From an uncultured Gammaproteobacteria bacterium (GTDB taxonomy: Bacteria > Patescibacteriota > Microgenomatia > Levybacterales > UBA12049): a stretch of DNA of 64,000 nucleotides. Each line of letters opens with the position of its first letter. The stretch's first letter is position 1. The position numbers were made by a program, and so were the translations under genes. Below the pieces are notes generated by a model. It saw nothing but the letters and a program-made list of their open reading frames with translations. It did not search any database and was not told the origin of the DNA. The stretch covers positions 2,604 through 66,603 of the forward strand of contig CAZCYO010000002.1 in assembly GCA_964503265.1 (NCBI GenBank), given 5' to 3'. Shown piece after piece: positions 1 to 64,000 of this stretch.

Positions 1-2211
1 ATGAAAACTCGGCAAACGTTTCAAGAGAAGACTTGATTCGCAGTAAATCACGGAATGTTTTAACGAAATCTGCTCTTTCTTCATCACCTTGCAAGTTATC
101 AATCGCATCAACCGTGGGCACTTTCTCCCTTAACTGAGCAAGTTTATTTTCAAAATCTTTCTTTTGTTCCTCATATGGTTTCTTGAAAACAATTTCTTTT
201 GCGTTTTCATCACCAAAGAGAGCTAAAGCCTTATCTGTAGCGAGTTTCAAATTCCTGAATGAAATTATATTCCCATGAGGCTTGTCTGAGTTGAGAAGCC
301 TGTTTGTACGTGAATAGGCTTGAATAAGACCGTGATAACGTAAATTTTTATCTACATAGAGCGTATTTAGTCTTGGACTGTCAAATCCTGTCAAAAACAT
401 ATTGACTACAAGCACCAAATCAACCTCTTTATTCTTTATTCTTTTTTGCAAATCCCGATAATAGTCATAAAATCGGTCAGTTGAGTAATTTGTTGCAAAT
501 GTTTGGTTGTAATCCTTGATACAGTCTTCCAAAAAGTCCCTAGAGTGTTGATTTCCCGTGGTCCCTTCTCCTGCAAAAATATCTACATCCAACATGTCAG
601 AACCATCATCTTCATTTGCCTGATAAGTAAAAATCGTTGCAAGTCGAAAACCCTCGGACTTCTTTGACTTGAATAGTGAATAATACTTTTTTAGAACATC
701 AATGCTTGTGACAGCAAAAAGTGCATTGAATTTTCCATTTTTTGTCTTTCTCTTCCAGTCAGCGAGTACATAATCAGCAATTTTATTAAGTCGGTCATCA
801 CTTTCCAGTACTTCTTGCGTATTTATTCCCTCAATAAGCGTCTCAGCAAATATGTCAGCGTCTAATGTATCTGGGTCTTTTTGGGTGTACTTACCAACAT
901 ACTCAACAGCGAATCCTAAAACGTTATTATCATCAATTGCATGTGTGATTATGTATTTATGTAGACATTCAATAAATACATCAGCAGTGGTTGCTCCCCC
1001 TACATTGTTATCTGCAAAAATGGGTGTTCCCGTAAATCCAAAGAGCTGTGCTTTTTTGAAAAATCCGGTGATGCGAGTATGAGTTAGCCCAAACTGGCTT
1101 CTATGACACTCGTCAAAGATGATAACGAGCTTTTCATCTCGCAAATATTCAAATTGTGAAAGATATGATTCCTGAGATATGGCAATATCGAGTTTTTGAA
1201 TAGTGGTAACTATCAACTTTCTATTTGGGTCTTTTAACTGAGCTACAAGGTTTCTAGTGTTATCTGTACCATCCACGGAACCATCTGAGAATGAGTTAAA
1301 TTCTTTTGTAGTCTGAATATCCAAGTCTTTTCTATCTACAACAAATAATACTTTTTTAATCTCTGGCATTTGGGAAAGCACTTGACTAGTTTTATAAGAA
1401 GTTAGTGTCTTTCCTGAACCAGTTGTATGCCAAATATACCCGTTCTTATTTGATTCAATGACTCTTTTTTCAATGGCCTTTACTGCATAATACTGGTATG
1501 GACGTAGAACCATAGGGATTTGCATCGATTCAGAGAGGACTATATACTCTGCAATCATTTCTGATACTATGCATTTTTCTAAAAAGACATCTGCAAACTC
1601 ACTTAACCCCGTAATCTTACGATTCTTCTCATCTGTCCAGAAAAATGTTTGTTCAAAAGATTGTCTTGGGTTGTTGGAAAAGTATTTGGTATTTACTCCA
1701 TTTGAAATGACAAATATTTGTATATATTCAAAAAGCGTTCCAGTAAAAGAGTGCTTGTGGTAGCGTTGAATTTGATTGAACGCCTCTTTCATTTCCATCC
1801 CTCGGCGTTTTAGTTCTATCTGTACTAGTGGAAGTCCATTGATAAGCAAAGTGACATCGTAACGGTTCTCATAGCGACCAGACTGGCTTACCTGGTGCGT
1901 TACCTGGTATTCGTTCTTACACCATTTGTCCATGTTGAAGAAACGAATCCAAATGGTACTTCCATCATCCCGAGCAAGCGCGTAACGGTCACGCAAGACT
2001 TTTGCTTTTTGGAAGCGGTCACCTTTCATGAGATGATTGAGGACACGAGAGAATTCCAAATCTGAAAATTGTGTTTGATTGAATTTTTCAAGCTGAGATT
2101 TTAAGTTAGAATTCAGAGCATTTGAATCGGATATTGTCACACTTTCAAACCCAAGTCCGCCAAGCTGTGCTACAAGTTCTTTTTCGAGTTGTAATTCTGA
2201 TTGTGCTGTCA
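1..2211 (-). CDS. hsdR: type I restriction enzyme R subunit (HsdR), N-terminal about 737 codons; 3' part beyond window start
   Basis: Minus-strand frame opens with ATG at 2209-2211 right after hsdS with no stop to position 1; own translation shows helicase motif [12 protein letters not shown] and motif [12 protein letters not shown]; not in ORF track because truncated. Confidence 0.8.
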
Positions 2212-2215
2212 TGTA

Positions 2216-3451
2216 TTAAATAAACATTTTTTGCATAAGTCCTTTTTTCCATTGCTCTGCTAACTTAATTTGCTTGTTCTTAAGGAATACCATTTCCTCA
2301 ATGGCATTTAAAATTATTGCAATCTTTTTTTGTTCTTGCTCTGTAGGGAATGGTACTTCCATTCTCATAAAATCATCTTGCGAAAAACTCAATCTATCAT
2401 ACCGTGCTCCATAATTCGCAATTTTATACATGTACTTATGCCATATTGAAGTTTTAAAATACATCTCAAAGAAATCTAAATTTCCGTCTTTTAATTTCAA
2501 AACAGTATACAGTGGTGACATGATTCCTTGAATTAATTTATTTCGATTAAATGGACCATAGGGTGCCTCGTTAGAGATTCGAGGGTTGTAGACAAAATCA
2601 TCTACATCTACTTTGAAATAGTTAAGTAAATTATTTTGATTCGCTATATCTTTTTCAAAAAAATCCCGTTGATTTATGATTCCTGAAACTGCTGAATTTG
2701 ATAACACATGTTTTATTTTATTATCTCTGTTTCTTTCAGATTTTCTTACAAGAACTTCGTGCAAATATTTTATTTTCCAATCAGGAAAATCTTTACCATT
2801 CTCGTCTTTAAAACGAATTTGTTGGGAGAATATTTTATGCATCATTCCTTTTTTATACTTTTCAAGGGACTCCTTTTGTAAGCGTAAATTCTCAATCCAT
2901 TCATCAATTGAAGATAAAAAAGAAGCGATTTTTTGTTGTTCTTGTAAGCTCGGGAATTTAACTTTAACTGATTTAAGATGTGAAGAATAAAGATGCACTA
3001 CTGCATTACCTTGTGCTAATTTAGCTATATCCTTTTTTTTGCAATTTGAAAGATAATAGGCATAAAACTCACCACAATGTCCGTTAATTCTTAAAACATT
3101 TATGTCTCCACCTAATAATACATCTGATACTTTAAGGCAACTTGTTTTTGCAATATCCAATTCGGTCTCTCCTGAGGATGGAATCAACAAATCATCTATC
3201 ATACTTTTAACTGACGATAAGTTATTCACATTTGTTTTTGATTTAATGTTTTTAATTACTTCACCATAGGTTGTATATAATTCTCCATAACGAATACAGC
3301 TATATTTTCCTTCTTCTGATATATCTTCTTTGGATATTCCATTTCCTTTATGAAAAGTTGCAATATCCCCTAATGATTTTTCTTGCCATTGTTGATTAAA
3401 TTCTAGAAATCGAAGATGTGGATTTTTTATAGCATGTAATTGTGGATTCAT
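2216..3451 (-). CDS. hsdS: type I R-M specificity subunit HsdS (two target-recognition domains)
   Basis: 411 aa; conserved repeats LPSLQEQQKIASFLSSIDEWIENL and PTEQEQKKIAIILNAIEEMVFL flank two variable domains; sits between hsdM and hsdR. Confidence 0.85.
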   Translation of the reverse strand: MNPQLHAIKNPHLRFLEFNQQWQEKSLGDIATFHKGNGISKEDISEEGKYSCIRYGELYTTYGEVIKNIKSKTNVNNLSSVKSMIDDLLIPSSGETELDIAKTSCLKVSDVLLGGDINVLRINGHCGEFYAYYLSNCKKKDIAKLAQGNAVVHLYSSHLKSVKVKFPSLQEQQKIASFLSSIDEWIENLRLQKESLEKYKKGMMHKIFSQQIRFKDENGKDFPDWKIKYLHEVLVRKSERNRDNKIKHVLSNSAVSGIINQRDFFEKDIANQNNLLNYFKVDVDDFVYNPRISNEAPYGPFNRNKLIQGIMSPLYTVLKLKDGNLDFFEMYFKTSIWHKYMYKIANYGARYDRLSFSQDDFMRMEVPFPTEQEQKKIAIILNAIEEMVFLKNKQIKLAEQWKKGLMQKMFI

Positions 3452-3453
3452 AA

Positions 3454-5031
3454 TTAAAAAGGTTTCTCGATAGATAATTCATCGCAAAAAGCAGCAATTT
3501 TATTACGAAGATTTTCTTCTTCTAGGCTCAATTGCTGCACATCTTTAGCAACCGCTTGTATCTCAATTTCAGGCTCTTCTTCAAATGTATCTACATAGCG
3601 AGGGATATTAAGGTTAAATTCATTCTCTTTTATCTCATCTATACTTGCCAAATGTGAATATTTATCAATTTCCTTACGTTCTTTGTAGGATTGAAAAATC
3701 TTTGCTACATTTTCATCAGTAAGATGGTTTTGATTTTTACCTTTATCAAAGTCTTTAGAAGCATCAATAAACATTATGTCATCATCATCTTTGCGACACT
3801 TCTTAAATACCATGATGGTTGCAGGAATACTTGTGCCGTAAAAAAGATTTGACGGTAGTCCTATAACAGCATCTAGATAATTTTGTTTTTCTATTATATA
3901 TTTGCGAATATGTCCCTCGGCACCAGAGCGGAAAAGTACACCATGGGGTAGTACAACTGCCATAGTTCCATGGTCAGCTAGGTGATAAAGCATATGAGTA
4001 ACAAAAGCGTAGTCAGCGGCACTCTTAGGGGCTAATCTTCCATATTGCGAGTATCTTTCGTCTTGAGCTAAAAGAGGGTCGCTATCGCTTTTCCATTCAG
4101 TAGAAAATGGTGGGTTGGCGACAACTGCCTCAGCTTGTAGGTCTACGTGCATATCATCTACTAAAGTATCTCCTTGTCGGATACTAAAGTGGTCGAAGTG
4201 AACGCCATGCAAAATCATGTTCATGCGGGCGAGGTTATATGTTGTAGGATTTAACTCTTGTCCTAAATACATATTGACACTTGTATAGTCACCAATACGA
4301 AGCAGAAGTGAACCTGAACCGCATGTAGGGTCATATACGGACTTTAAACGGGCTTTACCCTCTGTTACTATTTGAGCGAGAAGCCTTGATACTTGGACAG
4401 GAGTATAGAACTCTCCGCCTTTTTTACCAGCCCCGGCAGCAAATTCACCTATGAGGTACTCATACGCATCTCCAAGCAAATCACTTTTTGAGTCTTCTAG
4501 TTGAAAGTCTATCCCGCTAAGTAGGGTAAGCACTTGAACAATAACTTCATTCTTCTTGTTTTCAGTTTTGCCTAATTTGGAACTGGTCAAATCTACATCA
4601 TCAAATAAGCCTTTGAAGTCATCTTCGCTGGCAGTTCCCATAGATGTTTGTTCTATGGCATTAAGGACATTTTTAAGCTCTTCTAATATGAAGGTTTCTT
4701 GCCCTTTAACTTCACCATTTCCTTTTTTAACAAGATATGAAAATAACTCCTTTGGTTTTAAGAAAAAGCCTAAATGCCCAACACATGCTTTTTTTACCTC
4801 TTCAAGAATTGCTTTCCCTTCAGTAGACTCTGCTTCTATTTCTGCAAAGCTATAGTCTTCTTTTGCGAGGAGTTTTTCATCTATATATTTTTCTAACTTT
4901 TCTGAAAGATATTTGTAGAAGATAAAACCAAGAATATAGTTCTTATACTCATCGGCATTCATCTTACCTCTAAGTACATTTGCAACTGCCCACAGTTGTT
5001 TCTCCAATAATTTCTTGTTCTCTTCGGACAT
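3454..5031 (-). CDS. hsdM: type I R-M N6-adenine DNA methyltransferase HsdM
   Basis: 525 aa; NPPF catalytic motif (VVANPPFS); AdoMet motif DPTCGSGSLLL; 3-nt gap to hsdS. Confidence 0.9.
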   Translation of the reverse strand: MSEENKKLLEKQLWAVANVLRGKMNADEYKNYILGFIFYKYLSEKLEKYIDEKLLAKEDYSFAEIEAESTEGKAILEEVKKACVGHLGFFLKPKELFSYLVKKGNGEVKGQETFILEELKNVLNAIEQTSMGTASEDDFKGLFDDVDLTSSKLGKTENKKNEVIVQVLTLLSGIDFQLEDSKSDLLGDAYEYLIGEFAAGAGKKGGEFYTPVQVSRLLAQIVTEGKARLKSVYDPTCGSGSLLLRIGDYTSVNMYLGQELNPTTYNLARMNMILHGVHFDHFSIRQGDTLVDDMHVDLQAEAVVANPPFSTEWKSDSDPLLAQDERYSQYGRLAPKSAADYAFVTHMLYHLADHGTMAVVLPHGVLFRSGAEGHIRKYIIEKQNYLDAVIGLPSNLFYGTSIPATIMVFKKCRKDDDDIMFIDASKDFDKGKNQNHLTDENVAKIFQSYKERKEIDKYSHLASIDEIKENEFNLNIPRYVDTFEEEPEIEIQAVAKDVQQLSLEEENLRNKIAAFCDELSIEKPF

Positions 5032-5164
5032 AACTTTATTGTACTAACTACAAGCTCATTATAGTTGAAATATGGCTATTTAATCAATCAAGCAAAAGCT
5101 ATATTACTTATATATGCCAGTATATTTTGGGGATTCAATCAAGCTTAATTATATAAATTTAACA

Positions 5165-5320
5165 TCATTCTGTTTCTTTTTTCTTCGCTATCCCTCTGGC
5201 TTTTGCCATTACTAATAAATCTAATCTATCTTTCTTTTCAAGAGCTTTCATTGTTCTTTCATAAATTTGCTCTGGAGTTAGCTTTTTAGTATCGAATATC
5301 CCGAGTAATCTCTTTTTCAT
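5165..5320 (-). CDS. small basic hypothetical protein (51 aa), start overlaps upstream stop (ATGA)
   Basis: Own translation MKKRLLGIFDTKKLTPEQIYERTMKALEKKDRLDLLVMAKARGIAKKKETE; below ORF-track size cutoff. Confidence 0.25.
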   Translation of the reverse strand: MKKRLLGIFDTKKLTPEQIYERTMKALEKKDRLDLLVMAKARGIAKKKETE

Positions 5321-5532
5321 TGTATAAAATGATGTTTTATGACTTTTAGTTTTTTGAATGGCTTAAATTCTTCTATATAACCTAATTCAGCAAGTTTTTT
5401 TAATATTGACTGTGCACTTAAGTAAGTAATGCCAAGTTTTCGTTGAATATATGATGCCGTAATGAAATCTTCCGCTATTACTAAATGAACAACTCTATCT
5501 AGCTGAGATTCAATATTGCCTTTTCTTCCCAT
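5317..5532 (-). CDS. small winged-helix protein resembling FtsK gamma domain
   Basis: 71 aa; segment ITASYIQRKLGITYLSAQSILKKLAELGYI resembles FtsK-gamma wHTH consensus (from memory). Confidence 0.4.
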   Translation of the reverse strand: MGRKGNIESQLDRVVHLVIAEDFITASYIQRKLGITYLSAQSILKKLAELGYIEEFKPFKKLKVIKHHFIQ

Positions 5533-5535
5533 AAA

Positions 5536-5883
5536 TTATTGATTCGCCTTAACTTCTTCAATAATCTCCTTCATATCGTCTCCCATCCAATCTATTATTT
5601 CTTCTGCTTGTCCTCTTCTGTAATTAAATTCATCTAGTTTTTTTGATTCTGCTTTAATATCGCAAGTATTTAAATTTGATACACACGCAGTCGCTGTAGT
5701 ATAGGCTTGAGCACAGGAGTCGGCTATTTCTTTTGAGGACTCCATGCTTTTTACTGCATTTGTTAAAATTCTTTTGGTTAGTTTTTTTTGTGAGTTAATC
5801 TCATTTCTCGTAAACGCATATGTGATAATTGAACTTGTAAGAATACAAATTATGGCTAAGATAACTATTTTTTGGTTATTCAT
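5536..5883 (-). CDS. small N-terminally anchored/secreted hypothetical protein
   Basis: 115 aa; N-terminal hydrophobic segment IVILAIICILTSSIITYAF; operon with flanking small genes. Confidence 0.4.
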   Translation of the reverse strand: MNNQKIVILAIICILTSSIITYAFTRNEINSQKKLTKRILTNAVKSMESSKEIADSCAQAYTTATACVSNLNTCDIKAESKKLDEFNYRRGQAEEIIDWMGDDMKEIIEEVKANQ

Positions 5884-6178
5884 TGTTCCTATATGATTCT
5901 TCCTTTTCCATTTCCTCTATGTCTTTTTTAACTTTCTTAGATATTTCTTCATCTTTAGCTCTCCTTTTCCTTGCTTCTTCCTCCAGAGCGGTATAATGCA
6001 TTCTATTAAATTCTCTATAACCTTCTTTTTTACCTCCTATAAAGGCAGACAAGAATAACATTCCAATTCCAAGTATAGATAAAATGCCTTCTGTGCTTCG
6101 TAAAGTGTAGACACATAAAGCTAACCCTCCAAAGAAAAATATTAGAGCCATAATCTCAGTTTGCTTATCAATTTTCAT
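5876..6178 (-). CDS. small membrane hypothetical protein
   Basis: 100 aa; two hydrophobic helices then charged Glu/Lys-rich tail; overlaps downstream gene by 8 nt. Confidence 0.4.
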   Translation of the reverse strand: MKIDKQTEIMALIFFFGGLALCVYTLRSTEGILSILGIGMLFLSAFIGGKKEGYREFNRMHYTALEEEARKRRAKDEEISKKVKKDIEEMEKEESYRNNE

Positions 6179-6294
6179 AAGTATTGGTATAAAAACATAA
6201 TACCCCGAGCAGATTTAATATTCAATAGGAATTAAGGCCAAATGCTCGCTCACGGCTAGTGGAGTATATAGCGCAGAGCTATCAAAATTAGCTC

Positions 6295-6513
6295 ATGAGT
6301 AAAACACCTAAAATCTATGCAAAACTGGGAAGAAAGATTCAAAAGGCCCGACAAGAGAAAGGAATTACCCAGGAAAGACTTGCTGAAATGGCAGACATAT
6401 CAAGGACGCACATGGGACACATTGAACAAGGTCGAAGACAGCCTACTTTGGATGTTGTACAAAAAATCGCAAAAGCATTAAAAATGAAAGCAAACGAACT
6501 TATTCCATTTTAA
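6295..6513 (+). CDS. XRE-family helix-turn-helix transcriptional regulator
   Basis: 72 aa; HTH ITQERLAEMADISRTHMGHIEQGRRQPTLDVVQKIAKAL; divergent from the small-gene operon. Confidence 0.8.
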   Translation: MSKTPKIYAKLGRKIQKARQEKGITQERLAEMADISRTHMGHIEQGRRQPTLDVVQKIAKALKMKANELIPF

Positions 6514-6867
6514 TCATTATAAGTCTTCCAGCTTTTCAGTTAGTAAATAGTTATATTTAGGAATTGCACAGCCTCAATAAACCTTAACAAAAGAGTACTT
6601 TTTGTGTACTTTATTTTGACTTCTTGACAAAAAGTTTTTAGTTGAATAAGGTAAATGATAGGTTGGCATAGTAAGCGTTACGAACCAGAAGACCGTTTTT
6701 GAAAGTTTGGTAAGGATAATACTTTGCCAAAAGTCGTAACGCAACTTGCCAGACTTTCATAAGCGGTTTTTTGTGTTTAAGAGTAGTTGTAAATAGCAAC
6801 TGATTACGAGACAAGAGTTAGGTTTCGTGTTCGGTTGCTTTTTTTGTGGTGAAAGGAGGTGAAAATA

Positions 6868-7089
6868 ATGACGAAATGTACTTTTGAAAAGGCTTTGAGA
6901 ATTGGTTTAGAAGATTATCTAATAAGCGAATTGAAAATAACTAAAGCTAAAGCTAATAAAGCTGATGACATTGTAGGAGATTTAATTGGAGAGGGAGCAG
7001 ATTTGCCACTTTGTAAATGGGCTGATGATATGGAATGGATAGCACCTAGAATAAAAAAATTAATCGAGGTTTGTATGAGTAAGGAATAG
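6868..7089 (+). CDS. hypothetical small protein (73 aa from ATG 6868)
   Basis: Strong SD aaaggagg 8 nt before ATG 6868; ORF track started at upstream GTG 6859. Confidence 0.45.
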   Translation: MTKCTFEKALRIGLEDYLISELKITKAKANKADDIVGDLIGEGADLPLCKWADDMEWIAPRIKKLIEVCMSKE

Positions 7090-7125
7090 AGACTTGAGTA
7101 ATAAATAAGAGCTAAAGTAAGTGTA

Positions 7126-7480
7126 AATTCACGCATGTTGGGCTGTAAATCGAAGAAACATGTACCCTGGCACAATGCCAGCAGTAGGAACTTGGCGTTC
7201 CTAGGTCTTAGAACCTCACGACAGCGTCGAAATGAGTGTATAAAGCAATTTATACATTCGCTTCGGCACTGTAGCGAGGGCAGTAAAAATAAGAGAATAG
7301 CCAGATGTTCACGCGACTGTCATCTGGCGACGCTGTAAAGTCCAATGACGGCTTTGTATAAAGCACTTTACGAAAAGCGTGTTCCTTTAGGGTCATAGAG
7401 AGGCCACCGATGAGGTTTTAGTTTACAGCGAGCTTAATCTTTACCGAGATAAAACGGAATCTTAAAGATGAATTTGTATC
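7126..7480. ncRNA. candidate large structured RNA of unknown class; strand undetermined
   Basis: No credible ORF; GC visibly higher than flanks; perfect hairpins: 10-bp stem with GCAA tetraloop 7235..7258, 8-bp stem 7300..7328 (gccagatg/catctggc), 7-bp 7185..7203 (taggaac/gttccta), 6-bp 7166..7180, C(UUCG)G 7260..7267. Confidence 0.25.
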
Positions 7481-7583
7481 TCCTACAGGGGGACTGACCT
7501 TCTCTTGCTCTGAAAGTTCAATCTCTACTACTAAACAACCTCCATGCCCACATAGTAACCCATATTTGGTAAAATACCCATGA

Positions 7584-8294
7584 ATGAAAATTACTATAAT
7601 TGAATCTAAGGAACACAAATTCACACCTGACGAATACAAATTTCTTCAACTACTAGAAGAAGACTCTGTTTTTGAAAATTTAGTACTCCAAGCAAGAGCT
7701 GTAATAGGAATCCCACCCGAAGGTTTTAATATTAAAGAAGGGCATAATTTAAAAGATGATGCGACTAAAAGACGAATTAAGCTGAGAAAGATTACAATTG
7801 CAATTCGTGGTCTTTATAATCTACCTCCTTACTGGTTGATAATATTGTCTTTCATAATTTACTACAATATTGCAGAGGCAGTAGATAGAAAAAAACTGCC
7901 TCACTTTTATTTTGAGAAGGCTGTTAATTCAGTCACAATTCACATTAAAGAAAACATGTCTATTAGGGAACTAAAGAGACAGATTGATTTAAATAGCGAT
8001 GAGCTTAAATCACTTCTGCAATCATTACCTGGAATACCTCAGATAAAGATTGAAAATATTAAAGTTAAAAAAAGAATTCTTGAACTTAATAAGGCGGGTA
8101 AGAGAGATGCTGAAATCGCTAGAATAATTGAAGAAGAATTTGGAGATAATTTATCTTTCAGTCCAGAGTATTACATAATCAGCATCCTACGTAAAAGATT
8201 CGAAAAGAGTTTAGACATAATTTTAAAGAAAGATGTTGCCAGAGCAAAAAGTAAATTTAAAATAAAATCCCCATCACAACCAATGGCCTCTTAA
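7584..8294 (+). CDS. hypothetical protein with C-terminal HTH-like segment
   Basis: 236 aa; C-terminal KRILELNKAGKRDAEIARIIEEEF resembles resolvase-type HTH; an internal terminator-like hairpin at about 7873..7905 casts doubt on the single-gene model. Confidence 0.4.
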   Translation: MKITIIESKEHKFTPDEYKFLQLLEEDSVFENLVLQARAVIGIPPEGFNIKEGHNLKDDATKRRIKLRKITIAIRGLYNLPPYWLIILSFIIYYNIAEAVDRKKLPHFYFEKAVNSVTIHIKENMSIRELKRQIDLNSDELKSLLQSLPGIPQIKIENIKVKKRILELNKAGKRDAEIARIIEEEFGDNLSFSPEYYIISILRKRFEKSLDIILKKDVARAKSKFKIKSPSQPMAS

Positions 8295-8332
8295 AAACAC
8301 AAAGAATTAGCAACACTTGTTGTTGTCATCTG

Positions 8333-8554
8333 ATGTTTTATTTTCCAGTTCTTATTTTCAGTATCCTTAGAGCAGATATGGATACGAATACTAAATCAAT
8401 TATTAGTGAGGCAGCACAAGAGTTAAAAGAACTTCTCGCAATAGAAAATATATATTTGTCTGATGATGAGGCTATTAAACAATCGATTAGCTTATTAAAT
8501 CTTTTTGGCGCCTTGACACAGGCACCAGAACGGGGGATAAATGAAATTGCTTGA
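8333..8554 (+). CDS. small hypothetical protein upstream of recombinase (possible accessory factor)
   Basis: 73 aa ORF, likely starts at internal Met (MDTNTKSII...); overlaps recombinase start. Confidence 0.3.
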   Translation: MFYFPVLIFSILRADMDTNTKSIISEAAQELKELLAIENIYLSDDEAIKQSISLLNLFGALTQAPERGINEIA

Positions 8555-10163
8555 TTTAGAAATGAGAACTATTGCACCAAAGCTAGAGAAGAAGTATTAC
8601 GTTGAGTATGCCCGTAAATCCTCAGAGTCTGAGGATAGACAGGTTGAATCAATAAACGACCAGTTGAAAGTTTTAGAAGAAGTCAGTTCAATAAGGAATC
8701 TCCAAATAAAGTTTAAGCCCTTTTCAGAATCTCGCTCTGCAAAATCTCCTGGACGGCCAGAATTTAATAGAATGCTAGATGAAATAAACGAAAGAGGTGA
8801 CATTAAAGGCATTATTGTCTGGAAACTCAATAGACTGTTTAGAAACCCTGAGGACGAGGGAAAAATAAGGCAAATGTTATCAGACGGAAGAATTCTTGAA
8901 ATAGTAACGCCTTCTAAAACCTATTACGAAGCTGATAGTGATTTCGCTATGGCAGTTGAAGGTGCTCAAGCTCAAAGATTTATTAGAGATTTAAGGGAAG
9001 ATACAGCACGAGGTGTAAAAAACAAACTTGATAAAGGTATCGCTCCGATTCTTGCACCTCCCGGGTATCGTAATGCAATTGAAATGAGACAAGGAGAAAA
9101 AACAATTGAACCTCACCAGACCCAGTTTACCCTTGTCAGGCAGTTATTTGAAATCTTCATGACGGGTAATTATTCTGTTCAAGGACTACACGCAGTAGCA
9201 GAAGAAATGGGCATCAGAAGCAATAGGGGTAAAATTGTCAGTAAAACACAGCTTTACGAAATGTTAAGAAATCCATTTTATACTGGCATAAGATTTATCT
9301 ACGCTGAAAAGCTCTATACAAATGGAGCACATAAGAGGATGCTTCTCGATGAAGAGTTTGACCTTGTGCAGGATATACTAAGTCGAAGAACTCATCCAAG
9401 GGGTCAAATACACACAAATTTACTGACAGGGCTAATGAAATGTGGTGAGTGCGGAATGAGTATTACTTCCGAAGTAAAAGAAAAGAAGTACAAAAATGGC
9501 AAGTCTCAGGTTTTTGTATATTATCGTTGCACTAAGAAAAAAAATGGTATGAAATGCACCCAACCTTACATAAATGCAAAAGAACTTGAAGAGCAGGTTA
9601 TGGAGTATCTTGATGGGCTTGAATTGTCACCAAAGATTGTCGAATGGACAGTAAAATGGCTAAATGTAATGCACAAGAGTCAGGCTGAAACAAGGATAGT
9701 AAAATACAAAAATATTGAACAAACCTACGAAGAAACGTTAAGAAAATTGGATAGAATTGTTGATTTAGTACTTAGCGGATTATTAGGTGTTGAAGAAGGG
9801 AAAACTAAAAAACAGGAGCTTGAACTGGAGAAGAAAAAACTATCAGAGCAACTTGAGGGGATAAATAATCACGCTGATGATTGGAATACCTTAACTATTG
9901 ATACATTCGACTTTGTAAAAAACATTAAAGAAAGATTTTCTAAGGGAACTATTGAGCAACGCAAAACTATTTTACGTACAATTGGCTCGAACCTAGTGCT
10001 AAATGATAGAAAACTTGCGATTGAGGTTCGTAAACCGTTTGAATTCATTATGAAGGCTACTGAAAAACTTGATGAAGATATTTTGGCTCGAACTCCTGAA
10101 TTGCCTGTTATATCAACCCAGGAGGCCTTTTCGGGTCCGAGTATTAATGTTTTGGGTGGATGA
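8541..10163 (+). CDS. large serine recombinase (integrase/resolvase family with zinc-ribbon domain)
   Basis: 540 aa; catalytic region YVEYARKSSESEDRQVESINDQ (Ser nucleophile); recombinase domain; Cys cluster CGECGMS...YYRCTKKKNGMKC; alternative start at M9 (8565). Confidence 0.9.
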   Translation: MKLLDLEMRTIAPKLEKKYYVEYARKSSESEDRQVESINDQLKVLEEVSSIRNLQIKFKPFSESRSAKSPGRPEFNRMLDEINERGDIKGIIVWKLNRLFRNPEDEGKIRQMLSDGRILEIVTPSKTYYEADSDFAMAVEGAQAQRFIRDLREDTARGVKNKLDKGIAPILAPPGYRNAIEMRQGEKTIEPHQTQFTLVRQLFEIFMTGNYSVQGLHAVAEEMGIRSNRGKIVSKTQLYEMLRNPFYTGIRFIYAEKLYTNGAHKRMLLDEEFDLVQDILSRRTHPRGQIHTNLLTGLMKCGECGMSITSEVKEKKYKNGKSQVFVYYRCTKKKNGMKCTQPYINAKELEEQVMEYLDGLELSPKIVEWTVKWLNVMHKSQAETRIVKYKNIEQTYEETLRKLDRIVDLVLSGLLGVEEGKTKKQELELEKKKLSEQLEGINNHADDWNTLTIDTFDFVKNIKERFSKGTIEQRKTILRTIGSNLVLNDRKLAIEVRKPFEFIMKATEKLDEDILARTPELPVISTQEAFSGPSINVLGG

Positions 10164-10229
10164 CGGGATTCGAACCCGCGACCCTCAGTACCACAAACTG
10201 ATGCTCTAACCAACTGAGCTACAACCACC
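10155..10229 (-). tRNA. tRNA-His (anticodon GTG) with encoded G-1
   Basis: Hand-folded cloverleaf: D stem GCTC/GAGC, anticodon stem TCAGT/ACTGA, loop TTGTGGT, T-loop TTCGAAT, G-1 pairing with discriminator C; no encoded CCA. Confidence 0.85.
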
Positions 10230-10238
10230 ATGTTCATT

Positions 10239-10290
10239 TGATGCTCTAACCAACTGACCCCGATTTAATCGGGGCTGAGCTACAACCACC
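10239..10290 (-). pseudogene. tRNA-His 5'-half fragment (acceptor plus D-arm to start of anticodon stem) carrying a 17-nt palindromic insert in the D-loop
   Basis: Minus strand reads GGTGGTTGTAGCTCAG[CCCCGATTAAATCGGGG]TCAGTTGGTTAGAGCATCA, identical to tRNA-His positions 1-31 apart from the insert, then diverges; 8 nt upstream of the intact tRNA. Confidence 0.55.
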
Positions 10291-10452
10291 AAATTAGCTT
10301 TCCTGAGAAAACTGAACTAAATTATAGCATAATCGTGCGAGAATCCCAAAAAAATACTTATACAGCGAAGATACCTAAACCTTTCATGTAAAATGTCTCA
10401 TACATCCACAACAAGAAGAATATTTTTCCAGTCATATTTATATCCTATAATA

Positions 10453-10481
10453 TTGACTTGGAATCAAATTCTTTGTATAAT
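10453..10481 (+). promoter_or_regulatory. sigma70-type promoter (TTGACT-17-TGnTATAAT) for the DUF488 gene
   Basis: TTGACT 10453..10458, 17-nt spacer, extended -10 tgTATAAT 10474..10481; followed by small 5'UTR hairpin and SD gaaggagg. Confidence 0.55.
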
Positions 10482-10528
10482 CACTCCTGAGACGATGTGT
10501 CTCACGAATTTTAGTGAAGGAGGCTTTT

Positions 10529-10966
10529 ATGCCCGTCATTCACATGCTTGGCTACGGGTTGTACCGTAGCGAAGAAGACGTCGGAAAGATGATCAAGGAG
10601 AACGGTATCACAGTAATTGTCGATATCCGTTCGACCTTGGGAAGTCGAAATCGTACGTTTGATGAGTCTCGCTACGGAAGCATTACTAAACTCTGCACTG
10701 AGCTTGGTATTCGCTACGACGCGAGCTTTCATGTCACTCTGGGAGGCCGACAAAATGGCCAGGAGAAGATGACGATTGGCAACTTTCGTGAGTATACAAA
10801 AACACGAAAGTATGCCGAGGAGATCACACGTCTTGAACAACTCGTCGCAGGAGAAAACGGAGGCAATGTCCTCCTTATCTGCTGTGAGCGAGATATAAAA
10901 ACATGTCACCGCAAGGTGATCGGAGAAACATTTCTCAACAAAGGCTGGGATGTAGTTGATCTGTAA
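10529..10966 (+). CDS. DUF488-family protein
   Basis: N-terminus MPVIHMLGYGLYRSEEDVGKMIKENGITVIVDIRS matches DUF488 signature (hxTIGY...LVDVRS) from memory; SD gaaggagg before ATG 10529; GC visibly higher than neighbours. Confidence 0.65.
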   Translation: MPVIHMLGYGLYRSEEDVGKMIKENGITVIVDIRSTLGSRNRTFDESRYGSITKLCTELGIRYDASFHVTLGGRQNGQEKMTIGNFREYTKTRKYAEEITRLEQLVAGENGGNVLLICCERDIKTCHRKVIGETFLNKGWDVVDL

Positions 10967-10991
10967 TCACGTTCAATAGATATGTTTTAGA

Positions 10992-11018
10992 CCTGCCCCT
11001 CTTGGATAGAGGGGCAGG
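10992..11018. terminator. GC-rich hairpin between convergent genes (likely bidirectional terminator)
   Basis: cctgcccctc-ttggata-gaggggcagg 10-bp stem; weak U-tract. Confidence 0.4.
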
Positions 11019-11025
11019 ATTTCCA

Positions 11026-14000
11026 CTAATAGACATGAATAAACTGCTGGTACCGACGTCCACTGAGTGTATTTTCAGCCCGGGCACCAGGTGCCGCTGA
11101 TACTTCCACCATTTCAGCTCCTACACGACTACCTGTTGAATGACATACTACAATCTCTTTTAGACTTGTCACATCAGATGGATCTTTTTTGTAAGCCTGC
11201 AACTTTGTCCGCTCATCAGCTGTTAACATATCCTCAGGCTTTCTCCCATCAAGCACGGCTTCTAAGAAATTAGAATCGTTAGAATGTACTTTTATAGGTT
11301 CTCCAACAATAACTCCTAATTTGCCAAATCGTTCTTTTAAATGTGAACTAATTTCTTGATGATATTTATCACTATTTGTCGTTAAGATATCTTCAAATGC
11401 TATGACAGGAGTACCATCTTTTGTGACATGTACTTTCAGTACTCCTCGTGCCACTTCTTTACCATCTTTCTGAATTGTAATCAATTTTTTATTTCGTGAA
11501 GTTGCGATATCCATGATATATGCATTCTGTTTATTATCCCCATCATAACTCATACAATTAATAAGCTGTTTTGATCGTTGTCCCACTGTTAATAAGTCTT
11601 TGGCATTAGAAGTATCCATAACTGTGATACTCGTACTATTGTTCGCTACTGCTTGCTTCTTTCGCTTCAGCAATCTTACTTTATAGTCCAGTGCTTTTAA
11701 CACAAGAATCTGATCCATCGTCCCACTTTCATCACCATTAGTTTCTAAATTTTTGGCAGACGCAAAGTTACCATGAGGATTTACAACTGACAATGCTTCT
11801 GAAAGTAAGGTAAGCGTATCATCAGTAAAAGTTTTTTCTTCCATAAGTTTAGTGATTTTTGAAAATGCTTGAAGTTGTACTGCTAGTTGTTTAATTTTTA
11901 CCAATCGTGCAGCGTTAGATGCTTTGATAGGAAAATGATGTGATTCAACTACTCCTGCTGGATTTACATCAAGTTCTTTTATAACTGAATCCATTTCCTC
12001 AACAAATGTTTCAGGATTTGTGTGCTGTTGTAATAGTAACGAAACTGTTTCTCTTTCTTTCCATAATGCGGGATTACGAAGCAGGGAAGATGGATTTGCG
12101 ACAACTTCTTCAAATGATGAGTTCATCGCAGCGATATCTCCCATTATATCTGGAATAGTAAATACTTCATTCTGCTGTGTCGCATCATCTGCATTCCATG
12201 CTCGCCAGAAAGCCTCATACTGTTCTGCTTTTTCTGGATTAGATTCAGGATCAAGTGGTTTAAATGGTGTATGACCGATTGTTTCATCGACTTCACCTCT
12301 CCACTGTTTAAAATCTCCCTTAGCGACATGATATGCAACTCCTTTTAAGAGGGGAGTGAGGTTTTCGCGAAATGCTTTCGGGTCAATATCTCGGTGAGGG
12401 TGTTCATAGCGACTTTTCAAAAATAAGAATGGATTGAAATTACCAAATTCTTTATAGACGCCATGTATCTTTTTCATGTGCATTACGAGAGGTGGGTATA
12501 CACTTTTATCAGTCATCCCTAGTACATCTCTGTCATGAGGAGTCAGTTCAAAATATTTGAAAAAGAGAAAAAGTTGCAATTGGTCAGCTGCATTATTCAT
12601 TCGTTCTAAATTTGGGTGATCAACTGCAAGCAATTTATGAAATGCCTGTTTATCAGTAAGTTTTATTGCACTTAATTTTTTAAGCAACTCTTCAAATCCT
12701 TTAGATTTACTCAATTCTGCCTTTTCCATATTTTTCGCCATATCTGAAACTTCTTGTGTCCAATATACCTCTTTTTCTTCCTTCGTCAAGCCAGTCTCTT
12801 TAGACTCATCTGACCCATTCCAAATAGTTTCTTCAGTTTTATCTTTCATAAAATCTGCAGAATATGTTTCGATATACTCTTGCTGTGTTTGTTCATCTTC
12901 TTGAAGTAACTGTGTATAGTCATCAGGAAAATTCTTTTCTACAAATAACCGGGGAGCATCTTTAAATGCATGTGTTTTCGCTTGCTTTATGGCCTTACGA
13001 AGTTCTGTAAGTGTGAGAAATTTATCTGTTGTTTCCAGGCCACGCTCTTTACGATCTTTCTGTATGGCGGGGAGGGTATGTTTCGCATAGTAACTATCTG
13101 TATATGAAAGTTCACGTTGGATAATTTTAAGTAATGGTTGTAATTCTTGAGGGCGAGCAGGATCAACTAAGTCAACGAGCGCTCCAAAATATAACCCTTC
13201 AGTTCCATCCGACGTATTAAAATCGACAAGTTCCTGGATACGAGAAGCTGTTTGTAATAAGTCCTCACGAATCACACCATCTTCAACTACCATTGGAAGC
13301 GTGAAAAAAAAGTCACGCAGGGGCATTTTTAGACCTTTTGCTTTCATCTCTTCGTAAATTCGTGAGATACTCGGATATACTTCATGACCTGCGACATCTA
13401 TGCTTCGATAATACTTAGGAAAAGATTGTAACAACTGTACAGTTTTTTTGAGTGCTACTTTTCGAAGAAATTTATTCTTCGTTTGCTCGATAATTTGTAA
13501 GGGAATATTTAAATCACGAACATCTGGCATACTACCTGCAAGTACAGCATCTAATACTTCACCAAATCGTGCATTATTAACATCTCTGGGTTCATATTTA
13601 TCATCCGCACCACGTGGTGCACCACGTAAATGATGTGAATTTTCGTTATCCAGAAATGTACCGACTTGATCCAAGGGTACTTTCATCGAGTCTAATTTTT
13701 CATATTTTCGTGCAACTCGGGATACAAGTTTCGCTGCATGTTCATTAACAATATACGGAGCGAGATCTCTTTTACGTCTGCCAATGATCGTCTGCATACC
13801 TGGAGTGAGATATTTTGTCGCTTCCGCAAGTATTTCTCCACGGTGACTAGCTTCTTCGGTATGTGCGACAAGGAGAGGATCAAACGTTGAATCATCAGAA
13901 AGTAATCGACCAGCTTGCTGCAAGAATGCTGCTTGGCTTAATCGCTGATTTATTCCATCAACAACAGAATAATTACCATTCATTTCCGCACGATCTCTCA

Positions 14001-14163
14001 CTCCTTCTAAATGATCAATCATACTCTGACTATTCGTTCTAGTAAGAAATGCGACTGCAACTGCACGAGCTTCATCTAGTGAGGCAATTTCTTTAACCCG
14101 TTTATCCACATTCTCATTAAATGTAGATTCCGCAATAAATGGAATTTCGCTCGTTCCCGTCAT
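11026..14163 (-). CDS. large hypothetical cytoplasmic protein (1045 aa), no motif recognised
   Basis: Long uninterrupted ORF; no signal peptide or TM segment; no P-loop, HEXXH or other signature identified by eye. Confidence 0.6.
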   Translation of the reverse strand: MTGTSEIPFIAESTFNENVDKRVKEIASLDEARAVAVAFLTRTNSQSMIDHLEGVRDRAEMNGNYSVVDGINQRLSQAAFLQQAGRLLSDDSTFDPLLVAHTEEASHRGEILAEATKYLTPGMQTIIGRRKRDLAPYIVNEHAAKLVSRVARKYEKLDSMKVPLDQVGTFLDNENSHHLRGAPRGADDKYEPRDVNNARFGEVLDAVLAGSMPDVRDLNIPLQIIEQTKNKFLRKVALKKTVQLLQSFPKYYRSIDVAGHEVYPSISRIYEEMKAKGLKMPLRDFFFTLPMVVEDGVIREDLLQTASRIQELVDFNTSDGTEGLYFGALVDLVDPARPQELQPLLKIIQRELSYTDSYYAKHTLPAIQKDRKERGLETTDKFLTLTELRKAIKQAKTHAFKDAPRLFVEKNFPDDYTQLLQEDEQTQQEYIETYSADFMKDKTEETIWNGSDESKETGLTKEEKEVYWTQEVSDMAKNMEKAELSKSKGFEELLKKLSAIKLTDKQAFHKLLAVDHPNLERMNNAADQLQLFLFFKYFELTPHDRDVLGMTDKSVYPPLVMHMKKIHGVYKEFGNFNPFLFLKSRYEHPHRDIDPKAFRENLTPLLKGVAYHVAKGDFKQWRGEVDETIGHTPFKPLDPESNPEKAEQYEAFWRAWNADDATQQNEVFTIPDIMGDIAAMNSSFEEVVANPSSLLRNPALWKERETVSLLLQQHTNPETFVEEMDSVIKELDVNPAGVVESHHFPIKASNAARLVKIKQLAVQLQAFSKITKLMEEKTFTDDTLTLLSEALSVVNPHGNFASAKNLETNGDESGTMDQILVLKALDYKVRLLKRKKQAVANNSTSITVMDTSNAKDLLTVGQRSKQLINCMSYDGDNKQNAYIMDIATSRNKKLITIQKDGKEVARGVLKVHVTKDGTPVIAFEDILTTNSDKYHQEISSHLKERFGKLGVIVGEPIKVHSNDSNFLEAVLDGRKPEDMLTADERTKLQAYKKDPSDVTSLKEIVVCHSTGSRVGAEMVEVSAAPGARAENTLSGRRYQQFIHVY

Positions 14164-14268
14164 AGTAAAAGTATAGCAATAATATAATAATTCGAATACA
14201 CAATTTATCAGATTCTTCTCTTATTTGCGGTTATGAACGTAACTTGCTAAAATACAGCTATCCACTTT

Positions 14269-14342
14269 GCCCCAATAGCTCAGCTGGATAGAGCACATCG
14301 GTTCTAACGATTAGGTCGGGGGTTCGAATCCCTCTTGGGGTA
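14269..14342 (+). tRNA. tRNA-Arg (anticodon TCT)
   Basis: Hand-folded: acceptor GCCCCAA/TTGGGGT, D stem GCTC/GAGC, anticodon loop GTTCTAA, T-loop TTCGAAT. Confidence 0.85.
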
Positions 14343-14347
14343 CTATG

Positions 14348-15151
14348 CTATTTCTTTTTTAGCATTTCTTTGGTTACTCGAATACTTCTTCCTTTCCCTC
14401 CGAAATCTTCGCATACAAATACTGGTTTTTCAGGTTTACTTAAAGTGGGGGAGTATGTGTAGCCGAGTTCTGCAAAATATACGAGGTCTTCTTTTTTTGT
14501 TATTTTATTCGTAATAAGCCAACGAGCGAATGCTCCTCGAGCGATTTTTGCATGAACGACGACAAAACTTGGCTCATTTGTCCTTGGATTTATTGTTAAA
14601 AAATACGGAGCAACGAGACGATTTGAATCCACATATGGAGTAATTGTTCGGAAATATTCTTCAGCTGCGAGGTTTACGATTAGGCCAGAAGAGGGAAGAC
14701 ACTCAACTATATCTTTTCCCCAGAAATCATATAAATCAGCATATTTTTTATTAGGAAGCGTATATCCCATCTCCAGCCGATATGGTGAGATCCCATCGAA
14801 TGGTCGAATACACCCATACAAACCTGAGAGAATAACAAGTACGCTATCAGCATATTCTCTATCACTTTCTGATAAATCGTTAGCGTGTAGGCCACTGTAA
14901 ATGTCACCTAAAAAACTATCGACTGCTACTGATTGTTTCGTCGGTTCTGTGCTCCACTGAGAAAGTAAGTCGTGTGTTTTCTGGGCGAGAGAAGGGGAGA
15001 CCTCCATACTTTTTATTATTTCTTTCACAGAAAGCGTTCTTATATAGTTTCCAAGTTCCTGTGTTTTAGAGAGAAGTTGTGGCTGTCGCAGTGTTTTACC
15101 GTTATTAGGGACTAACTGCATGGTTTTGGAGGAATGAAGTAAAATAGTCAT
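14348..15151 (-). CDS. yaaA: peroxide stress protein YaaA (UPF0246/DUF328)
   Basis: 267 aa; LSGLYGCIRPFDGISPYRLEMG matches YaaA core LSGLYGxLRPLDxMQPYRLEMG. Confidence 0.85.
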   Translation of the reverse strand: MTILLHSSKTMQLVPNNGKTLRQPQLLSKTQELGNYIRTLSVKEIIKSMEVSPSLAQKTHDLLSQWSTEPTKQSVAVDSFLGDIYSGLHANDLSESDREYADSVLVILSGLYGCIRPFDGISPYRLEMGYTLPNKKYADLYDFWGKDIVECLPSSGLIVNLAAEEYFRTITPYVDSNRLVAPYFLTINPRTNEPSFVVVHAKIARGAFARWLITNKITKKEDLVYFAELGYTYSPTLSKPEKPVFVCEDFGGKGRSIRVTKEMLKKK

Positions 15152-15255
15152 CTTAAATAGTTTCTATGACAATTATACAACATCAAGAATTTTCTAAAAT
15201 TACTAGCAACAAATTTATATTGACAGAACTTCAGAGATAGGTTACTGTTTTATAA

Positions 15256-17007
15256 GTGATGAAATTTTATTCAAGATTTTTAATCTTTGTTGCTTTACTT
15301 ACTGCTGGTTTATTCATTTCTTCTCCATCTGCTTTTGCATCTACCGCTGATAAAGGATATTTTGGTATTACTGGCACAGAGGCAGGAGTACCAAATCTAT
15401 TAACTAATCTCGATGTAAATTCTGTATATACATGGACACAGGGTGGTGGTGCTCCAAATACATCAGGATATACTACTTTTTTAACATTACGCCTCGGATA
15501 TTATTGGTGGAACCATAATAGTCAAAACTTTTTCACTCTAGCAAGTCCTGATCCAACTGGGTGTAATAAAAGCTTCACAGTTCCTTCAAATGGACAAACT
15601 GTTTGGTACAACGAATGCACAATTGATGCACGGATAAATACATTATTTAATTCAGCAAATCAACAAACAGTTCAATATTTCGTGCTGGGTAATGAACCAA
15701 ATATTCGTTCAGATAATGATAGTGACGGAAGTTTGCCGTCAGGATGGGATAATACAAATAGTAATACAACGTTATTAGCACAATATCAAGCAAAGCAGTA
15801 TGAAATTCTCTTTAATCGTTTAACAATATTTAAACAATCTCACCCAAGTTATACCATTAAAGTTGTTGGACCGAGTATACTTGGTTTTTCATCAGCGATG
15901 AATAACGGAGTCTCATGGTTCAACGCATTTAGAACAGCCTATGGATCAAATCCTCCGATGGATTATTTGAATTACCACGCTTATGATACAGCCCTCATTG
16001 GAAGTCCAAATTATGTTCGAAGAATGAGTGTAACTGATGTTGCATCAGATTTATCTTATTTCCGCACAGAAATGAATAATGATGGGTATAGTGGAAAAGA
16101 AATTTTTATAACTGAATTTGGAATACCTAACTGCTCAGTCTCCGCTTGCTCACTAAATTCTGAGAGTGCCTCTCAAACATATCTCGATGGATTGATTAAC
16201 CATTTCAGAGCGAATAAAAGCACATTACTTCTTAAGGGGTGGATGTTATTTAGCTTAAGAAAGCCTCAAAACCCAACACCAGTTGTGTATCCTATTAACA
16301 GTGTAAATCTAACAGATAGTAACGGGAACATTACAACGACCGGTACATGGTATAAAAAGAAAATTGCTCAGGAATTCTGGGATGTTTCACCAACACATCT
16401 TTTCTTTGATCCTATTCAAAAACTAGTTACCACAAAAGCAGCATTAGATGGATCGACGATTAGTGGCTGTGAAGGAGTAGGAAGTACTGGACTTAAAAAA
16501 TACTGTGACTCTCTCATAATTATTAGACAGGAAATGGCTAAATTTCATATCGTGGCGATGAAGGAAAACATCAGTACAAATCCTAACAGTTTTACCGATG
16601 TCGGATGTACTTCAGGTCCTCAATGTGGTGATATCATCTTTTCAAAATATATTGAAAAAATGAAATCACGAGGTATTACTGTAGGCTGTGGAGCCGGAGT
16701 ATTTTGTCCAATGGATCAAGTCAGTCGTGGTGCCATGATTACATTCATCGCACGATCATTTAATGTAGATTTCGCTAATTATACTCCACCTGCAACAAAA
16801 TCATTCGAGGATGTAAATCCAGGGACTACATACTATAAAGCTGTAGAATTTGCTAAATCCAGAGGTATTACAAATGGTAAAAATGGTGGATGTGGATATC
16901 CTCAAGGAACACTTGTATTCTGCCCAGGAGATATGGTTCGAAGAGACGAAATGGCAGCATTCCTCATGAATGCATATCCACTTACTGTTTCTTATTTTCA
17001 ACAATAG
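15256..17007 (+). CDS. secreted glycoside hydrolase (GH5-like) with two C-terminal SLH-like domains
   Basis: Signal peptide; LGNEPN acid/base motif and ITEFG nucleophile motif typical of clan GH-A; C-terminal repeats with SLH-like consensus (FxDV...GI..G......F.P...V.R.E.A.F). Confidence 0.65.
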   Translation: MMKFYSRFLIFVALLTAGLFISSPSAFASTADKGYFGITGTEAGVPNLLTNLDVNSVYTWTQGGGAPNTSGYTTFLTLRLGYYWWNHNSQNFFTLASPDPTGCNKSFTVPSNGQTVWYNECTIDARINTLFNSANQQTVQYFVLGNEPNIRSDNDSDGSLPSGWDNTNSNTTLLAQYQAKQYEILFNRLTIFKQSHPSYTIKVVGPSILGFSSAMNNGVSWFNAFRTAYGSNPPMDYLNYHAYDTALIGSPNYVRRMSVTDVASDLSYFRTEMNNDGYSGKEIFITEFGIPNCSVSACSLNSESASQTYLDGLINHFRANKSTLLLKGWMLFSLRKPQNPTPVVYPINSVNLTDSNGNITTTGTWYKKKIAQEFWDVSPTHLFFDPIQKLVTTKAALDGSTISGCEGVGSTGLKKYCDSLIIIRQEMAKFHIVAMKENISTNPNSFTDVGCTSGPQCGDIIFSKYIEKMKSRGITVGCGAGVFCPMDQVSRGAMITFIARSFNVDFANYTPPATKSFEDVNPGTTYYKAVEFAKSRGITNGKNGGCGYPQGTLVFCPGDMVRRDEMAAFLMNAYPLTVSYFQQ

Positions 17008-17057
17008 ATTTTCACACTACCATCGTGAAAAAAAACACCCATCGAATTATGCTATAG

Positions 17058-17450
17058 TTAGTTCTTACTCGCTGATAATGAAGGCCAGCGGATGGTTACA
17101 ATGACAGAATCTTCGTAGGTTTCGGACTCGTGGGGAATATTTGGTGACCAAATGACATAATCGCCTTCATTCGATAACACAATTTCTTCACCGTGATCAA
17201 ATGTTATTCGATACTTACCACGAATGAGTAGAGAAATTGTTTTAGCGTCTCCTGCTGCTGCTTTACTTGAACGAATTTCGCCTTTGGGATGGATTCCCCA
17301 TTTGACTTCAATATCATTTGTTGTTTTTAGCGGTGTAGTAGGGGATACAAATGCACCAATAAACCATCCACGTTTCCCGTCTTGTCCTTCGGCTATGGCA
17401 TTACCTATTTCAATTTCTTGATTATTCTGTAAATCACTCATCAAACTCAT
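17058..17450 (-). CDS. cupin-domain protein
   Basis: 130 aa; beta-rich small protein with cupin-like His-containing motifs (weak assignment). Confidence 0.45.
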   Translation of the reverse strand: MSLMSDLQNNQEIEIGNAIAEGQDGKRGWFIGAFVSPTTPLKTTNDIEVKWGIHPKGEIRSSKAAAGDAKTISLLIRGKYRITFDHGEEIVLSNEGDYVIWSPNIPHESETYEDSVIVTIRWPSLSASKN

Positions 17451-17491
17451 TATATCAAATGATTATGGCTAAGAATGTCATGCAGTTATGA

Positions 17492-19498
17492 TTACATCAC
17501 CAATCCTTCTAACGATTGAGTCTCGATTATTGGCGCATGCTGTGTAACTGCTGGAGTATTCGCCTCCGCTCCTAAAATTCCATCCACAAGTATTTCACCG
17601 ATACGATGGATCGCAGTAACTCGTTCGTTCATTCCTTTTCCGTCGATAAATGCACCGGCATCATTCATAAATGGCTTACCACCAGCCATAATAACTATGG
17701 CGTATGGCTTTCCATTTATGGTGACAATTGCTGCATCGCCAATCATGTTTCCATATAATCCCCATTTATGAATAATAGGAAGGTTACTATCTTGAGCGAC
17801 AGGCGTTAGTAAATCTTCACGACTAGTCGTTCCTCCCTGCATCCAAGAAAAAAGAAGGTCTTTTTGGTTTTCTGGGATAACATCGCCTTTATAAACATTT
17901 GAGAGAAAGGTAGCTAAATCATCTGAAGATGTGTAGTTATTTGCGATGTCAAAATTAGTCGCACCATGGACATGTGCGAAGTTTTCAATTCTACTTTTCC
18001 CGATGAGTCCATAGAGTGTTTTCCAGGCGACATTATCACTTTGATTTATCATCAGTCGCATGAGTTGCTCGACGGTATAGTTGCCAACTTTTTGGTCAAG
18101 ACGGATATCTCCTTTATTCACTGCATCAAATACCGCTGCCGCGACATATACTTTAACGGTGCTGGCACCAGTGTCTACACGATCTCCCTTAATGCCCACC
18201 ACCATTTCTCCGCTTTCTATATCTCGAACAGAAATAGCCACATCAATATTCTTTTTTTGATATTCAGCGATAATTTCCTGGACTTTTTCATTCATGTTCA
18301 CATACACATTTTCTTTCGGTTCTGAAACTTCATGTGGTTGTGGAAGATTTGCACTCACCTGAATAACCGGCATCTCAACGTGATGCGGTCCTTCGGCTAG
18401 AGGAGGAGGAATACTTTCTCCTTGTGTAATTGTCTGAGGAATTTCTGATGTATTAAGTTGTGGATCCTGGGGAGGAATCATATTCTGCGAAACGATAGGG
18501 TGATAATTTGATTGTGGGACTGTCGTCTCAGGTAATTCTAGACGCTGACTAGTTAGGGACGTATCGAGTGTTTGCGTGGGAACAACTTCGCGAGGTGAAT
18601 CAGTAGCGATAACTTTTGCATTTTCTGCCACGGTTCCCATAAGTGAAAGTACTACTGCTGCTGCCATAACACGCTGTGTAACTCTTTGTTTCCATCCAAG
18701 TCTTTTTCTGTGCAGTCGTTCTTTTTCTCGTGCTTTTATAATTTGTGCATCAAGGCCTTTTTGCAGTCTCTTAGCACGATCAGCTGCTTCTGCCTCTAAA
18801 CGATTCTCTGATGATGATTCACTGTGAGATACAGTATCGAAAGAAACAACAGGCGCTTCTTCTTCTGTGGCAGTGTCTAACTGATCTAGCGGTTGTGCAC
18901 TAGCTAACTCAGTTTGTGCGGGAGAAGGCGCTAGCTCATCAGGCTCTAGCTGTGGCGCAAGCTGTGGCGCAAGTGGTTTATCCTGAGCAGTTATTTGCTC
19001 AAGAACAGTATGTGCAGTTGTAGTAGACACTGCTTCACGTAAAGCATGAATGCGGGCTCGTTGGTTAATACTGGTTAAGAGTTTACGGGTTTCAGCAACA
19101 CTTACTACGAGGGCATCCTTCGCGATACTTGAAGCTAATTGCTCTCGAACTAATGCGTTAAATTCTTTTATTTTTCCTTTTTCTTTGAGCCCATCTGCAA
19201 CTAGTCTCTCTTTAATTTGAGCTCGCAATTCTTTTTTTCGAGCAGCTAGGGAATTTTTCAATTCATTTCGTACTTCCATAATTCCTTCTTTAAGTTCATC
19301 GGTACTTCTTCCTTCAGAAAGAATCGATGCGAAAATAGAAGATGCAATGTTTTTCCCTTCAGCACTTATCTTATTCGTACCTTCTTTAAGAATAGATGAT
19401 CCGACAGGCTGTGATGAAATTTTCTCTTTGAGGATAGATGACGTGGATGGTACGTGGATTGTTTCGCCGTTTGATTGAACACCTTCGGATTCTGCCAT
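17492..19498 (-). CDS. membrane protein: cytoplasmic coiled-coil N-domain, one TM, extracytoplasmic class-A beta-lactamase/PBP-like serine hydrolase domain
   Basis: 668 aa; STVK (SxxK), SDN and KWG(KTG-like) motifs in C-terminal 270 aa; TM VMAAAVVLSLMGTVA; APQL repeats. Confidence 0.7.
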   Translation of the reverse strand: MAESEGVQSNGETIHVPSTSSILKEKISSQPVGSSILKEGTNKISAEGKNIASSIFASILSEGRSTDELKEGIMEVRNELKNSLAARKKELRAQIKERLVADGLKEKGKIKEFNALVREQLASSIAKDALVVSVAETRKLLTSINQRARIHALREAVSTTTAHTVLEQITAQDKPLAPQLAPQLEPDELAPSPAQTELASAQPLDQLDTATEEEAPVVSFDTVSHSESSSENRLEAEAADRAKRLQKGLDAQIIKAREKERLHRKRLGWKQRVTQRVMAAAVVLSLMGTVAENAKVIATDSPREVVPTQTLDTSLTSQRLELPETTVPQSNYHPIVSQNMIPPQDPQLNTSEIPQTITQGESIPPPLAEGPHHVEMPVIQVSANLPQPHEVSEPKENVYVNMNEKVQEIIAEYQKKNIDVAISVRDIESGEMVVGIKGDRVDTGASTVKVYVAAAVFDAVNKGDIRLDQKVGNYTVEQLMRLMINQSDNVAWKTLYGLIGKSRIENFAHVHGATNFDIANNYTSSDDLATFLSNVYKGDVIPENQKDLLFSWMQGGTTSREDLLTPVAQDSNLPIIHKWGLYGNMIGDAAIVTINGKPYAIVIMAGGKPFMNDAGAFIDGKGMNERVTAIHRIGEILVDGILGAEANTPAVTQHAPIIETQSLEGLVM

Positions 19499-19501
19499 GG
19501 C

Positions 19502-19795
19502 TTATGTTTCTAATTCTTGAAGAGCAGTATCTATTGCTTTAGCAATTTTCGTATCAAGATCAGGAATTTTTCCTCGTGCAAAGGAAAGTGCTTTTTCATC
19601 CTGTTCTTCTTCACAAAGTCGTAAAAAAATTAATGCATCGTCCTCAGATAATCCTTCAAGGGTTGTATTAAGTGCAATCGTTGAACCAAGCTCACTTAGG
19701 GAATCAATAAATGTTTCTTGCTTTTCAGCTGGGGCTTCCTCAAGTTGAAAATATCCGAGAAGAGATTTTTTAAGTTCTGGTGTAAAAAACGACAT
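19502..19795 (-). CDS. small acidic hypothetical protein
   Basis: 97 aa, 4 nt upstream of previous gene (operon). Confidence 0.4.
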   Translation of the reverse strand: MSFFTPELKKSLLGYFQLEEAPAEKQETFIDSLSELGSTIALNTTLEGLSEDDALIFLRLCEEEQDEKALSFARGKIPDLDTKIAKAIDTALQELET

Positions 19796-19839
19796 ATCAT
19801 AATAGTAAGATAAAGAACTAGGAGAAGCAATAACTGTCC

Positions 19840-19867
19840 CTCTTTGACAATCTCAGTTCATCTGATA
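19840..19867 (+). repeat. 28-bp direct repeat copy 1 (contains TTGACA)
   Basis: ctctttgacaatctcagttcatctgata identical to 22280..22307. Confidence 0.8.
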
Positions 19868-20170
19868 AGTCTTGCGCGTGGATCCCACTATAAATATCAC
19901 CTAAAAAGTTATCGATAGCTATTGATTATCGAGCAGGCTCAGTAGTCCAGTGTGAAAGGAGGTCATGGGTTTTAATTGTTAAAGCAGAGAAGATATCCAT
20001 ACTTTTTTCTATTTCTCCTGGGGAAAGCTCTTTCAGATAATTTCCAAGCTCGTGTGCTTTAGAGAATAGTTGAGGTTATCTCAGCGTCTCACCTTGAGGG
20101 GCACAGACTGCATGGTTTTTGATGAGTGTAATAAAATTGTCATTTCTTATAGTTTCAAGTGTAATTATAC
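19868..20170 (-). pseudogene. degraded duplicate of yaaA 5' region (first about 95 codons plus about 35 bp upstream)
   Basis: About 70% nt identity to 14871..15185 by eye; translation MTILLHSSKTMQSVPLKVRR* has multiple stops. Confidence 0.7.
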
Positions 20171-20183
20171 ATTCGTACGTATT

Positions 20184-20945
20184 TTAATATACCGTAATTT
20201 TTCTGTGAGCAATGCTAATTTTTCCTTCTTTTGCTAACTCATCGAGTGCTTCTGTTACCCGTGAGCGAGTCGCCCAGAGTAAGTCTGCAATTTCTTCTTG
20301 GGAAAGTGTGATTTCGTTATTCGGAAAGTAGGGAGCAAGGTACGTAAGGACAATCATCGTACGTTCGTGAAGGTTTTTTGAAAATAATTCTTCTAAATAG
20401 TTGTCGAAATAGGTAACCGTGCTTGCAAATAATTCAAAAAAAATAAAAGCAAGTGTGGGGTATTCATGTACGAGTCGTTCGAAATCATTTTGGGATAGAA
20501 CGAGTGTTTCTGTCTGGAGAAGTGCTTGGGCGCTTACTGTATTTGGTTTATTATTAATGAGTCCCATTTCTCCAATCATATCTTTCGTTCCTAAAATATC
20601 GATATTTATGTAATGACCTTCAAGAGTCGTTCTATATGTACTCACGACTCCTTCATAAATAAAATATGCATGATGACTATCAGCATCTTGAAATAGTATT
20701 ACATCAGACTTCTGAAATGTTTTTGGATAGGTCCATTCTGCTAATGCTCTAAGTGTTTTCGTCGAAACATCAGCAAAAAGCGGAAAGACACTTAAGATTT
20801 GTAATTTTTCGTCTGTTGACATGAGCTTATTATAAGCCTTTATTCGCCATCTCTCAACTATAACCCCTAAGGATACTCTACCTACTTCTTTTACATCGTT
20901 CCCCAGAGAACATAAATTCGTGCCTATTCCTTCTATTATCACCAT
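20184..20945 (-). CDS. Crp/Fnr-family transcriptional regulator
   Basis: 253 aa; cNMP-binding-like beta-roll plus C-terminal HTH RSRVTEALDELAKEGKI. Confidence 0.8.
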   Translation of the reverse strand: MVIIEGIGTNLCSLGNDVKEVGRVSLGVIVERWRIKAYNKLMSTDEKLQILSVFPLFADVSTKTLRALAEWTYPKTFQKSDVILFQDADSHHAYFIYEGVVSTYRTTLEGHYINIDILGTKDMIGEMGLINNKPNTVSAQALLQTETLVLSQNDFERLVHEYPTLAFIFFELFASTVTYFDNYLEELFSKNLHERTMIVLTYLAPYFPNNEITLSQEEIADLLWATRSRVTEALDELAKEGKISIAHRKITVY

Positions 20946-21119
20946 AGAAATAAAGAAATCTAGACAATTTGCGTCACCAATTTCTTTTTTCTACTATTCG
21001 CACATTAACAAGATATGGATCAATTCTCTGATAGAGCACAGAGGAAAGAAGAGTAACTCTTTTCTTTTTTCTCAACTCTATCAGAGAGATAGAGGAGGGT
21101 ATATAAGGAGGACATAGTC

Positions 21120-21521
21120 ATGTACGACGAGCCCGAAGAGAGCTATCGGTTTATCCCACCGTTCATCATCTGGACGTTCGTGATCATCCTGGCGCTCACG
21201 TTCGCGACAGTCGCTGGAGTGAAGGTTTACCAACACTACCAGCTTGGCATCGAGAACCGAAACACCCAGATCGTTAGGCAATCGAACCAGTACGTCACGA
21301 GCAAGCAAGAACACCTCGTCACGCTCATGGCCGACTACCGAGACCTTCAGGTGAAGATCGACGTACTGTCGAAAGATCCTTCGAACATGACGACAGTCGC
21401 TGGGATGCAGGACCAAGAGCGGGCGATTGTGCGCGAGATGCGCCAAACGACCGCAACACTGCAACCAGACCAGATCCCACCCGACATCGCGCGATTCCTC
21501 GCCGAATCATCGTACCGCTAA
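21120..21521 (+). CDS. hypothetical membrane-anchored protein in high-GC segment
   Basis: 133 aa; TM FIIWTFVIILALTFATVAGV; SD aaggagg; GC far above genome background. Confidence 0.5.
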   Translation: MYDEPEESYRFIPPFIIWTFVIILALTFATVAGVKVYQHYQLGIENRNTQIVRQSNQYVTSKQEHLVTLMADYRDLQVKIDVLSKDPSNMTTVAGMQDQERAIVREMRQTTATLQPDQIPPDIARFLAESSYR

Positions 21522-21544
21522 TCTACTCCCGAAAGGAGACAGCA

Positions 21545-22189
21545 GTGGATACTCAAACAATCACTCTTCGTTTCCCACGTCGGTGGGTGACAATGATCAG
21601 CGTCTTCGTCGTGTGTACCATGGCGTTTCTTCTGCTGAGCGCGAGCTCTTGTGATGGCACTTCGAGTGCCGAGCAGAATGACCGAGCTGTCACCGACAAG
21701 CAACTGGACATCTACAATAAGGCGCAGCCCGTGCACCTGTACAACTACAGCATGCCCAGGGATGTCATGCAGCAGATCTACGATAGCATCATGACTGCGC
21801 ATAACACCTGGACGGTCTTCTTCGAAGCCGGCATCGGCGCGGTGGACATGTGTCCGTCAGTAGGATTTCCCATCCCTGGCGGTACACAGCTCACCAACCC
21901 GGAGAAGCCGCTCTGGAATAACAGCGCAAGCGCTACGATTCCTCAAGCAGAACCGACCGGGCTGTACCCGCCAGCTGGCTCGAGCGATAGCACGTGGGTT
22001 CTCTGTGTCTACAATGGCAAAGTGGAACCTCGCTACTCCGAGCCACATGTTATGACATACACCCACCCAGTCAAGGTGGAGAATGGGAAGATAATCCATC
22101 TCGATGGTGCATCGTCGATCACGATCAACATCAACTCGCCGAGTAGTCCTGTCGTGGATACTTCGCCCTCACCGTCTCCGTCTCGCTAA
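21545..22189 (+). CDS. hypothetical secreted/lipoprotein-like protein in high-GC segment
   Basis: 214 aa; N-terminal TM/signal with Cys (LLLSASSCDG); Pro/Ser-rich C-terminus. Confidence 0.5.
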   Translation: MDTQTITLRFPRRWVTMISVFVVCTMAFLLLSASSCDGTSSAEQNDRAVTDKQLDIYNKAQPVHLYNYSMPRDVMQQIYDSIMTAHNTWTVFFEAGIGAVDMCPSVGFPIPGGTQLTNPEKPLWNNSASATIPQAEPTGLYPPAGSSDSTWVLCVYNGKVEPRYSEPHVMTYTHPVKVENGKIIHLDGASSITININSPSSPVVDTSPSPSPSR

Positions 22190-22229
22190 CGATCCATATC
22201 CTGCTTCCACGTAGGGAGCATGTGCATTT

Positions 22230-22257
22230 GGCCCGGATGGATAACACCATCCGGGCC
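22230..22257 (+). terminator. GC-rich hairpin terminator after high-GC ORFs
   Basis: ggcccggatgg-ataaca-ccatccgggcc then T-rich. Confidence 0.5.
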
Positions 22258-22279
22258 TTCTGCGTTATATAAAGACATT

Positions 22280-22307
22280 CTCTTTGACAATCTCAGTTCA
22301 TCTGATA
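22280..22307 (+). repeat. 28-bp direct repeat copy 2; functions as promoter of the AI-2E gene
   Basis: TTGACA-16-TATAGT upstream of ATG 22318. Confidence 0.8.
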
Positions 22308-22317
22308 TAGTTAAGAT

Positions 22318-23313
22318 ATGACTCCACGATTTTTGCAATATTTGCTTCGGAACCAAGTCATTTTTGCGCTGTTTTTAATTGGATTTGGATGGTTTATTTA
22401 TATGACAAGAGGCATTATCGCTTCTATTTTTATCGCATATATTATTACTGCTGCAATTATGCCTATCGTCGCATTTTTACGACGATGTAAAGTACCACGA
22501 GTGCTCGCTATTATTACGACATATCTCGTGATCCTTATTATTCTTTTTTCATTAATTCTTCCACTTGTGCCATTCTTTATAACGCAGGTGAGAGCTCTTG
22601 TCACAGGACTTCCAGGATATATCGATCAAGCAGCAAATGTACTGGGAATGCGTATTAACCAAGCACAAATTCGAGAATTCGCTAACCAAGAACTCGGAGC
22701 ACTTGGTCAAAATGCCTTTGAGGTAACCAGACAAGTATTTGGCGGAGTATTTTCAACACTCACGATCTTCATTATTGCGCTTTATATGACGCTCTATCAT
22801 GATCAATTTAAACATACATTTGCGAAATTATTTCATCGAGACGACAGACCACATGTCGAGGAAACATTTGAACTTGTGGATGAAAAATTAGGAGCTTGGC
22901 TTCGAGGACAGGTACTTCTCTCACTAACAATTGGGCTGTTTACATGGATTGCACTTAGTGCTGTCGGACTAAACTATGCACTTCCACTCGCACTGTTAGC
23001 TGGTTTTCTCGAAGTTATTCCAACCATCGGACCAATTTTATCTGCTATACCAGCAGTAATCGTAGCACTGACCATTTCACCGACGATGGCACTCGTCGTC
23101 ATCGGAATCTATATCGCAATTCAACTTGCTGAGAATAACATCATCGTACCCAAAATTATGCAGCATGCAGTAGGGCTAAATCCTGTTATTATTATTATCG
23201 CAATTTTAGTCGGAGCAGAGTTACTTGGCATCACTGGAGCATTACTATCACTTCCATTCGTCTCATTTGTTACAGTGATTTTTCATAGCCTCCAAACAGC
23301 AGACGATAAATAA
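22318..23313 (+). CDS. AI-2E family transporter (PerM/UPF0118)
   Basis: 331 aa polytopic; LAGFLEVIPTIGPIL and AENNIIVPKIM match family signature. Confidence 0.85.
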   Translation: MTPRFLQYLLRNQVIFALFLIGFGWFIYMTRGIIASIFIAYIITAAIMPIVAFLRRCKVPRVLAIITTYLVILIILFSLILPLVPFFITQVRALVTGLPGYIDQAANVLGMRINQAQIREFANQELGALGQNAFEVTRQVFGGVFSTLTIFIIALYMTLYHDQFKHTFAKLFHRDDRPHVEETFELVDEKLGAWLRGQVLLSLTIGLFTWIALSAVGLNYALPLALLAGFLEVIPTIGPILSAIPAVIVALTISPTMALVVIGIYIAIQLAENNIIVPKIMQHAVGLNPVIIIIAILVGAELLGITGALLSLPFVSFVTVIFHSLQTADDK

Positions 23314-23353
23314 CTTTCCATTTGTGTTCAATTTTGCTAAAATACTCTTACTT

Positions 23354-23424
23354 GCGGGTGTAGTTCAATGGCAGAACACAACTTTTCCAAAGTTGATACG
23401 AGGGTTCGATTCCCTTCACCCGCT
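23354..23424 (+). tRNA. tRNA-Gly (anticodon TCC)
   Basis: Hand-folded: acceptor GCGGGTG/CACCCGC, D stem GTTC/GAAC, anticodon stem CAACT/AGTTG loop TTTCCAA, T-loop TTCGATT. Confidence 0.85.
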
Positions 23425-23445
23425 CACATTAGTAATTAGTTGTGA

Positions 23446-24207
23446 TTGGTTATTGGAATCACAATAATTTCCCCTTTGCATTCCTTAGGTATACTATACT
23501 CTGCTATGGATATTAAAAAAGAATTTTTTCATGTATATGATTCCTTTATTCATCTCTTTCTGAAAGATGAAAAAAAACCATATACGTATGTATCACTTGG
23601 AGACAGCACAGTTCAAGGGCTTGGTGCCACGAACCAAGCCAGAACCTATCCTGGGATTATTTTTGGCGCACTGAAAGAAACACATAAAGATGCAGCTTGG
23701 CATAACTTAGGCAGACAAGAATTTCGTGTGTGCGATATTATCGATCATCGACTAGAAAAAGCAATTTCTTTTAAGCCTGATCTTGTCACACTTTCTGTTG
23801 GAGCAAATGATATTCGGTATAGAACACGAGCACGTAAATTTGAAAATGACTTACAACTGTTGTTAACGAGATTAAAAAAAGAAACAAACGCTGAGATTGT
23901 GATGAATACCATTCCTGACTTTTCACTAACTCCAGCAGTCCCGAAAAATTTAAAAGCATATACGAGACTCGCCGTATGGAGATTTAATCGAATTATCGCA
24001 AATCAAACTAAAAAAGCAGGAGTGGTTCTCGTCGATCTTCATCTCCTGAGTAAGATATATGCAAAAAACTATCCCGAGACAATTGCACCTGATGGATTCC
24101 ATCCAACAGATTTCGGATATGCGATTTGGGCCAACACGATTCTCAGTCAAATTCAAGAAATCGTTTTTACCAAGAGAAAAAGAATATTTAGGAAAATTAG
24201 CATATAA
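23446..24207 (+). CDS. SGNH/GDSL-family hydrolase
   Basis: GDS motif VSLGDSTVQG, GANDI block, C-terminal DGFHP; true start probably at MDIKK (23506). Confidence 0.75.
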   Translation: MVIGITIISPLHSLGILYSAMDIKKEFFHVYDSFIHLFLKDEKKPYTYVSLGDSTVQGLGATNQARTYPGIIFGALKETHKDAAWHNLGRQEFRVCDIIDHRLEKAISFKPDLVTLSVGANDIRYRTRARKFENDLQLLLTRLKKETNAEIVMNTIPDFSLTPAVPKNLKAYTRLAVWRFNRIIANQTKKAGVVLVDLHLLSKIYAKNYPETIAPDGFHPTDFGYAIWANTILSQIQEIVFTKRKRIFRKISI

Positions 24208-24273
24208 ATATGATCATGTTTTAACTTCGAAAACCTTGTAATATTATAGGGTATATACTATAATGATCTCCTG

Positions 24274-24300
24274 CCTCGTATTTCGATACGAGGTTTTTTT
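24274..24300 (+). terminator. rho-independent terminator
   Basis: cctcgtat-ttcg-atacgagg followed by T7. Confidence 0.6.
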
Positions 24301-25932
24301 ATGAGACATATTCCCAATCTACTTACATATAATAAACCGTCTGGACTTTCACGACTGATAACGTTTTTTTCTCGACCTCATGTAACAGCATTTACCCATC
24401 TTAGGACAACAGAAAAAGGCAAAGGATTCTTCTATAAAGGGAAAGAATTTGTACACCATTCAGATCTTGCGCTATCTGAAACTGCTTTTCATCGTTTTTC
24501 TTCTGCACAAATAGTTATGCTCGCTCTTTTCGCTATCAGCTTTGAGATCGGACTATTTATGAATTGGCATGCCACCCTCGTAGTACTCATGGGAATTCTG
24601 ACGTTTCTTTATTTTTTTGATTTATTATTTAATTTTTTTCTTATTTTTCGGAGCTTCATCAATCCTACAGAAATTCATATAACTCATAAAGAACTTGTAA
24701 ATGTTGACTCTGCTGAATGGCCTATGTACACGGTGTTTTGCCCATTATATAAAGAATGGCAAGTCCTACCGCAATTCGTTAAAGCCATGAGCGCACTTGA
24801 TTATCCAAAAGATAAAGTAGAAGTTATGCTTCTTCTTGAAGAGGACGATAAAGAAACAATTCGCCACGTCAATGAATATAATTTACCAAATTATTTCACC
24901 GTGACAATAGTTCCACATTCTTTTCCTAAAACAAAACCAAAAGCATGTAACTATGGTCTTCTTCGTGCAAAAGGGGACTATATCGTGATATATGATGCTG
25001 AAGATATCCCAGATCCTAAACAGTTAAAAAAAGCAGTACTCGCTTTCAAAAAAACAGGAGAAAAAACAGTTTGTATCCAGGCAAAACTTAACTTTTATAA
25101 TCCACATCAAAATATGCTTACACGTGCATTTACAGCTGAATATTCACTATGGTTTGATTTAGTCCTCACCGGGCTTCAATCAATTAATGCACCAATTCCA
25201 CTTGGTGGCACGTCTAATCACTTTAGGAAAAACGATTTACTAAAACTTCGTGGATGGGATTCATTTAATGTAACTGAAGATTGTGATTTAGGAATGAGAA
25301 TTGCAAAACAAGGCCTACGAACTGCACTTCTGGATTCAACAACGCTTGAGGAAGCAAATAGTGGGAAGAAGAATTGGCTTCTCCAAAGAAGCAGGTGGAT
25401 TAAAGGATATATGCAGACATATCTCGTTCACATGAGAAACCCCAGTGAATTCATGAAGAATTGGCGTACACCACATCTTATTACCTTTCAATTAGTAGTC
25501 GGTGGGAAAGTACTCTCGATGTTTATCAATCCACTCATGTGGACGATTACAATTTCATATTTTACTCTTCGTGCATATTTTGGCACATTTATCGAGTCAT
25601 TTTTCCCAGGCATTATTCTTTATATGGGTATCTTCTCGCTATTAGTCGGGAATTTTCTCTATGCATATTATTATATGATTGGGTGTGCGAAGCACGGTCA
25701 TCATGAACTTATTAAATATGTCTTTCTCATTCCATTTTACTGGCTTGCTATGAGTGTCGCAGCATGGATTGCACTATACAAATTAATTGTCGCACCACAT
25801 CACTGGTCTAAAACCAAACACGGTCTTCATTTAGCAAAACATAATCGACGAAAGAAAAGTTTCTTTAAAATCCCTGCAATTTCATCTTTTCCAACGAACA
25901 TTACCTATTTTGACTTTTCTACCATTTCATAA
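24301..25932 (+). CDS. family-2 glycosyltransferase, processive beta-glycan synthase type (cellulose-synthase-like)
   Basis: 543 aa; D..DAEDIPDP (DxD) and QRSRWIKG (QxxRW) motifs; multiple TM helices flanking. Confidence 0.85.
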   Translation: MRHIPNLLTYNKPSGLSRLITFFSRPHVTAFTHLRTTEKGKGFFYKGKEFVHHSDLALSETAFHRFSSAQIVMLALFAISFEIGLFMNWHATLVVLMGILTFLYFFDLLFNFFLIFRSFINPTEIHITHKELVNVDSAEWPMYTVFCPLYKEWQVLPQFVKAMSALDYPKDKVEVMLLLEEDDKETIRHVNEYNLPNYFTVTIVPHSFPKTKPKACNYGLLRAKGDYIVIYDAEDIPDPKQLKKAVLAFKKTGEKTVCIQAKLNFYNPHQNMLTRAFTAEYSLWFDLVLTGLQSINAPIPLGGTSNHFRKNDLLKLRGWDSFNVTEDCDLGMRIAKQGLRTALLDSTTLEEANSGKKNWLLQRSRWIKGYMQTYLVHMRNPSEFMKNWRTPHLITFQLVVGGKVLSMFINPLMWTITISYFTLRAYFGTFIESFFPGIILYMGIFSLLVGNFLYAYYYMIGCAKHGHHELIKYVFLIPFYWLAMSVAAWIALYKLIVAPHHWSKTKHGLHLAKHNRRKKSFFKIPAISSFPTNITYFDFSTIS

Positions 25933-25991
25933 GTACTTTCTGTTTGACTTATCCTAGCTCAACTGATAAGGTAATTTAGGAAAGGAGAGAT

Positions 25992-26087
25992 ATGAAAACG
26001 AACAATCCTAAGAAACCAAAATCACTTATCAAAAAACGTACTGATGGCTCCCAGAAGAAACTTATCCGAAAGAGAAAAGAGAAATAG
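25992..26087 (+). CDS. small Lys/Arg-rich hypothetical peptide (31 aa)
   Basis: SD ggaaaggagag upstream of ATG; MKTNNPKKPKSLIKKRTDGSQKKLIRKRKEK. Confidence 0.25.
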   Translation: MKTNNPKKPKSLIKKRTDGSQKKLIRKRKEK

Positions 26088-26090
26088 TCG

Positions 26091-26783
26091 TTATTGAATT
26101 ATTTCTTTCACATGTTCTCGCATCACTGCTAGCTCACTTTTAACAGCAGCTTTACTATCACTTCCGTGAATAAGATTGTTGTGTCTTCCTGTAGCGAAAG
26201 TTCCTCGTATTGAATCCTCAGCAGCACCATCGACACTCCAATGCCCAATTTGAGATCTCAGCATCTCCACTGCATCTCCTGTGGGTGAATAAAGAAGTAC
26301 AAGCGTACTGACTCCATTCGTCATCATATGTGAGAATTCTTCCCATCTGTGAGAAAATCTTCCTTCATTCTGAGGATGGTTCGGTTTAACTTGTTGTTGT
26401 TTTTCTTTTTGATGTCCACCCCAGAACGCATCAAGCATGTCCTGTGTAAATAAAACTGATAGTGAAAATACCGGTTCTAGAGAAGCGGGAAGTGCGTTAA
26501 TAATCGCCGTAGCAGCGTTTTCATCACTTAGACCTAATTTGTTATCATGCAGATCTGGCTTAAGAAGTGCAAGCGCGATAGCTCCATCATCAATAAGATC
26601 ATCGAGATGAGGATGTGCTAATGCAGCATTTACTCTTTGAAGATATTCTTTATCCAGCTCAGTCAGTGGTAACAGTTCATAATCTTGTGGATCTCGTTCT
26701 GCTACAACATGGATAAGTGACTGCCGAGAAAGAGTAGGAGTTTCTTGGAGATCTTTAAGCTGAGGGAGTATTTGTTCAGACAT
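26091..26783 (-). CDS. nucleoside-diphosphate-kinase-like protein with N-terminal extension
   Basis: C-terminal NLIHGSDS (NDK active-site His motif), RGTFA, LLKPD blocks; 230 aa vs about 140 for canonical NDK. Confidence 0.55.
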   Translation of the reverse strand: MSEQILPQLKDLQETPTLSRQSLIHVVAERDPQDYELLPLTELDKEYLQRVNAALAHPHLDDLIDDGAIALALLKPDLHDNKLGLSDENAATAIINALPASLEPVFSLSVLFTQDMLDAFWGGHQKEKQQQVKPNHPQNEGRFSHRWEEFSHMMTNGVSTLVLLYSPTGDAVEMLRSQIGHWSVDGAAEDSIRGTFATGRHNNLIHGSDSKAAVKSELAVMREHVKEIIQ

Positions 26784-26936
26784 TATTTTTTTTCTCTAAA
26801 GTATTAAGCAGTTGTAAGAATTTATCTATCTGTACGATATCAGCTATACGCTTCTTTTTCGTGTCAGCTTCACTATTATTAAGAGGAACTTGTGGTAAAG
26901 TACTATCCATCCTGCTATCCTAGCACAAATTATTTG

Positions 26937-27010
26937 TCGGGGACAGAGGACTTGAACCTCCGACCTCACGGTCCCAAACCGCGCGCTCTAGCCAACTGAG
27001 CTAGTCCCCG
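26937..27010 (-). tRNA. tRNA-Pro (anticodon TGG)
   Basis: Hand-folded: acceptor CGGGGAC/GTCCCCG, D stem GCTC/GAGC, anticodon loop TTTGGGA, T-loop TTCAAGT. Confidence 0.85.
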
Positions 27011-27052
27011 ATGGACTAAATGGTATTCCGGATTTGATTGATTCGGAATAGT

Positions 27053-27086
27053 ATCTAATAGATTCCCGCCTTCGCGGGAATGACAA
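27053..27086. repeat. conserved hairpin element copy 1 (atctaatagattcccgccttcgcgggaatgacaa)
   Basis: Shares flanks and stem with copies at 44027..44064 and 49557..49596; loop differs. Confidence 0.6.
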
Positions 27087-27150
27087 TTTTTCTGGATCCT
27101 GAATCAAGTTCAGATCACAGACTCCCTCTGGGAGATGACAATGGCTTTTG

Positions 27151-27233
27151 TGCCGCGGGAGAGATTCGAACTCTCATGCCATTGCTGACAGAGGCTCTTA
27201 AGGCCACCGTGTATACCATTCCACCACCGCGGC
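27151..27233 (-). tRNA. tRNA-Leu (anticodon TAA), long variable arm
   Basis: Hand-folded: acceptor GCCGCGG/CCGCGGC, anticodon loop CTTAAGA, 17-nt variable arm, T-loop TTCGAAT. Confidence 0.8.
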
Positions 27234-27274
27234 GAACACTACTGTATTTTACTTTAAATTGGCCACGTATTCAA

Positions 27275-28231
27275 CTAGTCATGTACAGGTGGAGTAATAC
27301 CAAGGACGTTTAGTGAATAATCGAGTAGTTCTTTCATTTCTTGCCTTCTATTTTCACTATGTAATAGTACTCCTAAGATCCTGTGACCTTTATAGTCTAG
27401 ATAGGTAATGAGACACATTCCAGCTTCAGGTGTGTAGCCTGTCTTAACACCTTTGACTCCTGGGTAGGTAGTTAAAAGGTTCGTTTCGTTGTAGAGATCA
27501 TATCCTTTATGCAAATTTGTCGCTCCTATATGATGTTCGTATGTAGCTGAAACTTCAGCAAAAAGAGGGAACTTCTCAAGTGCATATTTCGTAATGACTA
27601 CTAAATCACTTACAGTTGTATATTGCATTCCATCCCCTTGAAGACCAGAGGGATTTGAAAATCGAGTATCCGTAAGCCCTAAAGCCGCTGCTTTATCATT
27701 CATCGCTTGAACAAATGCTGTACGCCCCTGAGGATAATTCGACGCAAAAACCTCAGCAGCGTCATTGCCTGAATTGAGAATAAGTCCGTAGAGTAGTTCT
27801 TCCTGAGATAGTACTTCTCCAGCAGATAACCCCATACTATCTTCTCCAACCAAGTTTTCTCCATGTACAATATATCTATCATCAGTTCGTCTATTCTCAA
27901 GTGCGATAATAGCGGCCATGACTTTCGTAAGTGATGCCATAGGGAGTTTTTCTTTCGTATTCTTCCCGTAGAGCACCTTATCGACTGTGAGATCATACAT
28001 AAGAGCTGAGCTGGCTGTGATCGAAGGTCCTTTTATTTCACTACCATAAACTGCTTCAAGCAGTGGTGACCAGAGATCAAGTAAGGTTACTTGTTTGTTC
28101 TTATCCATACTCAGATAATCAGGGAGGGGAGAAGTGAACATTTGTTCGATTGGGGAGTGGAAAGGGATAAAGATAAAGAGACTAAAAAGAGAAAGTGTCA
28201 GAATGAAGACGAAAAGCAGGTTTCTCGACAT
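27275..28231 (-). CDS. D-alanyl-D-alanine carboxypeptidase (low-MW PBP, DacA-like)
   Basis: Signal peptide; SLTK (SxxK), SGN (SxN), KTG motifs. Confidence 0.8.
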   Translation of the reverse strand: MSRNLLFVFILTLSLFSLFIFIPFHSPIEQMFTSPLPDYLSMDKNKQVTLLDLWSPLLEAVYGSEIKGPSITASSALMYDLTVDKVLYGKNTKEKLPMASLTKVMAAIIALENRRTDDRYIVHGENLVGEDSMGLSAGEVLSQEELLYGLILNSGNDAAEVFASNYPQGRTAFVQAMNDKAAALGLTDTRFSNPSGLQGDGMQYTTVSDLVVITKYALEKFPLFAEVSATYEHHIGATNLHKGYDLYNETNLLTTYPGVKGVKTGYTPEAGMCLITYLDYKGHRILGVLLHSENRRQEMKELLDYSLNVLGITPPVHD

Positions 28232-28270
28232 GCATTTATTCTACCATAGAATGATATACTTAACGGAAGA

Positions 28271-29125
28271 ATGAACGAACAAAAATTGACAATTATTACC
28301 TTTAATACATTAGGCATTCCGTTTTTAACGACCCATCAACATAAAAACTATTTACAAATCTCACGAAGCTTGCTTGCACGTTTTCATTATCTGAGTGAAA
28401 CACTTAATACTGAAGATGCAGATGTGATCCTTCTGCAAGAAGTTCACCTCTATTCACTTCTCAGGTTACTGAAAAAAAAATTAACAAACTTTCCTTACGT
28501 TTCATATAAACGATTTTTATATGGTCCAAGAGGGGGACTTGTTATTTTTTCAAAATATGAACTTGATTCAGAGAATTACCTTGATTATTCTATTCGGGGA
28601 TCTTTTAAGAATAAAACATTTGTGACAAGAATAATAAGAAATGGTGCACTTATCTGTGGTATAAAAAATCTACGGTTTACTTTTATTAACACATACATTA
28701 CAGGAGATTTCTCACACAAATGGGGAGAAGAGAACAAATACTCGCCAGTACAACGCGAACAGTTACAGGAGCTGATAGCTGCAATTAAACATATTCAGAA
28801 AGAGGGTAAAGAAGTGATTATTGCAGGGGATATGAATATTAATTCAGGATCTTCACTCTATAAAGAGTTCATATCTTCACTTGATCTTACGGATGCATTT
28901 AAAGATTCGACAACATATACACATCATCCAGAATTTCTTCCAGAATGGGCAAATCCACCGCGCCTTGATCACGTTTTTATTACTGACAAACATAAAACGA
29001 TAACGAGTATAAAAACACATGAATTATTCACGAAGAAAGTGACTCTCGCCAATGGAAAGGAAAGCTATCTCTCAGATCATATCGCGCTGAAAGTGAGTAT
29101 TACGAGCAAAAAGGAAGAATCATAG
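28271..29125 (+). CDS. endonuclease/exonuclease/phosphatase (EEP) family protein
   Basis: ITFNTLGIP, LLQEV, AGDMNIN, LDHVF blocks typical of EEP fold. Confidence 0.7.
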   Translation: MNEQKLTIITFNTLGIPFLTTHQHKNYLQISRSLLARFHYLSETLNTEDADVILLQEVHLYSLLRLLKKKLTNFPYVSYKRFLYGPRGGLVIFSKYELDSENYLDYSIRGSFKNKTFVTRIIRNGALICGIKNLRFTFINTYITGDFSHKWGEENKYSPVQREQLQELIAAIKHIQKEGKEVIIAGDMNINSGSSLYKEFISSLDLTDAFKDSTTYTHHPEFLPEWANPPRLDHVFITDKHKTITSIKTHELFTKKVTLANGKESYLSDHIALKVSITSKKEES

Positions 29126-29246
29126 GAATGCTCATCGAGTCGAGAATGACATGAATAATGGATCTTAACAAGTCATAGACCCTCTGGGGATGACATAACT
29201 GAGATAAAATCTATCAATTTAGAAATCAAACAATTATAATCATTGT

Positions 29247-30020
29247 ATGAATATTCTTCAGGCGCTCATGATTTCTTTTGTTGAAGGAATCAGTGAGTTT
29301 TTACCTATATCTTCAACTGGACACCAAGTACTTGCATCACATATTCTCAGTATCCCTCAAACAGAATTTTTAAAAAGCTTTGAAATAATTATTCAACTCG
29401 GAGCCATCGCTGCAATCGTTTTTTTATATTGGAGAATATTGTTACAAGACAGAGAAGTATGGAAACGAATTATTGTCGCATTTATTCCAACTGCCGTTAT
29501 CGGATTTTTGTTGTATAAAATAATCAAAACAGTATTACTGGGTAATGAATGGGTCACTGTCCTTGCATTATTTATCGGGGGAATCATTCTTATTCTCATC
29601 GAGAAAAATCATGTCGAAAAAGAAATACACCACTCAGAAATTAAAGATATATCACTGAAAAATGCGTTCATAATCGGACTTATTCAGTCACTCTCTGTCA
29701 TCCCTGGAGTTTCACGTGCGGGTGCAACAATTATTGGCGGAATGATGCTTGGTACGAAAAGAAAAGCTGCGGTAGAGTTTTCATTCTTACTTGCAGTTCC
29801 CACGATGTTAGCAGCCACAGGACTTGATCTGCTAAAAAGTTCACATTCATTTACCTCAGATCAATTTCTGCTTCTTGCAATCGGACTTATAGGTTCATTT
29901 GTCACTGCGATCATAACAGTCAAATATTTAATTAGGTTTGTTCAGAATCATACTTTTGTAGGCTTTGGCATTTACCGTATGATAATTGCAGTAATCTATG
30001 CGATTATCTTTTTACGGTAA
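29247..30020 (+). CDS. uppP: undecaprenyl-diphosphatase
   Basis: N-terminal FVEGISEFLPISSTGHQVLA signature; polytopic. Confidence 0.9.
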   Translation: MNILQALMISFVEGISEFLPISSTGHQVLASHILSIPQTEFLKSFEIIIQLGAIAAIVFLYWRILLQDREVWKRIIVAFIPTAVIGFLLYKIIKTVLLGNEWVTVLALFIGGIILILIEKNHVEKEIHHSEIKDISLKNAFIIGLIQSLSVIPGVSRAGATIIGGMMLGTKRKAAVEFSFLLAVPTMLAATGLDLLKSSHSFTSDQFLLLAIGLIGSFVTAIITVKYLIRFVQNHTFVGFGIYRMIIAVIYAIIFLR

Positions 30021-30342
30021 GCTTATTTACCCCGCTTTATTTACGCTCATTATTCTTTTTCAGCAATTTTTCATGAAATTCTGCAGTTATTGACAAACAA
30101 TTTCTCGTCTTGTAAAGTAGTACTATACCACTATGGAGAAATGCTGCCCACATATCCGTAATTCTTTTGTCACCTCTGATGTTATACAACATGAGAGGTT
30201 TTTTTGTTCTTTTTTTACCCACGCCTACTTTCTAAAACAAACAGTTTTACATAAGTAGGGAATAGTAACTAATAATTTAGGCGGTCATAAACCCAGTGTA
30301 CACTGAGGTGAAGATCCCGAGCAAAGAAAGGGGGTGAAATAA

Positions 30343-30936
30343 ATGAATAAAATTAAATTAGCAACAAGTGTCGCATCTGCTGCTATGGTACTTTCTGCTT
30401 TTGTACCATCAGCGTTTGCTGCAAACTCAAATATCGTTGGAAACGGTGCGTTTAGTTGGAATACAGTTGTTATGAATTCTAATAAAATGACCGTTAAAAC
30501 CCAAAGCAATACAACAGTCGCAAATACTGTTGTTATGGCTAATACAAGTACTGGAGGAAATACTTCAGCACTTAATACAGGTGGTGGAAATGTAGTGACA
30601 TCAGGACCTGCTACGACTAACGTCGGTGTAGGAGTAGGTGGAAGTAGTAATACTATCGCTCCATCTATGTGTGGATGTGCTAACGCAAACGGAGGAAGTA
30701 ACGCAAATATCGTTGGAAATGGTGCTTTCTCAGTCAATGGAGTATTTGTTAACAAATCAAATACATCTGTCGTTTCTCAAAGTAACACAACATTAGCAGA
30801 TACTGGTGTGTTTACTAATACCACAACAGGTGGTAACAGTTCTGTCCTCAACACAGGAGGCGGAAGTTCTGTGATGTCTGGACCTGCAACGACAAACGTC
30901 GGAGTAGTAGTAACCGGTTCACAAAATTCTCAGTAA
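30343..30936 (+). CDS. secreted Asn/Thr/Gly-rich repeat protein (two about 95-aa repeats)
   Basis: Signal peptide; repeat signature NIVGNGAFS...QSNTT.A.T.V..NT.TGGN.S.LNTGGG..V.SGPATTNVGV; CGC linker. Confidence 0.6.
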   Translation: MNKIKLATSVASAAMVLSAFVPSAFAANSNIVGNGAFSWNTVVMNSNKMTVKTQSNTTVANTVVMANTSTGGNTSALNTGGGNVVTSGPATTNVGVGVGGSSNTIAPSMCGCANANGGSNANIVGNGAFSVNGVFVNKSNTSVVSQSNTTLADTGVFTNTTTGGNSSVLNTGGGSSVMSGPATTNVGVVVTGSQNSQ

Positions 30937-30955
30937 GCTGAGATCATAAAAAAAC

Positions 30956-30996
30956 AAATCCCCGCATTCTGAGTAATCTAAATGCGGGGATTTTGT
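30956..30996 (+). terminator. rho-independent terminator
   Basis: aaatccccgcat-loop-atgcggggattt then TTTT. Confidence 0.6.
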
Positions 30997-31078
30997 TAGC
31001 GAATAACTCTAAAAAAATAGATGGTATAAATTGATCTAGTTGACAAGAATTTGATAATTTTCCACAATAGATAGAGAT

Positions 31079-31246
31079 ATGGCTGTTAAAAAGAAATCAG
31101 TATCGAGTATTCCACTTTCAAGTCGAAAAATTGTTCTTCATCGTAGTTTAGAAAAGCCTGTTCATAATCTCATCGGATATTCTATACTGCTTATTCTAGC
31201 GATTGTAACACTTGCGATCATCTTCTCAATTCAACAAAGCGTTTAA
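31079..31246 (+). CDS. possible small membrane peptide (55 aa)
   Basis: Own translation MAVKKKSVSSIPLSSRKIVLHRSLEKPVHNLIGYSILLILAIVTLAIIFSIQQSV; weak SD. Confidence 0.2.
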   Translation: MAVKKKSVSSIPLSSRKIVLHRSLEKPVHNLIGYSILLILAIVTLAIIFSIQQSV

Positions 31247-31247
31247 T

Positions 31248-31805
31248 TTATTTTTCCTTCGCATAGATAAGCAATCTTTTCAGTGTAGTTCCTATCGGTG
31301 TACAAGTCTGCAAGATTAAGACATCTCCCGTAACCTCAGTGACTGCACTCACTTCAGTCGGCCAGACTTCCTTCATATCATACACTTCATAGGTATATTC
31401 TGTATCGTTACGAGTTAGAATAATATGATCATTTTTTTTCAATTCTCCTAGACGGAGAAATATCGTATTAAATCGTGTCACTTCCCATGGAAAACCACTT
31501 GAATGAGCAAATAAAAATATGACTCCTTTTTCTCCTGGAAGTGCTGTATCTTTGGCTTGTGCCACACCTTTTTGTAGTGCTGGTCTATAGATTGATTCAC
31601 TCCACGGATCGACTCCTGGGATGATTGGGGATTGTGCGTGAATTTTTGGAATCGTAATTGTCAAACCATGCAGTGTCGAGATCGGACGGAGCTGAGGAGG
31701 AAGAAGATACGCAAACAACAGGGGATAGAGGACAAAGGTAAAAAAACTGATAGAAGAGACAATCAGTATATTTCCGAGATAATAAAAAAATGATTTATTA
31801 AACAT
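31248..31805 (-). CDS. sortase (transpeptidase)
   Basis: N-terminal TM; His in FLFAHSSG, catalytic Cys in LILQTCTP (TLxTC), Arg in TLKRLL. Confidence 0.75.
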   Translation of the reverse strand: MFNKSFFYYLGNILIVSSISFFTFVLYPLLFAYLLPPQLRPISTLHGLTITIPKIHAQSPIIPGVDPWSESIYRPALQKGVAQAKDTALPGEKGVIFLFAHSSGFPWEVTRFNTIFLRLGELKKNDHIILTRNDTEYTYEVYDMKEVWPTEVSAVTEVTGDVLILQTCTPIGTTLKRLLIYAKEK

Positions 31806-31894
31806 ATATCGTATGTATGGTGACGATTGTACGTCTGGAGTGTGATTTTGTCAAAAAAAAAGCGACTCTCACATTGAGTCGCTTTCTATACTCT

Positions 31895-33013
31895 CTAGAG
31901 ACTAGAGGGTGAGTTCCCGGATCGCAGTCTTAAATAGACACCCATAAAGAGCATAAACATATTTCCAATGAGCAGCATGAATAACCAATTTCCACCTGTC
32001 GCTGGAAGAACTGATCCAGTCGTTGCACCAAGCACTGAGCCTCCACTTGATCCACCAGATGATGGATTTGATGATCCTCCTGGGTTACTCGTCGTAGTAG
32101 GAGGAGTTGTCGGTGGGTTAGATGGATTTGATGGTGTTTCTTTACATACACCCATCTGCACGGTATTTACATTCCCGACATTAGTAATAGTGGTCATAGC
32201 GAGAATAGAACCTGTCGTGATCGATACATTCCCGTTATTTCCATTTGCACTGTTTCCGCCAGTATTCAAATTATAGAGAACAGTATTAATAATCGTTTCA
32301 TTATTCAGTACATTGATCGAAACAAGGTTGTTAGTAGATATATTCGTTGTATTCGTAGACCCAGCTCCGTTTCCAATAATTTTTATTTTATAAGGATCTG
32401 ATTCAGTATGACCAAGTTGCACAACGTTGCTGTTATAGGTGTTAGAAATAGCGTTGTTAACAAAAACTGATCCAGTAGTAATAGACGTGTTGCCATTATT
32501 TCCATTTGCACTGTTTCCGCCAGTATTTATATTCCCAGTAACAGTATTCGTAATAGTTGCATTATTTGTGGTTGAGACTGCGGTTTGATTTGACGAAGCA
32601 ACACCGGCGGTGTTGGTTGAACCGCTGCCATTTCCACTTACAGTAATTGTGCCAGAGCCATTACTCCCGTCTGTTGAGCAGCCACATCCAGATATAACAG
32701 TATTTGTATTACCTGAGTTCGCAACTGAGGTAGTGCTTTGGGCATTTCCTGTTGAGACAGATGTAGTACCGTTATTTGCATTAGCACTGTTCCCGCCAGT
32801 ATTTGCATTTGAGGTGACGGCGTTCGTTGTTGTATTGGTATTAGATGACTGCACTGAAACCTGAGAGTTTGAGTTGGTGTTTACTTGATTGTCACTTGTC
32901 GAACCATTATCAGCGATTACGATATCATCAGCATGTGCTGGATGAACCACAACGCCACTTCCAAGAAGTGCAATTAATGGCACTAATAATAATATATATA
33001 TTTTTTGCTTCAT
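31895..33013 (-). CDS. LPXTG-anchored Asn/Thr/Gly-rich repeat surface protein
   Basis: Signal peptide; NTGGNSANxNNG repeats; C-terminal LPATGG then hydrophobic segment then RLRSGN. Confidence 0.75.
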   Translation of the reverse strand: MKQKIYILLLVPLIALLGSGVVVHPAHADDIVIADNGSTSDNQVNTNSNSQVSVQSSNTNTTTNAVTSNANTGGNSANANNGTTSVSTGNAQSTTSVANSGNTNTVISGCGCSTDGSNGSGTITVSGNGSGSTNTAGVASSNQTAVSTTNNATITNTVTGNINTGGNSANGNNGNTSITTGSVFVNNAISNTYNSNVVQLGHTESDPYKIKIIGNGAGSTNTTNISTNNLVSINVLNNETIINTVLYNLNTGGNSANGNNGNVSITTGSILAMTTITNVGNVNTVQMGVCKETPSNPSNPPTTPPTTTSNPGGSSNPSSGGSSGGSVLGATTGSVLPATGGNWLFMLLIGNMFMLFMGVYLRLRSGNSPSSL

Positions 33014-33073
33014 AACACGAACAATACTGATTGTTTGAATAAACTTACGAGGGCAATAGTAAGTTATTTTCGT

Positions 33074-35305
33074 TTACTTTCCGCTGGACAGGCGTGGAAG
33101 GATAACTTTTTTTCCAATAACTGCAAGTGCAATGATTGGAAGAGCCAGAATGAACCAAGCAAGATTGATTGATAACGCACTTGTATTTGCAAAGATTGTA
33201 TTTAAGTCAGATGACTCACCAAGAACATAGACACCGGTTTTAGATGAATTAGTTTTATTTGCAGCTGCTAGTACTTCCTGTGATGTTGATGCAGCTGTTC
33301 CAGCTCGTGCTATGATGCCTTGTGTCGTAGATACTGGCTGAGTCGTCGTCGTCGGTGCTGGCGTGACAGTTACTTGAGCTGGCGCAGTAACAGTTGATTG
33401 AGCTGAAGCTGAATGATTCTGTGCTCCATCTTCTTTCGTATGGCCTGGGGTAATAAGATTTCCAACCCATGAGCCAAAGACATTAACAACTGTAACAACT
33501 AATTTTCCTTTTCCTACGATATTGTTATTTACGAAGTTTACTAAATTAGCGATAACATTTGCATTACCTGTTTTAACAGTACTACTGCCACCAGTATTTT
33601 CATTTGCTGTGTTACCACCGGTGTTTGCAGAAAGATTAATAGTATTAGTGATATGCGCATCGTTGTTTTGTTCTGTATTCGATGAGTTGTTTGTTGTATC
33701 AGAAGCATTATTGTTAGATCCAGCTCCATTGCCTGTGTTCGTCGTGTCCCCATTAGATGCTGTGACAGTTCCATTCTCATCGACTGTAAACTCTGTGCCT
33801 TCACTGCCAGCCATGTCAGATCCATCTGGAGAGCCAACTAATTTACCTACCCATTGACCAGCACGGTTCACAAGTACTAACCACCATGTTTTTCCACTAT
33901 CGACATTCGAATTTGCGACGTTTAGGGTAGTTGCTTTTACATTTGCATTACCCGAGGTAACAGTGTTACTTCCATCAGTGTTAGCACTTGTCGAGTTATC
34001 ACCAGTATTTGCATCGAAGGTTAAGTTATTATCGATGATTGCGTTATTTGATTGACTTGTATTATTTGTATTGTTTCCAGTGGTTGAAGCATTATTATTT
34101 GAACCTGCACCATTGCCACTGTTTTTTGTTGTAGATGCACTTGGAGAGTCTGTTTCAGGTGCGACGAGTTCGTTTGGAATAATGATATCTCCCTCTAAGT
34201 TACCATAGATATTAATCGTGTTGTACTGTACGTTTCCACCGTCAATGTTGTTATTTGCGAAGGTTAAAACGTTTGCATCAACGTTTGCGTTCCCTGTACG
34301 AACAGTCGTACTTCCACCTGTGTTATCAGATGCATCATTGTAGCCACTATTTGATGAGAGAGTCAGCTCTGATCCGACAGTCGCGTTGTTAGATTGTGAT
34401 GTATTATCACTACTGTTAGCCGTTGTTGATGCGTTATTGTTTGAACCTGCGCCATTACCAGTATTCGTTGCAGAGCCAGTACTCCCAGGGCATCCTGAAA
34501 TACAATGTGATGCAACATTTTGTGGAGTAAGGACGATATCTCCATGATAGTCATCGTTAACGTTAAATTCAGCAACTTGTACACCATCAAGATTTGTATT
34601 TACTGAGGTAATAACAGTACCACTCGTATTTGCATCTCCAGTAGTTACTGTCGTATTACCATTCGTATTATATGAAGCAGAGTTATTTCCACTATCTGTT
34701 GCGAGTTGAAGTGAATTTCCTACAGTTGCGTTATTTGTCTGTGCTGTATTTGCTGAGTCAGATACTGTTGCTGAGCTACTATTATTCGATCCAGCACCGT
34801 TTCCTGTATTAGCAGCAGAGTCATCACCTGTCGTGCAAGCAGAGCAGGAACTACTACCATTTCCATTTGCAGTATTATTATTCGCATTTGTCGTGATCGT
34901 ACCACTATTCGTAGTATTTCCTGTTGCGACAGTAGTATTGCCATTATTACCATTTGAAGTTGTTCCTGTGTCGCCAGTTGAACCTGCCTGTTGTGCTGCT
35001 GCATTTTGCGCTTGTGCAGGAGTTGGAGTAGGGGTTTCACCTGGTTTTAACGGCTGATCTGGTTGGTCAGGGGTTACAGGCGCTTGAGTAGGAGCAGCAG
35101 TTGGGGCTGTCGTTGATGGTTTTTGTGGCGCTTGTGGTGCAGAAGGAACCTGTGGAGCAGGAGCTGAGGTAACTTGTGCTTGTGGTGCGACAGCAGCATC
35201 AGCTACAGGAGCATCATCAGCCAAAGCTGGTGTAATATTTACGGTTAATAATGCAATCACTAAGAGTGATGCAATAGTTTTTTTAATTGTTTCTAAATAA
35301 TTCAT
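33074..35305 (-). CDS. large secreted Asn/Thr/Gly-rich tandem-repeat surface protein with C-terminal TM anchor
   Basis: 743 aa; about five 115-aa repeats (NTGNGAGSNNxAS...SNNATVG...); Pro/Ala/Gln-rich linker after signal peptide; C-terminal TM plus KK tail, no LPXTG. Confidence 0.7.
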   Translation of the reverse strand: MNYLETIKKTIASLLVIALLTVNITPALADDAPVADAAVAPQAQVTSAPAPQVPSAPQAPQKPSTTAPTAAPTQAPVTPDQPDQPLKPGETPTPTPAQAQNAAAQQAGSTGDTGTTSNGNNGNTTVATGNTTNSGTITTNANNNTANGNGSSSCSACTTGDDSAANTGNGAGSNNSSSATVSDSANTAQTNNATVGNSLQLATDSGNNSASYNTNGNTTVTTGDANTSGTVITSVNTNLDGVQVAEFNVNDDYHGDIVLTPQNVASHCISGCPGSTGSATNTGNGAGSNNNASTTANSSDNTSQSNNATVGSELTLSSNSGYNDASDNTGGSTTVRTGNANVDANVLTFANNNIDGGNVQYNTINIYGNLEGDIIIPNELVAPETDSPSASTTKNSGNGAGSNNNASTTGNNTNNTSQSNNAIIDNNLTFDANTGDNSTSANTDGSNTVTSGNANVKATTLNVANSNVDSGKTWWLVLVNRAGQWVGKLVGSPDGSDMAGSEGTEFTVDENGTVTASNGDTTNTGNGAGSNNNASDTTNNSSNTEQNNDAHITNTINLSANTGGNTANENTGGSSTVKTGNANVIANLVNFVNNNIVGKGKLVVTVVNVFGSWVGNLITPGHTKEDGAQNHSASAQSTVTAPAQVTVTPAPTTTTQPVSTTQGIIARAGTAASTSQEVLAAANKTNSSKTGVYVLGESSDLNTIFANTSALSINLAWFILALPIIALAVIGKKVILPRLSSGK

Positions 35306-35313
35306 ATTTATAT

Positions 35314-35362
35314 CTAATTTCTAATTTCTAATTTCTAATTTCTAATTTCTAATTTCTAATTT
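35314..35362. repeat. heptanucleotide tandem repeat (CTAATTT)x7, i.e. (AATTAGA)7 on the coding strand of the downstream gene
   Basis: Seven perfect units located 9 to 57 nt upstream of ATG (35305) of the 743-aa surface protein. Confidence 0.9.
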
Positions 35363-35431
35363 GATTATTATGAGGACACGAGAGTACTTTTACCGAAGTG
35401 CTGATAAAGCACTCTCGTTTGTCCTACATAA

Positions 35432-36682
35432 TTACATTGACATGAAAGCCATCCATGCTGCCCACATACCTGAAAAGTTAGATGTGAAACTAACATTACC
35501 AAGACCTGGGAGTGCGATAGCGCCATTACCAACGTTGTTTACGTTACCACCGTTTGCGATAGTAACTTCAGTGAGAGCTCCACCTGAAGTAACAGCTGGA
35601 TCTGTGATCATTCCGTAGACTGATCCTGTGTTTGCACTTGCGTCATTACCACCAGTTGCTGCTGTTGGAATAGCGAAGTTACTTAACAGTTCACTGTTTG
35701 TTGTTGAAACAGCAAGGATATTATTATTGTTAGCGTTAATAGCTGAGGCTGAGCCTGCGCCATTTCCGAGAACTTTATAAAGATCTCCTGTTGTTGTGCA
35801 ACCACAATCATTTAATGAAGCAACGTTGAAGTTAGGTTCATTAACGATGTGTGCTTTTGCAATTGCAGGTCCTGAAGTAACGGCGACGTTACCACCAGTG
35901 TTTGCACTTGCGTTGTTTCCTCCAGTAGCTGCTGTAGAGAACACAGAGTTCAAGATAACAGCACTGTTAGATTGTCCAAGTGAAACTGTTTTATTATCAT
36001 TAAGATTAGCTGAGTTTTGTGAACCCGCGCCGTTTCCACTGATAAGAACAGTGTCTCCTGAAAGTCCTGCAACACCTCCGACTGAACCAATCTGAGCTGA
36101 GTTGACGTTAGCTGCGTTAGCAACTGAAACTTGTGAAGCTGCTCCACCTGCAGTAACAGTAACGTTACCACCAGTGTTTGCACTTGCGTTGTTTCCGCCA
36201 GTTGATGCATCAGATGTGATTAAATTAGAGATAGCTGCATTGTTTGTTTGTCCAAGTGCTGTTGTATTGTTGTGATTAGAGTTAACTGCGTTAGCTGAGC
36301 CAGCGCCGTTATCAAGAATTCCAACAGTATTTGCACCACCTTGACAGTTACAATTTCCATTAACCAATGCTGAATTTGTATTTGCAGCGTTAGTGACAGA
36401 AACTCCAGAGATAGCATTTCCTGATGTAACAGTAGTGTTTCCTCCAGTGTTCGCACTTGCATTGTTTCCTCCAGTTGTTGCAGTTGATACAACAGTGTTA
36501 GAAATGTTTGCATTATTGCTTTGTGATACAGATGTAACGTTGTTGTTATTGGTATTGACCTGGTTTTGTGAACCAGCTCCGTTTCCAGCAACTACGTCAG
36601 TGTTAGCAAAGGCCATTGGTGCTAAGGCATTGAGTAAGACTGCTCCGGTTGCGATAGCTGTAGCGATTTTTTTATTTAACAT
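35432..36682 (-). CDS. secreted Asn/Thr/Gly-rich repeat protein (paralog of 30343, 31895, 33074)
   Basis: Signal peptide MLNKKIATAIATGAVLLNALAPMAFA; repeats GNGAGSQN...ANTGGN; CxC linkers. Confidence 0.65.
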   Translation of the reverse strand: MLNKKIATAIATGAVLLNALAPMAFANTDVVAGNGAGSQNQVNTNNNNVTSVSQSNNANISNTVVSTATTGGNNASANTGGNTTVTSGNAISGVSVTNAANTNSALVNGNCNCQGGANTVGILDNGAGSANAVNSNHNNTTALGQTNNAAISNLITSDASTGGNNASANTGGNVTVTAGGAASQVSVANAANVNSAQIGSVGGVAGLSGDTVLISGNGAGSQNSANLNDNKTVSLGQSNSAVILNSVFSTAATGGNNASANTGGNVAVTSGPAIAKAHIVNEPNFNVASLNDCGCTTTGDLYKVLGNGAGSASAINANNNNILAVSTTNSELLSNFAIPTAATGGNDASANTGSVYGMITDPAVTSGGALTEVTIANGGNVNNVGNGAIALPGLGNVSFTSNFSGMWAAWMAFMSM

Positions 36683-37121
36683 ATATTTTTATTTTTCACC
36701 CCCTCTCTTTTGTAGGATCTCTTAATTAAAAGAGCACTTCATTTTTTTTCCGTTTTTATCTAAATGCCTGAGGCCTTAGATAAAAAAACGGAAATTTCCC
36801 GCATCTAATTATTTAGATAAGAGAAATCTCCGTTTTTGAGATATGTACTGTATTTATTTTAAAAACTATATTCATATTTTGTATTACCTAATATATCTTG
36901 TATTTATTATGATTGTGTAAGAATACTAACTTCGTAATAATATTCTTACAACTATTTTGTAAACAAAAAAAGGCACCATTATATGAATACAATTTTCATA
37001 TAAAGATGCCTCCGGGAGCGGTCAGCTCTTTTATTTACTCTTTACTCTGTAGTGGTAAAGATGTGTTCTAAACACTAAATATAGATATTAGTGAAATCTT
37101 TGTCAATAGGGAAAATCTTGA

Positions 37122-37292
37122 TTAATTTTTTTCCACTTTTTGTTGAGTTTTACGGATGTTTCGCTCGGTGATTTGGATAATTTTAAAATCTTGGATTTGA
37201 ATTTCGACACTACCCCAGCCACGAATATTTTGAATCGCGTCAGCAATTTCGGTTAACAGCTTAGAGTTTAATTTTTTAGTCGAATAATCCAT
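37122..37292 (-). CDS. small DUF2292/YezD-like protein (56 aa)
   Basis: Own translation MDYSTKKLNSKLLTEIADAIQNIRGWGSVEIQIQDFKIIQITERNIRKTQQKVEKN; GSVEIxIQDxKIxQIxE pattern (from memory). Confidence 0.3.
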   Translation of the reverse strand: MDYSTKKLNSKLLTEIADAIQNIRGWGSVEIQIQDFKIIQITERNIRKTQQKVEKN

Positions 37293-37330
37293 AACTTTAC
37301 TTTTCGTCTATACGCCAGGCAGAGGATTAT

Positions 37331-38104
37331 TTAGCGAAGATTTGAAATCTTCACTTCTTGAATTTTTGCAGTTGGATCAGTAACATCTCCTACTCGAAGA
37401 ATGAAATCATGATCAGTATCTTCAACAGTAAATCCAACACGTGTATTCGTCGTAGATACTGGTTGGACATCTACTGGATCATTGTGAATTTTTGGATCAT
37501 AGAGTTTACCATCATTATTTTTCTTAAGACGGAAATAATTTCGTGAATTAATTTGAACTGGTTTGGTGAAATTATTTGTTAATTCTAAGTTAGCGATAAG
37601 AACATTTTTACCAACTGTGGTATTTGCAATTTTTCCTTGAATAATAATTTGATCACGAAGTTCAAGATTTTGAACAGTAAGCTTAATTGTACTAATTTGT
37701 TTTCCAGTTCCGTCTTTTAACGGAAAAGAGAAATCTTTTTTAAGACTTTCAGATGCCATTGGCTTACGAAGTTCGACTCGTCCATCACTTGTCGTTTTTG
37801 TCTCAGTTAAATTCGTTGGCTTTGAGAGAACTTTCTTTAAGCCAAATGCAACAAGAAGAATAAAAATAATTCCCACTATAATAAACGGAAGATATTTAGA
37901 ATCTTTAATAAATCGCTTAAACTTTCTCATTTGTAACCGAGAGTTAGTGGTAGCTTCTGATGCACTTGATGAGAATTGTGACGAAGCTGAGTTAATGATT
38001 TGATGAAGTGTTGTTATTTTTTCTTTTATTTTCTCAATTGCTGGAGAAAAGTCTTCGGAAGATGGAAGTGCGAATGATAGTTGAAATGTTTTCATTTTTT
38101 TCAA
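37331..38104 (-). CDS. single-pass membrane protein with extracytoplasmic beta-rich domain (DUF4352-like)
   Basis: 257 aa; TM YLPFIIVGIIFILLVAFGL. Confidence 0.45.
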   Translation of the reverse strand: MKKMKTFQLSFALPSSEDFSPAIEKIKEKITTLHQIINSASSQFSSSASEATTNSRLQMRKFKRFIKDSKYLPFIIVGIIFILLVAFGLKKVLSKPTNLTETKTTSDGRVELRKPMASESLKKDFSFPLKDGTGKQISTIKLTVQNLELRDQIIIQGKIANTTVGKNVLIANLELTNNFTKPVQINSRNYFRLKKNNDGKLYDPKIHNDPVDVQPVSTTNTRVGFTVEDTDHDFILRVGDVTDPTAKIQEVKISNLR

Positions 38105-38430
38105 TAAAAAAGCTCTGCGGGCAGAGCATTTGTATTTGGGATATTAGCAATAGGAAAACCTAGTGTCAAGAGGTAAATCTAGAGTATTTTTGTTGTAAAA
38201 ATAATAGATATTTTAAATAATAAACCTATAGCGAAACACGTAAATATATTAGTTCACTCGGACTCATTTTATCTATACACGAATTATTCGAAGTATTCAG
38301 TTACGACGATGAGAAACAACTAAAGCCAGAAGACGAGTAATATGATGGGTAGACTAACATAATTACTCATTTTGTGCTATACTATACAAAGATAAACAGC
38401 TAGGGAAGAAGGCTGTTTTTTTATATAAAT

Positions 38431-40254
38431 ATGGATCCTATAACTACAGACAAAATAAGAAATATTGCTGTCATCGCTCACGTCGATCATGGTAAGACGA
38501 CGCTTGTCGATTTCATGTTAAAGCAATCTCATACCTTTCGCGACAACGAAGCAGAAATGACGCAGACTACCATTCTTGACTCAAATCCATTAGAGCGAGA
38601 ACGTGGGATTACCATTCTGGCTAAAAATACTGCTATTTCTTATAAAGGACATAAAATTAACATTATCGATACGCCAGGTCACGCTGACTTCTCAGGTGAA
38701 GTAGAGCGCACACTTAATATGGCTGACGGTGCACTTCTTATTATCGATGCACAGGAAGGCCCAATGCCACAGACTAAATTCGTTCTAAAAAAAGCTCTTG
38801 AACTCGGGCTTAAAATTATCGTCGTTATTAATAAAATTGATAAACAGCTCGCAAATATTCCACAAACACTTGACCATACCAATGATTTATTCCTCGAACT
38901 CGCTACAGATCCAGAACAACTTAATTTTCAAGTTCTCTATGCAATTGGACGTGAAGGAAAAGCAGCACTAACCGCAGAAGGCGTAGCAGCTACAGACAGT
39001 CTCACTGTTATTTTAGATGAAATTTTAAATCATATCCAAGCTCCAACAGTAAATGAAGGTGCATTTAAGATGCTCGTCACATCACTTGATTTTGATACAC
39101 ATAAAGGGAAACATATTATTGGGAAAATTTTAAGTGATAAAGCACAAGTCGGTCAATCAGTTGTTCTATTAAAAGACGAAGGGAAAATAGTTAACGCAAA
39201 AATTGATCATATTTACCTTGCAAATGGTCTGAAAAAAGTTGAAGTCCAAGAAGCGATTGCTGGAGATATCGTCGAAGTAACAGGTATCGATAATGCTGAT
39301 ATCGGCGATACGTTAACCTCATCTCAGGATTTAACACCACTCCCACGAATTGCAATTGAGGAACCAACGATTAAAATCGCACTTGGTGCAAATACGTCAC
39401 CTTTTGCAGGACGTGAAGGCAAGTTTACTAACTCTCGACAGATTTTAGAGAGACTTGAAAAAGAACTTGAAACAAATGTAAGTCTGAGACTGGAAACACG
39501 CGATGATGGATTTATTATCTCAGGCAGGGGAGAACTTCATCTTTCAGTCCTTATCGAAACACTCCGTCGTGAAGGGTATGAATTCCAAGTCGCTAAACCT
39601 GAAGTAATCACAAAGATCATTGATGGTGTTGAAATGGAACCAGTTGAAGATCTTATTATCGATGTTCCAGATGAATTCGTTGGCCAGGTCACAGAAGAAG
39701 TAGGAAAAAGAAAAGGGCAAATGAAAAATATGGAAGCTGATGGAAATGGAAATACACGTCTTGAATACACTATTGCCTCTAAAGCGCTTATCGGTATTCG
39801 AAGTATGTTACTGACAAGAACCAAAGGAACAGTCGTCATCAACACACTTTTTGATTCATTTAAACCAGTTACCCCTCCAATTTCTCGAATTAGAAATGGC
39901 GTACTTATCGCATCAGAAGGTGGAAACGCACTTTCTTATGGCCTACATAACGCACAAGAGCGTGGTGTTACGTTCGTTCTTCCTGGAACGAAGGTCTATG
40001 AAGGAATGATCGTTGGACTTCATACACGCAGTGAAGATATTGAAGTCAATGTAACAAAAGAAAAGAAACAGACAAACATGCGTGCCTCAAGTTCAGATGT
40101 ATCACTTGGAGCACTCACCCCACCAGTTCAAATGAGTTTAGAGCAATGCCTAGATTTTCTAGAAGATGATGAGTTACTTGAAGTCACACCAGATAATCTT
40201 CGCCTTAGAAAACGCTTCCTAACAAGACAAGATCGTGTTAGACAAAGTAGATAG
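38431..40254 (+). CDS. typA: translational GTPase BipA/TypA
   Basis: AIIAHVDHGKTTLVD G1, DTPGHADF G3, NKID G4; 607 aa. Confidence 0.9.
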   Translation: MDPITTDKIRNIAVIAHVDHGKTTLVDFMLKQSHTFRDNEAEMTQTTILDSNPLERERGITILAKNTAISYKGHKINIIDTPGHADFSGEVERTLNMADGALLIIDAQEGPMPQTKFVLKKALELGLKIIVVINKIDKQLANIPQTLDHTNDLFLELATDPEQLNFQVLYAIGREGKAALTAEGVAATDSLTVILDEILNHIQAPTVNEGAFKMLVTSLDFDTHKGKHIIGKILSDKAQVGQSVVLLKDEGKIVNAKIDHIYLANGLKKVEVQEAIAGDIVEVTGIDNADIGDTLTSSQDLTPLPRIAIEEPTIKIALGANTSPFAGREGKFTNSRQILERLEKELETNVSLRLETRDDGFIISGRGELHLSVLIETLRREGYEFQVAKPEVITKIIDGVEMEPVEDLIIDVPDEFVGQVTEEVGKRKGQMKNMEADGNGNTRLEYTIASKALIGIRSMLLTRTKGTVVINTLFDSFKPVTPPISRIRNGVLIASEGGNALSYGLHNAQERGVTFVLPGTKVYEGMIVGLHTRSEDIEVNVTKEKKQTNMRASSSDVSLGALTPPVQMSLEQCLDFLEDDELLEVTPDNLRLRKRFLTRQDRVRQSR

Positions 40255-40365
40255 CTTCAAATTCGAAATCCAAATTTCGAAACTCGAAAAAGCTTCTTAG
40301 TTCAAACTATAAATATTCAAATATTTGCTTATTTCTAATTTCGTGCTTCGATATTCGCGTTTATA

Positions 40366-40707
40366 TTACTTTTTCTCCCGTGGATATCTAAATTTAAATC
40401 TCGTTGGATATCGTAATCCTTGAAAAATTCCTCCAATAGCAGCTGCTTTAAGGAGTAAAAAGTGTGAAAATCCTTCAAATCCGACAATCGAAAATCCAAC
40501 GATAAGAGTCAGAGTTAACCAGTGATGAATGTGATATGTTTTTTCTTTAACATGAATTCTAAAATAGGGGAGGATTTCGACATTTTTATATCGAATTTTA
40601 GGTAAACGGTTTCTTTTCTTGTCCGGATTTTTAATAGGATCATTAAAATAAAGAAATAGAAGGTACCCAAGCCAAAATGAAACGAGAAATAACGCAAATG
40701 TTTCCAT
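40366..40707 (-). CDS. small membrane hypothetical protein
   Basis: 113 aa, two TM helices. Confidence 0.4.
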   Translation of the reverse strand: METFALFLVSFWLGYLLFLYFNDPIKNPDKKRNRLPKIRYKNVEILPYFRIHVKEKTYHIHHWLTLTLIVGFSIVGFEGFSHFLLLKAAAIGGIFQGLRYPTRFKFRYPREKK

Positions 40708-40893
40708 AAAAGTCCTTAATAGCTATAGTAAAAAAATTATCCCTTCTTGTCAACGTTTTCTAACCAGATTTCTCATAGTAGTCCTCCTCTATAGAGTGTT
40801 TTACCTTGCTATAATCACTTTTTCGTTTTATACTATACGTGTTACAGTTCTCATGTCTCCGTTTTTCCCCAGACAGTTGCTCGTAACTAATTT

Positions 40894-42174
40894 ATGAAAA
40901 AAACTAGTTCATCATTATTTTTTGTGTGGAAAAAAAAGACACTTACACTTTTTCCTGCCTTTGATTCTGCTAACTATCGATATTATTTTATCGGCCAGTT
41001 AATTTCATTAATTGGAACTTGGCTACAGATCGTAGCACAAGGATGGCTTATTTTTCAGATGACACACTCAGCTTTTTGGGTAGGGGTTGTAACAGCCGTT
41101 GGCAATCTTCCTGTTCTCTTTTTCTCTCTTTTTAGTGGCGTTATCGTAGATCGAGTTGATCGTAAAAAAATATTAATCGTTACACAGTATAGTTCAATGA
41201 TTCTGGCACTTATACTCGGTGTACTAACGATGCTCAGTACTATTACGATAGTACAACTTACCATTCTTTCATTTCTTCTCGGAGTTGTAACAGCTATCGA
41301 TTTACCAGCTCGACAAGCATTCATGACTGAAATGATCGAAAAAGATAAAATTGCTTCTGCAGTAGCGCTTAACTCTGGCATGTTTAACGGCGCTCGAGTT
41401 ATCGGACCAGGCGTGGCAGGCATTCTTATCGGACTCGTTGGAACTGGTGGAGCATTTTTACTAAATGGCTTTAGTTATATAGCAGCTATATTTGTTATGT
41501 ATTTGATACATCCACTGCCTCGAGAAATTCACCCACAATCTCATCCAATTGAAGCTATTAAAGAAGGTATTTCGTATGTATCATCACATCCTATTATTCG
41601 GAATCTAATTTTCTATGCGGGAGTAGTAACAGTATTTGGCTTCTCTTATACGACAGTTCTTCCAGTAATGGTAAGTGATATTTACCATCAAGACGCAACG
41701 CTCCTTGGCTATATTTATGCAGCAGCAGGAGTTGGAGCGGTAGTTGGCGCACTTTCACTGTCAATTTTTGCTGATAGAATTTCAAATTCCTTTTTCATTA
41801 ATGCTGGAAGCATCCTTTCTGCTGTGTCGTTATTTATTTTTGCCTCCACAACGAACGTAACAATCGCGTATATGATGATGTTTATCAGTGGTTTTGGGTT
41901 AGTACTCCTTTTTTCAACTATTACTACCACACTTCAGCATTTAGTTGACGATGCATATCGTGGAAGAGTAATGAGTATTTATACCATCGCGTTTTTAGGT
42001 ATAGCGCCTCTTGGAAGCGTCTTGATTGGTCTTGTCGCTCAATATGTGTCAACACCTTTTTCAATCCAATATGGCTGTGTCATATATTTACTCTATGGGG
42101 GAATCATTTTCCTACGACGAAATACAATTCGAAAATTCTATCATGAGTACGCTCAGGAAACATTGAAAATTTAA
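40894..42174 (+). CDS. MFS transporter
   Basis: 426 aa, 12 predicted TM; VDRVDRKK loop motif. Confidence 0.75.
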   Translation: MKKTSSSLFFVWKKKTLTLFPAFDSANYRYYFIGQLISLIGTWLQIVAQGWLIFQMTHSAFWVGVVTAVGNLPVLFFSLFSGVIVDRVDRKKILIVTQYSSMILALILGVLTMLSTITIVQLTILSFLLGVVTAIDLPARQAFMTEMIEKDKIASAVALNSGMFNGARVIGPGVAGILIGLVGTGGAFLLNGFSYIAAIFVMYLIHPLPREIHPQSHPIEAIKEGISYVSSHPIIRNLIFYAGVVTVFGFSYTTVLPVMVSDIYHQDATLLGYIYAAAGVGAVVGALSLSIFADRISNSFFINAGSILSAVSLFIFASTTNVTIAYMMMFISGFGLVLLFSTITTTLQHLVDDAYRGRVMSIYTIAFLGIAPLGSVLIGLVAQYVSTPFSIQYGCVIYLLYGGIIFLRRNTIRKFYHEYAQETLKI

Positions 42175-42230
42175 AAAAATTATAGCTAATTAAAATCCTG
42201 AAAATAATGAATCAAGAGTTAATGTGAGGA

Positions 42231-42719
42231 TTAACGTTTCTTAGAGGCTTGTTTAACGACTTTAGAGTTATTAATAATATCTCGTAATTCTCCGTCTTTC
42301 CCTTCAATTTCAGTTGCACCTGTCATACGCTGATATTCCTGTAAATAATCAGACAGTGCTGCTTGGCGCTCTTTTATATCAGTACGAAGACTTTTAACTT
42401 TAGCTGAAATAGCTGCCACAGCTGGTTGAGCAAGAATTTGTTGTCGCGTGGTATTTTTAGCTTTATTTGCTTCTTTTGCCTTTTCAGTATTGAGACGAAA
42501 TGTCTCGTCATTAATGAACACATCTTCAAACATCTCACGCTGTTTTTTTACTTCTTCACGAAGACTATCTAGACTAGCGATGTTATTTTTAATCATTTCC
42601 TCTAAACTAAAAAGAACGTCAACTTGATCTGATCCAGACGAAGCAGGAGTAGATTCTATTACTTCTTCAACAACTTCAGCTTCAATAACTTCACCTTCTG
42701 AATTTTTATTATCGTCCAT
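42231..42719 (-). CDS. acidic coiled-coil hypothetical protein
   Basis: 162 aa, Glu/Lys-rich heptad-like sequence. Confidence 0.4.
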   Translation of the reverse strand: MDDNKNSEGEVIEAEVVEEVIESTPASSGSDQVDVLFSLEEMIKNNIASLDSLREEVKKQREMFEDVFINDETFRLNTEKAKEANKAKNTTRQQILAQPAVAAISAKVKSLRTDIKERQAALSDYLQEYQRMTGATEIEGKDGELRDIINNSKVVKQASKKR

Positions 42720-42799
42720 AAAGAATACTATAAATGATTTCTCATTGATAAATCAACCCCCCAACCCTACACTCTATCTTCTCCTGCTATACTACCCTC

Positions 42800-43447
42800 A
42801 TGACAAAGACTGCGAAAGTAGAGGAAATAGCGAGAAGACTCTATGAGCTCTTTCCAAACCCACATACAGCATTGACGTATAAAACACCACTGCAGTTACT
42901 ATTTGCGACAATCCTCTCAGCACAAGCAACAGATAAAGTGGTTAACACAGTAACTCCAGCATTGTTTGAAAGATATAAAACAGTTGAAGACTTTGCGAGC
43001 GCACACGTACAAGATATTGATTCACTGATTACAAGAGTAAACTTCCATAATACTAAAGCTAAATCTATTCACGAAGCTGCAAAAATGATTGTTGAAAAAT
43101 ACGATGGGGAAGTACCACGAACGATGGAAGAGCTCGACGCACTTCCCGGAGTTGCACGAAAAACGGCTAATGTCGTTATGAGTAATGCGTTTCATATCGC
43201 AGAAGGAATTGCTGTCGATACCCATGTTATGAGGCTCTCTAAGCAGCTAGGATTGACCACACAGACAAAACCTGAGAAAGTAGAGAGAGATTTGATGAAG
43301 ATCGTTCCTAAAGAGTTATGGCTTGATTTCTCGCATTTACTCATTAACTATGGCCGCACATACGCACCAGCCAGAGGAACAAAACCAGGCCACCCACTTG
43401 AAGATCTTTTTCTTACCAATAAGAAGGAGATAAGAAATAGGAGATAA
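42800..43447 (+). CDS. HhH-GPD DNA glycosylase (endonuclease III family) without C-terminal Fe-S cysteines
   Basis: LTYKTPLQLLFATILSAQATDKVVN and HhH GVARKTANVV; Lys in LSAQATDK, Asp in AVDTH. Confidence 0.75.
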   Translation: MTKTAKVEEIARRLYELFPNPHTALTYKTPLQLLFATILSAQATDKVVNTVTPALFERYKTVEDFASAHVQDIDSLITRVNFHNTKAKSIHEAAKMIVEKYDGEVPRTMEELDALPGVARKTANVVMSNAFHIAEGIAVDTHVMRLSKQLGLTTQTKPEKVERDLMKIVPKELWLDFSHLLINYGRTYAPARGTKPGHPLEDLFLTNKKEIRNRR

Positions 43448-43536
43448 GAAATAGGAGATAGGAGATAATAGATAGTCTTTCTCCTACCTACCATCTACTA
43501 ACTACTAACTACTAACTACTAACTACTAACTATAAT
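43426..43536. repeat. tandem repeats: (GGAGATAAGAAATA)x2 plus GGAGATA x2, then (CTACTAA)x5.9
   Basis: Read directly; spans both 3' ends of the convergent genes 42800..43447 and 43519..43935. Confidence 0.85.
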
Positions 43537-43935
43537 CTCCCCCTCAATAATCGGTCTTTTTGCGTGTTCTTCAAGGATTTTTAGATTTCGAATGTTAGAT
43601 TTAAAAACAAAGTCTCCGATATTTCCAATAATCGGGAATAGTGCGAGAAAAAAATTAAAAGCGATATTTCCCAGCATTCTTGCAATTTTTTCATTCGGAA
43701 GATCCATTCGTAATGCAATCCAAATGAGATAAAAAGAAAGTACGTTTTCGATAATATCACCAATTCCAGGAATTAACCCAATGATCGGTCCTATACCAAA
43801 AGAAAATGATCCGATAGAAAATTTATTATCAAGAAGAGTTGCAAGCATGCGAGCAACTGCTAAATGATTTGTACTTGTTAGTTTCATGTTACTTACTATT
43901 TTACTGGATACATGTATGATTTGCGTAATAAACAA
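43519..43935 (-). CDS. DUF4112-like small membrane protein
   Basis: GIGPIIGLIPGIGD motif and two TM helices; start probably internal Met (MKLTST...). Confidence 0.45.
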   Translation of the reverse strand: MFITQIIHVSSKIVSNMKLTSTNHLAVARMLATLLDNKFSIGSFSFGIGPIIGLIPGIGDIIENVLSFYLIWIALRMDLPNEKIARMLGNIAFNFFLALFPIIGNIGDFVFKSNIRNLKILEEHAKRPIIEGEIIVSS

Positions 43936-44026
43936 TCGAGAGATATACTATGCTTACCGTATGTCTTATTTAATTTGTATCGCTCATCGAAGCCTTGGCG
44001 AGGTTGGGGCGAAGCTGGGATGGAGA

Positions 44027-44064
44027 ATCTATTAGATAGATTCCCGTTTTCACGGGAATGACAA
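44027..44064. repeat. conserved hairpin element copy 2 (atctattagatagattcccgttttcacgggaatgacaa)
   Basis: See copy 1; 11 nt upstream of ATG 44075. Confidence 0.6.
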
Positions 44065-44074
44065 AATAATAACT

Positions 44075-44431
44075 ATGCAAGTAAATCGAACCTATGGGGG
44101 AGCCATCTGGACAAATCATGCGCTTGAACGCATGGAACAACGGTATTTACCACAAGACATGGCGTGGCAAGCATTCAAAAACCCTGACAAATCGTACCCT
44201 GGTAAACAATACGGAACAACCGAATCCATCAAACAGTTTGGCACCTCTAAAGTAACGATCATTTCTAAACAAAACGAACAACGAGAATGGATTATTCTTT
44301 CCTGTTGGATAGATCCACCACTTCCTGGAACTCAAGACTACAAAAAGAAACAAGCATATAATACGTTTCAAAAAGCAGGATTTTGGGGGAAAGTATTGCT
44401 CACTATTAGACAACAGGTGTTTGGTTTTTAA
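44075..44431 (+). CDS. DUF4258-like small protein (possible orphan toxin-like ribonuclease domain)
   Basis: 118 aa; WTNHALERMEQR resembles DUF4258 H-x-x-E-R core (from memory, weak). Confidence 0.4.
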   Translation: MQVNRTYGGAIWTNHALERMEQRYLPQDMAWQAFKNPDKSYPGKQYGTTESIKQFGTSKVTIISKQNEQREWIILSCWIDPPLPGTQDYKKKQAYNTFQKAGFWGKVLLTIRQQVFGF

Positions 44432-45761
44432 TCTGATCGCCTTTAGCATACGGGATTGTGAAAGAAAATGTCGACCCTTTGCCTTCTTTACTCACGAATG
44501 ATAATTTCCCTTTATGTCGTTTAATAATTTCTTGAGAAATAAATAACCCCATTCCAAGGCCTGGAAAACTCTTTTCACTTTCACCATAAGCTCGATAAAA
44601 CCGTTCAAATACGTGAGCTTTATGCTCATCTGAAATACCAATTCCAAAATCCTGAACACTAACAACTGCAAACCGGAGTTCATCTTTTATAGAAATAATT
44701 ATTTTCTTCCCTTCAGGCGAGTATTTGATAGCATTTGAGAGTAAATTTGTGAGTACTTGGCCAATTCTATCCTCATCGCCATATACAAAATGTTTTATTT
44801 TCCCTTTGATAATTATGTCGTGTTTATCAGAAGTTTGTGCGAGTCCATCTACAATTTCTTTAACAAGTTGTGGTAGATCAAACGCTGTTTTTTCAAAGGC
44901 AAGTTTACCTAATTGCAAACGCGAAACATCCAATAGATCGTTAATTAGTTCTGTTAACCGATATACTTGTTTTGTAATTCGGGTACTATACTGTTTTAAT
45001 TCTCTATTATTCTTAGATGCTAATTTTTTTTCTAAGATCTGCGCAAATACTTGCAGACTGGTAATAGGAGTTTTAAGTTCATGAGTAGCAATGCTAATAA
45101 ATTCATCTTTTCGTTTCTCCATAGTACTTCGATATTCAAGTTCACGTTTAATTAAATAATACGTCATAAAAATGAGGAAAATATTACACAGTGTCTCAAT
45201 AAGAATTGTCACATATGTTCGATTAGCACTGCCAACGGACTGAGTCATCCGAGTAGTAAGTAGCTTGTTTTCTTCTTTTTCGATAGATGAGATGATTTGT
45301 TCGATCTCTTCAACTCTTTTCAAACCTATTCCTTGTCGAATATATGTTTGAACAGATTCAAATCCTTCTTGATGATATATTTCAATCCCACTTCGGAGAA
45401 TAGTTAGTCGAGTTTCAACTATTTTTTGTAGTTGTTTTACACGATCTGTTTGGGTTTTATTATCAACAGTAAGAGTTAGTAACTCTGACAATTCTTTTGT
45501 AACTTGTGCGTTAGAAGTAACATATGAATTAAGATACACCTGATCTCCAGTAATTAGGTAGTTTCTCTGCGATAGTTCAGCTTGTTTAAGAGATACATGT
45601 GCTGCGTTAACTTTTACTATAACTTGCCCCGTGTGGTTAATTAATTTTTCATTTTGTAGTAATGTCTCTAGGTTATAAAACGAAATAACTGCATTAAAGA
45701 ATATGAAAATCAAAGAAAAGAAGAAAACGACTGGAATATACTTTGCAAAATATCCTTTCAT
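44406..45761 (-). CDS. sensor histidine kinase with periplasmic CHASE3-like domain (no adjacent response regulator)
   Basis: 451 aa; two TM; H-box SIATHELKTPITSL; N, G1, G2 boxes (NLLSNAIKYS, QDFGIGI, GLGMGL). Confidence 0.85.
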   Translation of the reverse strand: MKGYFAKYIPVVFFFSLIFIFFNAVISFYNLETLLQNEKLINHTGQVIVKVNAAHVSLKQAELSQRNYLITGDQVYLNSYVTSNAQVTKELSELLTLTVDNKTQTDRVKQLQKIVETRLTILRSGIEIYHQEGFESVQTYIRQGIGLKRVEEIEQIISSIEKEENKLLTTRMTQSVGSANRTYVTILIETLCNIFLIFMTYYLIKRELEYRSTMEKRKDEFISIATHELKTPITSLQVFAQILEKKLASKNNRELKQYSTRITKQVYRLTELINDLLDVSRLQLGKLAFEKTAFDLPQLVKEIVDGLAQTSDKHDIIIKGKIKHFVYGDEDRIGQVLTNLLSNAIKYSPEGKKIIISIKDELRFAVVSVQDFGIGISDEHKAHVFERFYRAYGESEKSFPGLGMGLFISQEIIKRHKGKLSFVSKEGKGSTFSFTIPYAKGDQIKNQTPVV

Positions 45762-46005
45762 GTGAAGAGCTCTATAAGCAGCGTCATCTTAGCACTCTTA
45801 CTTAGTTATTACAAGAGAATGGATACACAAATTATTCAACCCAAGGAAATAAGTAATTTTCATTCAGCACGAATTATAACAACATATCTATTACAATGAG
45901 TTTTTTCACCAGGATCTGCTGATTTACCACTCATTACGTACTTTTATAACTCGTGCGGGAGTTTTATGGGGATATGATAAGAGAAGGACTAATAACTAAT
46001 TATGG

Positions 46006-47238
46006 TTACTCAACGAACGTGAGCGCTACTCCTGTTTTATTTGCACGTCCTGTTCGACCAATTCTATGAACATAATCTTCATATGATTCAGGCGTATCGT
46101 AATTAATAACGTGCGTGACGTTATCGATATCAAGTCCGCGTGATGCTACGTCAGTTGCGAGAAGTACTTGAATTTGGTTTTTCTTAAATTCATCAAGTGC
46201 TCGTGCACGCTGGCCTTGGGATTTATTTCCATGAATAGATGCTGCTTTAAACCCACGAGCAATTAACATTTTTGTTAATTTCTCAACACCCCATTTGGTA
46301 CGACCGAATATAAGTACTTTTTCAAATCCGTCTTTTATAAGGAGATCATGTAGCATATCCACTTTTTTAGATGGATCTGTGACACGAATAACATCTTGTT
46401 CAACATTTCGTGATGTTTCTTGTTTCTTAACAGACACAGTTACTGGATTTTTAACAAATGAATGAAGAATACTTCGTACTTCATCAGATACAGTTGCTGA
46501 AAAGAAAAGAGAGTGTCGTTGTTCTGGAAGAAGTGAAATCAGCATTCGAATATCTTTTATAAATCCGATGTCTACCATACGATCAACTTCATCTAAAACA
46601 ATTGAACGGAAGGTATCTAGATATAATCGTCGTCTTTGAATAAGATCTTTGAGTCTTCCTGGAGTTCCAATCACGAATTGTGGACGATGTTGCAGGTTTC
46701 TTTCTTGACGACCAATATTTGCTCCACCAATACAAAGTGTTGCATGTAGCCCCATTCCTCGTGCGAATATATTTAATTCATCGAGAATTTGCATCGCAAT
46801 TTCACGTGTTGGTGTAACGATGAGTACTTGCTCATTTCTGTTAGCAAATACTTTACTAATAAGCGGGATTAAAAATGCAGCTGTTTTTCCTGTACCTGTA
46901 TTTGCAATTCCAATAACATCTTTTCCTTCAAGTAAACTTGGAATAGTTTTTTCTTGAATTTCAGTCGGCATTGTATATCCGTGCTCAATAATATTTTTCT
47001 TGAGTTGTTCTGGGATATTAAAATCAGCAAATGGTGTTTGTGATACGTAGGCTACCTGCTCAGAAGGAGCACTTGCTGGGCTAATAAAAAATGTAGGATC
47101 TAATTTCTTTGGTTGTTTAATTCGGCCACGATTAAATGCTCGCTGTGGTGGACGAGGATTATTTGTTTCTCCACGAGAAAAACGGCTTCGTGAGCCATTT
47201 CGTGGGCGAGGTGAATACTGTGAATATGAATTATTCAT
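46006..47238 (-). CDS. DEAD-box ATP-dependent RNA helicase
   Basis: GTGKTAAF motif I, DEVD motif II, SAT, HRIGRTGR motif VI; Arg-rich N-terminus. Confidence 0.9.
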   Translation of the reverse strand: MNNSYSQYSPRPRNGSRSRFSRGETNNPRPPQRAFNRGRIKQPKKLDPTFFISPASAPSEQVAYVSQTPFADFNIPEQLKKNIIEHGYTMPTEIQEKTIPSLLEGKDVIGIANTGTGKTAAFLIPLISKVFANRNEQVLIVTPTREIAMQILDELNIFARGMGLHATLCIGGANIGRQERNLQHRPQFVIGTPGRLKDLIQRRRLYLDTFRSIVLDEVDRMVDIGFIKDIRMLISLLPEQRHSLFFSATVSDEVRSILHSFVKNPVTVSVKKQETSRNVEQDVIRVTDPSKKVDMLHDLLIKDGFEKVLIFGRTKWGVEKLTKMLIARGFKAASIHGNKSQGQRARALDEFKKNQIQVLLATDVASRGLDIDNVTHVINYDTPESYEDYVHRIGRTGRANKTGVALTFVE

Positions 47239-47408
47239 AATGAGTTAGTAAAACTAAGAATGTGGCTTTAGTAATTGATGTTTATAAAGAAGAAGATACA
47301 GTGGGGAAGTTATTCTGTAGGTATCTTTGTCTTAAGAAATATTTCAAATAAAGCGTAGGTACATAGTCCTATCTCTTTAATAGAGTATAGCACAATATAG
47401 TCCTATAG

Positions 47409-47679
47409 TCAAGCTTCTGTAGCTGCTGCATCCTTTCTTCGTGCCTGAAGTGTTTGTTTTTCTGCTGCTCGCTTCGTGTCTGCTGTCACACGCTCATTTT
47501 GAAGCTGTTTTCTTTTTGCGGTTTGCTTATCAATTTCGTCTTGGCATGACTCGTTTGAACATTTATATATCTTCGTTGTTTGCGGAAAACGAGAACCTTC
47601 TATAACCTCAGTTTTTTCACTGACTAATATAAGGGGTGAGCCGCACTGTGAACATAACAATGGAGTATCAGTAGTCAAA
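47409..47679 (-). CDS. small zinc-ribbon protein (two CxxC pairs); start uncertain
   Basis: CSQCGSP...YKCSNESC; ORF-track N-terminus (47680..47780) is occupied by a terminator hairpin and a TGnTATAAT promoter, so the start is placed downstream of them (TTG 47679, tentative). Confidence 0.3.
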
Positions 47680-47782
47680 GTAGTGTAATTATACCACAAA
47701 TGCGTATAATTTACTACTTTGTTTATAGACGTTCTAGTAAATCCCCTCCTAAAAAGAAGGGGATTTATAAACATTGCCAAAC

Positions 47783-48223
47783 TTATGGCGTTGGTAACAC
47801 ACCAGTTCCTCGAAACGTTCGCGTCTGAGGGTTAAGTTGAATGCTTTGAGCAGTCACACTTCCATCAGCGTTTGTCTTTCCAAATACAGCTACTTTTTCA
47901 CCAGATTTGAGATCATCTTTCGTGCCAGTTGCTTGTTTATTGATAGTAGTGCTCGCAGATAGAATCACGATTTTACTACTGCCATCTTGTGACTTGACAG
48001 TGATGGATGTATCATCCTTACTTGTTACATCACCCACTACCATTCCACTACCAGCTGGACCAGCTCCAAATCGCGCATTTTGTCCACCCTGAACTCGTGT
48101 ATCAAATTGGCCTAAGGTAGCTCGCTGTGACTTCTGATATTGCATCCCGCCATAAAAAGCAGCAGCCCCCACGACAAGAACGATAATCGCAGTAACAATA
48201 TAATTATTCTTCATTATTTTCAC
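47783..48223 (-). CDS. secreted/anchored hypothetical protein
   Basis: 146 aa; N-terminal TM/signal IVTAIIVLVVGAAAF; Gly/Thr/Ser-rich. Confidence 0.45.
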   Translation of the reverse strand: MKIMKNNYIVTAIIVLVVGAAAFYGGMQYQKSQRATLGQFDTRVQGGQNARFGAGPAGSGMVVGDVTSKDDTSITVKSQDGSSKIVILSASTTINKQATGTKDDLKSGEKVAVFGKTNADGSVTAQSIQLNPQTRTFRGTGVLPTP

Positions 48224-48296
48224 CCCCCTTCACAAATAGAAGTTAGTAGATGGGAGATAGAAGAAATACGAACTTCTAACTACTAGCATCTAACTA

Positions 48297-49523
48297 CTAT
48301 TCATATCTCAACGCTTCAATTGGTTGTAGATTTGCGGCTTTATTAGCTGGATACCATCCAAAGAGTACGCCTATCCCGGCCGACACGATAAAAGCGATGA
48401 GAACAGAAGCCGGTGAGACTACAAAAAGCGATTTAGAAAACACTGAATAAAGATACGATGCTCCGATGCCGAGTAATACACCCAGCGTTCCACCAGTAAA
48501 TGTTAGAATAATCGATTCGATTAAAAACTGGGAGGTAATTGTCTGTTTCTTAGCCCCCAGCGCTTTTCGAAGCCCGATTTCACGTGTTCTTTCAGTAACT
48601 GTTACGAGCATAATATTCATAATCCCGATTCCGCCCACCAAAAGTGATATTCCAGCAATGCCTGAAAGAAGAGTTGTAAATGTACCAGTCGTAGAAGTTG
48701 CCGTATTCAGAATATCTTGTTGAGAAAAAATTGAAAAATCAGCAGTTGAAGGATCGGTGAGCTTATGTCTGCCAAGCAGTAAGTATCCCACCTCATTTTG
48801 CGCTTGAGTCATAACATCCGAACTTTTTGCTTCAAGTGCAATTGAACTTAAGTATTTTTGTCCAAACAACTGTTTCTGTGCTGTTGAGAGGGGAACGTAG
48901 ATAATATTATCTTGGTTCTGAAACCCCGTCCCACCCTTTGCAACTGTTACTCCTACAATTGTTAATGTTTGTCCTTCGATACGAATTGTTTGCCCCAAAG
49001 GATCTGAGCCATCGGTAAATAAGTTACTCACCACTGTCGGACCAACCACAGCTATTTTCCTAAGTGACGCAACATCTTGGTCAGTAATAAACGATCCTTC
49101 ACTGATCGTAATTTTATGAACAGAAGCATATGCAGCAGTGACACCGACAATTTGAATATTTGAATTAGTTTTTCCCGTTGTGACTTGTGAACGGTTTGAA
49201 ACTTCTGGAGAAACATTTGCTATAGTCGTGACCGATGCGCTTGTTTTTATCGCATTTGCATCATCTGTCGTCAGAGTGGTTCCCCCCCCTGCTGCACCAC
49301 GAACACCACCAGCGTTTTGTGAACCCGGGCTTACTGTAAGTAAGTTTGCTCCAAGAGATTGAATTTGATTTTGGATTTGTTGTTGTGTTGCTTGACCAAG
49401 TGAGACAAGCGCAATAACACTCCCAATACCAATCACAATGCCGAGCATCGCAAGGCCTGTTCGAAGTTTATTAAGCGTTAATGTTCCGAGACTCTCTAAA
49501 AATGTTTCTTTTAAATTTTCCAT
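48297..49523 (-). CDS. ABC transporter permease, MacB/FtsX type with large periplasmic domain
   Basis: 408 aa; N-terminal TM, about 200-aa periplasmic domain, C-terminal 3 TM FtsX-like with ERTREIGLRKALGA motif. Confidence 0.8.
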   Translation of the reverse strand: MENLKETFLESLGTLTLNKLRTGLAMLGIVIGIGSVIALVSLGQATQQQIQNQIQSLGANLLTVSPGSQNAGGVRGAAGGGTTLTTDDANAIKTSASVTTIANVSPEVSNRSQVTTGKTNSNIQIVGVTAAYASVHKITISEGSFITDQDVASLRKIAVVGPTVVSNLFTDGSDPLGQTIRIEGQTLTIVGVTVAKGGTGFQNQDNIIYVPLSTAQKQLFGQKYLSSIALEAKSSDVMTQAQNEVGYLLLGRHKLTDPSTADFSIFSQQDILNTATSTTGTFTTLLSGIAGISLLVGGIGIMNIMLVTVTERTREIGLRKALGAKKQTITSQFLIESIILTFTGGTLGVLLGIGASYLYSVFSKSLFVVSPASVLIAFIVSAGIGVLFGWYPANKAANLQPIEALRYE

Positions 49524-49556
49524 AACAAGTTATTTATCATCCCAGACTTGATCGGG

Positions 49557-49596
49557 GATCTATTCCAATAGATTCCCTTTTTCAGGGGAATGACGA
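49557..49596. repeat. conserved hairpin element copy 3 (atctattccaatagattccctttttcaggggaatgacga)
   Basis: See copy 1; intergenic between ABC ATPase and permease genes. Confidence 0.6.
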
Positions 49597-49613
49597 AGTG
49601 TATATTTCTCTAT

Positions 49614-50327
49614 TTAACTATCACTTGCTCTTTTCTGTTTATCATTAATTCGGTCCGAAACAATCTTTCCATCCTTAATTGAAATAACTCTTTTCGCATG
49701 AGCAGCAATATCAGGTTCATGAGTAATCATTACGATCGTATGTCCCTCATCATTTACCTGCCGAAAAATCGCCATTACCTCTTCAGCTTGAGCACTAGCG
49801 ATATTTCCTGTCGGCTCATCAGCAAGTAATATGCTTGGATTCATCGCAAGACCACGCGCAATAGCAACCCGCTGTTGTTGGCCTCCAGATAATTGACTCG
49901 TCGTATGATCAATTCTATCTCCAAGTCCCACCATTTCTAAATATTTTTTAGCTGTCGCTTGACGCTTTTCAAGTGGAATACCAGCATAGCGCATAGGCAA
50001 CATAACATTTTTAAGTGCACTTGTACGAGGAAGTAAATTAAATGCTTGGAAAATAAAGCCAATTTTACGATTACGAATACCTGCTAATTGATCCTCAGTT
50101 AGTTTACTTACTTCTTCACCATCAAGAATATATGATCCAGCGGTCGGTGTATCAAGTGCTCCTAAAATATGCATTAGCGTCGATTTACCAGAACCTGACG
50201 GTCCCATGATCGCGACGAATTCACCTTTTTCGATCGAAAATGTTGCATCAGAAAGAGCGGTAGTCTCTATTATTCCAGTGTTATAGACTTTTGAGAGGTG
50301 GGTTGCAGTTATAATTGGTTGTTTCAT
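49614..50327 (-). CDS. ABC transporter ATP-binding protein (MacB/LolD-like)
   Basis: Walker [10 protein letters not shown], signature [15 protein letters not shown], Walker [11 protein letters not shown]. Confidence 0.9.
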
Positions 50328-50331
50328 GAGC

Positions 50332-51648
50332 CTAGTTTGCGCGAATAAACGTCCGGTTACCTCCAGTTACAGCGCCAGCGCCACTTGTTCTAAGTCCTCC
50401 AAAGCCGGTTCCGCCAAATGGGGAAGTGGTGCCAGTTGAAGTAGTGGGAGACGAAGCAGTAGAACCTATAACAACCGTGTCTCCTTCACTAACACCTGAG
50501 ATAATTTCTGTCTGTGTGTCAGATGACGATCCTACTTCGACTGTGACTGCTGTTACTTGGCCATTTTTCATCACTCGAACTGTTGAGGTGCCATTGGCCG
50601 TTGTGACTCCCGCTGATGGAACCAGTAAAACATCGTCTTTTATCTCTGTAATAATTTTGGCAGTTACTCCCATATTTGGATAAATCTTACTTTCATTTGA
50701 ATCAAAGGTAATAGTTGTTGGATATGTCGTTACCCCAGAACTTACCGTTCCTGATGTATCAATCGCTGTGATTTTCCCTGTAAATGTTTTATCAGCAAAT
50801 GCATCAAGAGTCATAGTTACTTTTTGCCCTATTTCAGCTTTGGTGACATCAATTTCTGTTAAATTTACTTTAGCTTGCAGCTGCCCACCTTCAATTGTAA
50901 TAATACCCACACTTTGAGATGATGAGGCATTACTAGTTGTAGAATTAGTTGATGTACTTACAATTGGAGTACCAGCACTTAGTGTCAAACTTGTCACTGT
51001 TCCAGTAACTGGAGCATAAATACTATTTGACACTTGTTGGTAGGAGAGTGACGCACTCATGTATGAGGCTTCAGCTTGGGCGATAACACCGGCTTGATTA
51101 TTATAGTCAGCTTCAGCTTGCAACCAGTCTGCATTTTCTTGGATGTATTTTGGATCAGCTTTATCGGCATCAGATGGGTTATTTGCACCTTTATCTGTCA
51201 TAAATGCTTGATTTGCTTTAAAAAGAGTCGACTGTAAAGAATTCATTTTTGATTTTGCCGAATTGAGGCTATTTTGAGCTGAGAGGTATGACGTATACGC
51301 GGCTGCTTGTTTTTGCTGGGAATCTTGATCGAGTCTTATATCAGCGATTTTTTCTCCTTGGGTGATACTATCTCCGTTTTTTACATACACTGCGGTAACC
51401 ACACCTGTGGCACTCGTTGAGATACTTGCACTATTTGCATTCGTGACCGTTCCAGACGCAGAAATACTTGATATAAGTGTTCCACGCTCAACAGTTGCGG
51501 TTTGAAACATAGGACTTGCGGTTTTAGTGCCAACTATTTTTATTCCAAAAAACCATACAACGACAAGAAGAACTGCTATCATTCCAATTTTTTTAAGAAG
51601 TGACAGCGACAAACACCACTGATAAAACCATGTTAATTTCTCTTTCAC
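50332..51648 (-). CDS. HlyD/MacA-family periplasmic adaptor subunit with Gly/Thr/Ser-rich C-terminal tail
   Basis: 438 aa; N-terminal TM, coiled-coil hairpin, beta-barrel region; forms operon with 49614 and 48297. Confidence 0.75.
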   Translation of the reverse strand: MKEKLTWFYQWCLSLSLLKKIGMIAVLLVVVWFFGIKIVGTKTASPMFQTATVERGTLISSISASGTVTNANSASISTSATGVVTAVYVKNGDSITQGEKIADIRLDQDSQQKQAAAYTSYLSAQNSLNSAKSKMNSLQSTLFKANQAFMTDKGANNPSDADKADPKYIQENADWLQAEADYNNQAGVIAQAEASYMSASLSYQQVSNSIYAPVTGTVTSLTLSAGTPIVSTSTNSTTSNASSSQSVGIITIEGGQLQAKVNLTEIDVTKAEIGQKVTMTLDAFADKTFTGKITAIDTSGTVSSGVTTYPTTITFDSNESKIYPNMGVTAKIITEIKDDVLLVPSAGVTTANGTSTVRVMKNGQVTAVTVEVGSSSDTQTEIISGVSEGDTVVIGSTASSPTTSTGTTSPFGGTGFGGLRTSGAGAVTGGNRTFIRAN

Positions 51649-51731
51649 AATAATTTCTTATACGCGTTTTCTTATGAATTTACAACGTATACATTACTTT
51701 TACAGGATATTACTTAAAGCGAGCTGAAATA

Positions 51732-52856
51732 TTAGAGTTTTTGAGGGTTAATCATGATAATTTTATCATCCCCACGCACAGGTATTCCGCGACTATCATT
51801 ATTACTGGTCGTTATATAAAGCATAGCATCTGGTCCGAGAACGACATCACGAATTCGACCAAATTCATTTTGAAGGTGGGGTTTCACTTCTTTAATGGAT
51901 GTACCATCGAGAACTGCTTCATATAACGCCTGTCCTTTGAGCCCTCCAAAATAGAGTGATCCATTACTATACGCGACACCTGATGGAGCCCACGTAATAG
52001 AAGAGCCTGAATTACTAGCCGGTGCTTCCATGCCAGTTCGAGATTGGTCTCCTTGAATTATTGGCCAACCATAGTTATAGCCTGAGCGAATCAAATTTAA
52101 TTCATCAAATCCTGTCGTTACTCCAGATCTTCCATGTTCTGTTGCCCACAGATTTCCAGTTGAGTCCCAGGCAATTCCTTGGGGATTGCGATGACCATAT
52201 GAGTAAACAAGCGTTCCATAAGGATTTCCTAGTGCTGGTTTTCCATCCGTGGCCATACGAAGAATCTTTCCATTTAGTGTCGTTTTATCTTGGGCTTGTG
52301 AGGGACTTTCTGCATCACCAGTAGTCGCATACAGATACCCATCAGGGCCGAATTTGAGACGCCCACCATCATGATTTGAGGAGCTTGGAATTGAGTCGAT
52401 GAGCACTTTCTCTTGAGAAAGCATGCTATTTTCATACGTCATTTGAACGATACGATTATAGAGAGTCGCTCCAGATGATTTATACGTATAGTAGAGATAG
52501 ACAAAGTGATTCTCTGAGAATTTAGGACTAATCGCTACACCAAGAAGTCCGCCTTCACCAATTTCGACAATATTTGGAACAGTTAGCACGGGAGTCAAGG
52601 ACAAGCTGTTTTTTGTAATCAGCCTCACTCTTCCCGGTCTTTCAGTGACTAGTATCTCTCCTGTTGGAAGGAATGCAATTGCCCACGGTGTATCGAGATT
52701 TTCTGCAATTATTTTAGTACGATCATTTTGGTATATACCAGTTGGCGAGGGAGAAGGAGTATCAAGTGAGACAAAACGAGGCGCATGATAATACCGTACA
52801 TACCATACTCCAAATCCGAGAATAATAGCTAGTAAGAGAACAATAAGATTACGCAT
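51732..52856 (-). CDS. PQQ-dependent sugar dehydrogenase (soluble glucose/sorbosone dehydrogenase family beta-propeller)
   Basis: GGLLGVAISP, HDGGRLKFGPDGYLYATTGD, YSYGHRNPQGIAWD, WATEHGR blocks. Confidence 0.8.
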   Translation of the reverse strand: MRNLIVLLLAIILGFGVWYVRYYHAPRFVSLDTPSPSPTGIYQNDRTKIIAENLDTPWAIAFLPTGEILVTERPGRVRLITKNSLSLTPVLTVPNIVEIGEGGLLGVAISPKFSENHFVYLYYTYKSSGATLYNRIVQMTYENSMLSQEKVLIDSIPSSSNHDGGRLKFGPDGYLYATTGDAESPSQAQDKTTLNGKILRMATDGKPALGNPYGTLVYSYGHRNPQGIAWDSTGNLWATEHGRSGVTTGFDELNLIRSGYNYGWPIIQGDQSRTGMEAPASNSGSSITWAPSGVAYSNGSLYFGGLKGQALYEAVLDGTSIKEVKPHLQNEFGRIRDVVLGPDAMLYITTSNNDSRGIPVRGDDKIIMINPQKL

Positions 52857-52878
52857 CTATCTATCATATCGCACTTCG

Positions 52879-54372
52879 TTAAGAATTGTGTAAAGACGAG
52901 ACAGAACTTGGTTTTTTGCGCACTTTATAGAGAATCGTAGTTCCTTCTACTTTATACTTTTCAACAATTCCTTCTTTTTCAAGGTTTATGAGTCCATTGA
53001 TAAATGGTTGCCGATCTGTGAGTAGATGCCGAGCATCCCAATCTGTTGCTGTATCTACAAATAAATACGTGGGAGAATCGTACCACCGAAACCAATCACA
53101 TGTTTTTTCCCCACATGGTGAGTTATTTATAAATTCTTTTTTCTCTGGATAGAGACTATAGATTTTATCTCTATGACTTATATGCGGGACGATATTATTC
53201 TGAGCGACAACAGACGCACTTCCAGGCAAATACTTAGATCGTATGTTCTCAATTGTTACAACAGATTTGGGTTCTTGCCAGAACCACTCTTTAGACAAAT
53301 AACTAAGTGGGAGATGAAGCACATACTGCACAAGAATAGTAGTGAGAATAAGGTATACTCCAACATACCATTTATTCAACATTCTATATTTCACAATTGC
53401 AAGTATACTCGCCCATACCAAAAACGGCACTAATGTAACACGATATTGTCCAAATAATCCCTGCGCTCCTGGAAGATCACTTGCAACGACAAAGTATGTA
53501 GCTAAATCTGCAAAGAATGGAAGAAGCGAGAGGGGAGAGAGAAGTGGGAGAAACCCAAATGAAAGTAATGAATACCAGATAGCCTCTCTTTTTTCTATCG
53601 TATCAATCATACTGACAGGATTGAGATTTGACAGTATGCCTGAATCATTCGCATAGATATACTCACTTTTAATAATATGCGGGAAAAAGACGAGAAATAT
53701 AAATCCAACGTACAGTATCGATGCACAGATAAAAAACAGTAATAATTTCCGCTGATCACGAGAACGAATGAGTAAGACAAAGGCAGTGAGACATGTCAAT
53801 AATCCTATATTTTCTTTCGCTGTAATTGCTAGAAAAAAGAAGAGCACTGATAACCACTTTTTCTTAATTTCAATAAAATAAATAAACCACAGAAGAAATG
53901 CTGCAGCAAAAGAAGCACTATGTGCATCAAACCATATGACGTTTTGTATCCCATAAAACCCTAGATATGCAACAAGAGTTCCAAGCGCTCCTGTTTCATT
54001 TACACCTTTTTTTTTCGCCAAAAGATAGACTGCTATTCCAGCAAGACAAACAACCCCTGCCTCAACTATAAGAAGCATTTTTCTCGCACTCCATATCCAA
54101 TAAAACGGTGCCAAAAGTGCATAGATGAGTTCTACATGTTCAGCTAACTTAACTTTGTCTGGAAGAGGTGACATCGTAGCAATAGGAAGCTGAAATGTGC
54201 TATATCTCCAAACAATCTGGTCATTAATACCTAAGTCATATCCAAATGATTGATAATGGTTATGGCGAACAACAGAAAGTACACTATATGCAATAAAAAA
54301 GATAAGACAAAGAATATAGGGAAGTAAAACAATAAAATAAGAATGAATTTTCTTCAATTCTATTTTAGACAT
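52879..54372 (-). CDS. polytopic membrane protein, DUF2079-like (putative GT-C-like glycosyltransferase)
   Basis: 497 aa; N-terminal HNHYQSFGYDLGINDQIVW resembles DUF2079 start; 10 or more TM then soluble C-domain. Confidence 0.5.
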   Translation of the reverse strand: MSKIELKKIHSYFIVLLPYILCLIFFIAYSVLSVVRHNHYQSFGYDLGINDQIVWRYSTFQLPIATMSPLPDKVKLAEHVELIYALLAPFYWIWSARKMLLIVEAGVVCLAGIAVYLLAKKKGVNETGALGTLVAYLGFYGIQNVIWFDAHSASFAAAFLLWFIYFIEIKKKWLSVLFFFLAITAKENIGLLTCLTAFVLLIRSRDQRKLLLFFICASILYVGFIFLVFFPHIIKSEYIYANDSGILSNLNPVSMIDTIEKREAIWYSLLSFGFLPLLSPLSLLPFFADLATYFVVASDLPGAQGLFGQYRVTLVPFLVWASILAIVKYRMLNKWYVGVYLILTTILVQYVLHLPLSYLSKEWFWQEPKSVVTIENIRSKYLPGSASVVAQNNIVPHISHRDKIYSLYPEKKEFINNSPCGEKTCDWFRWYDSPTYLFVDTATDWDARHLLTDRQPFINGLINLEKEGIVEKYKVEGTTILYKVRKKPSSVSSLHNS

Positions 54373-54426
54373 ATTCTAAAATAGCATAACATATTATAAA
54401 TCTATTCATTAGGACGAATATAAAAA

Positions 54427-54639
54427 TTATAGAGGTTCTGCAATATAGCCAACCCTTTTCACAATAAGTATGATATCTTTCTCAGTAATGTTTTCTTCAT
54501 CAAATGTAACTTCAAGTGTTTGTTTTGCATAGTGAGTAGACGCACTAGTAATACCAGGTGTGTCCTCTAATTCTCCATCAATATTCATTGCGCAACTGGT
54601 ACAGTGCATTCCGGTAATAGTGAATGTTGCTTTTTTCAT
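54427..54639 (-). CDS. copZ: copper chaperone CopZ (HMA domain)
   Basis: 70 aa; GMHCTSCAMNI (MxCxxC). Confidence 0.85.
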   Translation of the reverse strand: MKKATFTITGMHCTSCAMNIDGELEDTPGITSASTHYAKQTLEVTFDEENITEKDIILIVKRVGYIAEPL

Positions 54640-55778
54640 AAAACGTTTATTACCCCTTTATACATTCCCATACTACACATAAAGGGAATTTGGGTTGACT
54701 TATCAGGCATTTTTAATGTTAGCTGTTCTGTTTTTCCGACGGGAACTACTTTTTGGTAGTTGAAATAGGGGATAGTAAATGCTGAAGCACAGGTATAGGC
54801 TCCGTTATTTTTTAGTGTGAGTGAAATCGTACTTCCTGCTTTAACTGAAACAACACTTGGGGTATATCCACTGCTTTCTATAGAAATAACGACATCTTTC
54901 TGCGGCATTGCAGATGCAGCTGATTGATTTGTTTCTGATGTAGAAGTAAATATGCTAGAAATTGTCCACAAACTGCCGGTTAAGGAAAGCACGTTATTTA
55001 TGGTAAACAATGCAAGCAATATAAGGGTGAAAGCAGCGAACTTCATGAATTTTCTGTGTAATGATTCTCCGAGTTTCGTCGCGAAATATCCAAGAATAAA
55101 AAATAATGGCGATGTTCCAAGTATAAATGCAAAAAGGACGAGTGCTCCCAAGAGTGGACTTGCCGAGCCGATGGCAAGTGCCATCATCGCTTGTGTCGTC
55201 CCACAGGGAATAAAGATTGTGAATGCTCCAAGTAACATTGGTGCAAAAAGACTCTTACTTTTTGATTGGTTTCGAACAAGTCTCGTGAGTGACTTAGGGG
55301 GTTGAATAACGAAGTACCTAAAGATCGGATGAACATTTAGTATATTAAACGCGGTTCCAAGCATAAAGACAGCGACAGCAAGCTGCATCACGATTTGCGC
55401 AGCGAGAGATAGCTGAAAAAGAGAACCAAACAATCCAAGTAGAAAACCAAGGATTGTATATGCTACAAGCTTAGCCGCGAGAAATGCCACAATAGGCAGA
55501 GCGTTATCAAAATGTGTCGTTTTCTTAAGGAGTTTTTCTTCCTCTCGTTGAGCGATCGTTGCTGCTAACAGCCCTCCCTGAACAGCCAAACACGTTAGTC
55601 CTCCAGTCAGAAGTCCGGTTAAAAAAATTGCCCACAGATTTATCCCGTGAGAAGCTGCATTTGAAGTAAGTGAGGACGTTTCAAACAAGTTCGCCTGAAT
55701 TACGACAATTCCAATAAGAATAAAAAGAATCCCAAATAACATAAGTGTGAGTGTTTGTTTTTTAATTCGTATTTCCAT
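54636..55778 (-). CDS. membrane protein (Cys-containing TM core, CcdA/DsbD- or TauE-like) fused to C-terminal Met-rich cupredoxin-like beta domain
   Basis: 380 aa; TM Cys LTCLAVQGG and FIPCGTTQ; C-terminal FMCSMGMYKG; overlaps copZ by 4 nt. Confidence 0.5.
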   Translation of the reverse strand: MEIRIKKQTLTLMLFGILFILIGIVVIQANLFETSSLTSNAASHGINLWAIFLTGLLTGGLTCLAVQGGLLAATIAQREEEKLLKKTTHFDNALPIVAFLAAKLVAYTILGFLLGLFGSLFQLSLAAQIVMQLAVAVFMLGTAFNILNVHPIFRYFVIQPPKSLTRLVRNQSKSKSLFAPMLLGAFTIFIPCGTTQAMMALAIGSASPLLGALVLFAFILGTSPLFFILGYFATKLGESLHRKFMKFAAFTLILLALFTINNVLSLTGSLWTISSIFTSTSETNQSAASAMPQKDVVISIESSGYTPSVVSVKAGSTISLTLKNNGAYTCASAFTIPYFNYQKVVPVGKTEQLTLKMPDKSTQIPFMCSMGMYKGVINVL

Positions 55779-55784
55779 AATTTG

Positions 55785-58049
55785 TTATATTTTTACACGT
55801 TTTAATAATAATGAATTAGATACAACTGATACTGACGAGAGAGCCATCGCAACTGAAGCAAAAATAGGATTAAGAAGCGGGCCTCCAAAAGGATACAGGA
55901 CGCCCATGGCAACGGGTATTAAAATAATATTATACCCAAACGCCCATACCAAATTCATTCTAATAGTATTCATCGTTTTTCTTGACAATTCAATGGCCGA
56001 GGACACAGACGTTAGATCTTTACTGATAAGTGTGATGTCAGCCGCCTCAATAGCTACATCTGTCCCAGTCCCCATTGCAATACCGATATCTGCTGCTGCG
56101 AGTGCTGGTGCATCGTTAACCCCATCGCCAATCATCGCAACACGTTTTCCTTCTGCCTGAATTTTTCGTATCTCAGCTTCTTTTTGATCAGGCAATACTT
56201 CAGCAAGCACTCGATTAATACCAAGTTTTTGAGCAATTGCCTTAGCAGTTCGCTCATTATCTCCCGTAATCATTACTACTTCAATTCCTCGTCTTTTAAG
56301 TGCAGTAATTCCTTCATTTGCAGAATCCTTAACAGTATCTGCGACTGCCAGTAAAGCAGATAGCTGACCGTCCACTGCGAGCATCATAACAGTTTTGCCA
56401 CCAGTTTCAAGTTTAGAAATGAGCGATTCACTGTGGTCAAGAGATACGTTTTCTCGTTGCATAAGTCGTCTATTACCAAATAAGAGTTTTTTCTCATCAA
56501 CTACACCTTGGACACCGTGTCCCGGGACAGCTTGAAACTTTGTGACAGAAAGAAGTTTGATTTGTTTTACTTCTGCTTCTTTAACAATCGCTTCAGCCAA
56601 CGAATGTTCTGATCCTTTCTCAAGTGATGCAGCTAAACGCAACAATTCCGTTTCACTCTTGATTCCTGATTCCTGATTCTTGATTCTTATTACGTCAGTT
56701 ACTTCAGGTTTGCCATTTGTCAGTGTTCCAGTTTTATCAAAGACGACTACCTGCACTTTATTCGCAATTTCTAAACTCTCTGCATCGCGAATGAGAATTC
56801 CTCGCTGTGCTCCTTTGCCTGTCCCGACCATGATCGCAGTTGGTGTCGCAAGTCCCATCGCACATGGACAGGCGATGATGAGTACCGCAACCATGTTTAA
56901 CATAGCATGGAGGAAGACTGGGGACGGACCAAGCACATACCACAAACCAAATGTAACAATAGCAAGCATGATGACAATTGGTACGAAATATGATGAGACT
57001 GTGTCAGCAAGTCGTTGAATAGGCGCTTTACTTCCTTGGGCTTCCTGTACGAGTTTTATGATCTGTGCAAGCATCGTATCAGCACCTACTTTTGTGGCCT
57101 TATAGGTAAACGTTCCCGATTTATTTATCGTCGAACCCACGACGATATCTCCCTTCATTTTCTCGACAGGCAGACTCTCACCACTAACCATCGACTCATC
57201 TATGGAGGATTCTCCATCAAGAACAACCCCATCAACTGGTATTTTTTCTCCAGGGCGAACACGAAGAATATCTCCAACTAAAACCTGCTCAATGAGAATG
57301 TCTATATCTTTGCCATCTCGTATAACCCGGGCAGTTTTGGCTTGCATACCAATTAATTTTTTAATCGCGTCAGATGTTCCAGCTTTTGCCTTTGCTTCAA
57401 ACAATCGCCCTAAGAGAATTAGTCCAATCACAATCGTCGCCACATCAAAATACGGCATTACTTCTATCTCAAGATTTACAAAGAGCTGTGGGGAAACCGT
57501 CACCACAGTAGAGTAAATAAACGCCACGGTGGTTCCAAGTGCTACTAGTGTGTCCATATTCGCAGTTCGATGCCTAAGTGCTGCAATTGCAGTTTTGTAG
57601 AACTCACTCCCAGCCCAGAACTGTACAGGAATTGCTAAGAGAAGTTGTACCCAGAAATTTTGAAGAAGGGAAGGGGAGGTGTTTACAATTCCTGGAAAAC
57701 TCCCCCACAAAATAAGCGCTCCAAGAAAGAGACTGACAATTACTTTGTTTCGAAGTAATGTTAATCCTTTTTGTTTCTCAGCTTGAATTGCTTCTTCAGA
57801 TTTTTCTTCAAGATCTAATGTATACCCAGTTTTTGCAATCGACTGCGCCAATTGTTCTGGTGTACAGTTGTCTGTATCATACGTAACAGAAGCTTTTTCA
57901 GTCGCAAGATTTACAACCGCATCGACTACTCCAGGTGTTTTTTTTAACGCTCTCTCAGTAACCTTCACACAGGAAGCACAATGCATACCGATTAAAGGGA
58001 AGGTTTTAGTTTGTAGGTTGTGGGTTGTAGGTTTTTGCTTATTGTCCAT
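55785..58049 (-). CDS. copA: copper-translocating P1B-type ATPase CopA
   Basis: N-terminal [11 protein letters not shown]; CPC motif IACPCAMGL; DKTGTLT; GDGVNDAP. Confidence 0.92.
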
Positions 58050-58051
58050 AT

Positions 58052-58405
58052 TTAATTTTGTAACGTTGTAATAAGTTTGTTTAGCATTTTCATTATTTCT
58101 TCGAGTGTGCCATTTATTTCCCTAAATGTTGCTTCAGAAAGATATCCAATCTTTAATGCAATGAGTAACTGCGTTTCTAATTCTGCACCAGATCCATAAG
58201 AAATTCTAAGAAACTGTATATATTCAGTTTTATGGCCTCTTCTTTGTCCCTCAGCAATGTTAGAAGGAATACTTACAGAACATCTTCTTATTTGAGAAGT
58301 TAATCCATAAATCTCATGCTTGGGAAAGCTATCTGTAACATTATATATACGTACAGATAAATCTAATGACTTTTGCCAAACAGTTAACTCTTTATACGAA
58401 TTCAT
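58052..58405 (-). CDS. four-helix-bundle protein (23S rRNA IVS / Avd-like family)
   Basis: 117 aa; [15 protein letters not shown]...[27 protein letters not shown] signature of the family. Confidence 0.8.
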
Positions 58406-58432
58406 ATTTAACTACACACTACCACCTATAAC

Positions 58433-58801
58433 CTACCCACTAACAATGATCTTCCCATGAAACATATTCATACCACATGTAATTTCGTATGTTCCTTCTT
58501 TTTTTGGTGTCACGGTAATTGTCGTAGATTTGTTAAGAGGCAAGTATTTTTTTATTTTAAACTCAGGAAGTACTACTTCCTCTAAGCAAGAACTTGGATC
58601 TTTTCTTATAAAATTAAGGGTTGTAGTTTTATCTTTTGATATCGAAATAACACTAGGGGAGTACCCGCCTTCGACAGTAATGTCTATGTTGTTACTTTGA
58701 GCTGCTACTGCTTCTTTTTCTTTTTTCATAAGAAAAAACCAATACACGAACACGATACCACCCAAACTAAAAATAATTACGAGAAGTTTATCTAATACCA
58801 T
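58433..58801 (-). CDS. membrane-anchored cupredoxin (type-1 copper protein)
   Basis: N-terminal TM; C-terminal EGTYEITCGMNMFHGKIIV with Cys/His/Met ligand spacing. Confidence 0.75.
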   Translation of the reverse strand: MVLDKLLVIIFSLGGIVFVYWFFLMKKEKEAVAAQSNNIDITVEGGYSPSVISISKDKTTTLNFIRKDPSSCLEEVVLPEFKIKKYLPLNKSTTITVTPKKEGTYEITCGMNMFHGKIIVSG

Positions 58802-58804
58802 AGC

Positions 58805-59473
58805 TTACTGAGAATACCCCCAGGTTTCATACCACTGTCGCATCTGTGCAGTTTCTTTTGTTTGGGCTGTAATGATACGTTGGGCTAGCTCTTTCATTTC
58901 TGGACGATTAGTTCCCGTTAGAAGCATATTCGCCATCATAACTGCCATCTGGTGATGAGGTATCATTTCCTCGATAAACTTTTTATCAAAATTTGATGCC
59001 TGATCAAGTGTACTTATGTCCGTTTCATCTCCCATCATTCCCATATGTTTGAAGTTCTGATTTGTTCCTCCCATCATTCCCCGTCCCGAGGCTGATTCAT
59101 CAGTATCTTCAGGAACATCTGATCCAAACCAACTCTTATACCAGCTTTTCATTTGCGAAATTTCTTCAGTTTGAGTTTTCTTAATATTCCCAGCAAGCGT
59201 TTTTATTTCTTGGTGTTCTGCCTTTGTCAGAGCGACGTTAGCCATAGTGACAGCGTCTTCATGGTGGGCAGTCATTTCTTCAATAAAATGTTGATCTATA
59301 GCACTGCTCATCGTACCAACGTTTTTCTGAGTACTATTCTGTGAAGAGAAACCCATCCTCTGCATCATGCCAAAACGATTACCATTCACGGCTGATGTCG
59401 CGAAGTACCAAACTAACAACCCACCGAGGATTGCTCCAATTACTGCATATACTAACGGATTTTTTTGATTCAT
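58805..59473 (-). CDS. DUF305-family copper-binding protein
   Basis: Duplicated MTAHHEDAVTMA / MIPHHQMAVMMANM motifs. Confidence 0.8.
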   Translation of the reverse strand: MNQKNPLVYAVIGAILGGLLVWYFATSAVNGNRFGMMQRMGFSSQNSTQKNVGTMSSAIDQHFIEEMTAHHEDAVTMANVALTKAEHQEIKTLAGNIKKTQTEEISQMKSWYKSWFGSDVPEDTDESASGRGMMGGTNQNFKHMGMMGDETDISTLDQASNFDKKFIEEMIPHHQMAVMMANMLLTGTNRPEMKELAQRIITAQTKETAQMRQWYETWGYSQ

Positions 59474-59474
59474 A

Positions 59475-59741
59475 TTATGATTTTTTCATTCTCGTAAAAA
59501 GAGTGAGTAGCTCAGTTACTGCACGCGGATCGTCGTGTTTAAATTGGTGAGTAACATGTGTCTCTAAATGTCCTTCGAGAATGAGTGCATCGAGACTTTT
59601 CAGAGAGTTCTGAATTGCGAGGCTTTGATTTAATACATCAACACAATATTTATCTTCCGCAATCATTTTAGAGAGGCCTTCAAGTTGACCTTTAATAATA
59701 TTAATTCGTCTCGTTGATTTAGTGATAGTGGAGGATTGCAT
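59475..59741 (-). CDS. csoR: CsoR/RcnR-family metal-sensing transcriptional repressor
   Basis: 88 aa; KGQLEGLSKMI, Cys in YCVDVLNQ, His in LETHV. Confidence 0.85.
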   Translation of the reverse strand: MQSSTITKSTRRINIIKGQLEGLSKMIAEDKYCVDVLNQSLAIQNSLKSLDALILEGHLETHVTHQFKHDDPRAVTELLTLFTRMKKS

Positions 59742-59752
59742 GACTTCATAAT

Positions 59753-59769
59753 ATACCCCCTGGGGGTAT
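59753..59769. promoter_or_regulatory. putative CsoR operator: perfect GC-rich palindrome ATACCCCC-T-GGGGGTAT
   Basis: Lies 12 to 28 nt upstream of csoR ATG; CsoR operators are C/G-tract palindromes of this kind. Confidence 0.6.
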
Positions 59770-59785
59770 TTGTCAAGCGTAAAAA

Positions 59786-59806
59786 GGGAGGCTTTTAAGC
59801 CTCCCT
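59786..59806 (-). terminator. rho-independent terminator (minus strand) after gene 59805..59999
   Basis: gggaggctt-ttaa-gcctccc; on minus strand followed by TTTTT. Confidence 0.6.
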
Positions 59807-59999
59807 AGAGTTGCATCGTTAGTTGGCGAACGACAAGTGTGAGCAACGATGGATCGTACGCAGATTCCTCTCCGTTATCCCAACGAACCCTATACATAAT
59901 ATTCATACAGAATTCGTCGACTGTTGTGCCAAATACCGTTCCTAATCCTCGGTGGAAAAGGGACGTAACCCGGTCGTAGTTCTTAAACGTCTTGTGCAT
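59805..59999 (-). CDS. small hypothetical protein
   Basis: 64 aa ORF with own terminator. Confidence 0.4.
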   Translation of the reverse strand: MHKTFKNYDRVTSLFHRGLGTVFGTTVDEFCMNIMYRVRWDNGEESAYDPSLLTLVVRQLTMQL

Positions 60000-60111
60000 C
60001 TCGCCCTCCCTACATGTGTAGTTACACGATACATGATATTAATAACGGTTTGACTCAGGCGTTCTGAGTTAACCATTATTTGTGAGAGAATTATAACAGC
60101 AATAAAGAGGA

Positions 60112-60933
60112 TTACGATAATCGTTTTTGATTACCTAAAATAACAGCAAGTATTGATTCATGTTTTGGCAATTCTGAGAATCGATCGACTCCAAGTTGTC
60201 GATAAAATTCACTCGTAACCAGTGTTCTAAAAAGTGCCGCACGCAAAAGAAACTGAAACATATTTTTTTCATGTTCAATGTATGAAAATATCGTTTCATC
60301 TGCACCTTCCCAGGTGATAGCATCTACTATAAGGATCGCTAACGCATATTCTTTCGGACGCCACGTCGGAGTAAAATCGATAATTCCAGGAGGTAAGTGA
60401 TCTGCAAATAACATATTTCCTGTTATGTCTCCGTGAACAATCTGACTCTGCTTCGTGAGTGGTTGAAGATGCTTTGTAACGGTTTCTATATACGATGTCA
60501 GTCGTTTATCAGCTCGCATCGGTAGTTCATCCCATGTCATTTTCCCAGCAATAGCCCATGGGTCAGTTCTTGCATCAATAAAATCTGGTTTTGGAATATC
60601 TACTAATAATTCATTAAATCCGCGGCACACAGTAATTTTTTCTTCCCAGTGGGAAACTATATGATGTCCCTCTATAAATTCGAGTACTGCCCAGTTGTTA
60701 TGAACCCACTCATTATATTTCGATTTTTTATGTCTGGCAGTTCGAAACTGATTTTGAGGTAATGTGTTAATAAGCTCAGCACACCATGCAGTTTCTTCGA
60801 TATTCTGTGTTGGTTTTAAAACAACATCTCCAGCACGCCATGTCTGTCCTTGGCCACCTTTCAAAAGTACGGGCTCCCCAGTAATGGTAAATGCTTCAAG
60901 AACATCTTGAGGAGGTGCGATAGGGGTATTCAT
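60112..60933 (-). CDS. phosphotransferase (aminoglycoside phosphotransferase/APH-like kinase fold)
   Basis: IVHGDITGNMLFA (HGD catalytic loop) and IIDFTPTW (DFG-like). Confidence 0.7.
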   Translation of the reverse strand: MNTPIAPPQDVLEAFTITGEPVLLKGGQGQTWRAGDVVLKPTQNIEETAWCAELINTLPQNQFRTARHKKSKYNEWVHNNWAVLEFIEGHHIVSHWEEKITVCRGFNELLVDIPKPDFIDARTDPWAIAGKMTWDELPMRADKRLTSYIETVTKHLQPLTKQSQIVHGDITGNMLFADHLPPGIIDFTPTWRPKEYALAILIVDAITWEGADETIFSYIEHEKNMFQFLLRAALFRTLVTSEFYRQLGVDRFSELPKHESILAVILGNQKRLS

Positions 60934-61006
60934 AATTGAAGTATATCATCAGTTAATTGCATATTGTCACCTTTACCTGAAAGCATAAATCTCATAGAAT
61001 AAGAGC

Positions 61007-61588
61007 ATGTTAGATTTAGGAGAGAAACTTCATAAAAAAGCATTACGGCTTGAGTATATTACGATCGCCTGGAATATTCTTGAAGGGCTTGTTGCTATGG
61101 TACTGGGATTTATATCCGGCTCCGTCTCGTTATTTGCGTATGGGCTCGAGTCAAGTGTTGAGGTTTTTTCATCTTCTGTCACTGTCTGGGAATTAAAAGG
61201 AACAGGGAAGGGGAGAGAGACGAAGGCACTTCGGATGATCGGTGTCGCATACCTTATTGTTTCTGTGTATATATTTATTGATGCTTCAAGAAGCCTTCTC
61301 CATAATAATCATGCGGAAGCATCACCAATTGGTATTATTTTTCTGGCCTTAACAGTACTCGTTATGATCACATTAGGAATACTCAAAAATAATGTAGGGC
61401 ACAAAATAGGAAATAATGTCGTTATCGCAGATGCAAAATTCACCCTTATCGATGGAGCACTTTCCGGTGCAGTACTCTTAGGTCTTGTGTTGAATTTGCT
61501 ATTTGGCTGGTGGTGGATTGATCCAGCACTTGCACTCTTTTTATCAGGAGCTGCGTTCCAAGAAGGACTAAAGGAAGTATTTACTTAG
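61007..61588 (+). CDS. cation-diffusion-facilitator-like transmembrane domain protein lacking the cytoplasmic C-terminal domain
   Basis: 193 aa; RLEYITIAWNILEGLVAMVLGFISGSVSLFAYGLES resembles CDF TM1-2. Confidence 0.5.
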   Translation: MLDLGEKLHKKALRLEYITIAWNILEGLVAMVLGFISGSVSLFAYGLESSVEVFSSSVTVWELKGTGKGRETKALRMIGVAYLIVSVYIFIDASRSLLHNNHAEASPIGIIFLALTVLVMITLGILKNNVGHKIGNNVVIADAKFTLIDGALSGAVLLGLVLNLLFGWWWIDPALALFLSGAAFQEGLKEVFT

Positions 61589-61592
61589 TTTT

Positions 61593-63074
61593 CTATTCCT
61601 CAAAATCAAAATTTTCTGTGTCTTCAGGCATCCAGTGTCTAACCACGTTATCTGGTAGGGAAAGTACTCTACTTGGAGTTAATCCTTTGACGAAATCTTC
61701 AGTGTGACTTACAAAAAGCATTGAGCCTTTATAGGCTTTCAGTGCTTCTAAAATAACCCGCTGTGACTGAACATCCAGATATGTCGTCGGTTCATCTAAA
61801 ATAAGGAGGTTATAGTTTTGTAGCATCAGTAGAGCAATCGCGAGACGTGTTTTTTCTCCACCTGATAGCGTACCAATTGTTTGGTAGACGCGGTGGCGAA
61901 GAAAGTTAAACTTCGACAGTACTGGTCTAATCTGACTTTCTGGAAGCCCAGATTTTTCCTCAGCTGTCTGATAAATCGTCTTTGTGAAATCAAATGTTTC
62001 AAATTCTTGAGAGTAATAGCCGATATGAAGTGTGGAGTCTTTCAAAACTTCTCCTGAATCTGGTTCTAATCTTCCCATGAGAATTTTAATAAATGTAGAT
62101 TTCCCAGCACCATTTGGACCATAAAGCGCAATTCGCTCACCTCGTCTAATTGCAAGTGAAACATCAGTTAAAATAGTATCGCCATTAAAACTTTTAGAAA
62201 CGTTTTTTGCATGAATTGGAATTTCACTCGTTCGAATAGGATCGGGAAGGGTGAATTTGATATTTCGAATCTCCTGAGGAAGTTCAGGAAGACCTTCTTG
62301 TAAACGATCAATCCTATTCTGTACATTTGCTCGAGCTCTCGCTCCTTTTTCAGAACTCATTCGAGCCATGGTGATGAGTGATTTTTTCATTCGATTAATT
62401 TCTTTTTGACTATTTTCGAATTGTTTTTTAACAGCTTCATCATTATTTTCTTTTTGAGAAACATATTTAGAATAATTACCCTTATATTCCTCGATATGCT
62501 TTGTTAACGGATTTACCGCGAGAATTTTATCGATATGAGAGTCAAGAAGGTTAATATCATGAGATATAACGATGAGTGTATTTGGATATTCGCTTAAAAA
62601 TTCCATAATCCATCTCTTTCCCTCTGTATCTAAAAAGTTAGTTGGTTCATCGAGAAGTAAAATATCTGGTTCGGCGATGATTGCTTTGAGGAGAGCCAAT
62701 TTCGTACGCTGACCGCCACTGAGTTTATTCGGTTTCTCATCAAGCTCTGCATTGACCTCAAGTGAATGGAGCATGATCATAAGTTCGTACTGTTCTTTTT
62801 TAATTTCAGGATCGATATAACTCTGCACATCATCTGCAGCTTCAAGCTCTGGATCATTTTTAATTTCTTGAGGCACATGACCTACTTTTCCGATAATCTG
62901 AAGTGTTCCGTCTGACACATGTTCTTCACCCATAAGAAGCTTAAATAGTGTCGATTTTCCAGCCCCATTTGGCCCGACAAGTCCCACCATCTCTCCTTTA
63001 AGAATCGAAAAGCTCGAGTCTTTATAGACAGGAAGTCGTGCGTACGAATATGAAATATTTTTTGCTGTAATCAT
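61593..63074 (-). CDS. ABC-F family ATPase (tandem ABC domains, no TMD)
   Basis: Two Walker A (GPNGAGKSTLFKLL, GPNGAGKSTFIKIL), two signatures (LSGGQRTKLALL, LSGGEKTRLAIA), inter-domain linker. Confidence 0.85.
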   Translation of the reverse strand: MITAKNISYSYARLPVYKDSSFSILKGEMVGLVGPNGAGKSTLFKLLMGEEHVSDGTLQIIGKVGHVPQEIKNDPELEAADDVQSYIDPEIKKEQYELMIMLHSLEVNAELDEKPNKLSGGQRTKLALLKAIIAEPDILLLDEPTNFLDTEGKRWIMEFLSEYPNTLIVISHDINLLDSHIDKILAVNPLTKHIEEYKGNYSKYVSQKENNDEAVKKQFENSQKEINRMKKSLITMARMSSEKGARARANVQNRIDRLQEGLPELPQEIRNIKFTLPDPIRTSEIPIHAKNVSKSFNGDTILTDVSLAIRRGERIALYGPNGAGKSTFIKILMGRLEPDSGEVLKDSTLHIGYYSQEFETFDFTKTIYQTAEEKSGLPESQIRPVLSKFNFLRHRVYQTIGTLSGGEKTRLAIALLMLQNYNLLILDEPTTYLDVQSQRVILEALKAYKGSMLFVSHTEDFVKGLTPSRVLSLPDNVVRHWMPEDTENFDFEE

Positions 63075-63187
63075 ATTAGCTAAAAAGTTTTGAGAGGATT
63101 GCCGAGAGTTACTTATATGTGAAGTACTGTATTAAGCCAATTTTCCCCATAACTACTGCTTTAATTATAACAGAGAGCGCATATGCG

Positions 63188-63871
63188 TTAGTGAACCCAC
63201 ATAATTGTTGAAATAATGTTCTCCATCACGTCTACTGTTATATGTGCAGTCGTAAATGCACTACTAATTGTATATAATCCTTTTTCTGTTTCTAACATTA
63301 TTTCAGAGTGATATGTATTATCCATTGCGAAATAATCTGTATACAACCCACTATATTTTGTCGCTTCTTTTCCACCTACTAAAACACTTTCAATTTTTCT
63401 TGATTCAGGAATGAATGAATTAAAGGTGCTTTTTTTAATATACTCCGCTCCACCTGTTTTAGATTTTTTCGTGTGAGTAAAATCGAAGTCGATAAGTGCT
63501 TGATTTGACCAGAATGTTATCGTAAAAGGTGTGTGAATGCCATCAGTTTTTTGTTGTGCAACCTGTGAAGAGACATCACCTATATATATTTTTTTGACTG
63601 GGTTATCATTATCTCCACTCTCTTCTCCTAAAAGAAGATCCTTTGGATATGAAAAAGATATCTCTATTTCATTATTTTTATATATTTTTTTGTCACCTGT
63701 TAGTGTGATTGATGACACTGATGAAATTGGAGTAACTGAATAAGATGGGGTACGTAATTGCTGCAAGGACTCAGTTATTGTACGAAAATAGATGTTGTAT
63801 CCAGTCATGATAAGGATACACAGAAGTGCTGTTATTATTCCAATGATAAAAATACCTTTATATTGTTTCAT
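63188..63871 (-). CDS. N-terminally anchored hypothetical protein
   Basis: 227 aa; TM IFIIGIITALLCILIMTGY. Confidence 0.45.
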   Translation of the reverse strand: MKQYKGIFIIGIITALLCILIMTGYNIYFRTITESLQQLRTPSYSVTPISSVSSITLTGDKKIYKNNEIEISFSYPKDLLLGEESGDNDNPVKKIYIGDVSSQVAQQKTDGIHTPFTITFWSNQALIDFDFTHTKKSKTGGAEYIKKSTFNSFIPESRKIESVLVGGKEATKYSGLYTDYFAMDNTYHSEIMLETEKGLYTISSAFTTAHITVDVMENIISTIMWVH

Positions 63872-64000
63872 CTAGCTGATTATACTAAATACACTCAAGA
63901 TAAACAACCTATAGGAATTATTGGGCATCAATTATGCTTTTTTAAAAAGATGTGAAGGTGTATCGTCGAAAAATTCAAAGTAGGTGAGAATTGCGCATCC

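Follow-up and report, generated by a model that had tools for sequence, protein, structure and literature searches.

On its minus strand, the 64,000-nt stretch of DNA analyzed here (the window) carries, in this order, a promoter, a 390-nt leader, a 416-aa gene, a stem-loop, a heptanucleotide tract, a 743-aa gene, a 372-aa gene, a terminator, and a sortase gene (Table 1). The 743-aa product has 486 homologs at approximately 45% identity, and those that are named all belong to the Microgenomates/Patescibacteria (Gottesman-, Ames-, Levy-, Woese-, and Daviesbacteria); to judge from its sequence, the source organism is an uncultivated, groundwater-type Microgenomates bacterium of the Candidate Phyla Radiation (CPR). 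For comparison, 80 orthologous loci (cited by L number where one has to be named) were fetched from one-genome-per-species contigs, with approximately 15 kb sampled per genome; the closest of the GTDB-representative loci is only 60% identical to the source locus over its best segment. Because the product of the 743-aa open reading frame (ORF) starts with a signal peptide (MNYLETIKKTIASLLVIALLTVNITPALA/DD) and has, at its C terminus, a hydrophobic anchor and basic tail, an earlier, sequence-only reading of this DNA was reasonable in calling it a surface protein. Searches of Pfam, NCBIfam, and PDB profiles found no relative for any of the three repeat proteins (743, 416, and 372 aa).

Table 1. 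Features of the repeat-protein locus, listed in the direction of the minus strand
Feature	Position in window	Strand	Basis or remark
Best sigma-70-like promoter of the region, TTGACA-17-TATATT, 11/12	37078..37106	minus	promoter scan
Leader motif GAAGUGC, fully complementary to the hairpin loop, which lies 1.33 kb downstream	36734..36740	minus	sequence, orthologs
Strong Shine-Dalgarno sequence GGGGGTGA of the 416-aa gene	36696..36703	minus	orthologs keep GGAGGTGA/GGGGGTGA
Secreted 416-aa paralog (GNGAGS...NTGGN repeats as in the 743-aa protein)	35432..36682	minus	ORF
Intercistronic stem-loop, ~27 pairs; divergent member of the conserved Microgenomates hairpin	35374..35427	minus	folding, model R1
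Loop motif GCACUUC (CACUU invariant in orthologs)	35395..35401	minus	ortholog alignment
CATAAT hexamer at the 3' base of the hairpin	35367..35372	minus	sequence; no -35, no conservation
(AATTAGA)7 perfect heptanucleotide tract, 49 nt	35361..35313	minus	TRF, sequence
TATAAAT, junction between tract and ATG, 7 nt	35306..35312	minus	no Shine-Dalgarno sequence, no -10 box at leaderless spacing
Secreted repeat protein of 743 aa with a C-terminal anchor, from a family conserved in Microgenomates	33074..35305	minus	ORF, homologs
Third paralog, 372 aa: LPATGG sorting signal, hydrophobic segment, basic tail	31895..33013	minus	ORF
Intrinsic terminator of canonical form (GC stem + T9) downstream of the 372-aa gene	31853..31883	minus	sequence
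Sortase gene with its own TTGACA-17-TACAAT promoter	31248..31805	minus	profile search, promoter scan

The promoter at 37106..37078 is the probable promoter of the operon. The canonical terminator after the 372-aa gene indicates that the organism uses ordinary terminators, which the hairpin between the first two genes does not resemble. Shine-Dalgarno-like motifs are found at only 5 of the 48 long ORFs in the window, and a TAnnnT box ending 5 to 8 nt (mostly 6) before the start codon precedes 15 of 48 genes against a background of 8.3%, which suggests that these 15 have leaderless mRNAs; initiation that is leaderless or independent of a Shine-Dalgarno sequence seems to be of major importance to the organism. 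Both a Shine-Dalgarno sequence and a TAnnnT box at 5 to 8 nt are missing from the 743-aa gene, and a leaderless promoter directly before its ATG was rejected for want of that box.

Tandem repeat analysis with TRF returned a single array upstream of the 743-aa gene (35313-35362; period 7, 7.1 copies, 100% matches, score 100), and a 21-nt probe of three units matched only the tract in the 64-kb window and nothing in 100 dinucleotide shuffles. The perfect (AATTAGA)7 tract that the sequence-only reading had placed directly upstream of this gene was thus borne out, with one correction: the gap to the ATG, given there as 9 nt, measures 7 nt (TATAAAT), with the ATG at 35305. The tract is flanked by GTCCTCATAATAATCA ... 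TATAAATATGAATTA. An independent Logan assembly of SRR12487046 (L001) has an identical flank and at least 4.3 units, its contig starting inside the array and so giving no count. Two hallmarks of a simple-sequence repeat (SSR) contingency locus are present, namely, a slippable perfect repeat (seven units over 49 nt) and placement beside a gene for a surface structure, here 7 nt before the start codon of a gene whose product is secreted and anchored. Both predicted structures, the minimum free energy (MFE) and the centroid one, leave the tract unpaired.

Between the 416-aa gene and the tract, a 156-nt region holding the stem-loop folds at -34 kcal/mol (z -4.5). Inspection of the regions upstream of the orthologs showed that a hairpin with a GCACTTC loop recurs, with A-rich sequence behind it. 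From a plain MAFFT alignment, RNAalifold recovered only 4 pairs, and a covariance model (R1) was therefore built from a seed of 15 loop-anchored sequences. R1 matched once per locus in 64 loci, on the sense strand and directly 5' of the 743-aa ortholog, and nowhere else in 1.12 Mb. Its helix was 88.5% paired, against 69% in shuffled and approximately 40% in slid alignments, with compensatory changes in 16 of 17 pairs and, on the sense strand, 83 G.U against 33 A.C oppositions. The ortholog hairpins have a median of 23 bp, a length that would suffice for RNase III, and of -31 kcal/mol. In 63 of the 64 loci they begin 1 to 23 nt (median 9) after the end of the 416-aa-family gene. The window's hairpin is the sole R1 match in the window (35378-35418) and occupies the syntenic site; it scores weakly (13.4 bits, E 0.82) because its stem sequence has diverged while its loop, GCACUUCGG, has been kept. 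It shares with the conserved Microgenomates stem-loop the CACUU loop, the sense-strand orientation, and the position 1 to 23 nt after a 416-aa-family gene.

Since the ortholog hairpins are followed by A rather than T (an A-rich tail, with at least 5 T within the next 10 nt in only 4 of 64 loci), they are not canonical terminators, and an intrinsic terminator was rejected for the intercistronic hairpin on the same grounds of an A-rich tail and no U-tract. A cUUCGg tetraloop was likewise rejected as the cause of loop conservation, the closing G being variable and CACUU invariant. In a scan of the window against Rfam, tRNAs alone reached threshold; the best local E values of the hairpin and the operon leader, 8.1 and 0.81, fell short of gathering. 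At locus L093 (jgi Ga0613672_001914, 285-1504), a 414-aa gene is followed by the hairpin and A-rich spacer, then by a 370-aa paralog and the 734-aa ortholog with a 4-nt overlap; as another paralog follows the hairpin and spacer here, the hairpin goes with the gene upstream of it and not with the 743-aa family.

The leader of the 416-aa gene contains a motif that could pair with the hairpin loop. In the window, the loop GCACUUC (35401..35395) is complementary at 7 of 7 positions to GAAGUGC (36740..36734), which is predicted to lie in a single-stranded linker between two leader hairpins, its usual placement in orthologs. Of 59 loci, 52 have an exact GAAGUG 24 to 71 nt before the Shine-Dalgarno sequence. 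The 7-bp loop-leader helix, evaluated in 57 distinct loci, is 98% paired, compared with 33 to 50% when slid, and pairing ends exactly at the 7-mer; five core positions of the leader motif were found by pattern, so that only the two flanking pairs are unbiased. The variable pair is C-G in 39 loci, U.G in 7, U-A in 4, A-U in 1, G.U in 1, and mismatched in 5; double changes number six, compared with 1.3 when shuffled (0 of 500). The 390-nt leader itself (36683-37072, minus strand) is highly structured (z -7.8) and looks like an attenuator or riboregulator that has no Rfam counterpart. Its conserved blocks across Microgenomates comprise AGCTGACCGCnnnCGGAGGC, a variable hairpin, and the terminator-like GCCTCCGTTTTTT; 3' of GCCTCCGTTTTTT come a hairpin pairing the U-tract with AAAACGG, then GAAGTGC, a small hairpin, and the Shine-Dalgarno sequence.

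The spacer from hairpin to ATG, in which the tract lies, spans 14 to 230 nt in orthologs (median 52). It contains 53% A, 10.5% C, 12.8% G, and 23% T, compared with 32/18/16/34 in 196 co-directional control spacers, and is nearly free of structure (MFE per nt of -0.06 versus -0.155 in controls; P = 7e-11); no G-rich Shine-Dalgarno position was seen in the spacers of orthologs. That its two strands differ so strongly (53% A versus 23% T) suggests that selection acts on the RNA. Several spacers are as short as 14 to 30 nt (L078, L049, L038, and L073), which is too short for a promoter inside the spacer, and in a promoter scan, 35306-35431 had no promoter-like site, nor did a -35/-10 pair surround or precede the tract. 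The simplest account is consequently read-through from the upstream gene, and the tract most likely lies in a transcribed intercistronic leader. At 35290-35305, the 743-aa gene begins with codons (ATGAATTATTTAGAAACAATTAAAAA) that resemble non-coding spacers of the Amesbacteria and Woesebacteria orthologs (L017 and L021; AATTATTTAGAAA...AATTAAAAA-ATG), and the start codon may have moved upstream into former spacer, with the AATTAGA unit derived from spacer sequence.

Heptanucleotide periodicity is a recurrent property of this spacer. Lag-7 autocorrelation exceeds a Z of 3 in 15 of 52 spacers (mean Z of 1.9), lag 14 has a mean Z of 1.06, and the other lags of at least 2 stay within approximately 0.5 of zero; other intergenic regions of the same loci pass the lag-7 threshold in 14 of 276 cases (odds ratio of 7.6 for the spacer, P = 2e-6). 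Perfect arrays of unrelated units occupy the orthologous site elsewhere, CAAGTAA in 8.4 copies in Daviesbacteria (L033) and TAATAAC in 7.9 copies (L037), and many other loci have degenerate heptamers, among which the Amesbacteria spacer units AATTAGT/AATTAGA/AATTATA resemble that of the window. The AATTAGA array is absent from 86 other loci, and the other arrays in the window use other units. About a third of the period-7 arrays in the loci sit in these spacers, which make up approximately 0.3% of the sequence. Period 7 is also the commonest array period elsewhere, accounting for five of the seven perfect arrays in the window and, across 1.06 Mb of loci, for 16 of 36 arrays with at least 4 copies, which indicates that, besides the local hotspot, the lineage as a whole has a mutational bias toward this period.

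Further heptamer arrays lie at a distance from the spacer. In the window, AGGAGAT/AAGAAAT (7.3 copies, 43425-43475) covers the stop codon of an endonuclease III-like gene (42800-43447, plus strand) between convergent genes; back to back with it lies CTAACTA (7 copies, 43484-43532), whose minus-strand TAG is the stop of ORF 43519..43935 and within which one Logan contig (L082) terminates. A 754-aa ORF (55785..58049, minus strand) contains an imperfect AGGTTGT repeat (4.7 copies, 58001-58033, codons 6 to 16), followed by a CxxC metal-binding motif, and an imperfect TCTTGAT repeat in mid-gene (4.6 copies, 56657-56688); slippage of a 7-nt unit inside this coding region would shift the reading frame. 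Around the same operon in other genomes, arrays are found at L008 13633-13704 (AATACTT, 10.3 copies, between convergent genes), L012 3915-3991, L015 7-55, L002 8225-8246, and L004 2218-2237, and they include two approximately 600 nt upstream of the 416-family gene and short ones right after the stop of the 743-aa ortholog.

Other repeats in the window are of different kinds. A dispersed element of approximately 47 nt has three intergenic copies (27038-27084, 44016-44062, and 49548-49594; 68 to 72% identity) and ends in a hairpin, GATTCCCGC...GCGGGAATGAC; possible identities are a REP-like element and a shared terminator. At 10243-10261, 40 nt from the tRNA-His gene (10154-10228), the 3' part of that gene is partially repeated (19 nt, 84%), a footprint of the type that a tRNA-integrated element can leave. 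Positions 14868-15179 and 19861-20171, approximately 5 kb apart, are 71 to 75% identical and take in the 5' ends of ORFs 14348..15151 and 20184..20945 together with the sequence upstream of each, the two genes being paralogs with a duplicated promoter region.

Variation in copy number was seen at one orthologous site. A search with the flanks of the Daviesbacteria array (L033) matched four JGI metagenome contigs, of which three span the array with 6 units and the fourth breaks inside it. The genome record has 8 units against these 6, with two JGI contigs differing by 0 mismatches and a single 14-nt gap over 10.4 to 11.2 kb. Heptamer tracts at this site do appear to change copy number, on the strength of this only polymorphic example, all unit counts coming from short-read assemblies, which are able to miscount tandem repeats. 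Degenerate arrays were identical, with no difference in length, in a strain pair of 98% identity (L017/L083), in five runs (P0056), and in two samples (P0001), all comparisons of imperfect arrays only. Slippage of perfect arrays and stability of interrupted ones would fit the usual life cycle of repeats. For the source organism, exact-protein look-ups matched only Logan contigs of SRR12487046, which break inside heptamer arrays; the exact look-up of the 416-aa protein returned no record, the protein cluster look-up no variants, and the tract flank pattern no match among metagenome contigs. The tract is probably unstable in the source organism as well.

The sequence-only reading proposed that the tract is a phase-variation switch downstream of a -10-like hexamer, CATAAT. 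In a classic switch of this kind, unit number would alter promoter geometry or transcription-start spacing and thereby turn the gene on or off. Some of this holds, as a genuine perfect repeat adjoins a surface-protein gene, CATAAT is present upstream of the tract, and the Daviesbacteria ortholog array is polymorphic (8 versus 6 units). The promoter part does not. CATAAT overlaps the base of the hairpin stem, has no -35 partner, and is missing from orthologs; no -35/-10 pair flanks, precedes, or encloses the tract, whose 49 nt exceed any promoter spacer; ortholog spacers of 14 to 30 nt exclude an internal promoter; canonical TTGACA/TAnnnT promoters do occur elsewhere in the organism; and the sense-strand composition bias speaks for a constraint at the RNA level. 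We regard a promoter-based switch as improbable. Since orthologs tolerate spacers of 14 to 230 nt, an on/off effect of 7 nt more or less is itself unlikely, and an effect on expression that is graded, or none at all, is more likely.

That no effect exists is the substance of a second account, in which the tract is a neutral microsatellite born of a 7-nt tandem-duplication bias in an A-rich spacer that tolerates insertions. The predominance of period 7 elsewhere, including 5% of other intergenic regions, speaks for such neutrality, as do the arrays between convergent genes, which no start codon follows, and the wide range of ortholog spacer lengths, by which length may matter little. Against it stand the 7.6-fold enrichment at one spacer, with about a third of period-7 arrays in so small a share of the sequence, and the A-rich, C-poor, unstructured spacer character that the arrays retain, suggesting that only compatible units survive; on balance we hold a neutral repeat to be a real possibility, though an unlikely one. 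Alternatively, the seven units could be periodic UAG-N4 binding sites for an oligomeric RNA-binding protein (TRAP/HutP-like) or for an iteron-like DNA-binding protein. The sequence (AAUUAGA)n does place a UAG every 7 nt, the spacing recognized by HutP, yet the orthologous units are unrelated (CAAGUAA, UAAUAAC, AAACUUA, and AAAAUUA) with no common triplet, many orthologs have no array, and units spaced 7 bp apart do not keep in phase with the DNA helix, which together make periodic binding very improbable. Iterons or DNA curvature were rejected for that helical mismatch and for the strand-asymmetric composition, and three-frame stop codons in the unit were rejected as a function, being a chance expectation in AT-rich heptamers. 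Finally, short-read assemblers can miscount repeats, and Logan contigs break both here and at the array near 43.5 kb in the window; even so, the array and its flanks are present in two independent assemblies, 49 nt is shorter than a read, none of 100 shuffles matched, and arrays occupy the same position in other species, so an assembly artefact or chance repeat is scarcely credible.

We lean, with modest confidence, toward the tract being a hypermutable heptanucleotide repeat in a transcribed, unstructured RNA leader, where it would probably act as a graded tuner and not as a promoter element. According to this proposal, the 416-aa and 743-aa genes, and probably the LPATG paralog as well, would be read from one promoter approximately 400 nt upstream of the first gene. 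The conserved stem-loop would close the upstream 416-aa cistron as an RNA element rather than a terminator, its loop being able to pair with the conserved 7-mer in the operon's 5' leader, and the A-rich spacer lacking a Shine-Dalgarno sequence would offer a single-stranded ribosome landing region for the second cistron; the anatomy of the locus is what suggests both co-transcription and the landing-pad role. In Microgenomates, this spacer would repeatedly gain and lose 7-nt units through slippage, with perfect arrays recent and unstable and degenerate arrays their stable remnants. Unit number would set the distance from hairpin to start codon and so tune translation or processing of the downstream message stepwise, as a rheostat, rather than through promoter spacing. 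Copy number would then presumably affect expression of the downstream cistron, although its changes may be nearly neutral. A bolder and rather doubtful extension is a phylum-wide Microgenomates RNA module, in which a kiss between loop and leader brackets the first cistron and the repeat serves as a heritable, reversible rheostat of the anchored protein. If true, the CPR would gain its first described contingency locus, mechanistically parallel to, and evolved independently of, the hmw loci of Haemophilus influenzae.

CPR bacteria are uncultivated, tiny, mostly host-attached cells, and to our knowledge, regulation or variation of their surfaces is essentially undescribed; a literature search turned up no paper that connects the CPR with phase variation or simple-sequence repeats. 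Were a conserved surface-protein operon heritably tuned by a repeat, it would offer a concrete handle on this subject, testable from sequencing reads alone. The locus also contributes two RNA features with no Rfam match, the covarying intercistronic stem-loop and the complementary 5'-leader motif, as well as a lineage-wide 7-nt tandem-duplication bias in Microgenomates, so far a hallmark of heterocystous cyanobacteria.

Several known systems share parts of this arrangement. Stabilizing or processing hairpins lie between cistrons in the Rhodobacter puf, Escherichia coli malEFG (REP), and pap operons. Like them, the Microgenomates stem-loop is a stable hairpin with no U-tract directly after an upstream cistron and could increase the abundance of the upstream RNA segment over that of the downstream segment; unlike it, they are not known to have an invariant loop, a leader partner, or a repeat hotspot behind them. 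[quoted passage not shown] In both cases a short conserved motif 3' of a cistron complements a 5'-leader motif (predicted here from sequence), and for icaR the long-range cis pairing is proposed to control translation or RNase III processing. The icaR 3' motif pairs with the Shine-Dalgarno sequence itself, whereas the Microgenomates leader motif lies 24 to 71 nt upstream of it and its partner would be a hairpin loop, in a 7-bp kissing-type contact.

As for the repeats, the short tandemly repeated repetitive (STRR) heptamers of heterocystous cyanobacteria, reportedly described by Mazel et al. in 1990, reflect a similar preference of a whole lineage for heptanucleotide units arrayed in tandem between genes. 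They are mentioned in PMC4748335 and PMC2670836. In STRRs, a few unit sequences are reused at approximately 100 loci per genome, whereas the Microgenomates arrays each have their own unit, AATTAGA forming an array once in 64 kb and at 0 of 86 other loci. The Microgenomates arrays further differ in phylum and in being positionally conserved beside one operon.

The closest known system to the tract appears to be the H. influenzae hmw1A/hmw2A 5'-UTR heptanucleotide repeat, (ATCTTTC)n, with its RNase III-processed hairpin (PMC12721329; PMC8262952). The two differ in that the hmw repeats form one hairpin arm, pairing with a G-rich stretch, whereas the tract is predicted to be unpaired in both MFE and centroid structures, with the hairpin separate and upstream; in addition, the tract is intercistronic rather than part of a primary 5'-UTR, the proteins are unrelated, and there are 7 units against at least 11 in nature for hmw. 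What they share is a 7-nt unit upstream of a large surface-protein gene (an adhesin in hmw) and a long hairpin in the leader. The hmw repeat is transcribed as leader RNA and is not a promoter spacer, and the same would apply to the tract, for which sequence data give no flanking promoter, short-spacer orthologs, and a sense-strand bias. In hmw, copy number varies in populations and its effect is graded rather than on/off, and we propose that the (AATTAGA)7 tract may be alike in both respects.
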